This document shows, piece after piece, positions 1-64,000 of a stretch of DNA of 64,000 nt (positions within the stretch are counted from its first letter, which is position 1; every line of letters starts with the position of its first letter). The position numbers and the translations under genes are program-made. Source of the DNA: Mayamaea pseudoterrestris (Eukaryota); contig BROI01000006.1 of NCBI GenBank assembly GCA_027923505.1, forward strand, positions 434,001 through 498,000, in the 5' to 3' direction. Below the pieces are notes generated by a model. It did no database searches, was not told the origin of the DNA, and worked only from the letters and a program-made list of their open reading frames with translations.

Positions 1-840
1 AGCTTCGTCGTGAGACGTCGCTTCTTGTCGGGCAACTTTCACCTTCCGCCCGTCAAGCGAAAGGATGATCGAGACGAGAATTAGCGTCGTTTCGCGACTC
101 CCGTGACATCAACTCATGACACTTGTTTCGACAGCGTTCATTCGGAATGACTCAAATGCGAACTGTGTGTCATCGACGCCATTGTGTTGAGTAACCTTTC
201 ACGCACGACTCATCAATCACGTCAAACTGCAAATTGTGTCAGGAGTCGAGTGAAGTGTTCGGGTGAAATGTCAATGTGCAAGTTCCGATCCGGAAGGTTG
301 CATGTCATTGGCGCGTCATGGCGAGGCCGGCGCGGCGTTCCGTTCTGTAGACTTGCGTAGCGCCAGTACTCGACGTCATGGATTTCGCGCGAACATTCTG
401 TTCGTCACCTGCTTGGCGAGTCTTGACTCACTTCTTCTTATATCGATCGCCAGCTGTCTCCTCGCTTCATCGAACGACACGATCAAGTTACACATTAAGA
501 GGTACGCTAATGCTTATGTTGCCGTATTGCAAGGCGTTGTTTGCTTTCTTGTGGGGACTGGACCTTGTGGCTTTTGGTCTTGGTTGTTGTTTCGTGATTC
601 CCGATGGAGTGATGGATGATGTAATGCTCTGCGTCGAATTCTGCGGAAAAGCGACGCCACGGCAGCATGGAGACACCAAGTCTTCTCATTAGAACATGTT
701 GTTGTTGATTGTCCAAACTCCTCGCAAAAACTCAGCTCTCTACTTTTCTCTTTCCTCGTGCATCCCCAGTCTCATTGATTCTCCCCCGCACTGGACCTCA
801 TTCATTCCACACCTCATCACTCGAAAACCACGAAACGACA

Positions 841-2034
841 ATGACACCTCAACGTCTTCCTACCATTACTCTGGCCATACTTACTCTACTAACGGTGGTT
901 GAAAGCTTCCAGTTCCACCCTCTTCAAGACCCAAACGTCATGAAGCCCTTTTCCGTTAAGGATGATGTCAAGAAGGTGATTGATGAGGTTTCGAAGGGAA
1001 GCGACACTCCACTGGCGAGCAAAACGCTTACGGACATTCATAAAGTCACTACTACCATCGTCAAGCCTTTGGACTCGCGACATGCGATGGATCGTAAGAA
1101 ATGGGGAGTTGACAAGGACTACTCAAACGAATACTGGCTCGACAAGCGAATCCATACGTTGGGCAATGTTGGTTTTGGAGGTGCGTTTCACGCGGCGGTG
1201 GCACCTTTGAGCACAAAGTTGATTGACTTGGCGGCGTATGACGGCAAAGACATTCGTCAAGAAGTAAGTTTAAATGAGTGAGCGACTACTGCATGTGTGA
1301 AGTAGCGCAGCGAGTCATGTGTCATGTAAGCATGGATTTTAAACTAACACTTTTTAACTTTAATAACTACTCAGGTTGCTGAGGAGTTGCGCAAACGAGT
1401 TAGCAAGACGAATGCACGCATCCTTGACCTCTGCTGCGGAGTCGGAATCTCGACGCGGTCGCTTAAGAAAGCCTTTCCTCACGCCGAGACTGTCATTGGC
1501 ATTGATTCGTCGCCAGAAATGGTTTCGATGGCAAGCTTTCTCTCCAAGCATTTGGATTACTTCCAGCCTTTGTATGAAAAGTGGACTGGTCTGAGTCCGA
1601 ATGCTGCGAGGGCCATGCCGACACTGGTCAAGGCAGCCTCAAAGTCTATCAGCGTACCTCTCGATGCAGCTCGCGCCTATTTTATGCAAGGCAATGCCGA
1701 AGATACGCAGCTTCAAACCAAGTCATTTGATATTGTTACTATCATGTACGCTTTCCATGAAGCTCCCGAGGCTGGACGTCAACGTATGCTTCAAGAAGCC
1801 CGTCGTCTCTTGGCTCCAGGAGGTACGTTGGCGATTGTCGATATATCGCACGACTATGTTCCGTCGGAGAGCATGTTGGCGGGCGAGCCGTACATTTTAG
1901 AGTACCAGCAGAACATTCACAGTCAGCTGCAACGCCTCCGAGGCTTTTGCCACCAGTCGCCGTCGTACAAGACGCTTGTTCCAGGACGTGCTGGAGTTTG
2001 GCTCTTGAAGCGATCGACGAGTGCCTTTGCGTAA
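841..2034 (+). CDS. Class I SAM-dependent methyltransferase (UbiE/Methyltransf_25-like), probably plastid-targeted; 2 exons
   Basis: Exons 841-1263 and 1375-2034. Intron 1264-1374 (GTAAGT...CTAAC...TCAG) joins RQE|VAEELRKR in frame. Motif I ILDLCCGVGIST, VIGIDSSPEMV, GNAEDT, FDIVTIMYAFHE, RRLLAPGGTLAIVD. Hydrophobic N-terminus ends VES-F. Confidence 0.85.
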
Positions 2035-2353
2035 CCACCTCACGTGGCCTTGTTCTTTTGACGCGGATGGAATATAGAGAGACGGCATACGTACATATCA
2101 TCATCGCTGCCACCCCGTTAAATGCTTCCTGTTCTCACGAAGGACCACCTTTGGAACATTTTGGTCCCAGTGTCACACTGACGACACATCCATTATATTT
2201 GTACCCGCACCCTTTGATGAATACAATAGAGAAAAAGCTCATTTTTTGTATAAAACCGATGTAGAGAGTAGGCGCAATTGTAGAACAACTAGCAAGCTTT
2301 CGTCGCACCATACCCATGCTCAAGTGTTCGAATGATGTCGATGAATTTCGTTC

Positions 2354-4693
2354 CTACGACTGTGCTCTAGCAGCGAGCTCTTCAACTCCCCTGTCAATGT
2401 CCTTCCAGCTGACCGGAAACTCTCGGTTGAAAAAGGCACCATGCAAAACCGAATACTTGTGCATCGCATCGCGAGATTTTTGAAGCACATAGTAATATGA
2501 AGTTGGCAAGACACCCTTTTCGTGACCAGGCGACTTGTCCTTAATGGCGTGATAGGCGCGCATGCGATTTATAAACCCAGTAAAGCTATGAGAGATACAT
2601 CGCGTAGAAACATGAGATACAGAGATAGGGTGAGTGGCATGCGTTGTCGCCGACAGTAGCATTGGGCACACAACATAAACTTACGTCGAATGCCAGCATC
2701 CAAAAAACTTGACGCCGCGAGACGCAACGAGCTGATCTATCATGCCGTAATAATTGGTATTAACGCCCTCTATGGCATCTTTGAAGTCACTCATGAACTT
2801 GAGATCGTAATGCTGCTTGAGTGGATCAAAGAATGATTTGTCGCGCTCATCAGTGGCCACATACACAATGGATCCATCCGGCAAGACATCCTTGATGTTT
2901 TCGTATATTTCTTCCGCACTGATGCGTGTTTGCTTAAACTGAAAGTCTCCTCGTCGAATGTGGAAAGTGTCAAATTCGCCATTTTGATTGCCAGGTTTGC
3001 TTCTAGCGTATTCTCGCATTGCCGCAACAATGCGAGCAGCTGCACACTGAATTTCGTCCGCGTATCTAACGTGGTCGCGCATGAATCGCTTCATCCAAAG
3101 GTCCTCCCTCCAATCTTCGAAGAAAAGAAATGCGTAAAAATGGACTGCATATCGTAAGGTAAATGCGAGGTGAGCGAACATGGCAGAGATAATAAAAGGC
3201 AGCTACAGCAGTCACCTTACCCAGCATGCGAACGCGGAGTTTGTGACTACACATGAAGTGCAGGACTGGAGCCTTCTGCATCTCCTCATCGTAAACACAC
3301 AACTCTTTCCGGCCCGAAAGATTCTCCTTCATTCTCTCCATAGGTGCCGCATCAACCGGAACAGGATTGTCCACAAACTCTTGCTGTGGTTGCCCGTCCG
3401 CTGCAATTTGTTGCTGCATGGTCATGAGCTCCTCCACATCCGCCGACCCGCCCTTTGCCGGAAAAGCTGCCAAGCATTTGTGAGGCGCCCACAACGGAGT
3501 AATTGTAACGTTGCGCAACCACACCTTGAGTATTGTAAAGTCCTGTCCATCCCAGTCGGTGCGATTATTGTCCGGTGGAAACTCGACTTCGCCCGTATAC
3601 TTGTTCCGCAGCGTCCCCTTCATGGCTGTCTCTTCCAAAAAGTCCTTCATGGATATAATGTCCAAACCAGCATGCTCACGAGAAACTTCCTCCAATGGGA
3701 AAAAGTCGGCAAAGGTAAATTCAGTCTTGTGCTTGTCTCGGTCCTTGGCCAGCAAATACATGCGCTGGGCTGGAGGCTGAGTGGAGCGGACATGGCTGAG
3801 CCAAAGGCAAGAGGCAAAGGACAAGCACGCACGCGCACAACATGCAGACGGAAAATTCCCTTTCAACGTACCAACACCAGTGTTCGTCCTGTAGCAACCG
3901 CTAATCCCAAGACTGTTTCCATGGCCATTCTGTGGCGAGAGTAGAGGGGCGCACCGATCAGAAACAAGGGCAGCAAAGTCTATTCACATACTTTGAGCTC
4001 ACTACTCTTTCAGCATTTCAACTTGCTTCAAACTCGCATCTGCAAGTCAAGAATATTGCATTTCATTTGCCGTACATCGTCTTGTATTATCAAAACGTAC
4101 CGAATATTGTTCCACCCGCCTCCATCCGGCTCAAACGTCATGTACTGCCGTGGTCCCTGCTGGATGCGAAAGGGACTCACGAAGCGTTGATCCGACGCAA
4201 CGTCACGCCAGTAGACCATTTCGGAAGCGTCCGACGGACCTCCATGAGCAACGCAGTTTAGGCCAGCGAGCGTTGATTGCGGCTGCTGCTGCTGCTGCTG
4301 CTGCTGCAACTGTACTTTGTTCGCCGTTTCAGAAACCACCATGCCATTTTGTATGATCTTGTCGTTATCCGATTGCTTTTCATTCATTCTTTCAGTCTTC
4401 ATATATGGTCCATGGCCAGACAGTGCCAACGCATCCGGAACGGAGTGAATCATGTAAAAGCTGCTCGCGGCGCAAAGGACGCACCCAATTCCAATGGCGA
4501 AGAGCATGAAATGCACAATCGTCCACGATGGTTTCACTGCGGCAGTGTTTGACTGCTGCTGCTGCTGCTGCTTTAATGTCTTCAACTTGCTGGGTGAAAT
4601 ATCCAAAGCAACACTGCTGGATGCAGGCATAGAATGGTGCTGCTGCGGTGCGTCGTGGGCCGACGATGAGGATGGATGCGCTGGACGGGCCAT
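2354..4693 (-). CDS. GDP-fucose protein O-fucosyltransferase family (O-FucT/POFUT2-like), type II membrane protein; 5 exons
   Basis: Exons 4693-4101, 3929-3872, 3776-3221, 3144-2685, 2585-2354, all GT-AG and in frame. Motifs FEPDGGGWNNIRMAMETV, HIRRGDFQF, VYVATDERD, GMIDQLVASRG, STFTGFINRMR. One N-terminal TM helix. Confidence 0.85.
4282..4307. repeat. (GCT)n microsatellite encoding poly-Gln in the O-FucT stem region
   Basis: Direct read: gctgctgctgctgctgctgctgctgc. Confidence 0.9.
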
Positions 4694-5025
4694 GACGACA
4701 AAAAAATTACCAAATCGATATTCAGCTAGCAAAGCTTCGTTCGTTGCTATCGAGGCTGAAAAGGAGAAGCAAGTGCAGCAACGAAGTTGCACAATATATT
4801 CAAGTGAATGATGATGAATGCATTGGCGCACCGCCGCAACATTGCACACGACTGGTTTTAGTCACGAACATGATATCATCTCAGAACTGCTGCGACATTT
4901 CGCATCCGATTTCAGAATCGTTCCGTTTCTACCATGAACTGTGTGCGCACCTCTATCATCGAGATTGCATAATGGCATGAATGATACATACCAATATAGC
5001 TACACAAACACTAACATCGTAGAGC

Positions 5026-5994
5026 ATGCATCATGATTCGGAATCTTCCGGCAAGAAGAAAAACTCCAAGTTATCCAAACGGCGCAACCGACGAAAACAC
5101 CAGTCGCAGTGCTACCTTTACCAGCAATACTTTCATCGACTGACCGCCACCAAGGCTGCCGTCTACTTGATTGTCGTCGTTTATGTTTTATCAGTATGTG
5201 TATTGGTCGTTCTTGAACTATTTATGCCGGTGGAGACGGATGCGCTACTGGCAGTGAATGCTACGAATTCAAATACGACAGCATCATCATTGAAACATCA
5301 ACTTTTAGTACGAGACTACACCCACATTCACCATCGACCACTCTGGCTCCTCTTGTTGACACGAGAGGAGTGTTCCTTCGGTCGCCGCTTGCTCGCCAGC
5401 GTCTTGCTCGGCAGCATCATGAGTTTGGTCAGCTTGGGATCTTGTCTGTTTAGCATCAACAGTGTGTTTGCGTTTCGCAGCGGTCCCATGGACTGGGACG
5501 CGAGTCGCGTGAGTGCGGCCGTTCCGAGTGGTGTCGGCTTTTTAGGGGCTGGCTTGATCTTCAAGGAGGCGCAGCAGGATTCCGCCACGGGTGAAACGAA
5601 CCACGTGGTGCATGGCTTGACGACGGCGTCGTCGCTGTGGGTATCGGCGGCGGTAGGCATGGCGTGCGCCGGACAGTTGTACTTTGCGGCATGCTTTTCG
5701 GTGGCAATCATGATGGTGCTGCTGCGGTTTGGGCCTCGACAAAGTGATCCAAGCGATGGCGAGATTGATGAAGAAGAAGACAATGATGAAAACGACGATT
5801 ACGAATTCGAACGACCAAGATATTCGTCGACTGACTCGTATAACAATAACATACTGCCAGGTGGCGAAGAATCGTCGTCGTTGATTGCCGAAGTGCATAC
5901 GCCGTTGCGGCGACAACCAAGCGCTGCGAATAGCGTACGGTCAATACGCAGTTCACACCGCAAGTCCCGGGCGTCATTAGGAGGCATTGTATAA
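5026..5994 (+). CDS. MgtC/SapB family membrane protein, apparently with an internal deletion
   Basis: Intronless ORF with MSLVSLGSCLF, DASRVSAAVPSGVGFLGAGLIFK and VHGLTTASSLWVSAAVGMACAG, which are MgtC hallmarks. The expected IGxERxxxxxxAGxRT segment is absent. Confidence 0.85.
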   Translation: MHHDSESSGKKKNSKLSKRRNRRKHQSQCYLYQQYFHRLTATKAAVYLIVVVYVLSVCVLVVLELFMPVETDALLAVNATNSNTTASSLKHQLLVRDYTHIHHRPLWLLLLTREECSFGRRLLASVLLGSIMSLVSLGSCLFSINSVFAFRSGPMDWDASRVSAAVPSGVGFLGAGLIFKEAQQDSATGETNHVVHGLTTASSLWVSAAVGMACAGQLYFAACFSVAIMMVLLRFGPRQSDPSDGEIDEEEDNDENDDYEFERPRYSSTDSYNNNILPGGEESSSLIAEVHTPLRRQPSAANSVRSIRSSHRKSRASLGGIV

Positions 5995-6052
5995 CATATA
6001 ATTGTAGCTAGCAAATTCTTCAGGTAATATTATAAAAGCGTCTTGTTACTTG

Positions 6053-7357
6053 CTACGACAACTCGCCGACGAGTACTCGATGGTCGGCAGATCCCGATGC
6101 CACAACATTCGGCAACTGTGGATGGAACGCCACCGCGTTGACGCAACCCTTGTGCCCCGGCAGCACGTACAGCTCCTTGTCAGTGTCGCTCACTGTCGTT
6201 GTCAAGTCCGCCGCATCCCATATATGCACCAACTTGTCGGCCGACCCGCAACTCACCAAGTTCCCATCGCAGGACCACGCGCATTTCAACAAGCCGCGGT
6301 CCGACGAGTGCTTGTGTCCTTGATACGTTTGCACCAACCGGCGATTTGTGTTGGCGACAAAGGGGCGCACGTCCCAAACACGCAGCGTGGCATCCATGTT
6401 GTTGCTCAGCAAGTGCGTGCCGCGCGGATGGAGCGCCAATCCGCTAATCGTGTCGGCGTGGCCCGTGAGTGCGTACACTGGTTTCGTGATCGTTTGGTCG
6501 GATAGCATGGTCAAGTCCCAGCAAACAATCAAATTGTCCAAGCCGCCCGTGTAAACGTGTGATTCGGAGAGTGCCACGGCGGTGAGTGGAATGGTGGCAG
6601 CAGTATCGGCTGCACCAGACGACAACGGCGCCACCAGACTCGCCACTGGTTTCCTTTGACGCGCGTCCCACAGCTTGCACGTTCCGTCGTCGCTGCAGGA
6701 TGCCAAGAGTGGGTGGGAGCTAGTGTCGGCCGATGGCGACGACGAAACGGCATTGACAACCTTGTCGTGCTTGTAGCTGCGGATTGTCTTTGTTGCCAGA
6801 ACGTCGTGCAGCTGCACTGTCCTGTCGGCGCCGCACGTGACCAGTAGTTGATCGCTGCCGCTGCCGCGTTGGTTCATCCAGCAGCAATCCAAAATGGCAT
6901 TCTTGTGGGCACTCGTCAAGGCGTGAGTGTTAACGTAGAAGGAACCGTGACAAGAGGCGAGCGACGAAGGAGCAATGGAGCGCTGCGAACAATACTCATT
7001 CAGTAGATACTCTTGGTAAGTGGACGAGTTCATCATGTTGGCGTTGTCATCATGCTCGTTGTCGTCGTCTGCTGCCAAATAGTTCATGCTCACGTTGCGC
7101 GAAATGACGCTCCAAACGAAGCATGCCCGATCCGTCGTGGAGGTCGACGCCAGCATTGTTCCCGATGCATTGTAGGCCAGTGACGTGACGGCACCAACGT
7201 GACCGGAAAGCTGAATGGTGCTGCTGCTACTGTTCGATGGTGCAGCAGCGTTTGCGTCGTTCGTTGCAGCAGCTACCGTCATGGCGGTCGTCGACGTGCC
7301 AATCATTCGCGGTCGTTTTTGCGGAGGCAGCATCTCACTGTCATCGAATGAAACCAT
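6053..7357 (-). CDS. SNRNP40: WD40 protein, U5 snRNP 40 kDa-like
   Basis: HKNAILD, SCSDDGTCKLWDAR, GHADTISGLALHP..LLSNNMDATLRVWDVRPF, LLKCAWS..VSCGSADKLVHIWD, LYVLPGHKGCVNAVAFHP and C-terminal VLVGEL match the SNRNP40 pattern. Confidence 0.85.
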   Translation of the reverse strand: MVSFDDSEMLPPQKRPRMIGTSTTAMTVAAATNDANAAAPSNSSSSTIQLSGHVGAVTSLAYNASGTMLASTSTTDRACFVWSVISRNVSMNYLAADDDNEHDDNANMMNSSTYQEYLLNEYCSQRSIAPSSLASCHGSFYVNTHALTSAHKNAILDCCWMNQRGSGSDQLLVTCGADRTVQLHDVLATKTIRSYKHDKVVNAVSSSPSADTSSHPLLASCSDDGTCKLWDARQRKPVASLVAPLSSGAADTAATIPLTAVALSESHVYTGGLDNLIVCWDLTMLSDQTITKPVYALTGHADTISGLALHPRGTHLLSNNMDATLRVWDVRPFVANTNRRLVQTYQGHKHSSDRGLLKCAWSCDGNLVSCGSADKLVHIWDAADLTTTVSDTDKELYVLPGHKGCVNAVAFHPQLPNVVASGSADHRVLVGELS

Positions 7358-7735
7358 TATTTAGGCCAAGCGAGTGTAGTGACTTGATTTACTTCGCAAT
7401 GAAACGATGCAATACCATTAAGGCGCTTCGATGATGTTGACGGAAAACGCAGATGCGAAACGTTTGATGGACGTCATTCAGTCGTGCTACGACACCAAAA
7501 GTTGGTAAAACAGCTTCGCACGACCGAAGTAGTCGTATCGGTACTCGTAAGCGGTCATTTTCGAATTTCGAAAATGTCCATTCCGATGTGGATGCTTTCG
7601 CCCTCCAAGCTTGAATTGACAGTGAACCATGGAAAGGCTCATTACCGATGCAAAAGCGACGAGACCGTCTCATCATTGCTGCATCTAACTGTGCACTGTG
7701 TCTCGACGGCGTCTTTTGTTATACGTCTCGTGGTC

Positions 7736-9253
7736 ATGGCAGCTAGCGATGAGGCAATAACAATTTCGCCAATCGGCTTGCCCATTGCCGATTCATCACC
7801 TCCTCCAGCAACCTCACGAAGCAAGCGAAGGCGCATTGCCATCGCCGCTTCGGCGTACCTATTCTATGTCAGCGTGAGGCTGTTCAAATCAACGTACGTG
7901 CTGACTGCGTCAAGTGACGAAATGTTTCAAATCGCCAACAGTATGGGTTTTTCCATGGAGCAACTTTGGAATGGGACATCTTTCGGAAATACCAAAATTG
8001 ATCCGACGCCGCCAAAATCCATATTTTCCATCTTTTACAACATTTACATTCCATCCGCAAGCGACAATTTTAGCATTCCACTCGATGCCGCGTTGGTGAA
8101 GGAAATTGTCCAAGAGCAGATTGGTCTCATTGCAGATTCTGATGCTGCCCGAACGTTTGACCAGATACGTTTGAACTACATTACGGTCGGCTGCCCGAAC
8201 GTGATCAACGCGACCTTTGTGACAGACCTTTGCAACTCGCATCAAGGTCGATTGAAGTGCCATCATGTACGACACGAAAATATCGGCAACGAAGAACTGA
8301 CGCTCCAAATGCTTTGGGAACATTGTCGACGCGACGGTACGCCACCCGACGAACGGGTTGCCTATATTCATTCCAAAGGTACCTTTCACAGCAAAACGTG
8401 GAACGGACTCACGCAGGGCTCCTGGCGACGGCATGGAACGCGCACGGTGGTCCGCAAGGAGTGCTTCGACCCGCCGAATCCACTGTGCAACATGTGTTCC
8501 ATGATGTCAACCTTGTGGCGTGAGTATAATAACCTGCTGTTGCTTTGAGTGCAGTTCCTGTTGCGCGGCTTGTCTCACAACAATTTTGTAACTCATTCCT
8601 TAGCATACGTTTCCGGCCCTGGGAACTTCTTTACTGCGAAATGTGACTACGTCAAGAAGTTATATCCTCCGAATGAATTTCAAGAGGCCATGGCCAAGGT
8701 AAGTCCTCAAGTCCAATAGAATCACAGAATCAATTTAGCCTACATTCTCAAATGCAAACGTCAATCGCAATGCATGCAGATTAACGCGACTAGACAAATG
8801 CTTACGGATGTGGTGCACAAGTTCGAACTCAACCTATTGCCAGTCAAGGATAGCAATCTCGGGGTGGATCGGTACGCTAACGAACATTGGGTTGGCAGCA
8901 ATCCTGAAGTACAGCCCTGTGACATGTCGGACACTTACGATATGAGCTTTTGGCAAAAGACGGACCAACCCGATGAGGCTTTCAAGTGGGAAATGCAACC
9001 AAGGAGTTCAACGCCAAGTATCCTCAAGCATTTAAGAACGCGAGACAAGACGACTCGACTCAAGGATTATTTCTTGTTGGGCGGTTACCTCTACAAGTGG
9101 TACACCTTGTACGGGCGAGGGCCGCCTTCGGACTCTTGGGTATGGGAGTGGTTTCCATTTGGCGCCGAGTGGAAAGAAGCTGTTGAAAATTACGGTGCGC
9201 ATGCGATGGATGTTTTGCTCGCCATTGAGGCCAATCGAACTAGAGTTGCTTGA
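7736..9253 (+). CDS. Uncharacterised type II membrane protein with YIHSKG motif (possibly glycan-active); 3 exons
   Basis: Exons 7736-8519, 8604-8698, 8780-9253. Introns GTGAGT..TAG and GTAAGT..CAG join LWP|YVSGPGNFFTAKCDYVKKL and AMAK|INAT in frame. Motifs FYNIYIP, IVQEQI, NEELTLQMLWEHC, YIHSKGTFH, CNMCS, DRYANEHWVGSNP..PCD. Confidence 0.7.
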
Positions 9254-9544
9254 CAGCGATGGATCAATACAGTACCGATTAGGAAGCGCGCATACATTAA
9301 CGTAGCGCGCGCGTACATTGATCCAATTGGAGCATGGCGGTTGCCCTCGGGCGAGACTTTGCGAGCGACAATAGGATAAGTGGAGCGACATGACTACCTA
9401 AACAGTGACTGCACGTTATGAGGCAACAATGATATTTAAACAGAACGGAAGCGGTGCCAAGTACCTGTGCATCATGCTGAATACCATGTTCGGCTATCAT
9501 CTACGCGTGCCAACTTCTTGGCGATCATAACGTCGAGATTACAA

Positions 9545-10300
9545 TACTATTCAAAAATTTCCACCCCATCAACCTTTGAAGGTGTCTCATTGTAAGCTGT
9601 ACATACTCGGACAGTCTATTATGCAAGCTATATCCAATGTACTCTTTTTTGTTGATGTTGCAGTTGTTGAGTCGGTACAGGTTTGTATCTAAACGTGGCA
9701 AAGTCCTTGTTGTCTGGGAGATTGTCGTAGCCCCATGTTATGGCAGGATTGTCGCTCAGGTCACACGGCGCGCTGGCTGGATGCGAGTAGATCCAATGCT
9801 CGGCAGCGTCTCGACCAATGGCGTAGCAATATGGCTTGTGGATGGACAGTTTTGGGTGGGAGATTGTCACTTGCTGCATCTTAGCTTCGAACAATCGTGG
9901 GTCTATCAAGCGGCGGATGTAGCTACATCTCGCGAGCCACATTTTACCAATGTATGCGGATGAGGGATGGGTGACATGGGAGAAGAGCATACATCGCAAG
10001 AGGTGGGGATTGCTAGACATTCGCGTGTCAGCTGACAGCGCACCTGCCGACGAAAAGGTGCACAATCTGTCAATATCAGGCCGGGGACGAAAAGAACCCT
10101 TCAAATGCAAATATACTGCTTTAGAAGTAGGTTGTATGGTGCAATAGTACTACAAAGAATAAAGCGTTTCCATTTCTATTCCTTCGTCGTGGTGTTGTAC
10201 TGTCGTTGGGTTGAAAATATGTAGCGGGTAGCCAATGGAGTGCACAAACATCTGATGTTACGTCCGTAGCATAGATACTGCAACTGCGAACCTCATGTAC
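9545..10300 (-). pseudogene. Degraded paralog of the YxHxKG family gene at 7736-9253
   Basis: Minus strand reads HQMFVHSIG..QHHDEGIEMETLYSL*YYC..VYLHLKGSF, with TAG at 10150-10152 where the paralog has W. ECLAIPTSCDVCSSPMSPIPHPHT lies in a shifted frame; MWLARCSYIRRLIDP and GRDAAEHWIYSHP..PCDL are back in frame; the C-terminal RLSEY..YNETP..GWKF is frameshifted again. Confidence 0.75.
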
Positions 10301-10711
10301 CTAAACATTAAGATGAAAGCTTTGCATACTGTTGAGAATCGGCGCAATTGGTCATCGACACCTGAGCAGTGTATGCACGACTGAAGCGAACACATTCGCG
10401 GGGCGGGGAGGTGGTAGGATCAATGGTTTTACAATGTCTGCAACGACTTTTGCGCGCTACGCGCGCACAAACATTGCCAAACAGCAGACGCAGTATGCTA
10501 AATTAACTGGCTCGGGTAGATGATGTCGCAGAACCACCGGTCATTTATGGGTCATTGGAGTAGACTGCACGAACGCCAAGAAGTACGGCATGTCGCACCA
10601 AGTTACACCCATTAATGTCGTGAAGCATGTCCGGATATATCCTACCACAATTAATGTTGCGTAGACTCGACTACGGGAGACACTGCTGGATGGCAGCTTC
10701 GGGCATCCTGC

Positions 10712-13700
10712 CTACGCAACTTCATACGCAAGACCTTGATAGGTGCCAAGCGTGTCGCCGAGTACAGTTCCGACAGGACAGCTCTTGTATAATATGGCAG
10801 CAAAACGTTTTAAGAGCCTAACATTCATCCGATGAAACACCACTGACTGCTCTGATATAAGATCCATGCCGTATTTCCAGCCATGGCCATAGTCTTCCGC
10901 CCAAGTCTTGTAGCAGCGCTTTATGAATTCATTCCCATTTTCGTTTTGACCCGCGACCCACGCGGGGCTCAAGTCAAAGAACCGTTGCTGATGAGTCTCA
11001 TTGTTAGCAGAGTCAATAATTTTAATGCCAGCATTGTTTAAACATTTGCCCACAAACCGATCCTCCACTGCTATCATGGACGTTCCGTGGCATTGAGCTA
11101 GCTGCTCTATAAATATTCTTATCGCTTGGCGGTTTAGTATATACCCAGGACCACCGACAGCAAAATCGAAAAATTTGTTGGCAGTGGCGAACTGACGTAC
11201 AACGAGGCCGCTGTAAATTGGTTTCTGCTCGCGCCCATGCTTGCTTTCCAGCTCAGCAATGTAATACCGCATATTCTCAACTATTGCGACCAAGTCGTTA
11301 CCAGCCACGTAAAAATAATCGAAAGAATTGTCGTCATCTTCGTCCATATAATTGTCATATATGTAGCCCAGGATAGAGCGCGTTTTCTGCCACATGTTGT
11401 TGTACATTTCTGGTCCAAAATGTGGTAGGTCGATAGCTCCAAATCCTGGCTCATTGGGGTCGTCCACCGTTTTGGTCGACGCCGCAAAGTAGCCATCGCA
11501 GCGCCATCCCCATGTTTCGGCGAGCGTTTGGGTCTTTCGATGATCTCCCGCGTACGTATAAATAGCACAGAGAATTCGTGCGGGTGGTAAAGTGCCATTG
11601 GAGGGCGGCGGTGGCAAAGGAGGAAAGGCCCGAGTATGGTTCGGGCTGAGACCGTTGATTTGTATCCGGTTTGTAGCGATGTCCCAGCCTGTCCCTTCCT
11701 CAACTCCTTGACCAGGAGGAGCGTCGCACACATAGGTGAACTCATTCGTTCCGTCAATGTGGCTGACTTGTTTAATTGGAATGTACGTCAACGGGGAACT
11801 GTGGTTGCGACTGTGATGTTTCTCAAATTCCTCGAGAAAGTGGCGTCGAACTCGGGTAACATCGGCAACGTACCCAAGAATGCCGCCACTCGTTCTTGCA
11901 CCTGCGCGCGGATGCAGGTCGGGGTTCGGTTCGTCCACGTAGTAGGTAACATTCTTTGGTATTGCGTCGCCGAGCGCCGAGCCCGTAGAGCACGTTCGAT
12001 AAACAATGGCCGCCAGGCGGCGCAGCAAAGTTGGATGCGTCAACCCGCCCAGAGCAATGGATATTTGAGAAATGGTTGCCAGAGCTAAGCTTCGTTCGTT
12101 CCAGGCATCGGCAATCGTTTGCTGGTTGTTAGTCTGGCTAGAGAATATCTTTGGTGACACATGCTCGAAACGTTGTCGTCCCAATGTGTCAGTCGATTCG
12201 ACGATGCGTACGAGGTCCGGATCGCGATAATTTGCCACGCGATAGCCCGTGTTAAATCATTCACCGTGGTGGTGCACGCGATAAATTCACGCGCGCCTCG
12301 TCATTTTTTTCGACCATGGCGCATCATTGCCGTCGCTCTACTAGTATTCTTGTAAATGCCTCCACTACTATACATGAATTGCAGTCTCATCAATGTAGCA
12401 ATTACTGTCATTGATCATGTAGGCAAAGGTTCCGCAAACGAGGAAGGAATCAGCCTTGATGGAGCGAGGAGAGCAAGCCAGTCTTGTACGGCGTACGGCT
12501 GCGTCTCCCTTGCGAGGTTGACGCTTCAATGAAGGCCATGCAGCAATATACAAAGCATCGGCGCAAAGGACCCTCTTTATTCTGTATAATCAGTGTGTGC
12601 GAGACTCGGCAAATTGTTGAATAAGCTGCAAGCAACGACGTTGACTCTCATTTTTTTGGCTACTTCCTCGCCTTGAACTCATCGGCCTTGCACCAGCGCG
12701 TAAATTAATCAGACTGCAATGACGGAGTAATAGATTGGCTGAAGGCAGATTGATATTGCAAGGCGCTTCAGTTGATTTCCCATGGTGTGTCAACGATTCG
12801 GCGGCAGCAACCCTTGCGGCATGCTCATGCTGTCGTTGTCGACGAGCTGGAACACTTCAAGTATCCATGAAACGGAGGATCAGACGCTATATATTGATGG
12901 ATCTATGACAGCAGACTACAAAGGTCTGTTACGCGGGTAGCTGTACTCCATTTAGAGCGTGTAATGGACTGGAATCCTCGTTTGAGTGAAGGATGCACGC
13001 GCATTTACACGGTCGCTCGCGAGGAACAAAAGGCTCATTTTCAGTAGTGTACACTATTATCTAGCAGTCCATTATCATTAATAACATCATATTATAGCTT
13101 GTAAGTGGTTGTTACATTGTAACTATGCTTCTATTAGGTGTTAGTGGACGTTTTGGTGGGTGGCCGTCAATTTAACACGGGCTATCGCGTGGCAAATTAT
13201 CGCGATCCGGACCTCGTATGCCAAGTGCTTTCAAGCATGACTCGGTCGGTCGCAGATCGGATGCGCACACGGACGGCTCAGTCACTGAACCCACTATTTT
13301 TCGCAGCGCCGCTTGGTTCAAAACGTAGCCAAATTGCCCGGGTAACTGGTAGCTTGGAAGCGGACGACCCGCGTAAAGTGGAACAGAGTTGCGCTCAAAT
13401 TTGTTGTCAAGCTGCGCCAGAAATTGCTTCAAATTGTCAATAATAACGAGCGTTCCAACATCAACCACCAAGAAGTAATCATATTCATCCAGATAGTTTT
13501 CGGCAACGAAGGTAAGTGCCGATTTTGCTGTTTCTGCCGTACCAAAGGTCTGCAGGAACTGATGCATTATCTTGACGGCTGTAGAGAGGTAACCACTGTC
13601 GTCGTCCCGTTGCTTTGAGCTCACGGCAGCATAGCCGTCGCATAAAAAGCCCCAAGTTTCAAACATGGCATGTTCAAACTCCTTGCCTCTTTGACGATCA

Positions 13701-14230
13701 GAATCTTGATTGTCAATGACGCAAAGAAACTTGGCTGTCGGCAGCGACGACGAATTTGCTTGCTGCTCCACTGCGGTCAAATTAACGGAAAACAGCGCCA
13801 GCGTATCTTTATCAGCAGCTTCATTGTAGACACTTATCTTGTTATGAAAAAGATCCCAGCCCTCGGGAGTCTCCATACCATGTCCAGGTTTTTGAATACA
13901 TACGGTGGAGTTCATGAGCATCAAGTGATGCTCGAATGGAAAGACGCCGGATTCGTTCTTGTTCCCACTGCCCCGTCTTATATGATATGCATCTTGTTGC
14001 AGCAGTTGCGCAAGCTCCCTAAAACTGCTTGTATCGAAGTTGCTGCTGTAATTTTTGGCTGCTAGTTTCGTTTGTGACCCCATCAGGCGCAGCTGTTGCG
14101 ACGCTCGTCCATTATTATTTAGTTGCCAAGTAAGTCTCAAAATAGATGCTATGAAGCAAAATGGAATGGCCGGATGAAGCTTGACGTTGCGCGACGCCTT
14201 GTTTGTCGCTGCTGTTGTGCTCGAACTCAT
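10712..14230 (-). pseudogene. Two-domain GT31 (C1GalT1-like beta-1,3-galactosyltransferase) gene interrupted by a transposon in this allele
   Basis: Segments 14230-13217 and 12208-10712 join in frame (CLKALGI|RIVESTDTLGRQRF) to give 836 aa. Domain 2 has RILCAIYT, ETWGWRCDGYFAAS, YNNMWQKTRS, VENMR, GGPGYILNRQA, EDRFVGKCL, QRF and SVVFH. Domain 1 has FETWGFLCDGY, PLYAG and GYVLNQAAL. Confidence 0.85.
12211..13216. mobile_element. Non-autonomous Tc1/mariner-like DNA transposon (MITE-type), 1006 bp
   Basis: Perfect 47-bp terminal inverted repeats at 12211-12257 and 13170-13216 (CGAGGTCCGGATCGCGATAATTTGCCACGCGATAGCCCGTGTTAAAT). Flanked by TA at 12209-12210 and 13217-13218. No internal ORF longer than about 67 aa. 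Removal restores the host reading frame. Confidence 0.93.
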
Positions 14231-14666
14231 ATTTCGGCAAAAACATGAGTGCAAGTTGCCCAAGAAAGGGCGCGACGGAATGCTTGACCTGCGTAGATTC
14301 TGGAAAGGATGGATGAGCATGGGTCCAGAAACGATTGGAAGTTTGGTACGATCGATGACTGCTTTGAAAATGTCATTACTCCGCATGATCATGAATACTC
14401 TCCAAACAGATTTGGCGCGAACTTTCTTGCGATCGATCACGCTGCGACAAAATGCCCACGAGCGACACGCTGCCATTCATATTCGCCATGATCATTTCAT
14501 GCTTGGCTGCTGCAGTAAAGTCTAAACGGTGGACTGCATATCATTTACCAAGTCTGTAAAGTGATAGTAGCGCAAAATCTCCGCCTAAATTAATATCGGA
14601 AAGGCGCACGAAAAATAACCTTTATCAGTCAATTTGCTTCGCAAGTAATTACTGAGACTGAAATAG

Positions 14667-16559
14667 ATGTTACCACGAGAAGGAAGAAGACAATGTGCTC
14701 GGCACGCCAATTGCTGGCAGCCCACTGCAGGAGGGGGCTTCATACTTCGCGTTGCAGCATATTGTTGCGTTATAGCGACCGCTGCAGCGTCTACCCATAG
14801 GCCGAGGACGTCGTCCGCAGCTGCAAGAGCGTTTGGAATTATGAGTAATGATTTGATTGAACGACGTTTGCATGCTATAAATATGGTTCGGGGAGGAGCC
14901 GCTGAAGATGAGGACTTATCATCTACATTTGAAGGAGTTCCATCCGTTTCCAAAGAATCGAACGAATTTCAACGGAACGCGACAACCGCGAAAACGGAAG
15001 CAGTAGCAGATAGTGAAGTACACAAGTTAATAACAGGCAAATCGACTCAATCAGGCAAATCAAACATAGAAGACGTATCGCATTTTGTCAAAGACGAGGA
15101 CTCAACTGAAATTGATGCAGAGGAGCATGCGACTGCTACGACAGAGTCGAAACTAGATACAAGCACCTTTGCTGTCGATAGCGACGATACCACGAGCGAC
15201 GAGGACGAAGACGAAGAATCTGTAGCAGCAATAACAACAGAAAGTGAACCAATGAGCAGAGTTACCGTTTTGGAGACAACCACAACCACGCTTTTTACGA
15301 CTGAGGATGATACGCAAGGCCACGAAGTTGCTACCTCGACGACGGTTGCATCCGCAATAAGCGAATTATCACTCTCACCTAATAAAGTTCAAGCAAAAGC
15401 TAGCTACCTCCGCACGCTTGGAAAAGAGCTTCACGACAAGTCTGAATTCATTCAAGCTGCTGTTCAGTTTGGGGCCGCGGCTGATCTGCTACTTCCCTTG
15501 CTACAAATGCCTGCACTGGAAGCAGAAGAAGAGCCAGTTGACGATGAGTTAGCTAACAGCGATAGCTTGCTGGAAGAATTTGCAACGTGTCGACTGCACG
15601 AGGCACTCTGCCGACTCAAAGCCGAAGAATACAACCTTGCCATTTACGCGTGTACACAAGTACTTGACTGGAATCAAGAGTCGTCAAGGCAGGACACTTC
15701 AAGATCAAGTAAAGTGGGTAAATTTTCGTCTGCAGATGTGGCGCCTGCGTTGCGAGCCCGAGCTTTTCATAGGCGCGCCAAAGCATTTATGGAGCTTGGT
15801 AATGCAGATCGAGCGCTATCGGATGCTCGCTCAGCTGCATTTTTGGGCGATCGCAAAGCGGTTGCTCTTTATGGCAAGCTAATGAGGAGTACTAGCGGAA
15901 AGGGGAGCGCAAATAATTTGTCCTCGTTATCCGCCTTTGGTGACCTTTTTGGAGCAGGTGAGACGAAAGACTTATCGTCATCGTCATCAAGCGGAGCTTC
16001 AATGCTGGAATCGTTACTGAGCGGCTCTAGCGCGTTCTCTCCGGCGTCATCCAGCACGCCCCAGCAGCAGACAGATTCACCTGCCCCTTTTCTTCCAGCA
16101 AGTCTTCTCGATTTCGGCAAAGCTGCTGCAGGTGGTCAAGGAAGTGGACTTGCAAAATCCGTCTTGTCGTCGCTGGCCAAGAATCTTGAGGACAAGTCGA
16201 CCCAGGACACTATCTGCAATTATTTACAATCAACATCTGGCCCGCAGCTGCAGCAAATGGCAAGCATGGCAGGGATTTCATTGCAATCGTCACAAGCTGA
16301 TCGAGTGGCAAGTTTTATGAATCGCGCTACCCCACGGACAATTCAGCGGACGGTTGTTTTTACAAAACGAAGCGTTTACACGGTTCAACTCCTGCGAAAA
16401 CTCAATCAGCTCGTGCAGAAGTATCGAAATTGGATTGTTTTGTTCTTTCTGTTGGCATGGATCAAAAGTGCTATATTGCGACCAACCCCCGTCAGTAAAA
16501 AGGCGATCAAGGCAGCAGCGAAGCACGCAGCCAGGGCAGTGAGTGGACCTATAGTATAA
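14667..16559 (+). CDS. TPR-containing protein with acidic linker and C-terminal TM helix
   Basis: 630-aa intronless ORF. TPR-like helices TCRLHEALCRLKAEEYNLAIYACTQVL and ARAFHRRAKAFMELGNADRALSDARSA. N-terminal hydrophobic stretch followed by an RGG motif; WIVLFFLLAWI near the C-terminus. Confidence 0.75.
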   Translation: MLPREGRRQCARHANCWQPTAGGGFILRVAAYCCVIATAAASTHRPRTSSAAARAFGIMSNDLIERRLHAINMVRGGAAEDEDLSSTFEGVPSVSKESNEFQRNATTAKTEAVADSEVHKLITGKSTQSGKSNIEDVSHFVKDEDSTEIDAEEHATATTESKLDTSTFAVDSDDTTSDEDEDEESVAAITTESEPMSRVTVLETTTTTLFTTEDDTQGHEVATSTTVASAISELSLSPNKVQAKASYLRTLGKELHDKSEFIQAAVQFGAAADLLLPLLQMPALEAEEEPVDDELANSDSLLEEFATCRLHEALCRLKAEEYNLAIYACTQVLDWNQESSRQDTSRSSKVGKFSSADVAPALRARAFHRRAKAFMELGNADRALSDARSAAFLGDRKAVALYGKLMRSTSGKGSANNLSSLSAFGDLFGAGETKDLSSSSSSGASMLESLLSGSSAFSPASSSTPQQQTDSPAPFLPASLLDFGKAAAGGQGSGLAKSVLSSLAKNLEDKSTQDTICNYLQSTSGPQLQQMASMAGISLQSSQADRVASFMNRATPRTIQRTVVFTKRSVYTVQLLRKLNQLVQKYRNWIVLFFLLAWIKSAILRPTPVSKKAIKAAAKHAARAVSGPIV

Positions 16560-16959
16560 AGTTAAACGTTTGATGCATAGGTAGAATGGACTGACTTTGT
16601 GTAAAGTCAACCTAGCATGCAGCATGTGCTTTGGCGAAGAGGGTTTGTCATTGGCTTTGGCAATGAACCCATTGCAACCAATAACAACCTCTTCACGGCA
16701 CAAGAAATGCTTTCTAGGTCTAAATAGCTCAGCTCTCTTGTTCGCTAATGTATCGTATGGTATTTGTACTTCTATCATCGTGCAATGACGAGACGAAGTA
16801 CTTGCAGATGCCTCGTGCATTCGGTCTTGTCGCGGTCGGACGTCCGAGCTCGCCATGGCATTGAACCAAGTGGCGCTGGTCGCTCTAGCAGTCAAACAAG
16901 CTGGACTATAACTTAATTCTATTGCATGATATAGCAAGAGTGCTTGACTTATTTTTGCA

Positions 16960-17316
16960 ATGAGCGAAACAGTTCCAGAATCTGAAGGCGAAAGCCGCTT
17001 GCTCGAAGGAAGCGACGATCACCGGCAGCATCATGACGAAGCAACTAATGACAAAGATCGATCTCAACCCGATTTGGCAAGTCAGTCATCATCCTTATTG
17101 ACGCAGGAAGAGGAGCTGCTGATTTTGCAGTGTTTTGAAATGGCTGTGAAAGATCATGAGCAAGACGATGCGAATAAATTCCAGCAACTCGTTGGGCCAA
17201 CAAAACGCACGCATGGACAAGTCAACACCAGCAATAACATTTTGGACGATAATGGCGATGAGCCTGATATGTCGTTTCTAAAAGAGTGGGATCCAAAAAT
17301 TCTTCCGCTGCATTAA
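16960..17316 (+). CDS. Small acidic hypothetical protein
   Basis: ATG-started 118-aa ORF with coding-like composition, convergent on the carrier gene. No recognisable motif. Confidence 0.45.
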   Translation: MSETVPESEGESRLLEGSDDHRQHHDEATNDKDRSQPDLASQSSSLLTQEEELLILQCFEMAVKDHEQDDANKFQQLVGPTKRTHGQVNTSNNILDDNGDEPDMSFLKEWDPKILPLH

Positions 17317-17372
17317 CGTTTTGTAATCATGATCTATTAGTAAACATGGCAAATATTAATTTCATCTCCATG

Positions 17373-18581
17373 CTACCTCTTCCTTCTAACACTACTGGCA
17401 TTTTCAGTCGCAGTACTTGTCGTATCTTGAACGCGTAGTAATCGTCGGAACCCTTCGTAAAACAGAAAGAAGAAGGCATTAGCCGGTATTTTATGCGCAA
17501 TCCTTGGCAGACTCCCTCGCATAAAGGCCGATAATCCTCCTTCCTGCAGAGTCAATTGAAAGCATTTCGACAAGCTTCCTTGGTACATGGATGCTGCTCC
17601 CACTGGATCTGTCTGAAGTCTCGTCTTGATAACGTCAAGCGGGCTCGTAGCCCAGCTGCCAATCCCTCCGGCAATGCCGCCGAGCAAAAAGTCCCAACTT
17701 TGTCGCGGCGGTGTCTTGATGCTTACCGCAGGCTTGCGACGGCTGCGCGCAGGTTGCGTCTCCAACATTGCTTTCTGACGCTTCCAACTGTTACTTCCAT
17801 ACCTTTCTTGCAAATGCTCGTAACACACCAACGTGACAATCGCATACGGCACATCCCGCAGCATTTGACTCGCAATCCCTCCTTTTGGAAACATTTTGCG
17901 ATACCAGTCTGGCGACTTGGCAATGGCCGATAATGCCTGCCACGTGGAATCGTACTGGCCCGTCTGCAGCTGCTGCTTGACCACCTCGTAGGGGACCCGC
18001 GAAACGCTCGCGACCGTGTTGCCAATGGCCGCGCTCAGTGCCACGGCAAGTGTTGGATGCAAACGAAACGAATCATTGTTGCGGCGCTGAAAGGTGGCAT
18101 TTAACAAGCGCTGCTTGCAGTACGAGTAGACGCCAAAGTATATCGCCACGCCCGGCATGGAACCAATGGCGGATACGCCGAGACCAGAGTAAAAGTTGGA
18201 TAAACCGCCGGGGCGACGGGCTAGTTCACGACATGCTCCGACTATGGTCAATCGTGATGCTCCATGACTATTCGATACGACTGCGACTTGCTGCATGGTT
18301 TTAATGGCATCGAGAGGCTGGAGCACCGTCTTGGCGCAGGCGGCAGACAAAGCGCTCGCCAAGCCGTTCTTGCAGCCGTTCCACCATGCTGTTTGCGATG
18401 ATGCAGCATCGGATGGTGCGGTGCTGCTGCCATGATGTGGAGTTGTAGCTTGAGGCTGTCTTATACGTTTTGCATCATACACTGCAACAGCCGTCACTTG
18501 TTTAATAAATATAATGTGCAGTACTATCAGCAAGCTCAGAGTATGCCGTAGCAGTCGAGTTGCGCGGGTCGGCATGGCCAT
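17373..18581 (-). CDS. Mitochondrial carrier family protein (SAM-carrier-like) with N-terminal signal peptide
   Basis: Three PX[DE]XX[KR] signatures (PLDAIKT, PYEVVKQ, PLDVIKTRLQ), plus RDVPYA and YFGVYSYCK. N-terminal LSLLIVLHIIFI hydrophobic segment. Confidence 0.88.
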   Translation of the reverse strand: MAMPTRATRLLRHTLSLLIVLHIIFIKQVTAVAVYDAKRIRQPQATTPHHGSSTAPSDAASSQTAWWNGCKNGLASALSAACAKTVLQPLDAIKTMQQVAVVSNSHGASRLTIVGACRELARRPGGLSNFYSGLGVSAIGSMPGVAIYFGVYSYCKQRLLNATFQRRNNDSFRLHPTLAVALSAAIGNTVASVSRVPYEVVKQQLQTGQYDSTWQALSAIAKSPDWYRKMFPKGGIASQMLRDVPYAIVTLVCYEHLQERYGSNSWKRQKAMLETQPARSRRKPAVSIKTPPRQSWDFLLGGIAGGIGSWATSPLDVIKTRLQTDPVGAASMYQGSLSKCFQLTLQEGGLSAFMRGSLPRIAHKIPANAFFFLFYEGFRRLLRVQDTTSTATENASSVRRKR

Positions 18582-18878
18582 GGTCGAAACTGTGCGTTTC
18601 TGTGGACGCGGCTATTTTGCTTGTCGCATAGCGACTCTTTTTTGTCATGTCACGCCTCGTCGTAGCGGTTTTCTCAATCAACGTCATTCGTCTCGACACG
18701 CGATGCAGCATGTCAGCATGGAACGATGCCATGACGAGCATCAGCGACGGCGAAGGAGGATTGAGTCTGCTCTGCTCACCTGCTCCATCTTTTGAACGAT
18801 ATCCCTTCCTATATTCACTTGTTGTTATCTAAACTGCAGCGACTGCCAACAAAAACCACTCTCTTTTCCATCTCGACC

Positions 18879-19787
18879 ATGACGTTGACAATGACAATGA
18901 ATCGCCCTTTCCACCTTATTGCCATGCTACTTCTTTTTGCAACACCATTTACTACATTCGCCTTTGCTCCATCAAACACTGCATCACATCAGCAGCATCA
19001 TCATAAAACAACTACACTTTGTATGACGAACAATTTGTTTCGGGCCGCCCGGAGCGCCGGTGCCGACGACAATGTCGTCGAGTTGATGAGGCCGCTCGGC
19101 TTGATCCTCAAGCAGGACGAGGAGACGGGCAACGTTTACGTGGACAAGGTGGCGCCAAAGGGAAACGCGGCAAGGACTGGCAAGGTGTGTCAATGAAAAT
19201 GAATATGTATGAATGTGGTCAAGTCAAGGAGAAAGACAGTTGCACTTGCTGTTTCGAACAACATTCACCGTAGCTAATCGCTCATCCATAATTGTTATCG
19301 TTCTTTATTTTGCAGGTGAAGGAAGGCGACATTGTCGCCATGTGCAGCGCTACATTCGGGGATGAAATGTAAGCACCGAAACACCGTGAGCTACTGTGCG
19401 GCAGTCGATTGTTGTTTGTGCATACTTGCTGTCACGGTACACGAGCAAAGCGAAAGCGAAAACCGGCCAGCTTCTGCTCTCATTTGCATCTTCTGTATAC
19501 TCATTTTGTCATTCTCTCGCTCACTACCATCAACACACAGGTGGAGCACTCGAGGAGTCGGTCTGACTCGCGTCTTGGCTGCCATTCGCGTTCGGTCTGG
19601 TCCGACGGTCAAGCTGGTCTTCGAGTCGCCCAAGCAGCTCGCCAAGAAGCGGGACGTGACGGCGCAGCAGATCAAGCAGCGGGAGGATGCCGCCAAGGCG
19701 GCGCAGGAACGCAAAGATAAGCTACTGCTGGAGCTGCAGGATACGGAGACGAAGATTAAGAAGGGAAAGTTCTTGGGTTTGTTTTAA
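18879..19787 (+). CDS. Plastid-targeted PDZ-domain protein (MET1-type PDZ); 3 exons
   Basis: Exons 18879-19184, 19316-19368, 19541-19787 give RPLGLILKQD..VYVDKVAPKGNAARTGKVKEGDIVAMCSATFGDEMWSTRG. Signal peptide ends TFA-FAP. Confidence 0.8.
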
Positions 19788-19848
19788 TACAATCAAAAAC
19801 AGAGACTATGCCATAATATGTTTTATTTTCTGTACGCAACTATCATCT

Positions 19849-22800
19849 TTACTCGGCATATGCAACTGGTCGACTACGTTCCAGTGGCGGCACTATCGTC
19901 ACAGCCACATCAGGTTGTGGATGATCACCTCCATTTTCGCAGAGTCGTTGATACAGACGCTCTTGCTCCATGATTGTTTGTTTTCGTACGCGAATGACAT
20001 CGTCCATTGTCCGACGACGAACCGTCGCCAAAGCAGCGTCCATCTCGGCGGTGTTCGCCCTTCGCGCTGATTCCAACAAGCTGAGTGTGACTTCCATCAT
20101 TTCGGTGCGCTCTCGCTCGAGCATTTGGCATCGCCCATATAACTGCTCGACCACCAGCTGCAGCGATACACTCCCATCACGATGACGATTCGGTTGAAGA
20201 GGCGTTTGAATCGGATCAGGTGGTGGTTCTTCCCGTTCTTGGTGCATGTACCGCTGGTCGCGTTGCTCGACTTGCTGACGACGCTGTGGACTGTGTGGAC
20301 GCCCTTTGACGGCGTCTGAAACGTCCATTACTGACCCGTCTTGCGAAGAAGCCTGTGAAGAGCCATCATCGGCTAGTTCGTGGTGATCCATCAAGTCTGA
20401 CATGCTTTGAAGCATCTCCAGTACATTCTGATCGCTGTCTCGGCCTTGGACCAGCTCTTGCAAGCCTTGTGCAAGAGCTAGCGCTTCTTCAAGCAATGGT
20501 GTTGAATCGTCGTAACTCTTGGTATTGCACTCATCAAAATCATCCAAACCGTGCGGCATGTCGGGTGCATTAAGAAGCGCCTGAATTTTCCTCTCGGCAA
20601 GTCGCAAATTCTTTTCATGATCCGCATTGAGTGCTTGCATGCGCATAATTTCGTCGCTGTATGCGTCAGCCTGGTCATTCAGCGTCAGAATCTCAGCCTC
20701 GGCATGAATCAATTGCGTCGATTTTTTCTCGAGTTCAATCTTGGCATGTTCCAATTCGGCGTGCAGCTCTGCAGCCTGTGAAACTTTGCGCTGTAGTTCC
20801 GTCATTGCGTCCTGGTACATGACGTCCTTTGGACCTGACACACCGCCACTTTCAACAAGACCAGTGAGCTGAGCACGCATCTCTCGAACTTCGCAAAGGA
20901 GACCTTCCTGTTGTTCTAATATTCGGGATGTTTCCGCAGATGATTTCATATCTTGTGCGACGGCTTCAACAAGCGACTTGATCTCCATGATAGCGTCAGC
21001 CTCCAACGTCAGCTCCGCTATGGTGTCATTCAAGCCATTCTGCATTTCCTCGACAGATGTTTTTAGCTCGGCAATGGATGAATTGTCCACAGACAGAGTC
21101 TTCGTCGCCGTTGATTCGACTGACGCCTTTATCGCCAGCATATCCGTATGTAGTCCGTCAATGAGCTGCGTAACGGACGCTAACAGCTGGTCGGAGGATT
21201 GGAGTCGCTCCTTTGTTTGGCTAATGGCCAGTTCCAGCTCACGAATACGGAAGTCCTTTTCTAATGTAATGCGTTGAATTTCGCTTGCAAGATTCAGCTT
21301 CGTTTGTAAGGCTTCACCCTTCACTTGGTGCAATTCTTCAGACAACTGCTTAACTTGCGTAATTGACTTCAAGTCGGGCTCGTCAAGTTTTGCTTTCAGG
21401 CTCTTCATTTCCACCGCATGTTGAGTTTTTAGTTCCTGGATGATCTTTTGCTCGCGACGGACAGCCTTCTGTAGATCTTTCGTTTCTTTTGCGAGTTTGT
21501 TCTGTAGATCCTCGACTTCGACTTCCTCGTGAAGTCGACTTTCGTCCAGCTGCGCCGACCACTCCTGCGCTTCGCGATCATATTTCTCCTTGAGGTCAGA
21601 ATAGAGATCTTTCTGATGACGTAGTTCACTTTCCATGTTTTGTAAAAGATCAAGCTCTGCTCTCAACGTGTTTATAATTTCCTCATCGCTTTTGATCGTC
21701 TCATGCGCAGCAGCAAGCTCTCGACGCAAATCTTCAGCGTTGATATTGCCACACTCAAGCAATTCATTCTTTTCCTGTGCAAAAGAATCCTTGAGTTCGC
21801 GTATCTCAGTCTCTAAATCTTCCTTAAGGCGGCGAACCCGACGTGTTTCGGCAAGGGATGCTTCTAGCTGCAACTTCCATTCACCCTTGCTTGTTGGACT
21901 TTGTCTCGCCTTCGCATCGTCAAATATAGCTTGGACTTCTGCTTCGTAGCTTTGTCTTAACGCGGCAAGTTCCAGCTGCAGACGTTCTGAATCGGCCAAC
22001 GCATCTTGCAGCTGTGCTTGGATCGTAGAATCGGTCGTCTGACCATCATGTGCCTTCTTTAGGTCGCGAACTTCTCCTTCGAGCGAACTTTTGATGTCTC
22101 GTAGTTTTCGGCCATCTGCTAGAGCAGCTTCAAGACGTAGCTTCCATTCGCCTCTATCATCAGCATGTTGCCGCTCAAGCGATCGAAGCTTGACATTTAA
22201 TTCCTTATTTTTGGCGAGGCACTCTTCAAGCTGTCTTGAATCATCAGCTTGTTGATTAAGCAATCTTCCCTCCAAATCGTCAATGACCGCAGTGTATTCG
22301 TCTCGGATCTCCTTCAAACGCTGCTCGTCGTCAGGCAATTGAGCACCATTTGCTTGATGTAAATTGCCCTCGCATGTCTGTGTCGCCGTCGTGGAACTAG
22401 TCTTCTTCAACTCAGCCTTGAGCTCTTCTACAATAGATCCAAACTCGTGTCGAATCTCATTGACTGTGTCGTCGGCCGCAGCTTCGGCTTCCTGCCATCG
22501 AGCGCGCTCCATTTCTAGCGTCTTTCGCAAGTTCTCTGCTTCTTGCTTGTATAGGTCACGTTCAGCGATAGCTCGGTCCAAACTTTCGTCCAGCTCCGAA
22601 TAGACTGACTCGACTGCAGGCGCGTCTGTTGATGTATCCTCAGTTTCATTCGCTTCGCCCAAGCGTTGCTTCACTGCCTTTAATTCTTTGCGTAGACTTT
22701 CTGCAGTCGTCTTGTAGGATGACTTGTCAGTGAGTAATTGCTGAATACTAATCTGCATAATATCCTTATCGTACAGCCACGCCTCGCGTTGGGCACGAAG

Positions 22801-24498
22801 CTTTTTTTCCTCTCGCGCTACTCGCTGCAGCTTATCGGAAGTGTTGCGCATGTCAACGTTGACTTGGCTGATATCCAAATTCAGCTGCTGTATGGTATGG
22901 TCGAGTATCTCCTTTTCCTGCAGCCACTCGCATCGTTCCGTATTCAATTGCTGCTCCAATAGCTGCAACAATTGCTTTTGTACCTTTTGCTTTTCCTTGC
23001 AATGCTTGTGATTCGTGTCACTGTACGAGTCCACCTCCTGCGCCAGTCGCTGCAGCTGCTTTTGCATGGCACCACTCAGTTTCTTGTCCTTTTGCAACTC
23101 GAGTTCAGCGTGCGACAATGCTCGCTCCCACTGCTCCTTTTCGTACTCGAAATCTTGCACGCGCTGCTCCAGCTCGCCAAGCCTTTGAATCGCTTGCGCC
23201 GTGTCAAAGGATACTTCGACGCCATTCGTCGCAGCACCCGCCGCGGTTCGATGCAACGCGTTTCGCTCGTCGACGGTATAGTTGGTGTAGTTGCCCATGG
23301 TGGAAGCCGTCACCATGGTGGTGCCACTCGAGACTGACGCAATCGTGTCAATTCCATTGTTTATATCATCTTGTCCATTTGGTTTGTTGCGTTGCTCATC
23401 CTCCCAAACCAGCCGCTCCTCGAGCCACTGTATGCGCTGCTCAATGGACTCGCGCAGCTCCGACTTTAAATGCTTGCCTTGAATCTTGGCGACGCGCAAG
23501 TCGTCCTTCCACTTGTAGCGCTCCTCGTCGTGACTATTCTGCAAACGCTGGACAATGTTCATCCACCAACTGGATTGAGATGATGGCTGTGCCGCGTCAG
23601 TCTTGTTAGTGTTGTTCATGTTTTCGTCGTGATGGTTCAACAGCGACGACGATTTGCGCTTGTGGTGATTGCCATGTTCCATGCTCAGTTGCGTTTCTTG
23701 ATCGTCGTCGTAGTATTCCTCCTCTTCTTCGTCCTGCTCGTATTCCTCGCTCCTCCTCGCCGGCTGACACGCGGCGGCTTGCTTGGCTTGGTTCATGCTG
23801 TTTTGCAACACTTGCATGGACACGTCAAGGCAGTCGACGGATGGCACGTCTTGATGATGATTGTCATGCGCCTGGCAGAGTAGCGAGTCTAGTTCCTGCT
23901 CGTGAAAGGTCCATGATTCGTTTCGGTCATGGTATTTTTCCTGCCGCGTGTTAATTTGCGTAGCTTCGCTACTGGATCGTCGTCGGGGTAACGTAGGAGA
24001 TGATGCTGCTGGTGCAGTCTGCAGTGACGCTGGCTTGGTTGGCGACGGACTAGTGGTAGCTGCTACTGCTACAACACTTGACGTTTGCATGAGCCCCGTC
24101 GCCGACAGAGTCATGGTGGTATCGACGCTGCCGGCGACACTGTTGTTGGTGTTGTGATTCTTGAGCGGCGTCGTGGGTGGACGTTGTTGCGTCGAGGATC
24201 TATGTGAACTGCCACTGCTGCTGCGGCGGCTGTTGCTGCGACGCACCGTCCTCTTGGGTGGCAAGGCACTCGCCGACTCGGGAGATGGAGCGGCAGCGTA
24301 ACTGCTGGATGTTTTGACGCTGCTGACGCTTGCAGTAGTTTTGGTTTTCTTGTCCTTGCTCGTGCTTGCTACCGAGTGAACATCTCCTGGTGCATCGACT
24401 GCCGCTTTGGTAAAGTGCTGCTGTCCAGACTCGAGATTCGCCATGCGCGGAGTTTTGGCAGCCCCCGCCGCAATGGATGCTTCCGATACGGATGACAT
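19849..24498 (-). CDS. Large coiled-coil protein
   Basis: About 1550-aa uninterrupted ORF, first ATG at 24498. Ser-rich N-terminus followed by long E/K/L/Q heptad-rich regions. Confidence 0.85.
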   Translation of the reverse strand: MSSVSEASIAAGAAKTPRMANLESGQQHFTKAAVDAPGDVHSVASTSKDKKTKTTASVSSVKTSSSYAAAPSPESASALPPKRTVRRSNSRRSSSGSSHRSSTQQRPPTTPLKNHNTNNSVAGSVDTTMTLSATGLMQTSSVVAVAATTSPSPTKPASLQTAPAASSPTLPRRRSSSEATQINTRQEKYHDRNESWTFHEQELDSLLCQAHDNHHQDVPSVDCLDVSMQVLQNSMNQAKQAAACQPARRSEEYEQDEEEEEYYDDDQETQLSMEHGNHHKRKSSSLLNHHDENMNNTNKTDAAQPSSQSSWWMNIVQRLQNSHDEERYKWKDDLRVAKIQGKHLKSELRESIEQRIQWLEERLVWEDEQRNKPNGQDDINNGIDTIASVSSGTTMVTASTMGNYTNYTVDERNALHRTAAGAATNGVEVSFDTAQAIQRLGELEQRVQDFEYEKEQWERALSHAELELQKDKKLSGAMQKQLQRLAQEVDSYSDTNHKHCKEKQKVQKQLLQLLEQQLNTERCEWLQEKEILDHTIQQLNLDISQVNVDMRNTSDKLQRVAREEKKLRAQREAWLYDKDIMQISIQQLLTDKSSYKTTAESLRKELKAVKQRLGEANETEDTSTDAPAVESVYSELDESLDRAIAERDLYKQEAENLRKTLEMERARWQEAEAAADDTVNEIRHEFGSIVEELKAELKKTSSTTATQTCEGNLHQANGAQLPDDEQRLKEIRDEYTAVIDDLEGRLLNQQADDSRQLEECLAKNKELNVKLRSLERQHADDRGEWKLRLEAALADGRKLRDIKSSLEGEVRDLKKAHDGQTTDSTIQAQLQDALADSERLQLELAALRQSYEAEVQAIFDDAKARQSPTSKGEWKLQLEASLAETRRVRRLKEDLETEIRELKDSFAQEKNELLECGNINAEDLRRELAAAHETIKSDEEIINTLRAELDLLQNMESELRHQKDLYSDLKEKYDREAQEWSAQLDESRLHEEVEVEDLQNKLAKETKDLQKAVRREQKIIQELKTQHAVEMKSLKAKLDEPDLKSITQVKQLSEELHQVKGEALQTKLNLASEIQRITLEKDFRIRELELAISQTKERLQSSDQLLASVTQLIDGLHTDMLAIKASVESTATKTLSVDNSSIAELKTSVEEMQNGLNDTIAELTLEADAIMEIKSLVEAVAQDMKSSAETSRILEQQEGLLCEVREMRAQLTGLVESGGVSGPKDVMYQDAMTELQRKVSQAAELHAELEHAKIELEKKSTQLIHAEAEILTLNDQADAYSDEIMRMQALNADHEKNLRLAERKIQALLNAPDMPHGLDDFDECNTKSYDDSTPLLEEALALAQGLQELVQGRDSDQNVLEMLQSMSDLMDHHELADDGSSQASSQDGSVMDVSDAVKGRPHSPQRRQQVEQRDQRYMHQEREEPPPDPIQTPLQPNRHRDGSVSLQLVVEQLYGRCQMLERERTEMMEVTLSLLESARRANTAEMDAALATVRRRTMDDVIRVRKQTIMEQERLYQRLCENGGDHPQPDVAVTIVPPLERSRPVAYAE

Positions 24499-24934
24499 GA
24501 TCAATTGCCTCGTTTATTGTTGCCTCTATTTATTTCTGTTTGCTCCTCACGACGGCTTGTTTACAAGTTGACTCCAAAACAATATTCGATCACCAATATA
24601 TAAAATCCAAACGTATCCGATCCTATCCAGTCCAATCAGTCAGCACCTTAGTTGCAGGACCGTCGTTTGCCGCAAAAGGCAAAAAGTCGCTTAAGCGCTT
24701 GCTATGAATGTCGTGCCGTGCCCTCGTTTGGAGCCGATGCGCCATTGTCGCTCGCAGAGCTCATCGATTGCGGTTGCTGGCCGGCCGAACGTATCTTCAC
24801 ACGTGCCGCACGCCGGTCTGGCTTAGAACTGGTGCGACACTTTCGACAGCCGCACACACGCTCATCATGCTTTGATGGATCATGATGACAAGCTGATCTG
24901 CTTCCTCTTTGTCACACAAGTACCATCACCTATC

Positions 24935-26020
24935 ATGTCACTTCGACTGCAGCAACCACAACGAAATGTCTTTCACTCTCCAATGCGACTGATTCTATTA
25001 GTCATTGCAATTTTCTCACTCGTCGCATCAACAGCAGCTGCTGCCAAGAAGACCAAGGCGTATACGGACGACTCGACGCCGACGGAGCGCTTGCTGCGTT
25101 TGTGCGTTACGAGCGGAAGCGGCGTCATACCACGCAGCGGCCGCCGCTACAAGCAACTCCAGTTACTAAAAGCCGCCTCGGGGGAAGCATCACTGTTGTT
25201 GAGCAATTCACCGCAGAACCAAGCCGCCTGCTGGATCTTGTTTCGCGATGGCGGCGGCAAGCGCACCAACAAGCGCAAGTTGCTGCAGCGCTACGCGTTG
25301 GCGACGCTGCATTACGCGACCACCAAGAGTGACACGAAGCCGTGGGACTGGAACATGGCCAATGACGCTTCCGAACAAGTGCGGGCGCGGAGGGGAGACT
25401 GGATGAGCACCAAGTTGCACGAGTGTCAGTGGTACGGCGTGCAGTGCAGTCGACGCACCGTCGTGGGATTGAGTCTGGGGTTTTTGAGTTTGGATGGTTT
25501 GCTGCCGCGTGAATTGTCCTTGCTGACGGAGCTCAAGGAGCTGGATGTGCATGGGTGTGACTTGCAAGGCGTTGTGCCGCACAAGATGATGGCCAGTCTT
25601 GGCAAATTGGAGTATTTGCGCTTGCATATGAATGGGTTCTTTGGGGCCATTCATCGGGAGATTGCTGGCATGTCGTCGCTCAAGCAGCTGGTGCTGTTTG
25701 GAAACTACATTGCTGGTACGATTCCTACGGAACTGACGCAGCTTTCCAAGCTTGAAGTCATTGACTTGTACGCCAACCAGCTTTCCGGCACGATACCCTC
25801 TCAACTCGCCACGCTGAAAAAGCTCAAGTCGTTGGATGTTCACGACAACAACTTGGTGGGAACAATGCCCAAGGAGATCTGTGCATTGAAACTGGATGAG
25901 CTCGTCGCTGACTGTCTTGGACCAAATCCGGAAGTGAGATGCGACTGCTGCACCAGGTGCTGCAAAGGTTTACCAGAAATGAAGTGTGTTGATGTTGCAA
26001 CGGGAGTTGTAGTAAAGTAA
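24935..26020 (+). CDS. Secreted leucine-rich repeat protein
   Basis: Signal peptide; SPQNQAACW and LLQRYALATLHYAT cap; ECQWYGVQC; LxxLxLxxNxLxGxIP repeats; C-terminal ADC..RCDCCTRCC cap. Confidence 0.88.
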   Translation: MSLRLQQPQRNVFHSPMRLILLVIAIFSLVASTAAAAKKTKAYTDDSTPTERLLRLCVTSGSGVIPRSGRRYKQLQLLKAASGEASLLLSNSPQNQAACWILFRDGGGKRTNKRKLLQRYALATLHYATTKSDTKPWDWNMANDASEQVRARRGDWMSTKLHECQWYGVQCSRRTVVGLSLGFLSLDGLLPRELSLLTELKELDVHGCDLQGVVPHKMMASLGKLEYLRLHMNGFFGAIHREIAGMSSLKQLVLFGNYIAGTIPTELTQLSKLEVIDLYANQLSGTIPSQLATLKKLKSLDVHDNNLVGTMPKEICALKLDELVADCLGPNPEVRCDCCTRCCKGLPEMKCVDVATGVVVK

Positions 26021-26840
26021 ATAATAGCAACTGTACATTTTTACAAGCTAGGTCTGCATCGCGCATTGATTGTCGGGCGCGTCGCGTGCGAAACGAATGT
26101 TCACAGTGCTGTATTTCCTGCGCACTCATTTTATGTTTAGCCTTGATGTTCAAAGCTGCTTGCATTATATTACTATAAGGTCTTTAACTACATTGTTAGG
26201 TATATGTCATGGACATGGACGAAATCCAAGCTTTCACGCACGCTGCTTGAAAACACGTACGGTAGGTAATTTCGGGTAATCCTCTTGACCAGCATCTAAT
26301 TAATTCTCTTTCGTTGACAACGTAATCCATGTGCGGCTATTCCACTCCTATAGCCTTTTAGAGCACAGTAGGTGTCTTGGCAGCGACCATTGGAAACGTA
26401 GCTAGCATCTCCACTTGGAACTGCCTCCTCCGACCACAGTTCCGCGTCGGCGGAGTCGCGCAACTTCAATCCACGTGTCGGTTGAAGTTCAAGTTTCACC
26501 GAGAGACACGCGTGGTCGAATTTGTTTCTTGCCAGCTTGTATTGCCTCGGAGGTCAAGGCAATACTCGAGATCATGTTGCACCTCCTTTCTCGAATCTGT
26601 CATTCATCGTCACGTTCAAGTTGAATGTCCAACCTCAAGCGTCGCGCGTCGTTGCTAATGGCCCCGGTGCCGTTTCATGGTTCGCGTTGACTCAGCTAAA
26701 AGGTCGTGGAAGAAAGCGAGACGAGACGCCAATCATCCAAGACGCTTGCCGCTTGATAATCTCGGTCTCTCTCGCTAGCGAGACGTCTCTATTGACTAGC
26801 AGTCTCGTTATACAAACGGTAGAAAGGAGTTTCTTCAATC

Positions 26841-28694
26841 ATGAATCGTTCAGAGAAGCGTCAGGCGGAGCAAGACTCGCCCGTGGCAAGCAACAAGCGG
26901 CAGCGAAACGCGCGAGTCATTGAGACGAGACAACCAGACGGAGGCAACAACGGCCAGTATCGCTCCGCAGTGGAGATTAGCAACAGCAGCATGACGTCTT
27001 CGACTTCCTCATTGGCCGCTTCGTTGGCGGGCAAGCAGCAGCAGCAGCAGCAGCAGCAGCATGTTTCCAGCGGCGAAACAGCTTCTCCGCAAGCTCCCAA
27101 GGGAAACGTGCTGGAGCAGTTGCTCGGTCGACATGTTTCCGCAACGACGCCTGCAAGTCTTCCACTCGACGTGAATCGTTTGCATGGCGCTAATGCAACA
27201 TTAACATATGCGCAGCAGCTGCAGCAGGCGGCCAGTGCCATGCAGCAACCAAACGCGCAGATTGCCGATTTGCTGTCGAACCAAATATTGATGCAGCGGC
27301 AACGACAGTTGCATGAGCAGCTTTCATCGCAGGACGCTACCACCTCGTACTATCTAATGCTGCAGCAGCAGCAACATCAGGCGCGCTTGCATGCCATGTT
27401 GGGGAATCACAATGGCGTATTGGCAAGTAGCGGCAATGCGTCACTTGGCGCCCAGCAGGCGGCTCTGTTGCGCAACGCGGGCTTGCTGCCAGGAAACGAT
27501 TCGCTGACGGGCCTCAACTCCAACAGCCTTTGGGACTTGATTTCGTCGCGAGAAGCGCAGCAGCAGCATGCCAGTCTTCAGCAGCAGCAGCAGTTGCTCA
27601 TGCAGCAGCAGCTTCAACAACAACAGCAGCTGCTGGCGCAGCAGGGGCTCAAAGGTGCCCTTGGTTTGGGAGGAGGCTTGTCCACGGAAACGTCACGAAT
27701 GATGGAAGCACTCATGCTGGAGCAGCAGCTGCTGGGGGCGAACCGGTCGTACGCGGCTCGAGGAATCTCACTGTATCCAACCGATGGTCTCTTTCGACAG
27801 CAAAGCATGCCAATGCCAGTACTTACCAATCAAGTCTCTGACAATAATCCGCTGTCAAATATGGTGGCGGAAGCCTCGATGCGGCTAGCGCGGCAGCAGC
27901 AGCAAGATGCGCAAGCGCGACAAGGCAACATTGTCGCACCAGAAGGATCGGCCGCGGCGCGTGAGCACCGACGCAATCCGTCTCACTCATCGCTCGCCAT
28001 GCCGCCGCCGTCGGGCGAATCCAGAGACAACAACACCAAACACATCAATTCCAAAAGCATGACGAATCGCAAAGTCATTCCCATGGCGACACCAGCTGAC
28101 AAGACAACTCTTTCAGAATACCAATGCTTGGTGCGCGAGCAAATCATCTTTTTCGCCGCATCCGCCGATGACATTCACGAGTCCGTCCAGGGCCGCAACC
28201 GTCCCATTGTGCTGGGCCAGGTTGGCATTCACTGCGTCCGCTGCTGGCACGAGCAGCATGATCGCAATCGCTTCATCCGCCAAAAGCCGCGCGGGGCCAG
28301 CTACTACCCCAGCAAACTATCTGGTATATACCAAGCGGCGCAAAACATGGTGACGAACCACTTTATGGATAGTTGCCGCAGCTTGCCGTTGGACGTGAAA
28401 ACCAAGCTTGCGGCGCCGCGCAGCTTTAACCCAACGGCGGAACCCATGACGCATCACAATCCGCCGCTCATCATCAAGCGCGGCTGGTCCACCTCAAACG
28501 CTGGAGGTGGTAAACAGTACTGGGCGAACGCGGCGCAAAAGTTGGGTATTGTAGAAACGGAGGAACATGGGTTGGTGTTTCAGAATAGTAGTGACGAGGA
28601 GGTCGAAAGTACGGACGCGGCTGCTACTGCGGGCGCTGTCGGCACGGGGGGTGATAAAGATGAGGAGAAAACTCTTGAACAAAAGACAGAATAA
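26841..28694 (+). CDS. Gln-rich protein with C-terminal Cys/His-containing conserved-looking domain (putative regulator)
   Basis: 617-aa ORF with a poly-Q N-terminal half. C-terminal block LSEYQCLVREQIIFF..RNRPIVLGQVGIHCVRC..YYPSKLSGIYQAAQNM..HF..C..GGGKQYW. Confidence 0.8.
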   Translation: MNRSEKRQAEQDSPVASNKRQRNARVIETRQPDGGNNGQYRSAVEISNSSMTSSTSSLAASLAGKQQQQQQQQHVSSGETASPQAPKGNVLEQLLGRHVSATTPASLPLDVNRLHGANATLTYAQQLQQAASAMQQPNAQIADLLSNQILMQRQRQLHEQLSSQDATTSYYLMLQQQQHQARLHAMLGNHNGVLASSGNASLGAQQAALLRNAGLLPGNDSLTGLNSNSLWDLISSREAQQQHASLQQQQQLLMQQQLQQQQQLLAQQGLKGALGLGGGLSTETSRMMEALMLEQQLLGANRSYAARGISLYPTDGLFRQQSMPMPVLTNQVSDNNPLSNMVAEASMRLARQQQQDAQARQGNIVAPEGSAAAREHRRNPSHSSLAMPPPSGESRDNNTKHINSKSMTNRKVIPMATPADKTTLSEYQCLVREQIIFFAASADDIHESVQGRNRPIVLGQVGIHCVRCWHEQHDRNRFIRQKPRGASYYPSKLSGIYQAAQNMVTNHFMDSCRSLPLDVKTKLAAPRSFNPTAEPMTHHNPPLIIKRGWSTSNAGGGKQYWANAAQKLGIVETEEHGLVFQNSSDEEVESTDAAATAGAVGTGGDKDEEKTLEQKTE

Positions 28695-28822
28695 ACATTT
28701 GAATATAAAAGATATACAATTTTATACGAGGGGATGATATGATATGTATGGTACAACCATATGATTAAAGAAAAGTCATTGAATGTACACGACCAGATTA
28801 GCATTTTAGTGTAGTAAAGTAT

Positions 28823-30154
28823 TTACGTTCCAAATCGCCTCCTTCTCCCATGCGCATATGATCGCATAACCTTCAACAAATCCTTCTTGCTAAACTCGGG
28901 CCAGTGACAGTCCAGAAAGAAGAGTTCCGTGTACGCTAGCTGCCACAGCAAAAAGTTGCTGATGCGTTCCTCCCCCGACGTTCGAATGAGCACATCCGGA
29001 TCACTGGTGTGACTCGTCAGCAGCGCCAACTGCAAGTCGCCTTCGGAAATGTTGGCAGCGACGCGCTGACCCGACACGCATTCCTGCGCCAACTGGCGAC
29101 ACGCGTTGACAATCTCTCCGCGGCCACCGTACGAAAGGCAAATGTTCATCTCCAAACCACCGTGGCAGTGCGCCGTGTCATGTTGCAGCTTGTGTAAGCT
29201 CTCCTTGACGTGTTGCGGAATGTGCGATTCGTCCGTCGACAAGATTTTGACGCGCATGTTGCGCTTCAGAGCTTGCTCGCGTATTTGGTCACAGTGTTGC
29301 ACAAACAGCGCCATGAGCGCAGCAACTTCCGCCGGATCGCGGCGCCAGTTTTCCGTGGAAAAGGCAAAGACGGTCAAGACTTTGACATGTTCGGCCATGC
29401 ACCACTTGGCGACTTGCAGCAGCTTTTCGCCGCCGCATTGGTGTCCGGACGTGGCGCTGCCGTAGACTTGGTTGCCGTACCGTCGATTGCCGTCCATGAT
29501 GATGGCCACGTGGCGCGGGACTTGGCGTTCGTCGAGGCCGCTCTCGCAACGTGTGTACTCGTCGTCGTCGTCGTCGTGCAGCGACTCAAGCTTGGTCAAT
29601 TTTTCGCGCTCATTCATGCTAGAACTTTCGTCTTGATTCACAATGCATGCCGGCTGCCGGAACACAGCATGACACGCGGCCGTCCACCATGCCTTTAGTC
29701 GCATGCAATACATCAGCAGCCACGTCCTTCTACTTCTTCTTGTAACTTTTCTACTTCTTGTCGTCCTTCCAAAATAGTAACCCATGAGCGCACCAATACA
29801 TAGCGGCAGCAGCGCCAACACAATGGGGCGCGCATAGTAGCTAGATGCCAGCTTCATAACGAGCAGCTTGGTCCAACGCAAAATGTTCGTCAATAGCTGC
29901 AGCGGCGAGGAGGATAAGTCATTATTCCTGCAAGTGCAAGTGCTGTCACTACTGGAACAGTGGAGCGCCGAACTGAGCAGACTGGCATTGTCGTCGCCAT
30001 GGTTGGCAATCGTCATGGTTTCGCGAAACGCAACGTGCGAGGCGGCATTCAGCATTGTTACATCCTGGTGCCACGTCGTGTAACGTTCCACACTCTCGTC
30101 GTCGCTGCTGTAAATGACTTGGAACATGTTAGACAATCTCTTTTTGTTGTTCAT
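28823..30154 (-). CDS. cis-prenyltransferase (UPPS/DHDDS family)
   Basis: PRHVAIIMDGNRRYG, FAFSTENWRR, SYGGRGEIV, PDVLIRTSGEERISNFLLWQLAYTEL, WPEF and C-terminal RRRFG. Start is uncertain (in-frame ATGs at 30244, 30154, 30127). Confidence 0.92.
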   Translation of the reverse strand: MNNKKRLSNMFQVIYSSDDESVERYTTWHQDVTMLNAASHVAFRETMTIANHGDDNASLLSSALHCSSSDSTCTCRNNDLSSSPLQLLTNILRWTKLLVMKLASSYYARPIVLALLPLCIGALMGYYFGRTTRSRKVTRRSRRTWLLMYCMRLKAWWTAACHAVFRQPACIVNQDESSSMNEREKLTKLESLHDDDDDEYTRCESGLDERQVPRHVAIIMDGNRRYGNQVYGSATSGHQCGGEKLLQVAKWCMAEHVKVLTVFAFSTENWRRDPAEVAALMALFVQHCDQIREQALKRNMRVKILSTDESHIPQHVKESLHKLQHDTAHCHGGLEMNICLSYGGRGEIVNACRQLAQECVSGQRVAANISEGDLQLALLTSHTSDPDVLIRTSGEERISNFLLWQLAYTELFFLDCHWPEFSKKDLLKVMRSYAHGRRRRFGT

Positions 30155-30470
30155 GTTGATCAGAGTGATGCAACATACTTGTACGAGTTCATGGTCGATC
30201 GGCCATTTTTCGTTTCGTCGTCGTCGCAGATTCGCACGCGGCATCGAATCGTACCGGTACTCTTATGTACCCTTCCATGTGTTAGTACCGTTCCGACATC
30301 AATGTGTCATTGGTGCGGCGCTCGTCCGTTCGTCTGCGGTCTGCGCCATGGCGCCATGGCGATCATCATCATCCACACCAATCTTCTTCAGCCTGGACGG
30401 ACCTATTGCAAGCCCTTCTATTACTACTAACGGTAACACGGTAGCTCATTTTCAAGCGCCTATCATAATC

Positions 30471-31826
30471 ATGACGCCGTCTCCATCACCATCACCACAA
30501 CCAATCATTCACATGACGACGGTTTCCGCTCCCACCAACATTGCCTGCATCAAGTACTGGGGCAAGCACAACGTGAAACTCAACACGCCGCTCAACGACA
30601 GCGTTTCAATCACGCTGCACCAGGACGATTTGAAGGCAATAACAACCGTGGCGGCGTCGAAGTCATTCACTCGTCACTGTTTGTGGTTGAATGGCGTGGA
30701 GGTGGATGTTTCAAATCGCGTGACGGCGTGCATCAACGGCGTTCAGCAACTAGCTTGCGACGGTGCCAAGGGTTACACCAAGGATGAATGGAAAAACATG
30801 CACTTTCACGTGAGCAGCTACAACACCTTTCCAACGGCGGCTGGACTGGCGAGCAGTGCGGCCGGATATGCGGCGTTGGTGTATGGATTGGCGCAACTCA
30901 TGGAGGCGTCCGAGCAGTTTCCCAATCAGCTATCGTGCATTGCGCGGCAGGGATCGGGCAGCGCCTGCCGCAGCATGTATGGGGGATTCGTGGCCTGGCG
31001 CAAGGGAGAGAGTGGAGATTGTGATGACGATGGTGAAACTGCGAACGATGCTAATGTTATGAATACTAAGTTACACAACTCCAGCAAGGCGGAGCAAATT
31101 TGCGACGAGTCTCACTGGCCCGAGATGCGCGCCATTCTCTTGGTTGTATCCGATGTCAAAAAGACCACGAGCAGCACGTCCGGCATGAACACGAGCGTCG
31201 CAACGTCCGAGCTGCTGCTGCATCGCGCGCAAGAAATCGTGCCGCGGCGCATGACGGAAATCATTCAAGCGTGGCGTTCCAAGGATTTTAGCACCTTTGC
31301 CACGTTGACCATGAAGGACTCGAACCAGTTTCACGCCGTGTGCCTCGACACCTTTCCGCCCATTTGCTACATGAACGATACGTCCAGAAACATAATCACG
31401 ATTGCCACGGCCTACAATGACTACTACCAAAGCGCTGCTGCAACTGACAACAATACGAGTGGTTTGCGCGTCGCCTACACGTTTGACGCTGGACCAAACG
31501 CCGTCTTGTACTGTCTCGAGCAGCACGTTGATAAAATACAGGCACTCATGAAGCATTACTTTTGCGCGAAAAATGGCGAGGGTGAGAATGCGGAAGCAGC
31601 AGCAAGTAGTCCACCACTCTCGTCTGCCTTGCTGCAAGCTTGCGACGTTGCCTTGTACGGCAATGAAGTGCCGCATGGTGTCGCCGCCAACCTTGGCGCG
31701 GTGCAACGTATGTACTTGACGCGCGTTGGACCCGGCCCTCGCGTCGTGCACGACGTTTGCAACCTGGATCCAGTGACGGGTTTGAACGTTTACCAACCAA
31801 CAAAAGATGAAGATGTTGCGTCGTAG
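30471..31826 (+). CDS. MVD: Diphosphomevalonate decarboxylase
   Basis: APTNIACIKYWGK, PLNDSVSITL, NTFPTAAGLASSAAG, IARQGSGSACRSMYGGFVAW, KDSNQFHAVCLDTFPPI, AYTFDAGPNAV. Start at 30471 or 30513. Confidence 0.95.
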   Translation: MTPSPSPSPQPIIHMTTVSAPTNIACIKYWGKHNVKLNTPLNDSVSITLHQDDLKAITTVAASKSFTRHCLWLNGVEVDVSNRVTACINGVQQLACDGAKGYTKDEWKNMHFHVSSYNTFPTAAGLASSAAGYAALVYGLAQLMEASEQFPNQLSCIARQGSGSACRSMYGGFVAWRKGESGDCDDDGETANDANVMNTKLHNSSKAEQICDESHWPEMRAILLVVSDVKKTTSSTSGMNTSVATSELLLHRAQEIVPRRMTEIIQAWRSKDFSTFATLTMKDSNQFHAVCLDTFPPICYMNDTSRNIITIATAYNDYYQSAAATDNNTSGLRVAYTFDAGPNAVLYCLEQHVDKIQALMKHYFCAKNGEGENAEAAASSPPLSSALLQACDVALYGNEVPHGVAANLGAVQRMYLTRVGPGPRVVHDVCNLDPVTGLNVYQPTKDEDVAS

Positions 31827-32404
31827 TAATAGGCGCGTGGAGCAGGCGCTACCGTTTTTTGATGAGTATAGTCTTTGGCAGAGGCTCTCAGGTGCGGGGT
31901 TTCGTCAGCAGATGCGCAGAAGCGTAATTCTCTGGTGAACTAATAATGGATTGCCTGACTACTACCGTAGCAGTAGCGGCTCAACTTGAGATCACTAACG
32001 AGTTAATGCTACTAGCAAAGTAGAGTAACAATAGATGCAAGACCTCACATGATTTGCCGCAGAAAATTGTCGAGGGCAGTGCTAATAAAAACATATGCCT
32101 TGTTGTATTCATTCTGAACATGACTATCGGGCAATTGATGGAAAGAGCAACTCCGCCTAGGGCATATGTATCCAATCGTTGGGGCATAAGACGGAACGAA
32201 CTCCACCCAAGAACGACTCCTTCCGCGAAGCCCCGCGCGTGGCGCAAGACGTGCATGTCACACTCTACTACTTCATCTCCTTCCTTCCTTCATCAATGTA
32301 TTACTATCCTATATGCTACTACTGCGACATAGCGTAGTCTTCTTGACTAAAGCTTCAGTTAACAATTGACGGCGAGAAACGTGGTGCTTCAGTAGCTATC
32401 AAAA

Positions 32405-34903
32405 ATGGAGCAGCAGCAGCATCACCAGCAGCGAGTCCCAACGTCGCCCTTGCATCGGTCGCTCCTTGATGTCGTAGACGACGACGAGCAAGAAAGTAAC
32501 GAGGAGGACCATCAAGTAAGCGAGCGAGTACAGCAAATTGGCATGGCAGGGGAGCATGGCGTCGCAACTGACGATGACGAACACTGCGACGACGACGACG
32601 ACGACGACGACGACTCATCTTCCTGCTGCGACAATCAACACCAACACGACGCAGCACCAAGCGCCTACAGTGAGCACGACGCCACGCGAGCGCTCGCCGC
32701 GTCCGTCATGCGCCAAGTGTCGGCCGTGGAGGCAAGCAAGTCGCGCGTCCATAAAGCGAAACTCTCACTGGCGCGAGGACAGCAGCAAGCACGTCATGAA
32801 AAGGCGAGTCATGCGGACGCGGCGTCAAACACTAAAGCGACGATTCAACAATCAGCAGTGCTACCAGTGGATCAGGAGTCGCCGCTGCTTGTGCTGCACG
32901 AAACATTGGCGGATGACCTTTCCTCCAGTGACGATGACGACGGCGCATCGAATCAGGTAACAAGTCTAAAGGAGCAAGTGAAGCTACTGCGCCAAACCTT
33001 GCACTCGGTGCACGAATCGCTCATTGACGTGGAGGAGAATGCAGCGCTCAAGCATGCCAAGCTGGAGCTGCAATTGGAGTACAGTAAAAAGGCGCTGGCC
33101 GACAGCAAGGCGTATAACGCTCACTTGATGAGACGCAACCAAAGCTTGCAAAGCTTCTTGTTGAACAATAATGCGGCTGTCAACGATCAAGTTAGTGTTG
33201 CGGCAGCAAATGTGGAAACTGGAGCTAGCCAGCAGCAGGAAGACAATTCTAATCTCAGCGACACGACTCTCAACAGCAACTTGTCGTCGCCAAGCATTAA
33301 CAGTAGTCATAGCAGCAGTCACGTCCATAATATCACCAACCAATCAACCACCATGTCTCGTCAGGAGCGTTTATTGAAACGCGAAATGCATACGGAGCGA
33401 CACTTGATGACGTTGCTGCAGGAGCGCAAGCAATTGTCGGACGCCAACTTTGAGCTGCAAAAGCGCGTCTTGTATTGGCAGCACTTGACCAAGCAGTGCG
33501 ACGGTTGTCGGGAACGCATGGCGCGATGGAAGGAACGACGCGTGCAAGAGAAACTGCAGCAGCAAGAGAGCGAGACTGGATTGGTCACGTCTGCGTCGAT
33601 GGATTTGGAACAAGTTAACGAGGAACTGACTGAAGTGAATGGTGATGAAGAGGATGATGTCAAGCCTATACTCAACGTTAGTCCTATCACTCCTCCAACG
33701 ACCAATAAGACTGTCAAGCCTGGAATGCTAAGGACGAGTGTGCAGCCTGCATCCACTGGCGCAGAAGCAGCAGTGAGGAAACCATTGATGCTTTCATCGC
33801 CTCCGCCATTCTCAAAAACAAAACCGGCGTTAAGAAACAGCCCAAGCCATACCTTGGCAACAATGTCAAATGCTAAAGAGAGCCTGGAAGCCACCGGGGC
33901 TCTAGCACCGCCTCGTCTCGCCGCAGCGTCACCGCCATCTCTCAATAACAAACGTACTTCTGCATCTCCTCCACGGCCGCAGCCTCGGACATTAACGCCG
34001 CCCGATAAGCCGCTTCGTGGTATTTTGAAGACAAACAGCAGCAACAGTGGAGCGACGGGCGACTCAAAGAGTCAATTGAGCTTGATGCGCAATCAGAACA
34101 GTATCTACATTACTGATCTGCAGAACAGCACTCGAAACGTGTTAAATACCAGCAGCAGCAACAGCAGTCACATTGCGCCTGCTCCTGCAGCCGTCCTTTC
34201 TAGCACGAGCTCCATGTTTTCCAACTCGGACGAGTCGCTTTCCGCGTCGCGGCTGGATGTTTCGTCCGTGCCACAACCGCAGCAGCATTTAAAAGTATTG
34301 GAGCTTGGTACACTGGCGGAACTTTCTTCAGCCAGGAGTCAGTTGCGACAAGACAACGGCGAAATGTCCTCGGCTTTTCACGAAAGCCAGAAGACACTAG
34401 ATTCAACGTTACCGTCGGATGGAAGTTTGGTCTCGCTGCAAGATAGTTCTCGATTGGTGCTGCTGGATTCAAGCAAATTGACGGCCAGCATGACGACGAC
34501 AAATACCAACAGCAATAGCAGTGGACAGCTTCCTTTTGAAAACTATGCAAGCAGCCAGGGGGGTGGCAGTGCAATGCACACCCATCTGCCAGCATTATCG
34601 GTCAGCAGTGCCAGTGAAAGTGCTAGTCAGTTATCACGAGTGAGCACCACTTTACGACCTGGAGAATGCCATAGCAAGCCCGCAATGTTTGAAGCGCCAG
34701 CAACTCCTGTACCAAAGCGACCTCTAAAGACTTCGTTAAAGCACAGACTCAGCTGGCCGAAAAAGCTATTGCATCGATCAAATTCTGCCGATAGTGGTAA
34801 CGGTAAAGATAGGAGCGAGAACAGTAATGAGACGGCCACATATCGAAGCACCGCGATGGCGACGCTACGAGACAGAGATCAGGGAAAGTTTGGGCATTCC
34901 TGA
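32405..34903 (+). CDS. Coiled-coil, Ser/Pro-rich hypothetical protein
   Basis: 832-aa ORF: acidic N-terminus, two coiled-coil segments, disordered tail. Confidence 0.75.
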   Translation: MEQQQHHQQRVPTSPLHRSLLDVVDDDEQESNEEDHQVSERVQQIGMAGEHGVATDDDEHCDDDDDDDDDSSSCCDNQHQHDAAPSAYSEHDATRALAASVMRQVSAVEASKSRVHKAKLSLARGQQQARHEKASHADAASNTKATIQQSAVLPVDQESPLLVLHETLADDLSSSDDDDGASNQVTSLKEQVKLLRQTLHSVHESLIDVEENAALKHAKLELQLEYSKKALADSKAYNAHLMRRNQSLQSFLLNNNAAVNDQVSVAAANVETGASQQQEDNSNLSDTTLNSNLSSPSINSSHSSSHVHNITNQSTTMSRQERLLKREMHTERHLMTLLQERKQLSDANFELQKRVLYWQHLTKQCDGCRERMARWKERRVQEKLQQQESETGLVTSASMDLEQVNEELTEVNGDEEDDVKPILNVSPITPPTTNKTVKPGMLRTSVQPASTGAEAAVRKPLMLSSPPPFSKTKPALRNSPSHTLATMSNAKESLEATGALAPPRLAAASPPSLNNKRTSASPPRPQPRTLTPPDKPLRGILKTNSSNSGATGDSKSQLSLMRNQNSIYITDLQNSTRNVLNTSSSNSSHIAPAPAAVLSSTSSMFSNSDESLSASRLDVSSVPQPQQHLKVLELGTLAELSSARSQLRQDNGEMSSAFHESQKTLDSTLPSDGSLVSLQDSSRLVLLDSSKLTASMTTTNTNSNSSGQLPFENYASSQGGGSAMHTHLPALSVSSASESASQLSRVSTTLRPGECHSKPAMFEAPATPVPKRPLKTSLKHRLSWPKKLLHRSNSADSGNGKDRSENSNETATYRSTAMATLRDRDQGKFGHS

Positions 34904-35040
34904 ATGTCAATGTCTTTGTTGGAGACGAGTGATGATGACTGTTGCATAACTATGAGCATTCAAAGTACCGTTCCTTCATATGTGCCTACGTAAATGTAGT
35001 AAAAAATGTATCTGTTTAAAACGACATGTAACAACTATCT

Positions 35041-38000
35041 TTAGCTTGCACTGGCGTGCACATTTGGATGTCGTTCCTGCAAACTCGATCTCCGGCGAAT
35101 GCCCTGCGCCTTGCGATCCTTCTCATGAGCAGCAGCTGCTAGAACTCTCCATTTACAAGCTTGCATGGGTGTACGTTGCATTGGCGATAGTCCAAGAGAT
35201 CCGTGCGCCAAACGATGTTGTTTCTGTTCGGTGGGCCGTACAGGAGCATCATCACGGAACGCAAGACCTTGCTTGGTCGCTTCGGAATCATTCGTCGGAA
35301 GTGAAATTTCGCCGCTTGACGCAAACGACAGTCGTTTTCGAGACATGATGCTGGCAATGCTCTCAGTGGCTCGGCTACTTGCGGTCGACGCTGATGAACC
35401 AACTGAGTGCTTGCAATTATTGACTCGGCGAGTCAATTGTGACGCAAAACTGTTCAATAAGGCACCCGAAGCAGCATAAGTGTGGCTCTCATTCCGTACA
35501 GTTGAGACAGTGGAAGCACCAGTTGTGTGTTCATTGTTTAATAGCTCAGCAAAAGCGTCTTCATCATCGTCATTTTCCTCCTGATTTTCGTGGCTCGAAA
35601 CACTCGCACGGTAAAAATTCGACCCAGCCGCAATGTCAAAGCCAGTCGACGCCGCATTGCTGTCTGAGTCTTCGTCAAACGTTTTTGAGAGTGTGATGCA
35701 TGCAAAGGGGTCAGCACTACCTTCACTGCCGCTTGGAGAGCACTTATCAGTGTAAACGCCGGCGACATTCTGGTTGCGCTGCTCGTTGACGACAGTGGCC
35801 GCAACCGTGCTTTCTTCAGTCGAAACGTTACTGCCGGTAGGCGAGTCGACAACTTTGCCGTTGATCAACATTGGGGAGTTGTGAAAAGTCTGGTTGGGCG
35901 GCGACGGAGTTGATTCGTCGCGACTTAATTGCGCTCCTGTCAAAAATAGTTGCGTTGCGCTAAGCTGCCGAATCTTAGATGAAACGTCAAGTTGGCTGCT
36001 CGGTGGTGTAGGTGTCTGGTTTCGAGAGCGCGCTTGTTCCACCATCAAAGCAGCAACTCTGGCGCTTACAAGTCCTCCAACAATGACTTGTTTTGTCGGG
36101 CTCTGTCGCTTTACAGGAGAAGGTTTTCGCGTTGCGGCGGCAACCGAAAACTTGGAACGCGCTTCCTTGAATCGCAGCATTGGCGAACTTGTTACATGGC
36201 CAGTGGATACCCCCTTTCGCATAGGCGTGACACCAACGCCGAGATCTTTGCCGTCGGAAGTTTGGTATGACCAGCGCATTGCAGGCTGAACCATGACTCT
36301 CGCATCCTCATCATCTCTGCTATCAAACTTTTCATAGGATGATTCCGAGCGTTCCTCGGCGTCCAACGCTTTATCAGCCTGATCAATGGATGTTTCTTCT
36401 GGAATAGCATCAATTTCTGGAGGGTCAGAGACTCGAACATGCATAAAGTCGCCGTGATCAGTCAGATCTGAAACTCGACTTTCGATTCCTGGATGAACCG
36501 CAATGGAATGAATATCAACCGCTGATGCTGCGCGGAAAGGAGACTTCATTCCAATGACTTCCGAAAAACGGACCCGGCGATCAGTCGACTCGCGAGTCGT
36601 TTCACTACTCTTTGATGTCCTGTTTGATGGGATAGTGTATGCATGATTGTCGAGCGAGCCAGATCCCGGAAGGCGCTTGAGTGAAGCAATTGTGGATATG
36701 TTAAAGTCATTTGAGCTGCGCGGAGCTGGAGTCTTTGCAGCGTTTTCAGCATCCGAAAAAAGAAAGGAAGCATTAGATGTTGCTTGATGCGACACAACAG
36801 GTGGAGGAGAGTGACTGTTGGTTGTTTGCTGAGTATCAAGGCTGCAAAGAGACATGACAGGACTTGCAACGACGAGAGCTGTCACAGCATGTTCCTTTTT
36901 ATTGCTCTGGTACGCCGAGCTGATACGACTGGCCTTCGGTGGTAGCATGGAGCGAACGTCTGATTCCGAAAGCATGGTTTCTTGTTCAATCGTCGTTGAT
37001 CGCATCTTATCAAGGGATGCTCTGACGCTAACACCATTGGCTGATTCGGCAGCGCAGATAGCATACGTTTGCTGTAACATGAACGCAGTCGTAAGGCCGG
37101 AACCGGTAGTTGGACCAATTGTTTTGGGCGCCGCATCAATGATTGGATCGCAAGGAATTGCCAATTGTTGTTCGCTGTCTGATAATTCCGACGAGCGACA
37201 GCCAGCTGTATTCGCAGGCGGTTGCACAGTTTTTGCAGTAAATGATGAGACTGATTTGCGATTCTGAACAACAAGACGCCGAGACTTGGATGCACCAGGA
37301 ACTGGCTTGCTGCTTGGGATCGGTTCTGACTTTCGCGAAACACGGTTGGTAAAGGTCATGGAAATGCGCTTGTTACGCTGCAGGCGAGGAAGAGCAGATT
37401 GAATGGAAAAACGCATTTTGGACTTGGATGAGCCATTATTGTCTTGCCAGCCGGCCAGCTTGAGAAGAGCAGGAAGCTTGTCTACTTTTTTCTTCTCTTT
37501 CTTTGGCTTAGTCTCTTCCTTGAACAATGAAGCAGTCACTGCGGATGGCTTCCATCCTGCCAATAGTAGTAATGCAGGAATTTCTTGCTTTGTGGTACGT
37601 TGTGCATTGGAAGGGTTGCTGGGAGGCACTGATGACGATCGTCGGTTGTTAGCGCGCGGCCGATTTTGAGTCATAGTTCCTTGGCTGGTTCTTTTGCTGG
37701 ACGTCATTGGTAAAGAGTTGGATCGGACAAGCTTTCGTTCAAACAGTTCGCGCTTTTCTTGTACGCGCGAAACGTGCTCCAAGTTTGAAAAATCTTTTGC
37801 TCGGTGGATCATCTTTCCTTGAGGATTGCTGATGCGATCAAGATCTTGCTGATACCGATTCTGAATCTCTTGTACTCTTCCACGGCGCGAGTTGCGGGAT
37901 GCGTCCGAGTCGATTGTTTGACGCTTGGCAATCTGTTGATCAATCTGTTGTTGAACATTTGATTCGATGGACAAGCGAAATTCGTCGGCAGCTGATAATC

Positions 38001-39171
38001 GGCGTGTCTCCAAAGGTTCCAATGCGTTTTCAGTAACTGCAGCAGCATCATCAGTCACAGTAGCCGGCTTGACAAACGTTTCCGAGTCCTGAGACACTCG
38101 GCCGCGTTGGTCTGCAGTCGTTGTAGTGGTTTCATCGGTTGCCGCGGATTCGAGCGATTGCTTCTTTCGTGCGGCTTGTCGCAGTCGTTTCGCTTCCAAC
38201 CAGGCATTCTTGTTCATCTTGTGTATGTCAAGGACATGAGCTAGCCACTTATCGTGGCGTTTCTTCATGTCAAGCAATTCATGTATATTGTAATTTCCAA
38301 TATTGCTGTCGTCAAAAAGCTGCGCCACTGGCGACGGAGGTGCATAGGAGTATTCGCGAATCAACGTATGCTGCTGCTGCGGACTATCCTGCGCCGAACC
38401 ATTCACCTGATTGCTGCTTGAAAGACTTTTAAAGTAGTTGTCTTCGGAATGCAGGTAGGGATTGTCAATTGTCATGACGTGACATGCAAGTGTCGGATCA
38501 AATTGCACAATATTTGCGTAATGATGTTCTTCGTCTTCTTGCGTATCGTCCGTCTCTTTGGTTGTACTGCTTCGGCGAGCGCGAGGCTGTCGGATCTCCG
38601 ACAATGGTTCCATGGGCTGCATGACATCAATGGAAGGCGGAATCGAGTCAAGCTTTTCGTGCGTGCGCTGCTTGGTGACCTGCAAACAGCCTTGAAGGAC
38701 TTGCTTTGCTCGGGTCAGGGACAGCGTCTTTTGGTTGCGTGAAGCATCATGATTTCCATGTGCATTTTCATCTTCTTCTCGAATTGTTGCAGGATTCAAA
38801 AGATGCTGCTTGCTCGCTGCGGTTGATGCAAAGTAGAATCGATCCGGCGGAGGCAACGATGTGCGCTGATTCGTCACCAGTCGCCCCGTTCCGTTTCGCG
38901 TCGCCATGACCTTGCTGGTCCGACGACGCTCTCGAACTGGCGTCTGCTGCGCCCGCTTGTTCCCATGGTTAGCCTTTCTGAGACGATCGAGGTTTGAGGG
39001 GTTGCTGAGATCGGAAGCTGGAGAAATGATTTCAAATCGCTCATGATTCTTCCAAAGCGGAGGTGCAGGCGGTGGAGGAGACAAATTCTTGGCGTGACGA
39101 TCACGATGATTAGGTCGTCGAGTAGACGACGCCACCATGATTGGTTGGCTCTTGCTCGCAGCGTTCCCCAT
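35041..39171 (-). CDS. Large Ser/Arg-rich disordered hypothetical protein, possibly N-myristoylated
   Basis: About 1376-aa ORF. First ATG at 39171 gives MGNAASK. Confidence 0.8.
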   Translation of the reverse strand: MGNAASKSQPIMVASSTRRPNHRDRHAKNLSPPPPAPPLWKNHERFEIISPASDLSNPSNLDRLRKANHGNKRAQQTPVRERRRTSKVMATRNGTGRLVTNQRTSLPPPDRFYFASTAASKQHLLNPATIREEDENAHGNHDASRNQKTLSLTRAKQVLQGCLQVTKQRTHEKLDSIPPSIDVMQPMEPLSEIRQPRARRSSTTKETDDTQEDEEHHYANIVQFDPTLACHVMTIDNPYLHSEDNYFKSLSSSNQVNGSAQDSPQQQHTLIREYSYAPPSPVAQLFDDSNIGNYNIHELLDMKKRHDKWLAHVLDIHKMNKNAWLEAKRLRQAARKKQSLESAATDETTTTTADQRGRVSQDSETFVKPATVTDDAAAVTENALEPLETRRLSAADEFRLSIESNVQQQIDQQIAKRQTIDSDASRNSRRGRVQEIQNRYQQDLDRISNPQGKMIHRAKDFSNLEHVSRVQEKRELFERKLVRSNSLPMTSSKRTSQGTMTQNRPRANNRRSSSVPPSNPSNAQRTTKQEIPALLLLAGWKPSAVTASLFKEETKPKKEKKKVDKLPALLKLAGWQDNNGSSKSKMRFSIQSALPRLQRNKRISMTFTNRVSRKSEPIPSSKPVPGASKSRRLVVQNRKSVSSFTAKTVQPPANTAGCRSSELSDSEQQLAIPCDPIIDAAPKTIGPTTGSGLTTAFMLQQTYAICAAESANGVSVRASLDKMRSTTIEQETMLSESDVRSMLPPKASRISSAYQSNKKEHAVTALVVASPVMSLCSLDTQQTTNSHSPPPVVSHQATSNASFLFSDAENAAKTPAPRSSNDFNISTIASLKRLPGSGSLDNHAYTIPSNRTSKSSETTRESTDRRVRFSEVIGMKSPFRAASAVDIHSIAVHPGIESRVSDLTDHGDFMHVRVSDPPEIDAIPEETSIDQADKALDAEERSESSYEKFDSRDDEDARVMVQPAMRWSYQTSDGKDLGVGVTPMRKGVSTGHVTSSPMLRFKEARSKFSVAAATRKPSPVKRQSPTKQVIVGGLVSARVAALMVEQARSRNQTPTPPSSQLDVSSKIRQLSATQLFLTGAQLSRDESTPSPPNQTFHNSPMLINGKVVDSPTGSNVSTEESTVAATVVNEQRNQNVAGVYTDKCSPSGSEGSADPFACITLSKTFDEDSDSNAASTGFDIAAGSNFYRASVSSHENQEENDDDEDAFAELLNNEHTTGASTVSTVRNESHTYAASGALLNSFASQLTRRVNNCKHSVGSSASTASSRATESIASIMSRKRLSFASSGEISLPTNDSEATKQGLAFRDDAPVRPTEQKQHRLAHGSLGLSPMQRTPMQACKWRVLAAAAHEKDRKAQGIRRRSSLQERHPNVHASAS

Positions 39172-39642
39172 GGTAGATGGAAATGCTTTTGGGAGAAAGC
39201 AATGCAGTGCGATGCGATTTGCAATCGGCAGCAACGGCCGGACGTAAAGGTATCTAAACACGTTTCTGATTTAGACACACGACATTTTTCATCTCAAACA
39301 AGGTTTTCATTACCGCTGCGTCATGAATTGGAAAATGACCCTCAACAATGACCAGGCACCTTACTCTGGTCCAGATAGTACTCATGTGACCACTCGAGCC
39401 ATCGTGCTTTCGATGACGACCCACCATGGAAGCAGCCAGGCGCCCTCACTTTCCATCCGCACCTCCTTGATTGCTTCAATTGGAACCTGAAGATCGTTGG
39501 TCACTAAGAAGGAGCGTCTCTTGCAATCTCCAGAGTGCGCTACGAGCTTTAGTTTTTTTATACCAAACACGTTAGACTTTCGTTCGACCACACTACAACA
39601 TCGCTTCTGTGAAAAATTAGCAGCTACGAAAGACCCGACAAC

Positions 39643-41010
39643 ATGGCTGAATTTGGATTCGACAGCGACCCGTTTGCTAACATGGACAAGCAAAAAAGCC
39701 CTCACAAGAGTTCAAAATCGTCATCGAGTCGGAGCAAGGAAGGATCATCTTCATCTCGCAAGCCGACCACACCGAGCAGCAGTAGCAGCAGCAGAGATCG
39801 TGACGGCAAGGACAAGGATCGGGACAAGGAACGCAAGCATCGATCCTCCAAGGATCGTGATCGAGAGCGAGATCGGTCCAGTGATCGCGACAAACATCAT
39901 ACAAAGAGTCTCTCGTCTTCGGAAGGCCCTCACGCTTCTGCCTTTGAACCTTCCTTTGATGCCTTTCACCAGAATGACGCCAACAACTTTGGATATGAAA
40001 CGCACGAACCCGATTCGGCGGCGGCAGCTCCATCCCCTCCTCCGCCGGAGAGCCGCATGCGACGCATGCGTCGAGCATCCGTGACTGCCGGAACGACGGG
40101 AAGCAGTATCGTCTCGGGCGATGCGGCGCAGACCCACGCACCGGAAATTGCCGATGCTCCAGCCGGTCGCATTCGCCGCACCAGACGTGCCTCGCTGGTT
40201 GGTGGCGGAGATGCGAGCGCCGCTGCAGCAGCTGCCGCTGCCGCCAATAATTCTGCCTCGAGTCGTCGCATTCTTCAAAGCACGCGCAGCAGTGATGGTT
40301 TGGAAGACATGCGTCACAACGCGCGCAGCGGTCTGCCGGAAGGACATAACGTGGCTCCGCCCAAGCGACGGGGTCGTCGCGCCAGTCTTGTGGGAGGAAG
40401 TGGCGGAATGAGCGTCAGAAATATTGCCGGCGAAGTGGATACAGATGATGACTATGGTTACGGCGATGCGGCTTCCAACGGCGAGTATGGATATGGCGAA
40501 GACGCCGCCTCGGCGGCGGCTGATCAAGTCTTTCTGGAGGAACGCACGGACCGCCAGCGCAAGTTGCTGGACAAGTTTCGCAACATGGATGTCCACGCCG
40601 ACGACGATGCGAGTGTCATGAGTCCGCGTAAGGAATCGTCAAACGTTACAGTGAGTGCGGTCAGGACCGACCTGATGTTGCAGAGTACACAGCAAGCGCA
40701 GCCACGTGCAAGGCGGCGGGCAAGTTTGGTTGGGGTCCTCAGTGGAGTTGTCGGCGGCGGCGCATCGGCCATGCCCGAGCCCATGAAGGATGAACCGGAG
40801 AAGAAGGCTGGTGCGCGTGATCGCAGATCAATGCGGAGCAAGAGCGCGTCGGGGGATCTCATGGTAAATTACGACCCGACACGAGAGCGGACCAGGGGCG
40901 CTGGACTATTGGATCGGGTTGGAGCGGCTCGGACGAGCGGCGAGCGAACGACAAGTGGAGGAGCTGGTTCTGGCACCAACTATAGTGACCGCATTATGCA
41001 AGGGCGTTAA
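39643..41010 (+). CDS. Low-complexity protein with repeated RRAS(L/V) and YGYG motifs
   Basis: 455-aa ORF with RRASV, RRASLVGG twice, RRASLVG, DYGYGD and EYGYGE, and an RD/RE-rich N-terminus. Confidence 0.75.
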   Translation: MAEFGFDSDPFANMDKQKSPHKSSKSSSSRSKEGSSSSRKPTTPSSSSSSRDRDGKDKDRDKERKHRSSKDRDRERDRSSDRDKHHTKSLSSSEGPHASAFEPSFDAFHQNDANNFGYETHEPDSAAAAPSPPPPESRMRRMRRASVTAGTTGSSIVSGDAAQTHAPEIADAPAGRIRRTRRASLVGGGDASAAAAAAAAANNSASSRRILQSTRSSDGLEDMRHNARSGLPEGHNVAPPKRRGRRASLVGGSGGMSVRNIAGEVDTDDDYGYGDAASNGEYGYGEDAASAAADQVFLEERTDRQRKLLDKFRNMDVHADDDASVMSPRKESSNVTVSAVRTDLMLQSTQQAQPRARRRASLVGVLSGVVGGGASAMPEPMKDEPEKKAGARDRRSMRSKSASGDLMVNYDPTRERTRGAGLLDRVGAARTSGERTTSGGAGSGTNYSDRIMQGR

Positions 41011-41345
41011 TGACGAAGTAATGGAGGAAATTGATACTTTGCTTATTTTAGAAAGAAGTATATCCGATATGTTTGACGACCAAATAAACTAAAGTTGTAT
41101 CCTAGAAATCGCGTGCGTTTTCGTGCTTATCTACAATATTGATCACTCACCCAACACTTTGGCGCGCTATACGGTACGAGTGCCAAATAGTTGGTCAACG
41201 GAATTGGTAGGTATGTCCGATGATATTATAGTTGAAACTGGACGGACAGCGTTGTGTGAATGCTGCTGCTGGCAATGGCGGAGGGAGTATGTAACTCTTT
41301 GCTCTACTATATTATTTCACACCGTGTATGGTCGTGAAGTGTCAC

Positions 41346-43898
41346 TTATTCGTCGAGCAAACCATCAAAGTAAGATTTAATGAGCTCCCAACAATCCGGA
41401 GATGCCATCGCTTTGACCAGTCGAGCGGCAGCTCGCTGTTCCTCCGCCGTGTAATAATCTGCGTAATGCTTTCCAGCTACGAACTCGATCGGGTCTCGCA
41501 CGGGCGTCAGCTCCAAGAACTTAAAGAGGTCACTCACAACTTTATTGTAGTGCTGGCCGTACTTTTCGTAATGAAGGTAAAGAACCGGCAGCTCCATCTG
41601 CGAAGTCATTTCCAATGCTAAATTATGCCATTGGACATACCGGAACCATTCAGCGTGGCAGGGTACGTCTTTCCATAAGCTCTTAATTTTTGGACGTATC
41701 AAATCTGTTGCTCCTTCCTCCTCGGCATACTTTTCGTCGATGTATTTACACCAAGCCAGCAAGCCTTCGCGGCCCTCCGTATAAGACTTGAGGTCGTCTG
41801 TTGGCGCTCCAATTTCTTGCATTCTTTTTAGCGACAAATGAAGACGAGCAACAATGTTATCAAAGGGATCGCGGATCAAGTGCACCGCCTTTGCGGGGAC
41901 AGCGGCACTATACATCTGATCCACTTCTTTGCCATTGACCTTGGCATGTACCGTACGACATCCTTCCTGAAACTCATTCACCGAGCCAATAACGTAAGTT
42001 TCAGGTGAGCAGTCCGCGCAGTATGCGGTACAATGCGTCTTGGTCAGAACTAGTCCAGGCACCTTCATGTTTAGATTATGAAGGTACGGCCCCTTTGTAA
42101 ACTCAGATCGAACTGGAACAAGCTTCTCCCAGTCGCTTGCATAATTTGAAGCTGTTGAATAGTTACTTAGTCGTTCTGTGTTAGTAATGGTATAAGAAGT
42201 GCCCTGCGAAGTGATGCGATTAAGAGGTGAGTCTTATTTCAGTCGTTCTCCTGATATCGGTGCAAGCCGCTAGTAAAGCCAACAGCATGACGGATGGACC
42301 AATACAGCCATTAAACTTACACTATTTGGGAACGAAAGCAACCATGCAACCTCAGAGCCTTCGTTGCTGCTCTTATCCACTGTCGCAGCGCCTCCATCTA
42401 CATTTTCCACGACGGAATCGTCGTCGTTGTCGCCATTGACAGTCGTCGAGACCTGATCGTCGTCAGCAGGCTTGAGATCAAACTCGGATTCCACTGCTGT
42501 GTCGTCATCTCCCTCTGATATTCCGTGAAAGTAATGCTCCAACAACTCCCAAACACGTGGTGATGCAAATTGTTTGGTAAAGTCAGCTGCCATTTGTGCA
42601 TGTTCCGGCTTGAAAAAGCTGCGATACGTCTTGCCGACGTAAAACTCAATGGGAGAATGAACAGCCTCCAGCTCCAAAAATTCCAGAACTTGCTCAACCG
42701 TATCGTCATATGCCAATGTATAATTCTCGTAAAATAGGTGGTAAACAGGTAGTTCCAACTGATCTCTCACTTCAGTTGCCAGGTTGTGCCACTGTACGTA
42801 GCGGTCTGTGAGTAAATGAATCGGTGGGTGAGTGTGAGCTTGCCGTAACAATGGTTTGGAATTCGAACATTACGTCACTTACACCACTCAGCATGGCAAG
42901 GCAGATCAGAAAATGCTTCCAAAATAGCATGATTAATGGTTGTCGACGAAGCCTCTGCATCAGCATATTTGGTATCCAAGTAGTCACACCATTCGTAGAA
43001 TCCGTCCATTGAATTATCGAATTCCTTGAGAGGAGCATCGTTCCCATGTCCTTGTCGGTCGGCTGACAGTTTGACCGCCAAATGCATCCGACCAACCATG
43101 TTGTCAAAGGGATCGCGAATCAAATGAATGGCCCGCTTTGGAATTGCGTTGGAATAGGTGGACGTTCGAACAGCGTATTCCCCAGACGACGAGTCCACCG
43201 AAGCACTAGTCGCAGTTAAGCAGTCATGTTCAAAGTCAGTGACTTGATCATATACATATGTTTGTGGAGCACAGTCCATGCAGTAGCCGCCGCAATGCGT
43301 CTTGGTCAGTATGTATTTCTCTGGAAGTTTCAACTGCGTGGCATGCACAAACGGACCATTCGTCCAATCTTGATGCACCGGCACGGAAGGAACAATGTCG
43401 CGCGCGTAGTTGGTTGCTGTCGTGACCCCAGTCATGTGTTCCGTGTTGGTGATTGTGTAGGAGGTGCCCTGTGTCGATGAGGAATTGTAAGAAATGCATG
43501 AATGAGCAGTTGAATGGCGGCATTAGGAATGAATGACTGTGATCACAACAACTCCATTGCCGATAAAAGCACGTGCGTTTCGCCGCATAACGACGTACCG
43601 ATCCTCCAAAGCTCATCATCCAGGCAACCTGCGGATGTACGCCATCATCATTTTTTGGAACGCTGTGCGTCTCACTATCAGCCGCATTCGACGCCATCAC
43701 AGACTTCTCATTCTCAGGCAATCGCTTTCGAAAGTGAACCATGCCCATGGTCAGTGCCATGACAAGAATCATGGCCCATAGAAGGGCGGAAATCATGGAT
43801 CGTTTTCGGCCGAGCGATCGTCGCTGCTGTTGAAGGGGTCGTCCGGAAGCATCGGTCGGAACGTTTTCATAGTCGACGTGATCTTGGAATGACGACAT
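41346..43898 (-). CDS. Type II membrane protein with two tandem sulfotransferase-like domains; 4 exons
   Basis: Exons 43898-43599, 43468-42883, 42805-42321, 42203-41346. Each domain has a PAPS-loop-like WxxSFxxSGTSYT, LTKTHC, HLIRDPFDN, PCHAEW.RYVQWHNLA and YExY. Confidence 0.82.
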
Positions 43899-44548
43899 GA
43901 TGGAACTGATGGTTAACTATCAATCTATGTGAGCAAAAAGCAATGCCTTCCGTACTGCAGAAACTGAATCTACTTCCGAAGCGCAACTATCGTTACCAGA
44001 AGAAAAATGAGCTGTAGCTGTAGCGCTGTAGCAGTGGCTCGAAGGTTTTTAAGTTGAAGCAGCAATGCGCTCGCAGCAATACCCTTGTCGGATGTTTAAT
44101 AAACCTCGCTTGTCCTGGTCAAAAGAGTTCTAGACTTCGATGACAATGGAGAAAGTAGGAGAAGGCACCAAAAGAGCCGCTTTATGGTCGAGCGTCGACA
44201 GCTTTGGCACAGCGCACGTCCCTCCGCGCGGTTTACAAGAATCCGTGCGTGACGAAAAAATGAGCTGGCTGGCGCGTTCGTAATCACGCTTGAAACCGGA
44301 GCGACGCTCAGGACGACAGGCCCAATGATCGAATTTCGAACAACTCTTCGCGTCATAAATCCATGACTTGCTATTGCCCTTTCGGAACGCCCAGAAGGGT
44401 AGTGCCAATCAATGACCCAAAGAATGACCTACTCACATTCTTTGGCGACGCGCTCACTTTTTAATCCCCTCGACGTTGCTTTTGCGCTACTCTCGCTAAT
44501 CGAGTTTCACAAAAAAGACAAGCACGTTCCCTTCTTACAAGATCAAGT

Positions 44549-44995
44549 ATGGCAGCCGCAGCAGCAGTCGATTATGGATATGAAGACGTTGACATGGGTT
44601 ACGAAGCCATGGACATGGGGTACGAGGCGGTGGACATGGGGTACGGCGATCAAGGCACCACTTGCGGAAACAACGCTAGAAATGATACTACGGACTATGG
44701 TTACGGAACGACGGACGACGCAGGAACTGACTACGGCTACGGCGACGACAACGGCAAGGCCGCCACTGATTGCAGGAGCAATCCAGCCAACGCATACGGC
44801 TACAGCACTGCCGGTTCCGAAGATCGCAAGCCACCCACGCGCAAGATTTCGCGACGCAACTCGACTGTCATTCGCAAGGATGACGATAATCCCTTGGCGA
44901 TTGCCGAGTTTCTCATGGGACCTCCGCCGCCAGGAACGACCGACATGGCGCAAGGCAATGCTCTGAACAACAAGAACTTCAAGTGCTGGACCTAG
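44549..44995 (+). CDS. Small acidic D(Y/M)GY-repeat protein
   Basis: 148-aa ATG-started ORF with about seven D(Y/M)GY / YGY units followed by RKISRRNS. Confidence 0.65.
   Translation: MAAAAAVDYGYEDVDMGYEAMDMGYEAVDMGYGDQGTTCGNNARNDTTDYGYGTTDDAGTDYGYGDDNGKAATDCRSNPANAYGYSTAGSEDRKPPTRKISRRNSTVIRKDDDNPLAIAEFLMGPPPPGTTDMAQGNALNNKNFKCWT
44591..44653 (+). repeat. Three 21-bp coding tandem repeats (DMGYxxx)
   Basis: gacatgggttacgaagccatg / gacatggggtacgaggcggtg / gacatggggtacggcgatcaa. Confidence 0.85.
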
Positions 44996-45431
44996 GAGTA
45001 AGGATTATATCTCCATGATCTGGCCAGCAAAGCTACAGCTCCTATTCTCGAGATGGCAATACTACTAAGCTAACTTTAGCAAAGAAAGTTAATTTGTGAT
45101 GAATGTAGTACATATGCAAGTTTGCATTGTCTGTGAATATGACGTCATGCATGATCGCAAAGCTTGCTAAACTTGTCATGCTGTCATCATCCTATCATAG
45201 CGTTTTGTTGGCTCCGTTAAAGCAAAATTAGATGCATGCACCTACTCACGGTAGTTGATGTTGTGCAACTTAAACCGTGCGACAATAATGCTCGTAACTC
45301 GAGTAACGATGAGACGCCTTTCATTACCGATATGACTTTTGTCGAAGACGCTCGTCGCTTTGACACTGCTTGATCGTCGACTTATATACAACAACATTCA
45401 TACTCCTAGACACTTTTGTAAAACCATTCAA

Positions 45432-45980
45432 ATGAGAAAAGGTCATTTAAAGGCGCTGCTGAGCTTGAGTATCTTCGTGGCTGGGTCAACAGCGTTTGTG
45501 ACGAAAAGGGTCGTGATGCCGTCGAGGAACAACAACTTTTTGCATCATTCAAGGCAGCGATCAACGTTCCAATTCAAGTCCGCATCAATCATCGACGTCG
45601 ACTCTCTTCTACCCATGGATGTCGTGGTGTTTCGCTGCATCGATAATGGCAATATCGATACTACGGCAAAGCACTTGGGCGCCTTGCAAGAGAATGGCCG
45701 CGTCGCACTCCTTTCGCTGTGGACCAACGAGCCAGCCTTTGCAAGCTCCCTCGAATTCGTGGTTGATGAAATGGATATGGAAGGTTATACTTTCGACCAA
45801 GTGCAGATTGAATCAGTGATTCCGCAAAACTCCTTGTCGTATGGGAGCCGCCAAGTGGGAGGAGGCAAAGGACCTGGCAATCCGCATGGGGAAGAATCTG
45901 AACTACTATACTATATTGAGGAAAAAGAGTTGAACGATATTGCTCTATCCGTCAGACCCCATCTTGAAATTCTCTGGTAG
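45432..45980 (+). CDS. Putative plastid-targeted hypothetical protein
   Basis: Signal peptide ending STA-F. Conserved-looking SYGSRQVGGGKGPGNPHGEESE and C-terminal VRPHLEILW. Confidence 0.75.
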   Translation: MRKGHLKALLSLSIFVAGSTAFVTKRVVMPSRNNNFLHHSRQRSTFQFKSASIIDVDSLLPMDVVVFRCIDNGNIDTTAKHLGALQENGRVALLSLWTNEPAFASSLEFVVDEMDMEGYTFDQVQIESVIPQNSLSYGSRQVGGGKGPGNPHGEESELLYYIEEKELNDIALSVRPHLEILW

Positions 45981-46712
45981 TAGTACGGAGGGACGAAGTG
46001 ACGAGCATCAAAACATGTGCATGCGCACATGGCATGCATTGTTGCCTGCTGGATCACTCTGACGAGCTACCTGTTGATCAGTTCTGCACCAAGCTTGATT
46101 CACGGTCAATAACGACTGCGCTTGATGAGCTTTTACATGTTGTGGAGAAGCAAGTGCAGCCAAGGCTCGTGGCCGGCTCAATGGTATCAAGTCTATGCAA
46201 CGACACGATGCTGGCAAGTTATGAGTTACTCACTCCTCAATATCTTGTCAATTAGATAATTTTTGTTTTGTATAGCCATGAGTTGGAAGGAAGTACGTAT
46301 ACTGGGGTTTCGTCGGCAAGCGACGCGAGATAAATGAGGTCGCATCATCACTCAATCTTGTCGTATCACGACTCACTTCCACAACGTCACTCGAAAAGTC
46401 AGTCTCGATACGACACGACAAATTGGTGGCCGCCATGACGAAGGAAGCGTCAGTTCCGGACACGACACACGACCCTCGTCAGAGTCAGAGAGCCAATCGT
46501 CGCAAAAGATTCATTAGTTATTCATCATCATCAATCAACTTGCAGCATCATCTGACAGCAGCGCTTGTGGAGACAAAAGAGGAGAAACGTTCACATTGGA
46601 AATAATTGGCAGATTGGTTTGAGAGGTGCAGCGGGCGTGACAAGACGAGGCCCCAAACGAGACAGAATTCAAATTCAGCGCGACTACACGAATCAAGCAA
46701 TACATTCACATC

Positions 46713-47933
46713 ATGATGCGGCTCCGTTTCGCAGTCTATCACGTCTTTGTTGCAACGTCAGGAATACTCTTTCTTCACAGAGCTTGTCCAGCCGACGCCT
46801 TCGTCTCGAACCTTTCCACGAGCGTCCATCAGCAGCGCGCACTGTTCGTTCCAACCCATCAGGAAGCCATTGACTCGGTGACATGGGCCAAGTATTACAG
46901 TGCCGGCGAGTACAATAGTCATCATCACAAGGACAAGAGAATAATAATTCGCAACTACCATCAGCAGCATCAGCAGCAACCTGTACAGCATTATCATCCG
47001 AAAACAACACTACTGAACCGATTACCGACTGCCTTTTCACGACGGTTCTTTTTCGTCAAGGCAGAATCATCATTCACCAAGACGAATGCCGCCGCTGCGT
47101 CTGCGTTGGTCGCGTCTACTACTACAGTTGCTGCTCCCGTGATTCCACCTCCAACGTGGGGACTACTCTTGGCAGCCTGTCTCTTTGTCAATGTGGTGCG
47201 CTGGCCGAGCGCCATTTCCTTGCTGCAGCAAGCATTGGCATGGTACATTGTTCAGCTGGAGGCCAGTCCGTTACTGACCAAGAGCTTGACATCGGGAATC
47301 ATTGGACTCGCAGGAGACTGCTTGGCGCAAAGCATTGATCGTTTCGTCAAGCGAAGAAAAGCCAAGGCGAATAACAGTGGTACTGCAGCTTCTGCTGATT
47401 TAAAGTACGACCAACGGAGAGGACTTTCCGTCTTGCTGGAAGGACTCTTGATTAGCGGACCAACCATGCATGTGGGATACGACTTGTTTGAACGAATCCT
47501 TCCCACGTCGAGTGCGTCGGGGCACAGCTCGGTGGCTGCCATGCTACATGTATTGGCCGATTCCATTCTACTGGATTCCTTTTTCATTGGAACAGCCTTT
47601 GTCATTACCGGCCTCATTGAAGGATACAGAATCAAGCAGATTCGACAGCAGCTAAAGACAGACTATGCACCCACATTGATTGCGAGTTGGATCACATCAA
47701 CTTCGTTAATGCCGATTGAGTTTCTGGCCTTTCGCTTTCTTCCAGTGTCGCTCCGAGTATTGGCAGTCAAGTTTATTGACGTGATCTGGGATACCGTCAT
47801 TAGTTTCATGACGCATCGCGGCCGATCACATGGCGATGGAGTGAATGGAGAAGCAGTGACAGTTTCCACCTTTCCCGCACTGCCCCTTGTGGAGGAGCAG
47901 CAGCAAGCACCAGAACTAGTGCTTGCCATGTAG
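46713..47933 (+). CDS. Mpv17/PMP22 family membrane protein with bipartite presequence
   Basis: WYIVQLEASPLLTKSLTSGIIGLAGDCLAQ, YDQRRG, FRFLPVSLRVL..DVIWDTVISF. N-terminal signal ends ADA-F. Confidence 0.85.
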   Translation: MMRLRFAVYHVFVATSGILFLHRACPADAFVSNLSTSVHQQRALFVPTHQEAIDSVTWAKYYSAGEYNSHHHKDKRIIIRNYHQQHQQQPVQHYHPKTTLLNRLPTAFSRRFFFVKAESSFTKTNAAAASALVASTTTVAAPVIPPPTWGLLLAACLFVNVVRWPSAISLLQQALAWYIVQLEASPLLTKSLTSGIIGLAGDCLAQSIDRFVKRRKAKANNSGTAASADLKYDQRRGLSVLLEGLLISGPTMHVGYDLFERILPTSSASGHSSVAAMLHVLADSILLDSFFIGTAFVITGLIEGYRIKQIRQQLKTDYAPTLIASWITSTSLMPIEFLAFRFLPVSLRVLAVKFIDVIWDTVISFMTHRGRSHGDGVNGEAVTVSTFPALPLVEEQQQAPELVLAM

Positions 47934-48141
47934 ATATTAGACCCTCGCGCCAAATGTGTATCATAGTTAATACTTGTTGTATATTTTTGACTGCCAACAT
48001 GCCAGTCAATGACTTTATGGAATAGATACACGCGCGAGCTACAATCTCTCTCAAACAAAAATGTGTAATGCAACTAATTTACTATGTAATGAATGCACTT
48101 GCTCCCCTCCTAACCAACCAACCTACTAGCCTAGCTGGCCT

Positions 48142-49471
48142 TTATACCTCCTCGAGATAGGTGATTGCCACAGCCGTATCATTCTTCATAAAACTCTCCT
48201 CTTCATCGTCCGAAAGCTCCAAGTAGCGAAACTGCTGGCCTTCAAAGAACGCCAAATCACCATTATGAAGCAAACTGTTGGCCGTCGTCGTAAAGGACGG
48301 CACCGCCACGTCCAGGCAATGGCGAATCGATGAGGTAAAGTCTACTTGGCCGTCAATGACCAACTTGTGATTAGAACTCACGGGAGACGGCGGATCAAGC
48401 GACGATGTCGACGCAGAAACAATCGACGCTCGAGGCTGATAGCGAAAGAGTGACGCCAGGCTCGTCCCAGTCGTGGTCGACGACTTTAAATTGAGTGACT
48501 TGATCGCATCGTCCGCATGCGACGTCGAAAACAGTGGCGGGCAATACGGCATCTTGTAGAAATCTGGCTCAGTGCTTGGACTGGGAACCGCCTTCATGCC
48601 GTTGCCCTTGATGCGAGTACGAGTCATGCGCTCGCAAAGGAATTCGCGCTGACGAAGGAACAAGGGATGGTAGTACGAACCGCGATCTCGTCCCTGTGAA
48701 AAAACAACAACAAAATGTCAGAGCTGTAGCACGCAATGCGCAGGTCTTCATCTCTACAAAATAACTTACCGCCGTTATGCGGGCAAAGCCATAAAGATTC
48801 AGTTGGCGCTACACAAACATAGAGAATGACAAGATGAGCTGACGGAAGATCGAAGAAAATTGATGTCTCAATTCATTGCTTGCTTACTTGGAAGCTCGTG
48901 AGCTTATTTTGATTAAAGTGGGCCACCATGATTTCCTCCACAAAGCGCTTCTTGTTATGAACGAGAAAGCATCGCCCATGGGGCTGCCAAGAGACAATAT
49001 GGTCGAGTCCCTCCTCCGCTACCGTTGTGAGCATTTGATGAAGCTTCAAGGGAAAGGCGACGCTGACTCCTCCACGCGGTCCTTTGGCCATGTTCTTGGC
49101 GGCAATGTCAGTCAAACTAATCGTCGAGGGAATGTCAGGGGCATCATGGAGATGATCAATATAGGTATGATCAACATATGTACGACCCTGCACATTTTCC
49201 TTGTAGCGAGGAAACGCTCCTCTCTTTTGCCTCGTCTTGCGGTCAGCTGACACGAGACGAACGACTTGCGACGGCTGGAACAGGCGAAGAGATTGGACTT
49301 GTAAGGCCTGATCGCAATTTTGACTCAAACGTTGCAAATGTATGAATTATTCACGCAGTTGTTTCCATTGATACCACTTACTTTTGGAGAGCAAATCTTT
49401 GCCGACTCGTTCATGTCTTGTTCGTCGTCGCTGCTCATCATGGCATAGCGGTCGTCAAGGTGATGGTCCAT
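48142..49471 (-). CDS. Heat-shock transcription factor (HSF DNA-binding domain); 4 exons
   Basis: Exon 1 49471-49382; exon 2 from about 49275 or 49307 (acceptor ambiguous) to 48888; exon 3 48808-48770; exon 4 48693-48142. Spliced product FPLKLHQML..IVSWQPHGRCFLVH..TSFQ|RQLNLYGFARITA|GRDRGSYYHPLFLR. Confidence 0.92.
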
Positions 49472-50076
49472 GGTGTTGTTTGCTAAAAATTTGCGGCTCA
49501 CTCGTTTGAAATTTGTTGCAACGTTGTGTGTTGACTGCGAGTCTGAATCGAAAATGGATCTGAAAGCATGCGAAACTCAGGTTTTGGGGAAGGGTCGTCG
49601 ACACCTTCGGCGTTCGTGATCGACACAAAAGTTTTCCACTCCAAATGTTGCGGGATTGAAGTGGACCTGCAATTCGTCAAGAATCTGTCAAAACGGGAAA
49701 AATGAGAAGGCAAATTACTCAATGAGAATGCTCTTCGGAACACTTGTGGTCACGATTTTGACTCCAGTATTCACCCTTATTCAACTTTTTCAATGACGCG
49801 GTCGACTAGCGCTCCTTTCCGAACCATAGTTGTGCATTTATATCGTCATTCGCGACAGTATTTCGTAAATATACTGACGTTACTCGCGGCGTCACGCCAC
49901 AAACAAGAAACGCGTCTCTCCGTCGAAACAATGCAGTGTCGCTATCCACGACTCGCTTTTTCATTGAACACAGGTTCCGCTCCGGCTTCAAAGCTACTTC
50001 TACAGGTTGTTGTAGAAGAAGTCCTTTTGTTGTTAAAGTCTGGTTTAAATATTGCTCACAGATACGTCGGTACGAC

Positions 50077-52543
50077 CTACAGCGAGTTTCGTTTGCTCTT
50101 TCGCTTCGTAAGCGAACCGGACTGTTGCGGCAAAAGCAATTCGTTGGTAGTTTGCGAAGCCTTGTGTTTACCAAGTGATAGTATATGGAACATTCTCGGC
50201 ATCGAGAATCTTCTTCTTCTTCTCGTTGATGGACTTGCAGAGTTTGGAGTATCTGCAAATGAAGGAGACAGATTCGTTCCGTCGGCGGGTGATAATGGAG
50301 ACATCGCTGATTGTAGTCGTCGGGACGCATTGACTGGAGTGACGGAAGCGCTGCTGTAGGCCCGGGACGTATCGGCTTCAGATGTAACAGTTTCGGACAT
50401 GTCGATACTTAGAGGAGTGGCGATGTTTTGATATTGATAGAGGCGGTCTGCGTCATCTTGCAAAACTTCCTCATTATCTGTCTGCGTAGTCGTCTCTTCC
50501 GTCCAGCCGTCTTCGATACAAAGTCCATGCACTTTTGAGAGTAAACTATTTTGAACCCGATTCTGCTTTCGCAATTTTTGGCGCTCCTGGACTTCGTAAG
50601 AAGTCTGGCCAACAACCATGTCATCCTGTTCCGGCGTCCGTTCACTTCCCCAAACCCACATGTGATTTGGCCCGCCAATCATGTCGTTGACAAACATGTC
50701 TCGTGCTGCGTCAACTCGAGTCGGTAGGAGGATATTGTGGTCAGAGTCGAAGGTACAGCAGTGAACTTCTCGCAACGTTGAAGTGGTGGTTGGCGCGCAA
50801 GGATTATTTAAATTATCCTTCATCGGCAAGTTCATTGGCCTCGGAATGCCAGCTTGAAAAGCATCGTTCGATCCCCAATTGTACAAATGGCCGCTTGAGC
50901 TTAGAGCTGCTGAATAGAACGGACCAGCGAAAATTTTGGTAATCGTCGGCAATTGGGATAGTAAATGTTGTGGTGAAGAAGAACCTTTGGTGTTGTTGTC
51001 GTCAATTTCGTCATTATCAAGTTTAGTTGATCCTGATCGTTGCTGTTGCTTCCACTCTCGACCAGCTGCAATGGCAACAAAATCTAGTTCCTCCACCTGC
51101 CGCGGCTTGACCTGTGCATGCACCATCTGCCCTAGTCCAAGTTGCCCTTCAGTGCCGCCTCCCCAACAAAAGACGCGGCCCCCAGTGCTGAGTGCCATTG
51201 TATGATCGGCGCCACAGGAAACTTGCGCAATCTTCAAGTCCGAAATGCCTTGGACCCGTCTCGCAGGAACAATGCCACTCCGTCGCACTACATTACCACA
51301 TTGTCCATGTTGTGAGGATCCCCAGCAATAGACACTGCCGCTGCACGATAAATATGTTTATCAAGTTGTTAGTCAAACAGCTCCAGCGCTCACATCGCAT
51401 CACGCAGATTCCCTCAATTATGACTCACCCATCAACAATCGCCGCTGAATGCGCTCGGCCAGCGCTAATTTGCAACACCTTCAACTCTCGTCCTCCGCCT
51501 CCACGAGCTTCTGCGTCACCATCATCACATTCAATATTGACTGGCAGTGGCGCCACAATGGTGGGCGCTCCACTCGAAGCACCTTGATTGACCTGCGACC
51601 GCCTTCCGCACTGATTCATGCGATTGGCGCCCCACGCCCACACCCGACCCGATTCCGTCAAGGCCAGTGCGTGCCAGTCACCAGCAGCGACACTGGCGCA
51701 AGGTGATCCAGTAACCTGCGGTAAAAGTCTCTCAATGACAACAGGTGTATGTGTAAACGTAATTGGCGTTGCCGCTGCACTTGAAGCAATGTCATCATCA
51801 TCGTCGTCATCGTCATCCAACTCCTCCGTCTCCGATTTCGATTTGCGATTGCCGCGCCGACTGGAAGCAACGACGACACCAAGCTGTCCGAAATGTCCCG
51901 CCCCAAAGGAAACCACGGCGCGGCCACCCTCCAATCGCCCCAGCACAAAGTGCCGGCCCGCCGCCACTTGGACGCACTTGAGTGGAACGTGCAGACTCAC
52001 CAGTTGCGGTGTCGCATGCAAACGACCATGCAGCATGCCAGTTTGATACAAGTGACCGGCTTTTGTCAGGAATATGGTGGATTGGGCCGTGCAGGCAATG
52101 CTTGCCAGCGAATCGTCCGTATCCTGCTTGGACCAGCATGCAGCTAGTGTATTGCTGCTGCCAGATTCCCAGGAGGTGTAACACGCAAGTCTTGCAGTAG
52201 AAGTGGATCTACTACCATTTTGCTGCTTCTCTTTGGAAACATTGTCTTCAGATGCTGCGTAACACTCATCATCATGCTGCTCGTCGTCTCTCTCAGCCTG
52301 CAGCAACGCCGGCGCACCATCATCATTGTCGCTAACATGATAGTAAGTTTTGCGCATGCCGCTGCCAATGCAATGATAGTAGTCGCGTCCAAAGGCCATG
52401 GCTCGAAAGGACTGTAGCTGCACTTGATCAGGCGTTACAGGAGCAGTCGGCGTCCGCTTTGCAGCGTCGGCAGATTCACTAGCCAAAGCATGAGCATTTG
52501 CTAGCAAATTCTTCTTCTGCTTCTGCCTTGCATTGAAAGACAT
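50077..52543 (-). CDS. RCC1-repeat protein; 2 exons
   Basis: Exons 52543-51429 and 51340-50077 (intron GTGAGT..CAG) join HSAAIVDG|GSVYCWGSSQHGQCG. Repeats VAAGRHF, VAAGDWHALAL..WAWGANRMNQCG, VSCGADHTMAL..CWGGGTEGQLG. Confidence 0.88.
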
Positions 52544-52969
52544 GTTCTGCAGACTATGTAGACAAGATGAACAGCAAGATTCCGTCGCAATCACTCCGCA
52601 AGAGTCGGGCGTACTCGATGCGAAATTGAGAAGGGACCCAGCAAGACTATCTTCTCAAAAGCTTGTTGCTGCAAGTTATGCTTCTATTGATTTATATCAG
52701 CTTCGACAGTAGGATGATGCCAAGTAGAATGTGTGTATATATATCGAAGAGTTGCAAGCAGCATCAGCAGCCTTTCCAACGACTGGCGCAAGGGCGCGAG
52801 CTTCCTTTCGCAATCGTGAAAAGCTGTCACACTTTGTCGCACAGGTTTTGAGTCGCGGATTTCTTTTTCGCATGATCACATTCGCAGCTTGCTTCTACTT
52901 GTTACAGTAAGCGGCTGGCATATATCTCTCTTTTTCTGAGACCCATCTGTTACTGATACAAGAGAAAGT

Positions 52970-54687
52970 ATGCCGACGCGAATAACGCTCAAGCCGCGCA
53001 AGACTCCCGCTCCATCGTCGTCGTCTCGACTGCAGCCGGCGAGTGCACAAACAGCTCCGTTGCCAGATGCAGGTGCGGCTATTACAGTAACGAACAATGG
53101 TTCACCTTCTACGCCAAATATGACTCCAACAGGAAATGCAAGTTCATCATCAAGAAGAAGCATTCGCCGCAGCAGCGTCTACCATCGATCATCCATACTG
53201 CGCGAGCGCGTGACCGACAAGCGAGCCGAGGGACGCGGCGACAATCAAATCGACAATCAAGAAAATAACAATCAAAACGACGAAAATGAGCACGACTTGC
53301 TGGATCTGAGCAGCCCCACCAATTTGCGACTCTCCTCCAACGACATTCGAGCGTCGCCCCGGCTGCTGGGATACTTGTTTTGCAGCATTGCCGCGGCCGT
53401 CATGTTTGTTTCCATTGTACAGTGAGTATTTATGGGCAGCGGCATGTATAAATTCTTGTATACTTGTTGATTCCTATTGTCTCACTGTTACCTTTATCTC
53501 ACACTCTATCTAAAGATTCTACCGCAAGCAAGAGTCTCTCGACATTTACGACACCATGATTAATCCCAAAAACAAATACGTGTTGATCCAGTCATCCACC
53601 GATTTCATCTATCGCTACAAGCTCGTGGGTGCCTTGTTTCTGTCCGCGGTTGGTTGCGTGCTGACGCTCTTGACCGTCTTGGTGCACTTTGACACCATGG
53701 TATTTCCCAAAGTGTGGAACTGCATCTTCCGAGACGGCAGTCGGTGGGAGGGAGGTTGGATTGTGTTTTTGGTGTTTTATTGGGCCGTCAACATTCACGT
53801 TTGTACGTCGAGTTTTAGCGTCGGACAGGTGCAAGCCAACGTATTTTTCACTGCTTGGTTGGCTTTTGGAAGTAGTGTCAGTTGCTTGGAGATTTGGAGA
53901 GAGTCGGCGGCCATGGTCAAGCTGACAAACACGTCGAATGCTGCTGGAAGCAACAACAATAGCAGCAAGCCCATGCAGGCGCATACCATTCCAACCAGCA
54001 GTCGCGGAAGGTTTCGTCTCATTGGTCGCTTTTTGGATCGACCTCATCATCGCGCCACCACGAGCAACTGGGCATGGACGGGGATTTGCTCCACCGTTTT
54101 TGCCGGCGCCGTCACTGACATGTACTACAATCGCTCCGCGCTCAAGCTGTTGTATCAGGGAGCCAAACTGATCATTGATGAACAAATTTGGATTATTATA
54201 TTGGCAGCTGTCTGGGCAGAAGTGGTTTTGTGCTTTGTGTCGGTATTTTTGAACGAGTGGCTGTATAAACCTTATCGACTGCCGTGTCGGTGTCGACGAC
54301 GCAACCAGGTGTATCGTTGTGTGTATGGGTGGCGCCAAATAGAAGGACTGCTCATGACGTTGACATTGGCCGGCAAGTTTTACGTGTTGCTAGTATATAC
54401 TGGAGTCGATGGACCGATCAACGGCTTGTCGAATGGTAAGTGCTGTTACATTGTGTGTGGTGGCATACTGCTTTTATTGGCATTGACTCACACTCAGTCT
54501 GGCGTGCTATCGTTTGAAAGCATATTTTGGACTCTGGGGCTCGTTTTTCAATGGCAGTTTCTTGATAGGCACATGGCTTCGCGAAAATAAGAAGATCTCG
54601 TTCATAGTTCGGGAAGACGACCACGAGGACGAAGGCGAACACGAGGATGCAGCAATTAACGCGACCTTTGACTATGACTACAATTAA
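52970..54687 (+). CDS. Multi-pass membrane protein of unknown function; 3 exons
   Basis: Exons 52970-53421, 53516-54435, 54521-54687. Two similar TM blocks end in ANVFFTAWLAF and SNAYFGLWGSF. Confidence 0.75.
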
Positions 54688-54755
54688 ACTGGATTATAAA
54701 ACGCCGGTTATGTCATATGTAATTGCCTTTAAAGGTATTCAGGAGATGATAACTT

Positions 54756-56404
54756 CTACGCCGCCTTTTTGGCGTTTCCGGTCTCGTCCAGCACCTGGTC
54801 AAGCGCCTGTTCCATAATCTGAACCGTTCGATCAACGTTCCCGAGTTTATCCAAGCCAAAAAGACCAATGCGAAACGTTTTCAAGCCGGCTGGTTCATCA
54901 ATACGCCATGGTACTCCCATGGCCACCTGCAGACCTTGACCCTTGAATGCTTGCATCATGAAGGGATTCTCGACGCCATCTGGCGAATAGTATACCAAGA
55001 CTCCAGGAGCTTGAAAACCAGGCGCCGCCACACTCACAAGCCCCTTGGCTTCCATGGCTGTCCGAGCCTTGGTACCCATTTCTAGCTGAGCAGCCTTGAG
55101 CTCTGGCAATCCAAACTTTAATGTTTCGACGGAAATTTCGTGAAAGTCCCTGAGTGCATCTGTCGGCATTGTCGTGTGGTATCCAAAACCGCCCTTTTCA
55201 TATGTGTCCATGATTGCGCCCCATCGCTTGAGGCTCAAACTGAAGCTTGTATCCTTGTTGTTCGCGAGCATGTGGTCGGAGGCAGCTTCCGACAATTGGA
55301 CGAGTGCGGCACATGGAGGACCGGTCCAGCCCTGGCAAACATGAGGGATGAAAAGTGAGTTGAGTGAGTAGGATATATTACTCAAATGCATCGTAGTCTA
55401 TTCTCTTGCGCATACTCGTCCTTTAGGTGTATCCAAGCGTCAATTAGCTCCCGTTGCTCAACAAGACGCACCTTTTGCGGCGCCGAAATCAGCACATCCA
55501 CTCCCAGTTGCTTCATATCCACCCAAACTGTTCCACTGGCAATGCAATCCAAAACAAACAGTCCGCCAACGGCATGAACTGCCGCAGCCGCTTTCGCAAT
55601 GTATTCATCCGGAAGTATCATGCCGGTGCTCGTTTCCACATGAGGCGCAAACACCACCGCTGGTCGTTCCTCGTAGATGCGTTCCACCACTTGATCAATG
55701 GGATGCGGCATGAAATGCTGGTGCAACGACTTATCGGCGGGCGTTGGAACCGCCATGAGGACGGAATGAGACTTGGAAATGTTTCCAAGGTCCAAAATTT
55801 CCGTCCATCGATAGGAGAACCAGCCATTGCGAATGACCATGACGTGTTCATCCGTCGCATATTGACGAGCAACTGCTTCCATTCCAAATGTACCCGAGCT
55901 GGTGGTAAGGTTAAGAAGTGAGGCATGAATGAGAGTTCATCGTGAAGAAAGACATCTCGCAATTCGCTAGTCACAAGGCAGGCAAAGATTGACTCTCCAC
56001 CTTCTCTCATTTCTTCCACCCATCTTCACAAACACTATCATATTCACTTACCCCGGTAAAATGACTACTTTATCAGCCTTGTAGGTATACTTGAGCAGCT
56101 GATTCAAATCGCGCATGACTCGCTGAAAGGGGTCGCTCATGAGGTTCAAGCTGCGATCAGTGTGAATGACACTGTACTCCTTGAATGGACCATGATCATC
56201 CTTGGGAATGACAGAATAGCAAGGTGTAGACGAGTCGCTGTGTACTGAACTCGTTGTTGAATATGACTTTTGCATGGTGTTCTTGTTGTTGATTCGAAGT
56301 GGTTCCATTGTCGACAAAGCAGCCGTCAGTGAGCGTCCCATTGCAGAGTTATGCGAGGCGCATCTCGCAGCACAGGCGAAGCGAGTCGATGCGGAGACGA
56401 GCAT
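54756..56404 (-). CDS. Class V PLP aminotransferase (alanine-glyoxylate/serine-pyruvate type) with mitochondrial-type presequence; 3 exons
   Basis: Exons 56404-56052, 55898-55472, 55331-54756. EYSVIHTDRSLNLMS, PGSGTFGMEAVARQ, PHVETSTG, VLDCIASG, DVLISAPQK|GW (PLP lysine), TFRIGLFGLDKL. Confidence 0.9.
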
Positions 56405-56780
56405 GTTTTGAATTGTCGTATACTCCTACTGCTGAGGGATCGTCGGAACAACAGTGCCAACTGGATGTCGCAAGGCTATTTCCGATTTCCGAAAGTTGCT
56501 TCTGATGATTCTTCAAGCTTTGTAATTTGTGGCTAAAGATTCCGACGCTTGATCAAGATTGAAGCAAGAATTTAACCAGTGTATCAAGAGCAACGAATGG
56601 GAGCAACAATGATGCTTGTTGCAAGGCAGGAAGTAGGCTCTTTTGGGCATGCAGGCGATGATGGCCGAACTTTTTTGCGATCGTCCAGCTGCAGCGGCTG
56701 ACGTGGCGAGTCACGTTGAGACTCCTCTGGCCATTAATTTTGTCAAGGACTATATATCTAATTTTCACCATAATAGTAAC

Positions 56781-56852
56781 GACTGGGTGGCTCAATGGTA
56801 GAGCATTGGTCTTCGGAACCAAAGGTTGCGGGTTCGAGTCCCGTCTTAGTCG
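56781..56852 (+). tRNA. tRNA-Arg, anticodon UCG
   Basis: Acceptor stem GACTGGG/CTTAGTC; D arm GCTC-AATGGTA-GAGC; anticodon arm TTGGT-CTTCGGA-ACCAA; T arm GCGGG-TTCGAGT-CCCGT; TTTT at 56863-56866 as likely Pol III terminator. Confidence 0.93.
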
Positions 56853-57124
56853 CGCTTTAACCTTTTACACATTTTGATCCATTATTTGATCTCGAAGCAC
56901 CGACAAAAGATCATGCGATCATTGTGTCTATGCACCTACGTGCAAAGGTAGACTTGCTGTCTCAAAATCCAGTGAAGTGAAGTTTTAGTCTGCACTCATT
57001 ATATATGCAGTTACATTTGTTACATATGTGATGCTTAATTACGGAAATTGATACAAATATCATTGTGCTTTGAACCTTCTTCATTCTAATTTCATTAGGG
57101 CAGTCGACTATCCGGTGAACAGGC

Positions 57125-60100
57125 CTACGGCTTTGGCGCAATAATCTTGTTTGCAACACCCATGCCGGCAATGGCAGCTTTCTTCAAGGATTTCTTGTTG
57201 ATCCATCTAGGGTTTGATGATGATGTAGCGCCTGCACCAGAAAAAAGTTTAGTTGTTGGTGGCAGTCTCACTCGTTGACTTGCCGCTGTCAATTCAAACT
57301 TACCTTGGTTTGTCTGTATTGTGCTTTGTGAAGCACTTGTAGCGTGCCCCTGATGACTATTGCTACTCCCCATGCTAGCCACAGATACGTTGGCACTGGC
57401 GCTGTAAACCCTCAAATTGTCGCGCCAGGTGTCATCCGAATGTGTTATTGCATGATGGGCTAGCCTGCTGGCCCGGCTTGCATTACTTGCCAAAGAAACG
57501 TCACCACTAGCGACATGAACCTCCATCTTGTCGCGCCATGAATCGTCAGCATATTTGCTGGACTTGCTTGTTGCTGATGTTACAGATGATGAACTGCTCA
57601 ATTTATTGACTCGAGCTTGGAGTTTGTCGCGCCACGAGTCGTCGGGAGCACACACAGGAGAGACTTTGTTACCAACGCCGCCTTCGTCAAAATTGTCTGG
57701 TGGCATTAACATCTGCACTGCCATTGCCGGTTCCTTGGCAGGCAAAAGAGGAGCTGAATGCGTGACTAAGTTAGGCGCATCAGCTGAGTTGTTAATTTTC
57801 TCTCGGTCACTCCCGTTCAAATAAGAGTCATTAACAGGCAGGAGGTCCACACCATGGAGACTTTCCATGAATTGATTTGGATCATCAATTTCTGCCGCAT
57901 CAGGTTCTGCGTTGTGGAGTAATGGTTCATCATCGGTACCTGTGCAATCGACATTAACGTCTGCCTTCTCCAAAATCTCTGGCTCAAATACGAGGACCCC
58001 ATGGCTGTCCACATGCGAGGAACCATCGCCGTTTGTACTTTCAACAGAATTCCTTACGTTTTTAAGCTGATTTGGCGCGTTAGCGAGCGGTGGGCGACTC
58101 AAGGTTGCAAAGGATCCGCCGCCGGAGACACTCCCGGACCAATTCTCGTGCATTGCCCTTAAATTGGCAAATGAATTACCTGGTTGCGAATTGTCGATTG
58201 CCTTCGTCCAGTCCGCTTCTCCATTGCCGGGTGGACTAGACACAGCGCTCGAAGGTGTCGACCTTCCTCGTGTCGTGACGTGCATCTCGCCGGTGTAAAC
58301 GGAAGGGCAAGAGACATTGGCAAACTTGACTTCTTTCGCGACTAATGCTGCCGGACTTCGTTGCCAATCGGTGACGGATATGGCTTTGAAGCCTGCTTTT
58401 GCCTCCTTGTCTTTCCAAAAGTCCGTATAGCGTCGAACTGATGGTGCAGGTGAAACAGAAGAGTTGTCTGGACTTGCAAAGTTGGTTATTCGAAGATGAG
58501 GTACTTCTGTCGCCTTCGTTTCAGCCAACTCCCGACGAATGATTTTGCCCCGCCATGATTTCTGAATTACAGCGGCTGCTAACTTGGACTGTATCTGTTC
58601 TTTTCGTACCTTTACTTCTTTTTGTGCGTGGATCATTCGAGCATAAGCTTGCACCTTTCGCGCAGCCCCTCTTTGGTGCATGTAACTCTTTCGTTGAAGG
58701 GCTGCTTTCATGTTAGATTGAATTTTTGCGATTGAAGTCTTTCGCACTTGTAGGGCTTTTACTGCAAGAACGCATCTGAGGGTGGTTTGAAGTCGCGTCG
58801 CAGCGTCTCGTTGTCGTGCATACTCTTTTCGCTGCGGTGTGGCTCGCGCCATTGACTGTAGCTTGATGATAGAGCACTTTCGCCGCGTCAGTTCGCGAAG
58901 AGCGAGTGTGCATCTCAAGCTAGTCTGTAGCCTCTTAGTGGCCTTGATTTGCTGTTTAAAATGTTGCTGCTGCGCGGATGATCGAAAGATGGATTGGATT
59001 TTAACGACCGATTCCCTTCTGCGTGTCAGTTCGCGGAGAGCAAGTGTGCATCGAAGGCTAGTCTGCAATTTCTTGGCAGCTTTCACTTGCTTCTGATGCT
59101 GCTGTCGCTGCGCTGCCGTTCGCATCATCCTTTGTAATCTAGCGACCGAATCCCTTCTCCGAGTCAGTTCGTGGAGAGCAAGGTGGCATCGCATAAAGGT
59201 CTGCAGCGTTATTGCGGCTCCCTCTTTCTTCACTCGCTGCCTTTGCAGCACCGCAATTCGCACAGCTGACTGGATCTTAATTAAGGATTCTTTTCTCCGA
59301 GTCATTTCGTGGCGAGCCAGTGTGCATCGCAAACAGCTCTGGATCTTTTTGACGGCTTCCAACTGCAATTGAAAATGTCTGCTGTGCGCAAATGAACGGG
59401 CTGCAGACTGGATCTTTACAAGTGAAAATATCAGGCAAATGTAATTATTTCTTGCATGACGTCCCCGAGCAACCTTCTGTATCTTGGTTACAGCAAGGAT
59501 TGTAGTCTTTAAAGTACTGTCGGCCAGTTTCATTTCACCGTAGCGCGTCTGACACATCATTCGCCGACCGAGGGATTGAATCAATATTACGCAACCGAGA
59601 CATTTCTTGAATTTATATTTGGCAACGGACGTTCGGCTAGCACATTGTATCACCGTTGCAGCATGATTCAGTTGCAAGTCCTTAATTCGCCGCTTTTCGC
59701 TAACCAGCTTTTTAAAAATCGATAGAGCCAGTCGACGGCGTACAACTCGTTGTAGCAGCAAGGCGGCATCCTTCTGCCGCCTTGCCTCACGAACTTCCGA
59801 ATATGACTTGCGCGATAAGAAGCCTCGAGAAAGCGCCTGAATATTCGTTGACGCCGCAAGTTGCCTGGATGCCTCTCTTTTCCGGCTGTCAGCTAAGATT
59901 TGTTGATACGCCACGAGCGCTTGGTGTCGTCGAATTGCAATTTGTATCCTTGATGAAGCATCATGCTGTAATGCTTTTAAGCGCTTCCCATCTTCCACAA
60001 TTTTTCTATACCTATTGCGATGCATCGTTCCTCTCGCGCATGCTTGAATGACAGTGGCTGCTGCTCCCATTCGATTCTCTTCCAGTCGCTTGCGATAGAG

Positions 60101-62254
60101 GCCACGAGCAAAAAGTCCTCGAGAGACTGCTTGTAATCTTTGCGCCGCTTGGTTTCGCAGCAATTCTCTTCGCAACGTTTGAAACTTATCGTGTGCGAAC
60201 TTTTTTCGAATCTGCGACTGAATTACGATTGATGCATAAATTCGACGTGCTAGCTCTTTCTCTCTTTCCATTTGCATCATTTGGCAGGCTCGTTGAGCAA
60301 AATACATTCGAACAATTGCTTGAATAGTCACCGATGCAACGCTTTGGCGAACAGTTTCCAGTTGGTGATGCTTTGGCAATCTCTCGTCATATCTGTTTTG
60401 GGCAAGAAATCGCCTAGCGATGCTTTGAATCTTTAAAGTGGCGTCCGCTTGACGTATAAGCGTTTGCTGCTGATCATGAATAAGCTTTTGATAATCTCGC
60501 CGCGCAAGATAACCTCGCGCAACTTTTTGTGTCGTTGTTGACGCTTCCTTCAGACGCTTCTCGTGGATTGCGGCACGGAAGTGCCGACGCACACAATTTC
60601 CTCGCGCCAACGGCTGAATCATACTTGCAGCCTCGTTACGACGTTTATTTTCTTCCTCCTGTTTCTGTTGCAATTTCAAGTTTGCAAAGTCACGGGCCAA
60701 GTATCCGCGCGCAAGGCTTTGCATGACAATTGACGCTTGCGTTCTGGTAGCTGCCTCGACAAGAAACTCGTCATCATTCATGTCCCGCCCAGATTTGATA
60801 CTCTCCGGCGTAACAACAGCTGGAGCAGCGTTCGTCTTTGTCACTGGAGTCAACGGAGCATTCGTCGCCGCTATTTTCGCTTGCAACACTGCCACTGGCG
60901 CCCCGACATCGTCATGCGACGCACTCATGGAGCTCATGGACAGAATGGAGTCGTCATCATCATCATCATCATCAGCGGCAACAAGATCTGGCGCGATTTG
61001 TCCGTTACGCAAAGCTTGCCGAGCGGCTGAAGCATTCACATCGCGAACTTTTCCACTCATGAGTGACAATCCACGCACATTGCTCTTGCTGCTACTGCTG
61101 CTGTTGCGACGCAACTGGTCGTCATCCACAATAACGTTTACGACGGGAACATTAACATTCTTCTTGGTTTTAGACACACGCGGCGGAGGCACCAATTTTT
61201 GCAGCATGCGCCGCACAATGTTTCGTTGGCGCGACAACTTCTCCATGTCGTGCCAGCTGTACCACTGCTTCTTAATTTGTCGCCCCTCGTATTCCAAACA
61301 CGTTTCCAACGCCGACTCGAGCAGCTGCACGGCGGTTTGCTTTTGCCGCAGCGCCACCATGGCGCGGGCGACTCGCTTGAGCGACTGCACACGAACAATG
61401 CCAAAGAGCTTCAAGTCGCCGGCAGCGGTAGCCTTTGTGTTGCGTGCGCTGAGCTTCGTTTTGCTGCTACTTTCCTTCATTCGCTGCAGTAGCGTCAGTG
61501 CCTGCATGGCATGTGACACAGCGACTTGCCATTGGGACAGTCGCAAGGCGCAGGCGGATGCGTGGTTGCAGCATTGAATGCAGGTGAGAATGAGGAGCGC
61601 CCGCGAAACGTTGACTGGTTGCTGATGACTCTCATTTTTGGAAACAACTTTAGATTGGTCGTAGAGTAGTGTTTTAATGAGTTGCATGGCTTCGTCGAGG
61701 GCTTCCAGTGCCAGTGTGTAATGCAGTGTGACATTCTCTTGCTGGATCGACATTGAGTTGCTGTCGGCAAGACTGTCTGGTTTCTTCGTCATGCTTCCTG
61801 CTACAGATACCTCCGTTAAAGTGTCCATTTGTTTTAACTTCTGCATTTCTTTTCTAACTTCCTTGTTGCGCTGAACAAGTTCCATTGCAAAGATTTTGCG
61901 TTCCTGAACACGAAGCGCTCGTTCACTCATGGTTGGATATTCCTTGGCTTCCAACGGCGGTCGCACGACGCGGAGCGAAACCTGTTCCAAAAAGTAAAGA
62001 TTCAGAGTCACAAAGCTTTGATGTTGCTGCTGATTGCTGCTGTTGAAATCTTCATTCAGTAAATCATCCATGGTGACGACGCGAGGAGCCAGCTGCCAGC
62101 TCACCAAGCGCACCACGACGCGCCACGCAGCAGACGGCAGGTCTACTTGATCCAATGCGACGACTTTGCCTCGACCATAGACGGTCAGTACCTCGCAGCC
62201 CAAGGAGGGCGCTTCGTTCGCCAGAATCTGTGGCTTGTATTTAATCTTGGGCAT
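57125..62254 (-). CDS. Large protein with TPR-like N-terminus and long IQ (calmodulin-binding) motif array
   Basis: About 1709-aa ORF, first ATG at 62254. Many IQxxxRGxxxR-type motifs (MQSLARGYLAR, IQACARGTMHR, IQALSRGFLSR, IQKVARGRHAR, IQKSWRG). Confidence 0.88.
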   Translation of the reverse strand: MPKIKYKPQILANEAPSLGCEVLTVYGRGKVVALDQVDLPSAAWRVVVRLVSWQLAPRVVTMDDLLNEDFNSSNQQQHQSFVTLNLYFLEQVSLRVVRPPLEAKEYPTMSERALRVQERKIFAMELVQRNKEVRKEMQKLKQMDTLTEVSVAGSMTKKPDSLADSNSMSIQQENVTLHYTLALEALDEAMQLIKTLLYDQSKVVSKNESHQQPVNVSRALLILTCIQCCNHASACALRLSQWQVAVSHAMQALTLLQRMKESSSKTKLSARNTKATAAGDLKLFGIVRVQSLKRVARAMVALRQKQTAVQLLESALETCLEYEGRQIKKQWYSWHDMEKLSRQRNIVRRMLQKLVPPPRVSKTKKNVNVPVVNVIVDDDQLRRNSSSSSKSNVRGLSLMSGKVRDVNASAARQALRNGQIAPDLVAADDDDDDDDSILSMSSMSASHDDVGAPVAVLQAKIAATNAPLTPVTKTNAAPAVVTPESIKSGRDMNDDEFLVEAATRTQASIVMQSLARGYLARDFANLKLQQKQEEENKRRNEAASMIQPLARGNCVRRHFRAAIHEKRLKEASTTTQKVARGYLARRDYQKLIHDQQQTLIRQADATLKIQSIARRFLAQNRYDERLPKHHQLETVRQSVASVTIQAIVRMYFAQRACQMMQMEREKELARRIYASIVIQSQIRKKFAHDKFQTLRRELLRNQAAQRLQAVSRGLFARGLYRKRLEENRMGAAATVIQACARGTMHRNRYRKIVEDGKRLKALQHDASSRIQIAIRRHQALVAYQQILADSRKREASRQLAASTNIQALSRGFLSRKSYSEVREARRQKDAALLLQRVVRRRLALSIFKKLVSEKRRIKDLQLNHAATVIQCASRTSVAKYKFKKCLGCVILIQSLGRRMMCQTRYGEMKLADSTLKTTILAVTKIQKVARGRHARNNYICLIFSLVKIQSAARSFAHSRHFQLQLEAVKKIQSCLRCTLARHEMTRRKESLIKIQSAVRIAVLQRQRVKKEGAAITLQTFMRCHLALHELTRRRDSVARLQRMMRTAAQRQQHQKQVKAAKKLQTSLRCTLALRELTRRRESVVKIQSIFRSSAQQQHFKQQIKATKRLQTSLRCTLALRELTRRKCSIIKLQSMARATPQRKEYARQRDAATRLQTTLRCVLAVKALQVRKTSIAKIQSNMKAALQRKSYMHQRGAARKVQAYARMIHAQKEVKVRKEQIQSKLAAAVIQKSWRGKIIRRELAETKATEVPHLRITNFASPDNSSVSPAPSVRRYTDFWKDKEAKAGFKAISVTDWQRSPAALVAKEVKFANVSCPSVYTGEMHVTTRGRSTPSSAVSSPPGNGEADWTKAIDNSQPGNSFANLRAMHENWSGSVSGGGSFATLSRPPLANAPNQLKNVRNSVESTNGDGSSHVDSHGVLVFEPEILEKADVNVDCTGTDDEPLLHNAEPDAAEIDDPNQFMESLHGVDLLPVNDSYLNGSDREKINNSADAPNLVTHSAPLLPAKEPAMAVQMLMPPDNFDEGGVGNKVSPVCAPDDSWRDKLQARVNKLSSSSSVTSATSKSSKYADDSWRDKMEVHVASGDVSLASNASRASRLAHHAITHSDDTWRDNLRVYSASANVSVASMGSSNSHQGHATSASQSTIQTNQGKFELTAASQRVRLPPTTKLFSGAGATSSSNPRWINKKSLKKAAIAGMGVANKIIAPKP
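58750..59420 (-). repeat. 138-bp (46-aa, two-IQ) coding tandem repeat, 4-5 units
   Basis: GTCA(G/T)TTCG anchors at 58887, 59025, 59163 and 59301, exactly 138 bp apart. Confidence 0.85.
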
Positions 62255-62943
62255 GCTGACTGCGATTGATGATCCCAAGTGGGACGACTGCTAGTAGTCT
62301 TTCGTTTCAAGCCGAGGGCTTTTGACACTGCAGCGCTCGCAATAGATAGAGCTGCTATTCTTTTTTCAGGTGCGACGACAAGCTTGCATTCCAAAGCCTG
62401 CAGTCAATAATTAGGACGAGGTGCGCGCGGCGCAGAAGGCTTCGATCGGTTATCGATTGATTGATGCAGCCTCACTCGCAATCCGTCGTGATGTCACGAG
62501 AATACGGCCCACACAAATTTGGACGCCGGCCGGCCCACATTTTGGTGTCCAATGAAAGGCCTTGGACAAACTGGCTATGGCTCACAGTGTACAATCGAAT
62601 TCCATGGGGCTGGCACAACAGTTATCAACGGAAACACAAAATGACTGTCGTTTCGGTACTCATTCAACCGCTTGGAAACGGACGCAACCATCGCCAACGC
62701 ACGAGTTCAAATCAGGAGCCCTCTACTTGCCTGAATGGTTGCAACGGGCGAGCAACGCACCCGTCGGTCCTCACTAAAAGTAAATAGAGAAACGAAACGA
62801 CTATTATGCGGCCAGAATTCTTCGTAAATGATCGAATGGGGTTTTGCATCATTCCGTTTCATCGTCGCGAGCAACAGCAATCCTTGAAGAGAATCACCAA
62901 CCACCTTTATCATACCTCATCTGCATTAGAATACATTTAAATC

Positions 62944-64000
62944 ATGAGAATGCGACTCGTCAATGGCGTATTTGACCGCTTGTGGCGGTCCTGCGGCTGC
63001 GGCTCGGACATGAGAGAATCCACCTACGCCGCGCAGGAAAAGAGCAACTTTATCGGACTCGCGCCAACCTACAGCAACAGCATTGAAAGTAGCGACATTA
63101 GTAAAGGGAGCAGCAGCAGTAGCAGCAGCAACTACAGCACGGATAGTGGTAGCACCATCACTGGGCCAATGGCTCCCGATGAAATGCTTTGGAACGAAGG
63201 CATGTATGAGAATGGCAGCTTTGACGGCAAGGTGTACCCTCGCAATGTCGTCATATTACCGACGGCTGTCAAATGCAGCGTCACCAATGAGAATAACAGA
63301 CTCGTCAGCAAGTCATACAGCCAGTCTCGCCTGGCGGTTGCTTCCGTTCCTCGAGATTCGCTCCGCACTGGCGACGACGACGACGACGACGACATTCCAG
63401 ACGTGACGGCAAGCGCCACGGCACTCATCCTGGGAGCCATTGACAATCAAGACGCATCTTCCAAAAGTGCAACAGAGAAAAGCGACAATCTTGTTGGCAG
63501 TGACGTTGAATCGGAACCGTTTGACGTCCAGCAGCAAACAGTAAACCAAGCGAACATTGAAACGTCAACATTGAATGGGGCGGAACAAAAGCTCAACGTG
63601 GGCGAGCAAAGCAGTCATGCTAAGCACAAGCGATCGGCGCTGGAACCGGAAGGTTTGGTGGCATGCCCGAATGTGCGCAGCGCCGACTCTGCCGTTTCAA
63701 CCATGTCTGACGACGCCGGCAGTCACGTTGCGATCAAGGCGGCCGCGACGGACGAGACGATGCACATTGGTCAATTGCTAGCTCTCCTGTCTAAATCGTT
63801 GAACGAGACGGAGTTATCAGCAATGGTGAATGCTGATGCTGCGGAAGACCGAATCGCGCACGAGATGGCTGGAATGGACGAAATTATGAATATTGATCAG
63901 CTGCACTTGCGAGCGCCTGTTGCCGTGAAAGAAATTGCAGGCAAAGACGACGCGAACAGCAATGTGGCTGCGATTAACGCAGGCTCACTACCGGTAGTGC
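62944..64000 (+). CDS. Acidic/Ser-rich hypothetical protein, truncated by the window end
   Basis: My translation from ATG 62944 (MRMRLVNGVFDRLW...) stays open to base 64000. It is missing from the ORF track because it has no stop inside the window. Confidence 0.7.
   Translation, partial: MRMRLVNGVFDRLWRSCGCGSDMRESTYAAQEKSNFIGLAPTYSNSIESSDISKGSSSSSSSNYSTDSGSTITGPMAPDEMLWNEGMYENGSFDGKVYPRNVVILPTAVKCSVTNENNRLVSKSYSQSRLAVASVPRDSLRTGDDDDDDDIPDVTASATALILGAIDNQDASSKSATEKSDNLVGSDVESEPFDVQQQTVNQANIETSTLNGAEQKLNVGEQSSHAKHKRSALEPEGLVACPNVRSADSAVSTMSDDAGSHVAIKAAATDETMHIGQLLALLSKSLNETELSAMVNADAAEDRIAHEMAGMDEIMNIDQLHLRAPVAVKEIAGKDDANSNVAAINAGSLPVV

Follow-up and report, generated by a model that had tools for sequence, protein, structure and literature searches.

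The window analysed here is a 64,000-nucleotide stretch of genomic DNA from the diatom Mayamaea pseudoterrestris. At the locus under study, a minus-strand gene predicted to encode a two-domain GT31-like glycosyltransferase is interrupted by a 1006-bp element occupying positions 12211-13216 (Table 1). A sequence-only reading of the window had described terminal inverted repeats (TIRs) of 47 bp without mismatch and a TA on each side, and both features were borne out: the left and right TIRs are exact reverse complements over 47/47 bases and both TA dinucleotides are in place. The longest perfect inverted repeat in the element's bin is 49 bp (TIR plus TA) as compared with 9-13 bp in the 29 other 2-kb bins of the window; thus, the 47-bp repeat is far beyond chance. 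TA makes up 3.6% of the dinucleotides in the window. The element has a GC content of about 47%, and the short TIR motifs CGCGAT and CACGCG are repeated at element positions 65-83. Removal of the element and one TA rebuilds GGC ATA CGC ATC GTC (G-I-R-I-V) on the minus strand, exactly as had been proposed, and yields a single 918-codon stop-to-stop frame. With the element in place, the host frame terminates RGPDRDNLPRDSPC-stop, which confirms the predicted truncation by a TIR-derived tail and stop. The 352-aa length given for the truncated protein holds only with the Met at 14230 as the start; the other Met codons give 434, 406, 404, or 382 aa.

Table 1. Features of the element and of the interrupted host gene in the window.
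Feature	Position	Strand	Remark
Host gene 3' part, 498 codons + stop	10712..12208	-	predicted second GT31-like (core-1 beta-1,3-galactosyltransferase/Fringe-like) domain
TA target-site duplication, left copy	12209..12210	.	one TA kept at the empty site
Left TIR, 47 bp	12211..12257	+	begins CGAGG
Non-coding interior, 912 bp	12258..13169	.	apparent mosaic between family members
Met-Thr codons then GT, in element	12406..12411	-	with AG at 12135-12134, reproduce the P0121 start
Right TIR, 47 bp	13170..13216	-	minus-strand reading gives 14 codons + stop (13172-13174) joined to the host frame
TA target-site duplication, right copy	13217..13218	.	
Host gene 5' part	13217..14230	-	predicted degenerate first GT31-like domain; open frame reaches 14476, with an uncertain start codon

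The 3' half of the host gene matched two Pfam families below the curated cut-off, Galactosyl_T at E 7.6e-4 and Fringe at E 0.011, and retrieved 112 homologues at E<=1e-5, several of which are named glycoprotein-N-acetylgalactosamine 3-beta-galactosyltransferase. The 5' domain is 31% identical to the 3' domain (E 4e-22), and the 5' part, in which a membrane anchor is likely as read by eye, also matches homologues of the family. The genome contains at least seven paralogues of the host domain at 31-36%. An acidic motif, GDD in 85 of the 112 homologues, is GND in the host 3' domain and is missing from the 5' domain. Given these departures from the acidic motif and the paralogues, the host gene may belong to an expanded family in which it is dispensable. 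No full-length two-domain homologue of 873-2490 aa was present among the 7986 candidates scored, an absence that carries little weight. The two host halves are deposited as two separate proteins, P0233 for the 5' half and P0121 for the 3' half. P0233 is a 326-aa model with the same TIR-derived tail. P0121 starts MTTNNQQ, in which Met-Thr precede the genomic frame. Between 12100 and 14500, the minus strand has a single ATG-ACn-GT, which lies within the element (at 12411); the P0121 gene model therefore probably starts inside the element, and this is a feature of the gene model only.

Four of the eight public runs with part of the region were compared as contigs (X1 to X4); they cover three samples and two studies, X2 and X3 being one sample and one run possibly being the window's own source. 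In the contigs of all four runs, position 12206 is joined to 13215. The joint omits exactly 1008 letters, equal to 1006 + 2, with zero extra letters and is therefore an empty site with a single TA. Mapping across the empty site had been suggested as a check, and the empty form was thus found directly; the search for excision footprints suggested along with it gave none at the empty joint in 4/4 runs. For the filled form, a contig in X1 and in X2 begins in the right TIR and continues into the host flank; the filled left junction was not among the 32 of 458 pieces listed. Contig depth at the filled right junction was 50.2 versus 43.6 for the empty form in X1 and 23.1 versus 23.3 in X2, values that describe assembled contigs rather than copy number and that a 1:1 mix of two clones would also produce. 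As filled and empty forms are equally deep in both runs, heterozygosity is the simplest reading, and the insertion is most likely heterozygous in a diploid cell, in agreement with the earlier suggestion.

Near the element, the two haplotypes differ from the window at 7 and 39 positions, respectively, across 404 bp. The right flank of the window shows 3 differences from the empty contig versus 26 from the filled one, and the left flank shows 31 from the empty X4 contig. The window is probably a mosaic of both haplotypes that switches at the element. Contig assemblers may choose either allele at heterozygous sites, and for this reason the idea that X1, X2, and the window come from different strains was dropped. 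Owing to the resemblance of the right flank to the empty haplotype, the stop-free 5' half of the window partly reflects the intact allele. Both host halves are indeed open, as had been pointed out, but their openness loses its value as a sign of youth because part of it comes from that allele. Inside the host frame, 19 of 24 differences are silent among the 40 of 213 entries listed. Across window positions 11987-14216, the haplotypes are up to about 10% apart, mostly at silent positions, which is well above the 2.97% k-mer heterogeneity quoted for this species, described as diploid (PMC9724779). At 13508-13850, one X4 contig with a depth of 2 omits 341 letters; the skipped stretch has GT..AG ends on the opposite strand to that of the host gene.

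A DNA search of the genome with the element returned 10 loci, and the most diverged copy used as the query recovered the same 10. Full copies number five (two on contig C6 and one each on C11, C14, and C23), are 953-1026 bp long and share 75-85% pairwise identity. A sister copy on C13 and C5 is 98% identical to the window copy (423/437 and 576/584), from which it differs by 18 substitutions and one 3-bp indel. The remaining loci comprise a left end (C2), interior fragments (C1 and C31), and a diverged right end (C16). The 30.6-Mb assembly contains 14 family ends in all, and no two copies in the family are identical. All six two-ended copies are flanked by TA|TA with no wider common target. Three of these copies are found in reading frames: one in the glycosyltransferase gene, one in a C13/C5 gene without a name, and one at the final codons of a Maf1 gene. 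The copy-number check proposed by the sequence-only reading thus found TA-flanked relatives rather than a single-copy element, and these results together support its reading of the insertion as an IS630/Tc1/mariner-type (ITm) TIR element, non-autonomous and targeted to TA, in a coding exon.

The sister copy is itself interrupted by a 5.2-kb LTR retrotransposon that has a 5-bp duplication and LTRs identical at 213/213 positions. We take this retrotransposon to be Copia-like from its motifs; its only Pfam match was zf-CCHC. With the element removed, the flanks of the sister copy form a frame open throughout the roughly 498 codons examined. The sister copy is split across contigs at the nested retrotransposon (L040:1-5638 at the start of C13; L039:3604-9401 on C5). 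C13 starts within the second LTR, and C5 carries the same retrotransposon (99.7%) in which one LTR lacks 9 bp and abuts unrelated DNA; the split reflects a misjoin or a translocation. At the copy in the end of Maf1 (L004:2468-3637, C6:805.8-806.9 kb; Pfam E 1.6e-41), three residues are replaced by a 14-residue TIR tail. Separately, a 63-bp segment at window positions 10391-10453 is 90% identical to L043:8242-8304, the DNA just inside the diverged C16 right end.

All five full copies have perfect, self-matching TIRs over 40-47 bp. The first 40 TIR bases contain 6 variable positions, and each copy (5/5) carries the same letter at both of its ends. The perfect TIR pair is kept family-wide and gives no insertion date, because copies that are only 75-85% alike all have matching ends. 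Neighbouring informative sites were more compatible than when shuffled (p 0.0003 with 74 sites; p 0.001-0.003 with 51 thinned sites), and this result, obtained from five sequences in a gapped alignment, is suggestive of sequence exchange between family copies.

The interior was examined for coding capacity and for structured RNA. A 60-sequence ITm profile scored in none of the 30 interior frames, while a decayed ITm relic used as the control scored E 1.7e-19; none of 56 stop-free stretches reached the cut-off for a transposase remnant or another Pfam domain. Along the longest open frame, the variable columns were distributed 76/77/76 by codon position, showing no codon periodicity, and 144 of 166 pairwise indels were not multiples of three. 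The family interior evolves as non-coding DNA. One copy (C6:804804; L004:1856-2434) has a 192-codon open frame, a length reached by 1 of 500 shuffles. A coding interior was rejected, as this frame is broken in the other copies and lacks codon periodicity; it had no Pfam or Atlas match and no significant genome match outside the family. The search for structured RNA gave no Rfam match at E<=1, and folding of the element, run without a shuffle control, produced the TIR stem.

We consider it highly probable that the element is a non-autonomous cut-and-paste ITm transposon inserted in one allele of a sheltered diploid, and that it belongs to an old, low-copy, recombining family whose partner is absent or unseen. 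A mariner-type transposase supplied in trans would bind both 47-bp TIRs and excise a donor copy. That copy would then insert into the glycosyltransferase exon of one homologous chromosome, at a TA that is duplicated in the process. The filled allele is predicted to end in the TIR-encoded 14-residue tail and to lose the second GT31 domain, and the intact other allele would shelter the diploid cell. The family would be old and of low copy number, with members that have exchanged sequence; the enzyme with matching ends would reside on sequence not shown in the assembly or would have been lost.

A less likely though still arguable reading is that the insertion is very recent and the family is jumping now, an intact partner in the same cells having been missed by the assembly. 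The coexistence of an empty allele with the filled one, the 98% identical sister copy, and the location of three of the six two-ended copies in reading frames would all agree with ongoing activity, and a heterozygous partner might likewise have escaped the assembly, in which this locus appears in one form only. Against this stand the lack of any identical pair of copies and an empty joint free of footprint letters; furthermore, the 17 matches to the terminus pattern consist of the 14 family ends and three sites with no TIR likeness beyond the pattern. In X1, TIR depth relative to the haplotype contigs was threefold that in X2 or X3, an excess equalled by an unrelated repeat (control-to-TIR ratios of 4.72, 5.01, and 4.73 in X1, X2, and X3, respectively). 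Because that repeat, at window positions 10611-10653, has the same X1 excess, there is no sign of element-specific amplification, and amplification of the element in X1 was rejected. The repeat itself is about 43 bp long, has varied AT-rich flanks and reaches bin depths of 77-228x the haplotype contigs in three runs. The description of the insertion as very young therefore lost its footing, given family-wide TIR perfection and a nearest sister 18 substitutions and a 3-bp indel away, and so did that of an active family, for which no footprint was seen and the X1 depth hint failed against the control repeat.

The sequence-only reading had placed the transposase elsewhere in the genome. DDE_3 gave three genome matches and the IS630 model NF033545 gave the same three, all of one family. 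Two of the three loci are 3.76-kb two-gene IS630/Tc1-like elements (on C29 and C5), which are TA-flanked and have 64-67-bp TIRs starting CTACGAATTC; the C29 transposase frame is intact. This was the only intact ITm transposase family found in the genome. A protein search with the C29-type transposase added a decayed relic on C1 with other TIRs. Genome searches with PF01359 and PF03184 gave no matches, with controls positive in only 0 and 1 of 14 genomes, respectively; PF17906 likewise gave none, its controls being positive in only 2/14 and never over the cut-off. PF01498 produced a single match (E 0.2) with nothing relevant by eye. The terminus pattern of 12 bases matched 17 sites in the genome, 14 family ends and three without further TIR likeness, and the extra matches to looser patterns were all non-family. 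No long coding element was found between family ends in the assembly, which shows one haplotype. The TIR patterns had no matches in the metagenome and viral collections, and when contigs of those collections were scanned with P0010, a homologue of the transposase, none of 46 candidates was confirmed. The expected longer copies with a DDD/E transposase were thus not found by terminus patterns, and the claim of a transposase encoded elsewhere in the genome is not supported: no long element carries the family ends and the intact ITm element has unrelated TIRs.

Two loci were noted alongside these searches. The decayed ITm element on C1 (L059:830-2086, C1:55.2-56.4 kb) carries TIRs of 122 bp, and its transposase, which is broken, is related to that of the 3.76-kb family. 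On C4 (L049:1375-2541), an open 389-codon transposase frame is 71% identical to that of C29, has no TIRs detected nearby, and adjoins a tandem array of about 169-bp units.

We regard as improbable a reading in which this is an orphan diatom family of about six copies, with matched ends and a recombining interior, moved by a TA-targeting transposase that has diverged beyond the reach of current ITm profiles or by the resident two-gene element acting through an internal motif common to both TIRs, and in which the insertion may give the downstream GT domain a new first exon. If true, the insertion would split a two-domain gene into separately expressed proteins rather than merely cost an allele. 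Slightly less credible again is cross-mobilisation of the family by the resident 3.76-kb element. That element represents the sole intact ITm transposase family found, is TA-flanked too, and has an 8-10-base motif at a depth in its TIR similar to that in the family TIR (positions 20-29 and 17-26). However, the termini are unlike from the first base (CTACGAATTC versus CGAGGTCC), the shared motif is non-significant (in tests of 2000 shuffles per copy, three copies gave p 0.07-0.09 and the window copy p 0.75), and the two elements have no notable DNA or translated similarity. What the resident element has in common with the family is its genome, TA flanks, and the ITm group; it differs in its 64-67-bp TIRs of other sequence and its two genes, with only the non-significant 8-10-base motif in common.

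Several features bear on how the element, which we place in an old low-copy family of non-autonomous ITm transposons, should be named. Stowaway-type MITEs are moved by mariner-like transposases; they measure a few hundred bases, have an AT-rich sequence, and are very abundant. The element resembles them in being non-coding, in its TA target, and in its presumed dependence on an enzyme in trans, whereas it is 1 kb long, about 47% GC, and rare. It has the TIRs, the target-site duplication, and the lack of coding capacity of a strict MITE. However, its copies measure 953-1026 bp, above the range of under about 800 bp searched for MITEs in one survey (PMC4678618), and the family is small and heterogeneous, with 14 ends and copies 75-85% identical except for one pair at 98%. 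The earlier MITE label was consequently abandoned, and the element is better termed a low-copy non-autonomous mariner-type element.

TA duplication is described as marking or defining the ITm group (PMC7325037, PMC8533490) and is found here at 6/6 copies together with terminal inverted repeats. As many mariner TIRs start CGAGG (PMC4678618), the CGAGG start of the element points to mariner proper (DD34D), five bases being a lead and not proof. Placement in the mariner-type group rests on the TA, the first five TIR bases, and the length. The same source places partner-less elements in the superfamily by TA and TIR alone and describes non-autonomous mariner lineages, 800-950 bp long, for which no partner is known (PMC4678618). 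The closest counterparts of the element appear to be non-coding mariner lineages of roughly 0.9-1 kb. The deleted 'drosophila'-subfamily lineages and the partner-less MITE_51/MITE_120 of Rhodnius prolixus share TA, CGAGG, a length of about 0.9-1 kb, and the absence of a protein (PMC4678618). Mariner lineages of that insect are described as keeping transposase remnants and occurring in tens to hundreds of copies (PMC4678618); the diatom family, in contrast, has a 47-bp GC-rich TIR, no detectable remnant, and six two-ended copies. Sailor (DD82E) is reported to have a TATA duplication and TIRs starting GT or CC (PMC8533490), while the diatom element has TA only and starts CG.

It is very unlikely that the element lies outside the ITm group, whether as an A...T-ended element of 1008 bp that inserted without duplicating its target or as a member of another TIR superfamily. 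Blunt insertion of an A...T-ended element into T^A formally gives the same sequence as a TA duplication, and no enzyme was found; however, the strict TA at 6/6 sites without a wider consensus and the CGAGG terminus as in mariner (PMC4678618) argue otherwise. Misassembly of the element into the gene is scarcely credible: the window does resemble a haplotype mosaic at the element and the sister copy is broken across two contigs, but X1 and X2 contigs connect the TIR to the host flank and a misjoin would not yield an exact TA duplication.

Mariner elements and MITEs are on record in microalgae, among them Tisochrysis lutea and, for mariner-like elements, Amphora diatoms (PMC5963040). The repeat table of the species paper gives zero DNA transposons (PMC9724779, supplement sheet S3), and the main text of a 2025 preprint on diatom transposable elements (10.1101/2025.10.24.684338) mentions neither mariner, MITE, nor the genus Mayamaea. 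We found no published description of this family in the literature, mostly open-access, that was searched. The family looks undescribed, but the kind of transposon is familiar and ordinary.

The element brings a class II family to the record of a diatom whose published repeat table has zero DNA transposons (PMC9724779). It also provides a PCR-testable, most likely heterozygous knock-out allele of a GT31-like gene, and the insertion can be used to track clonal lineages and to detect loss of heterozygosity. An active partner, if found, could make the family a possible native mutagenesis tool for diatoms. As it stands, the element opens no new mechanism and its importance is modest. Elsewhere in the assembly, one contig carries two copies, 58 kb apart, of a segment that spans at least 3 kb and is 94.6% identical between them (L060 and L061, C3:547 kb and 606 kb), possibly representing both haplotypes assembled in tandem.
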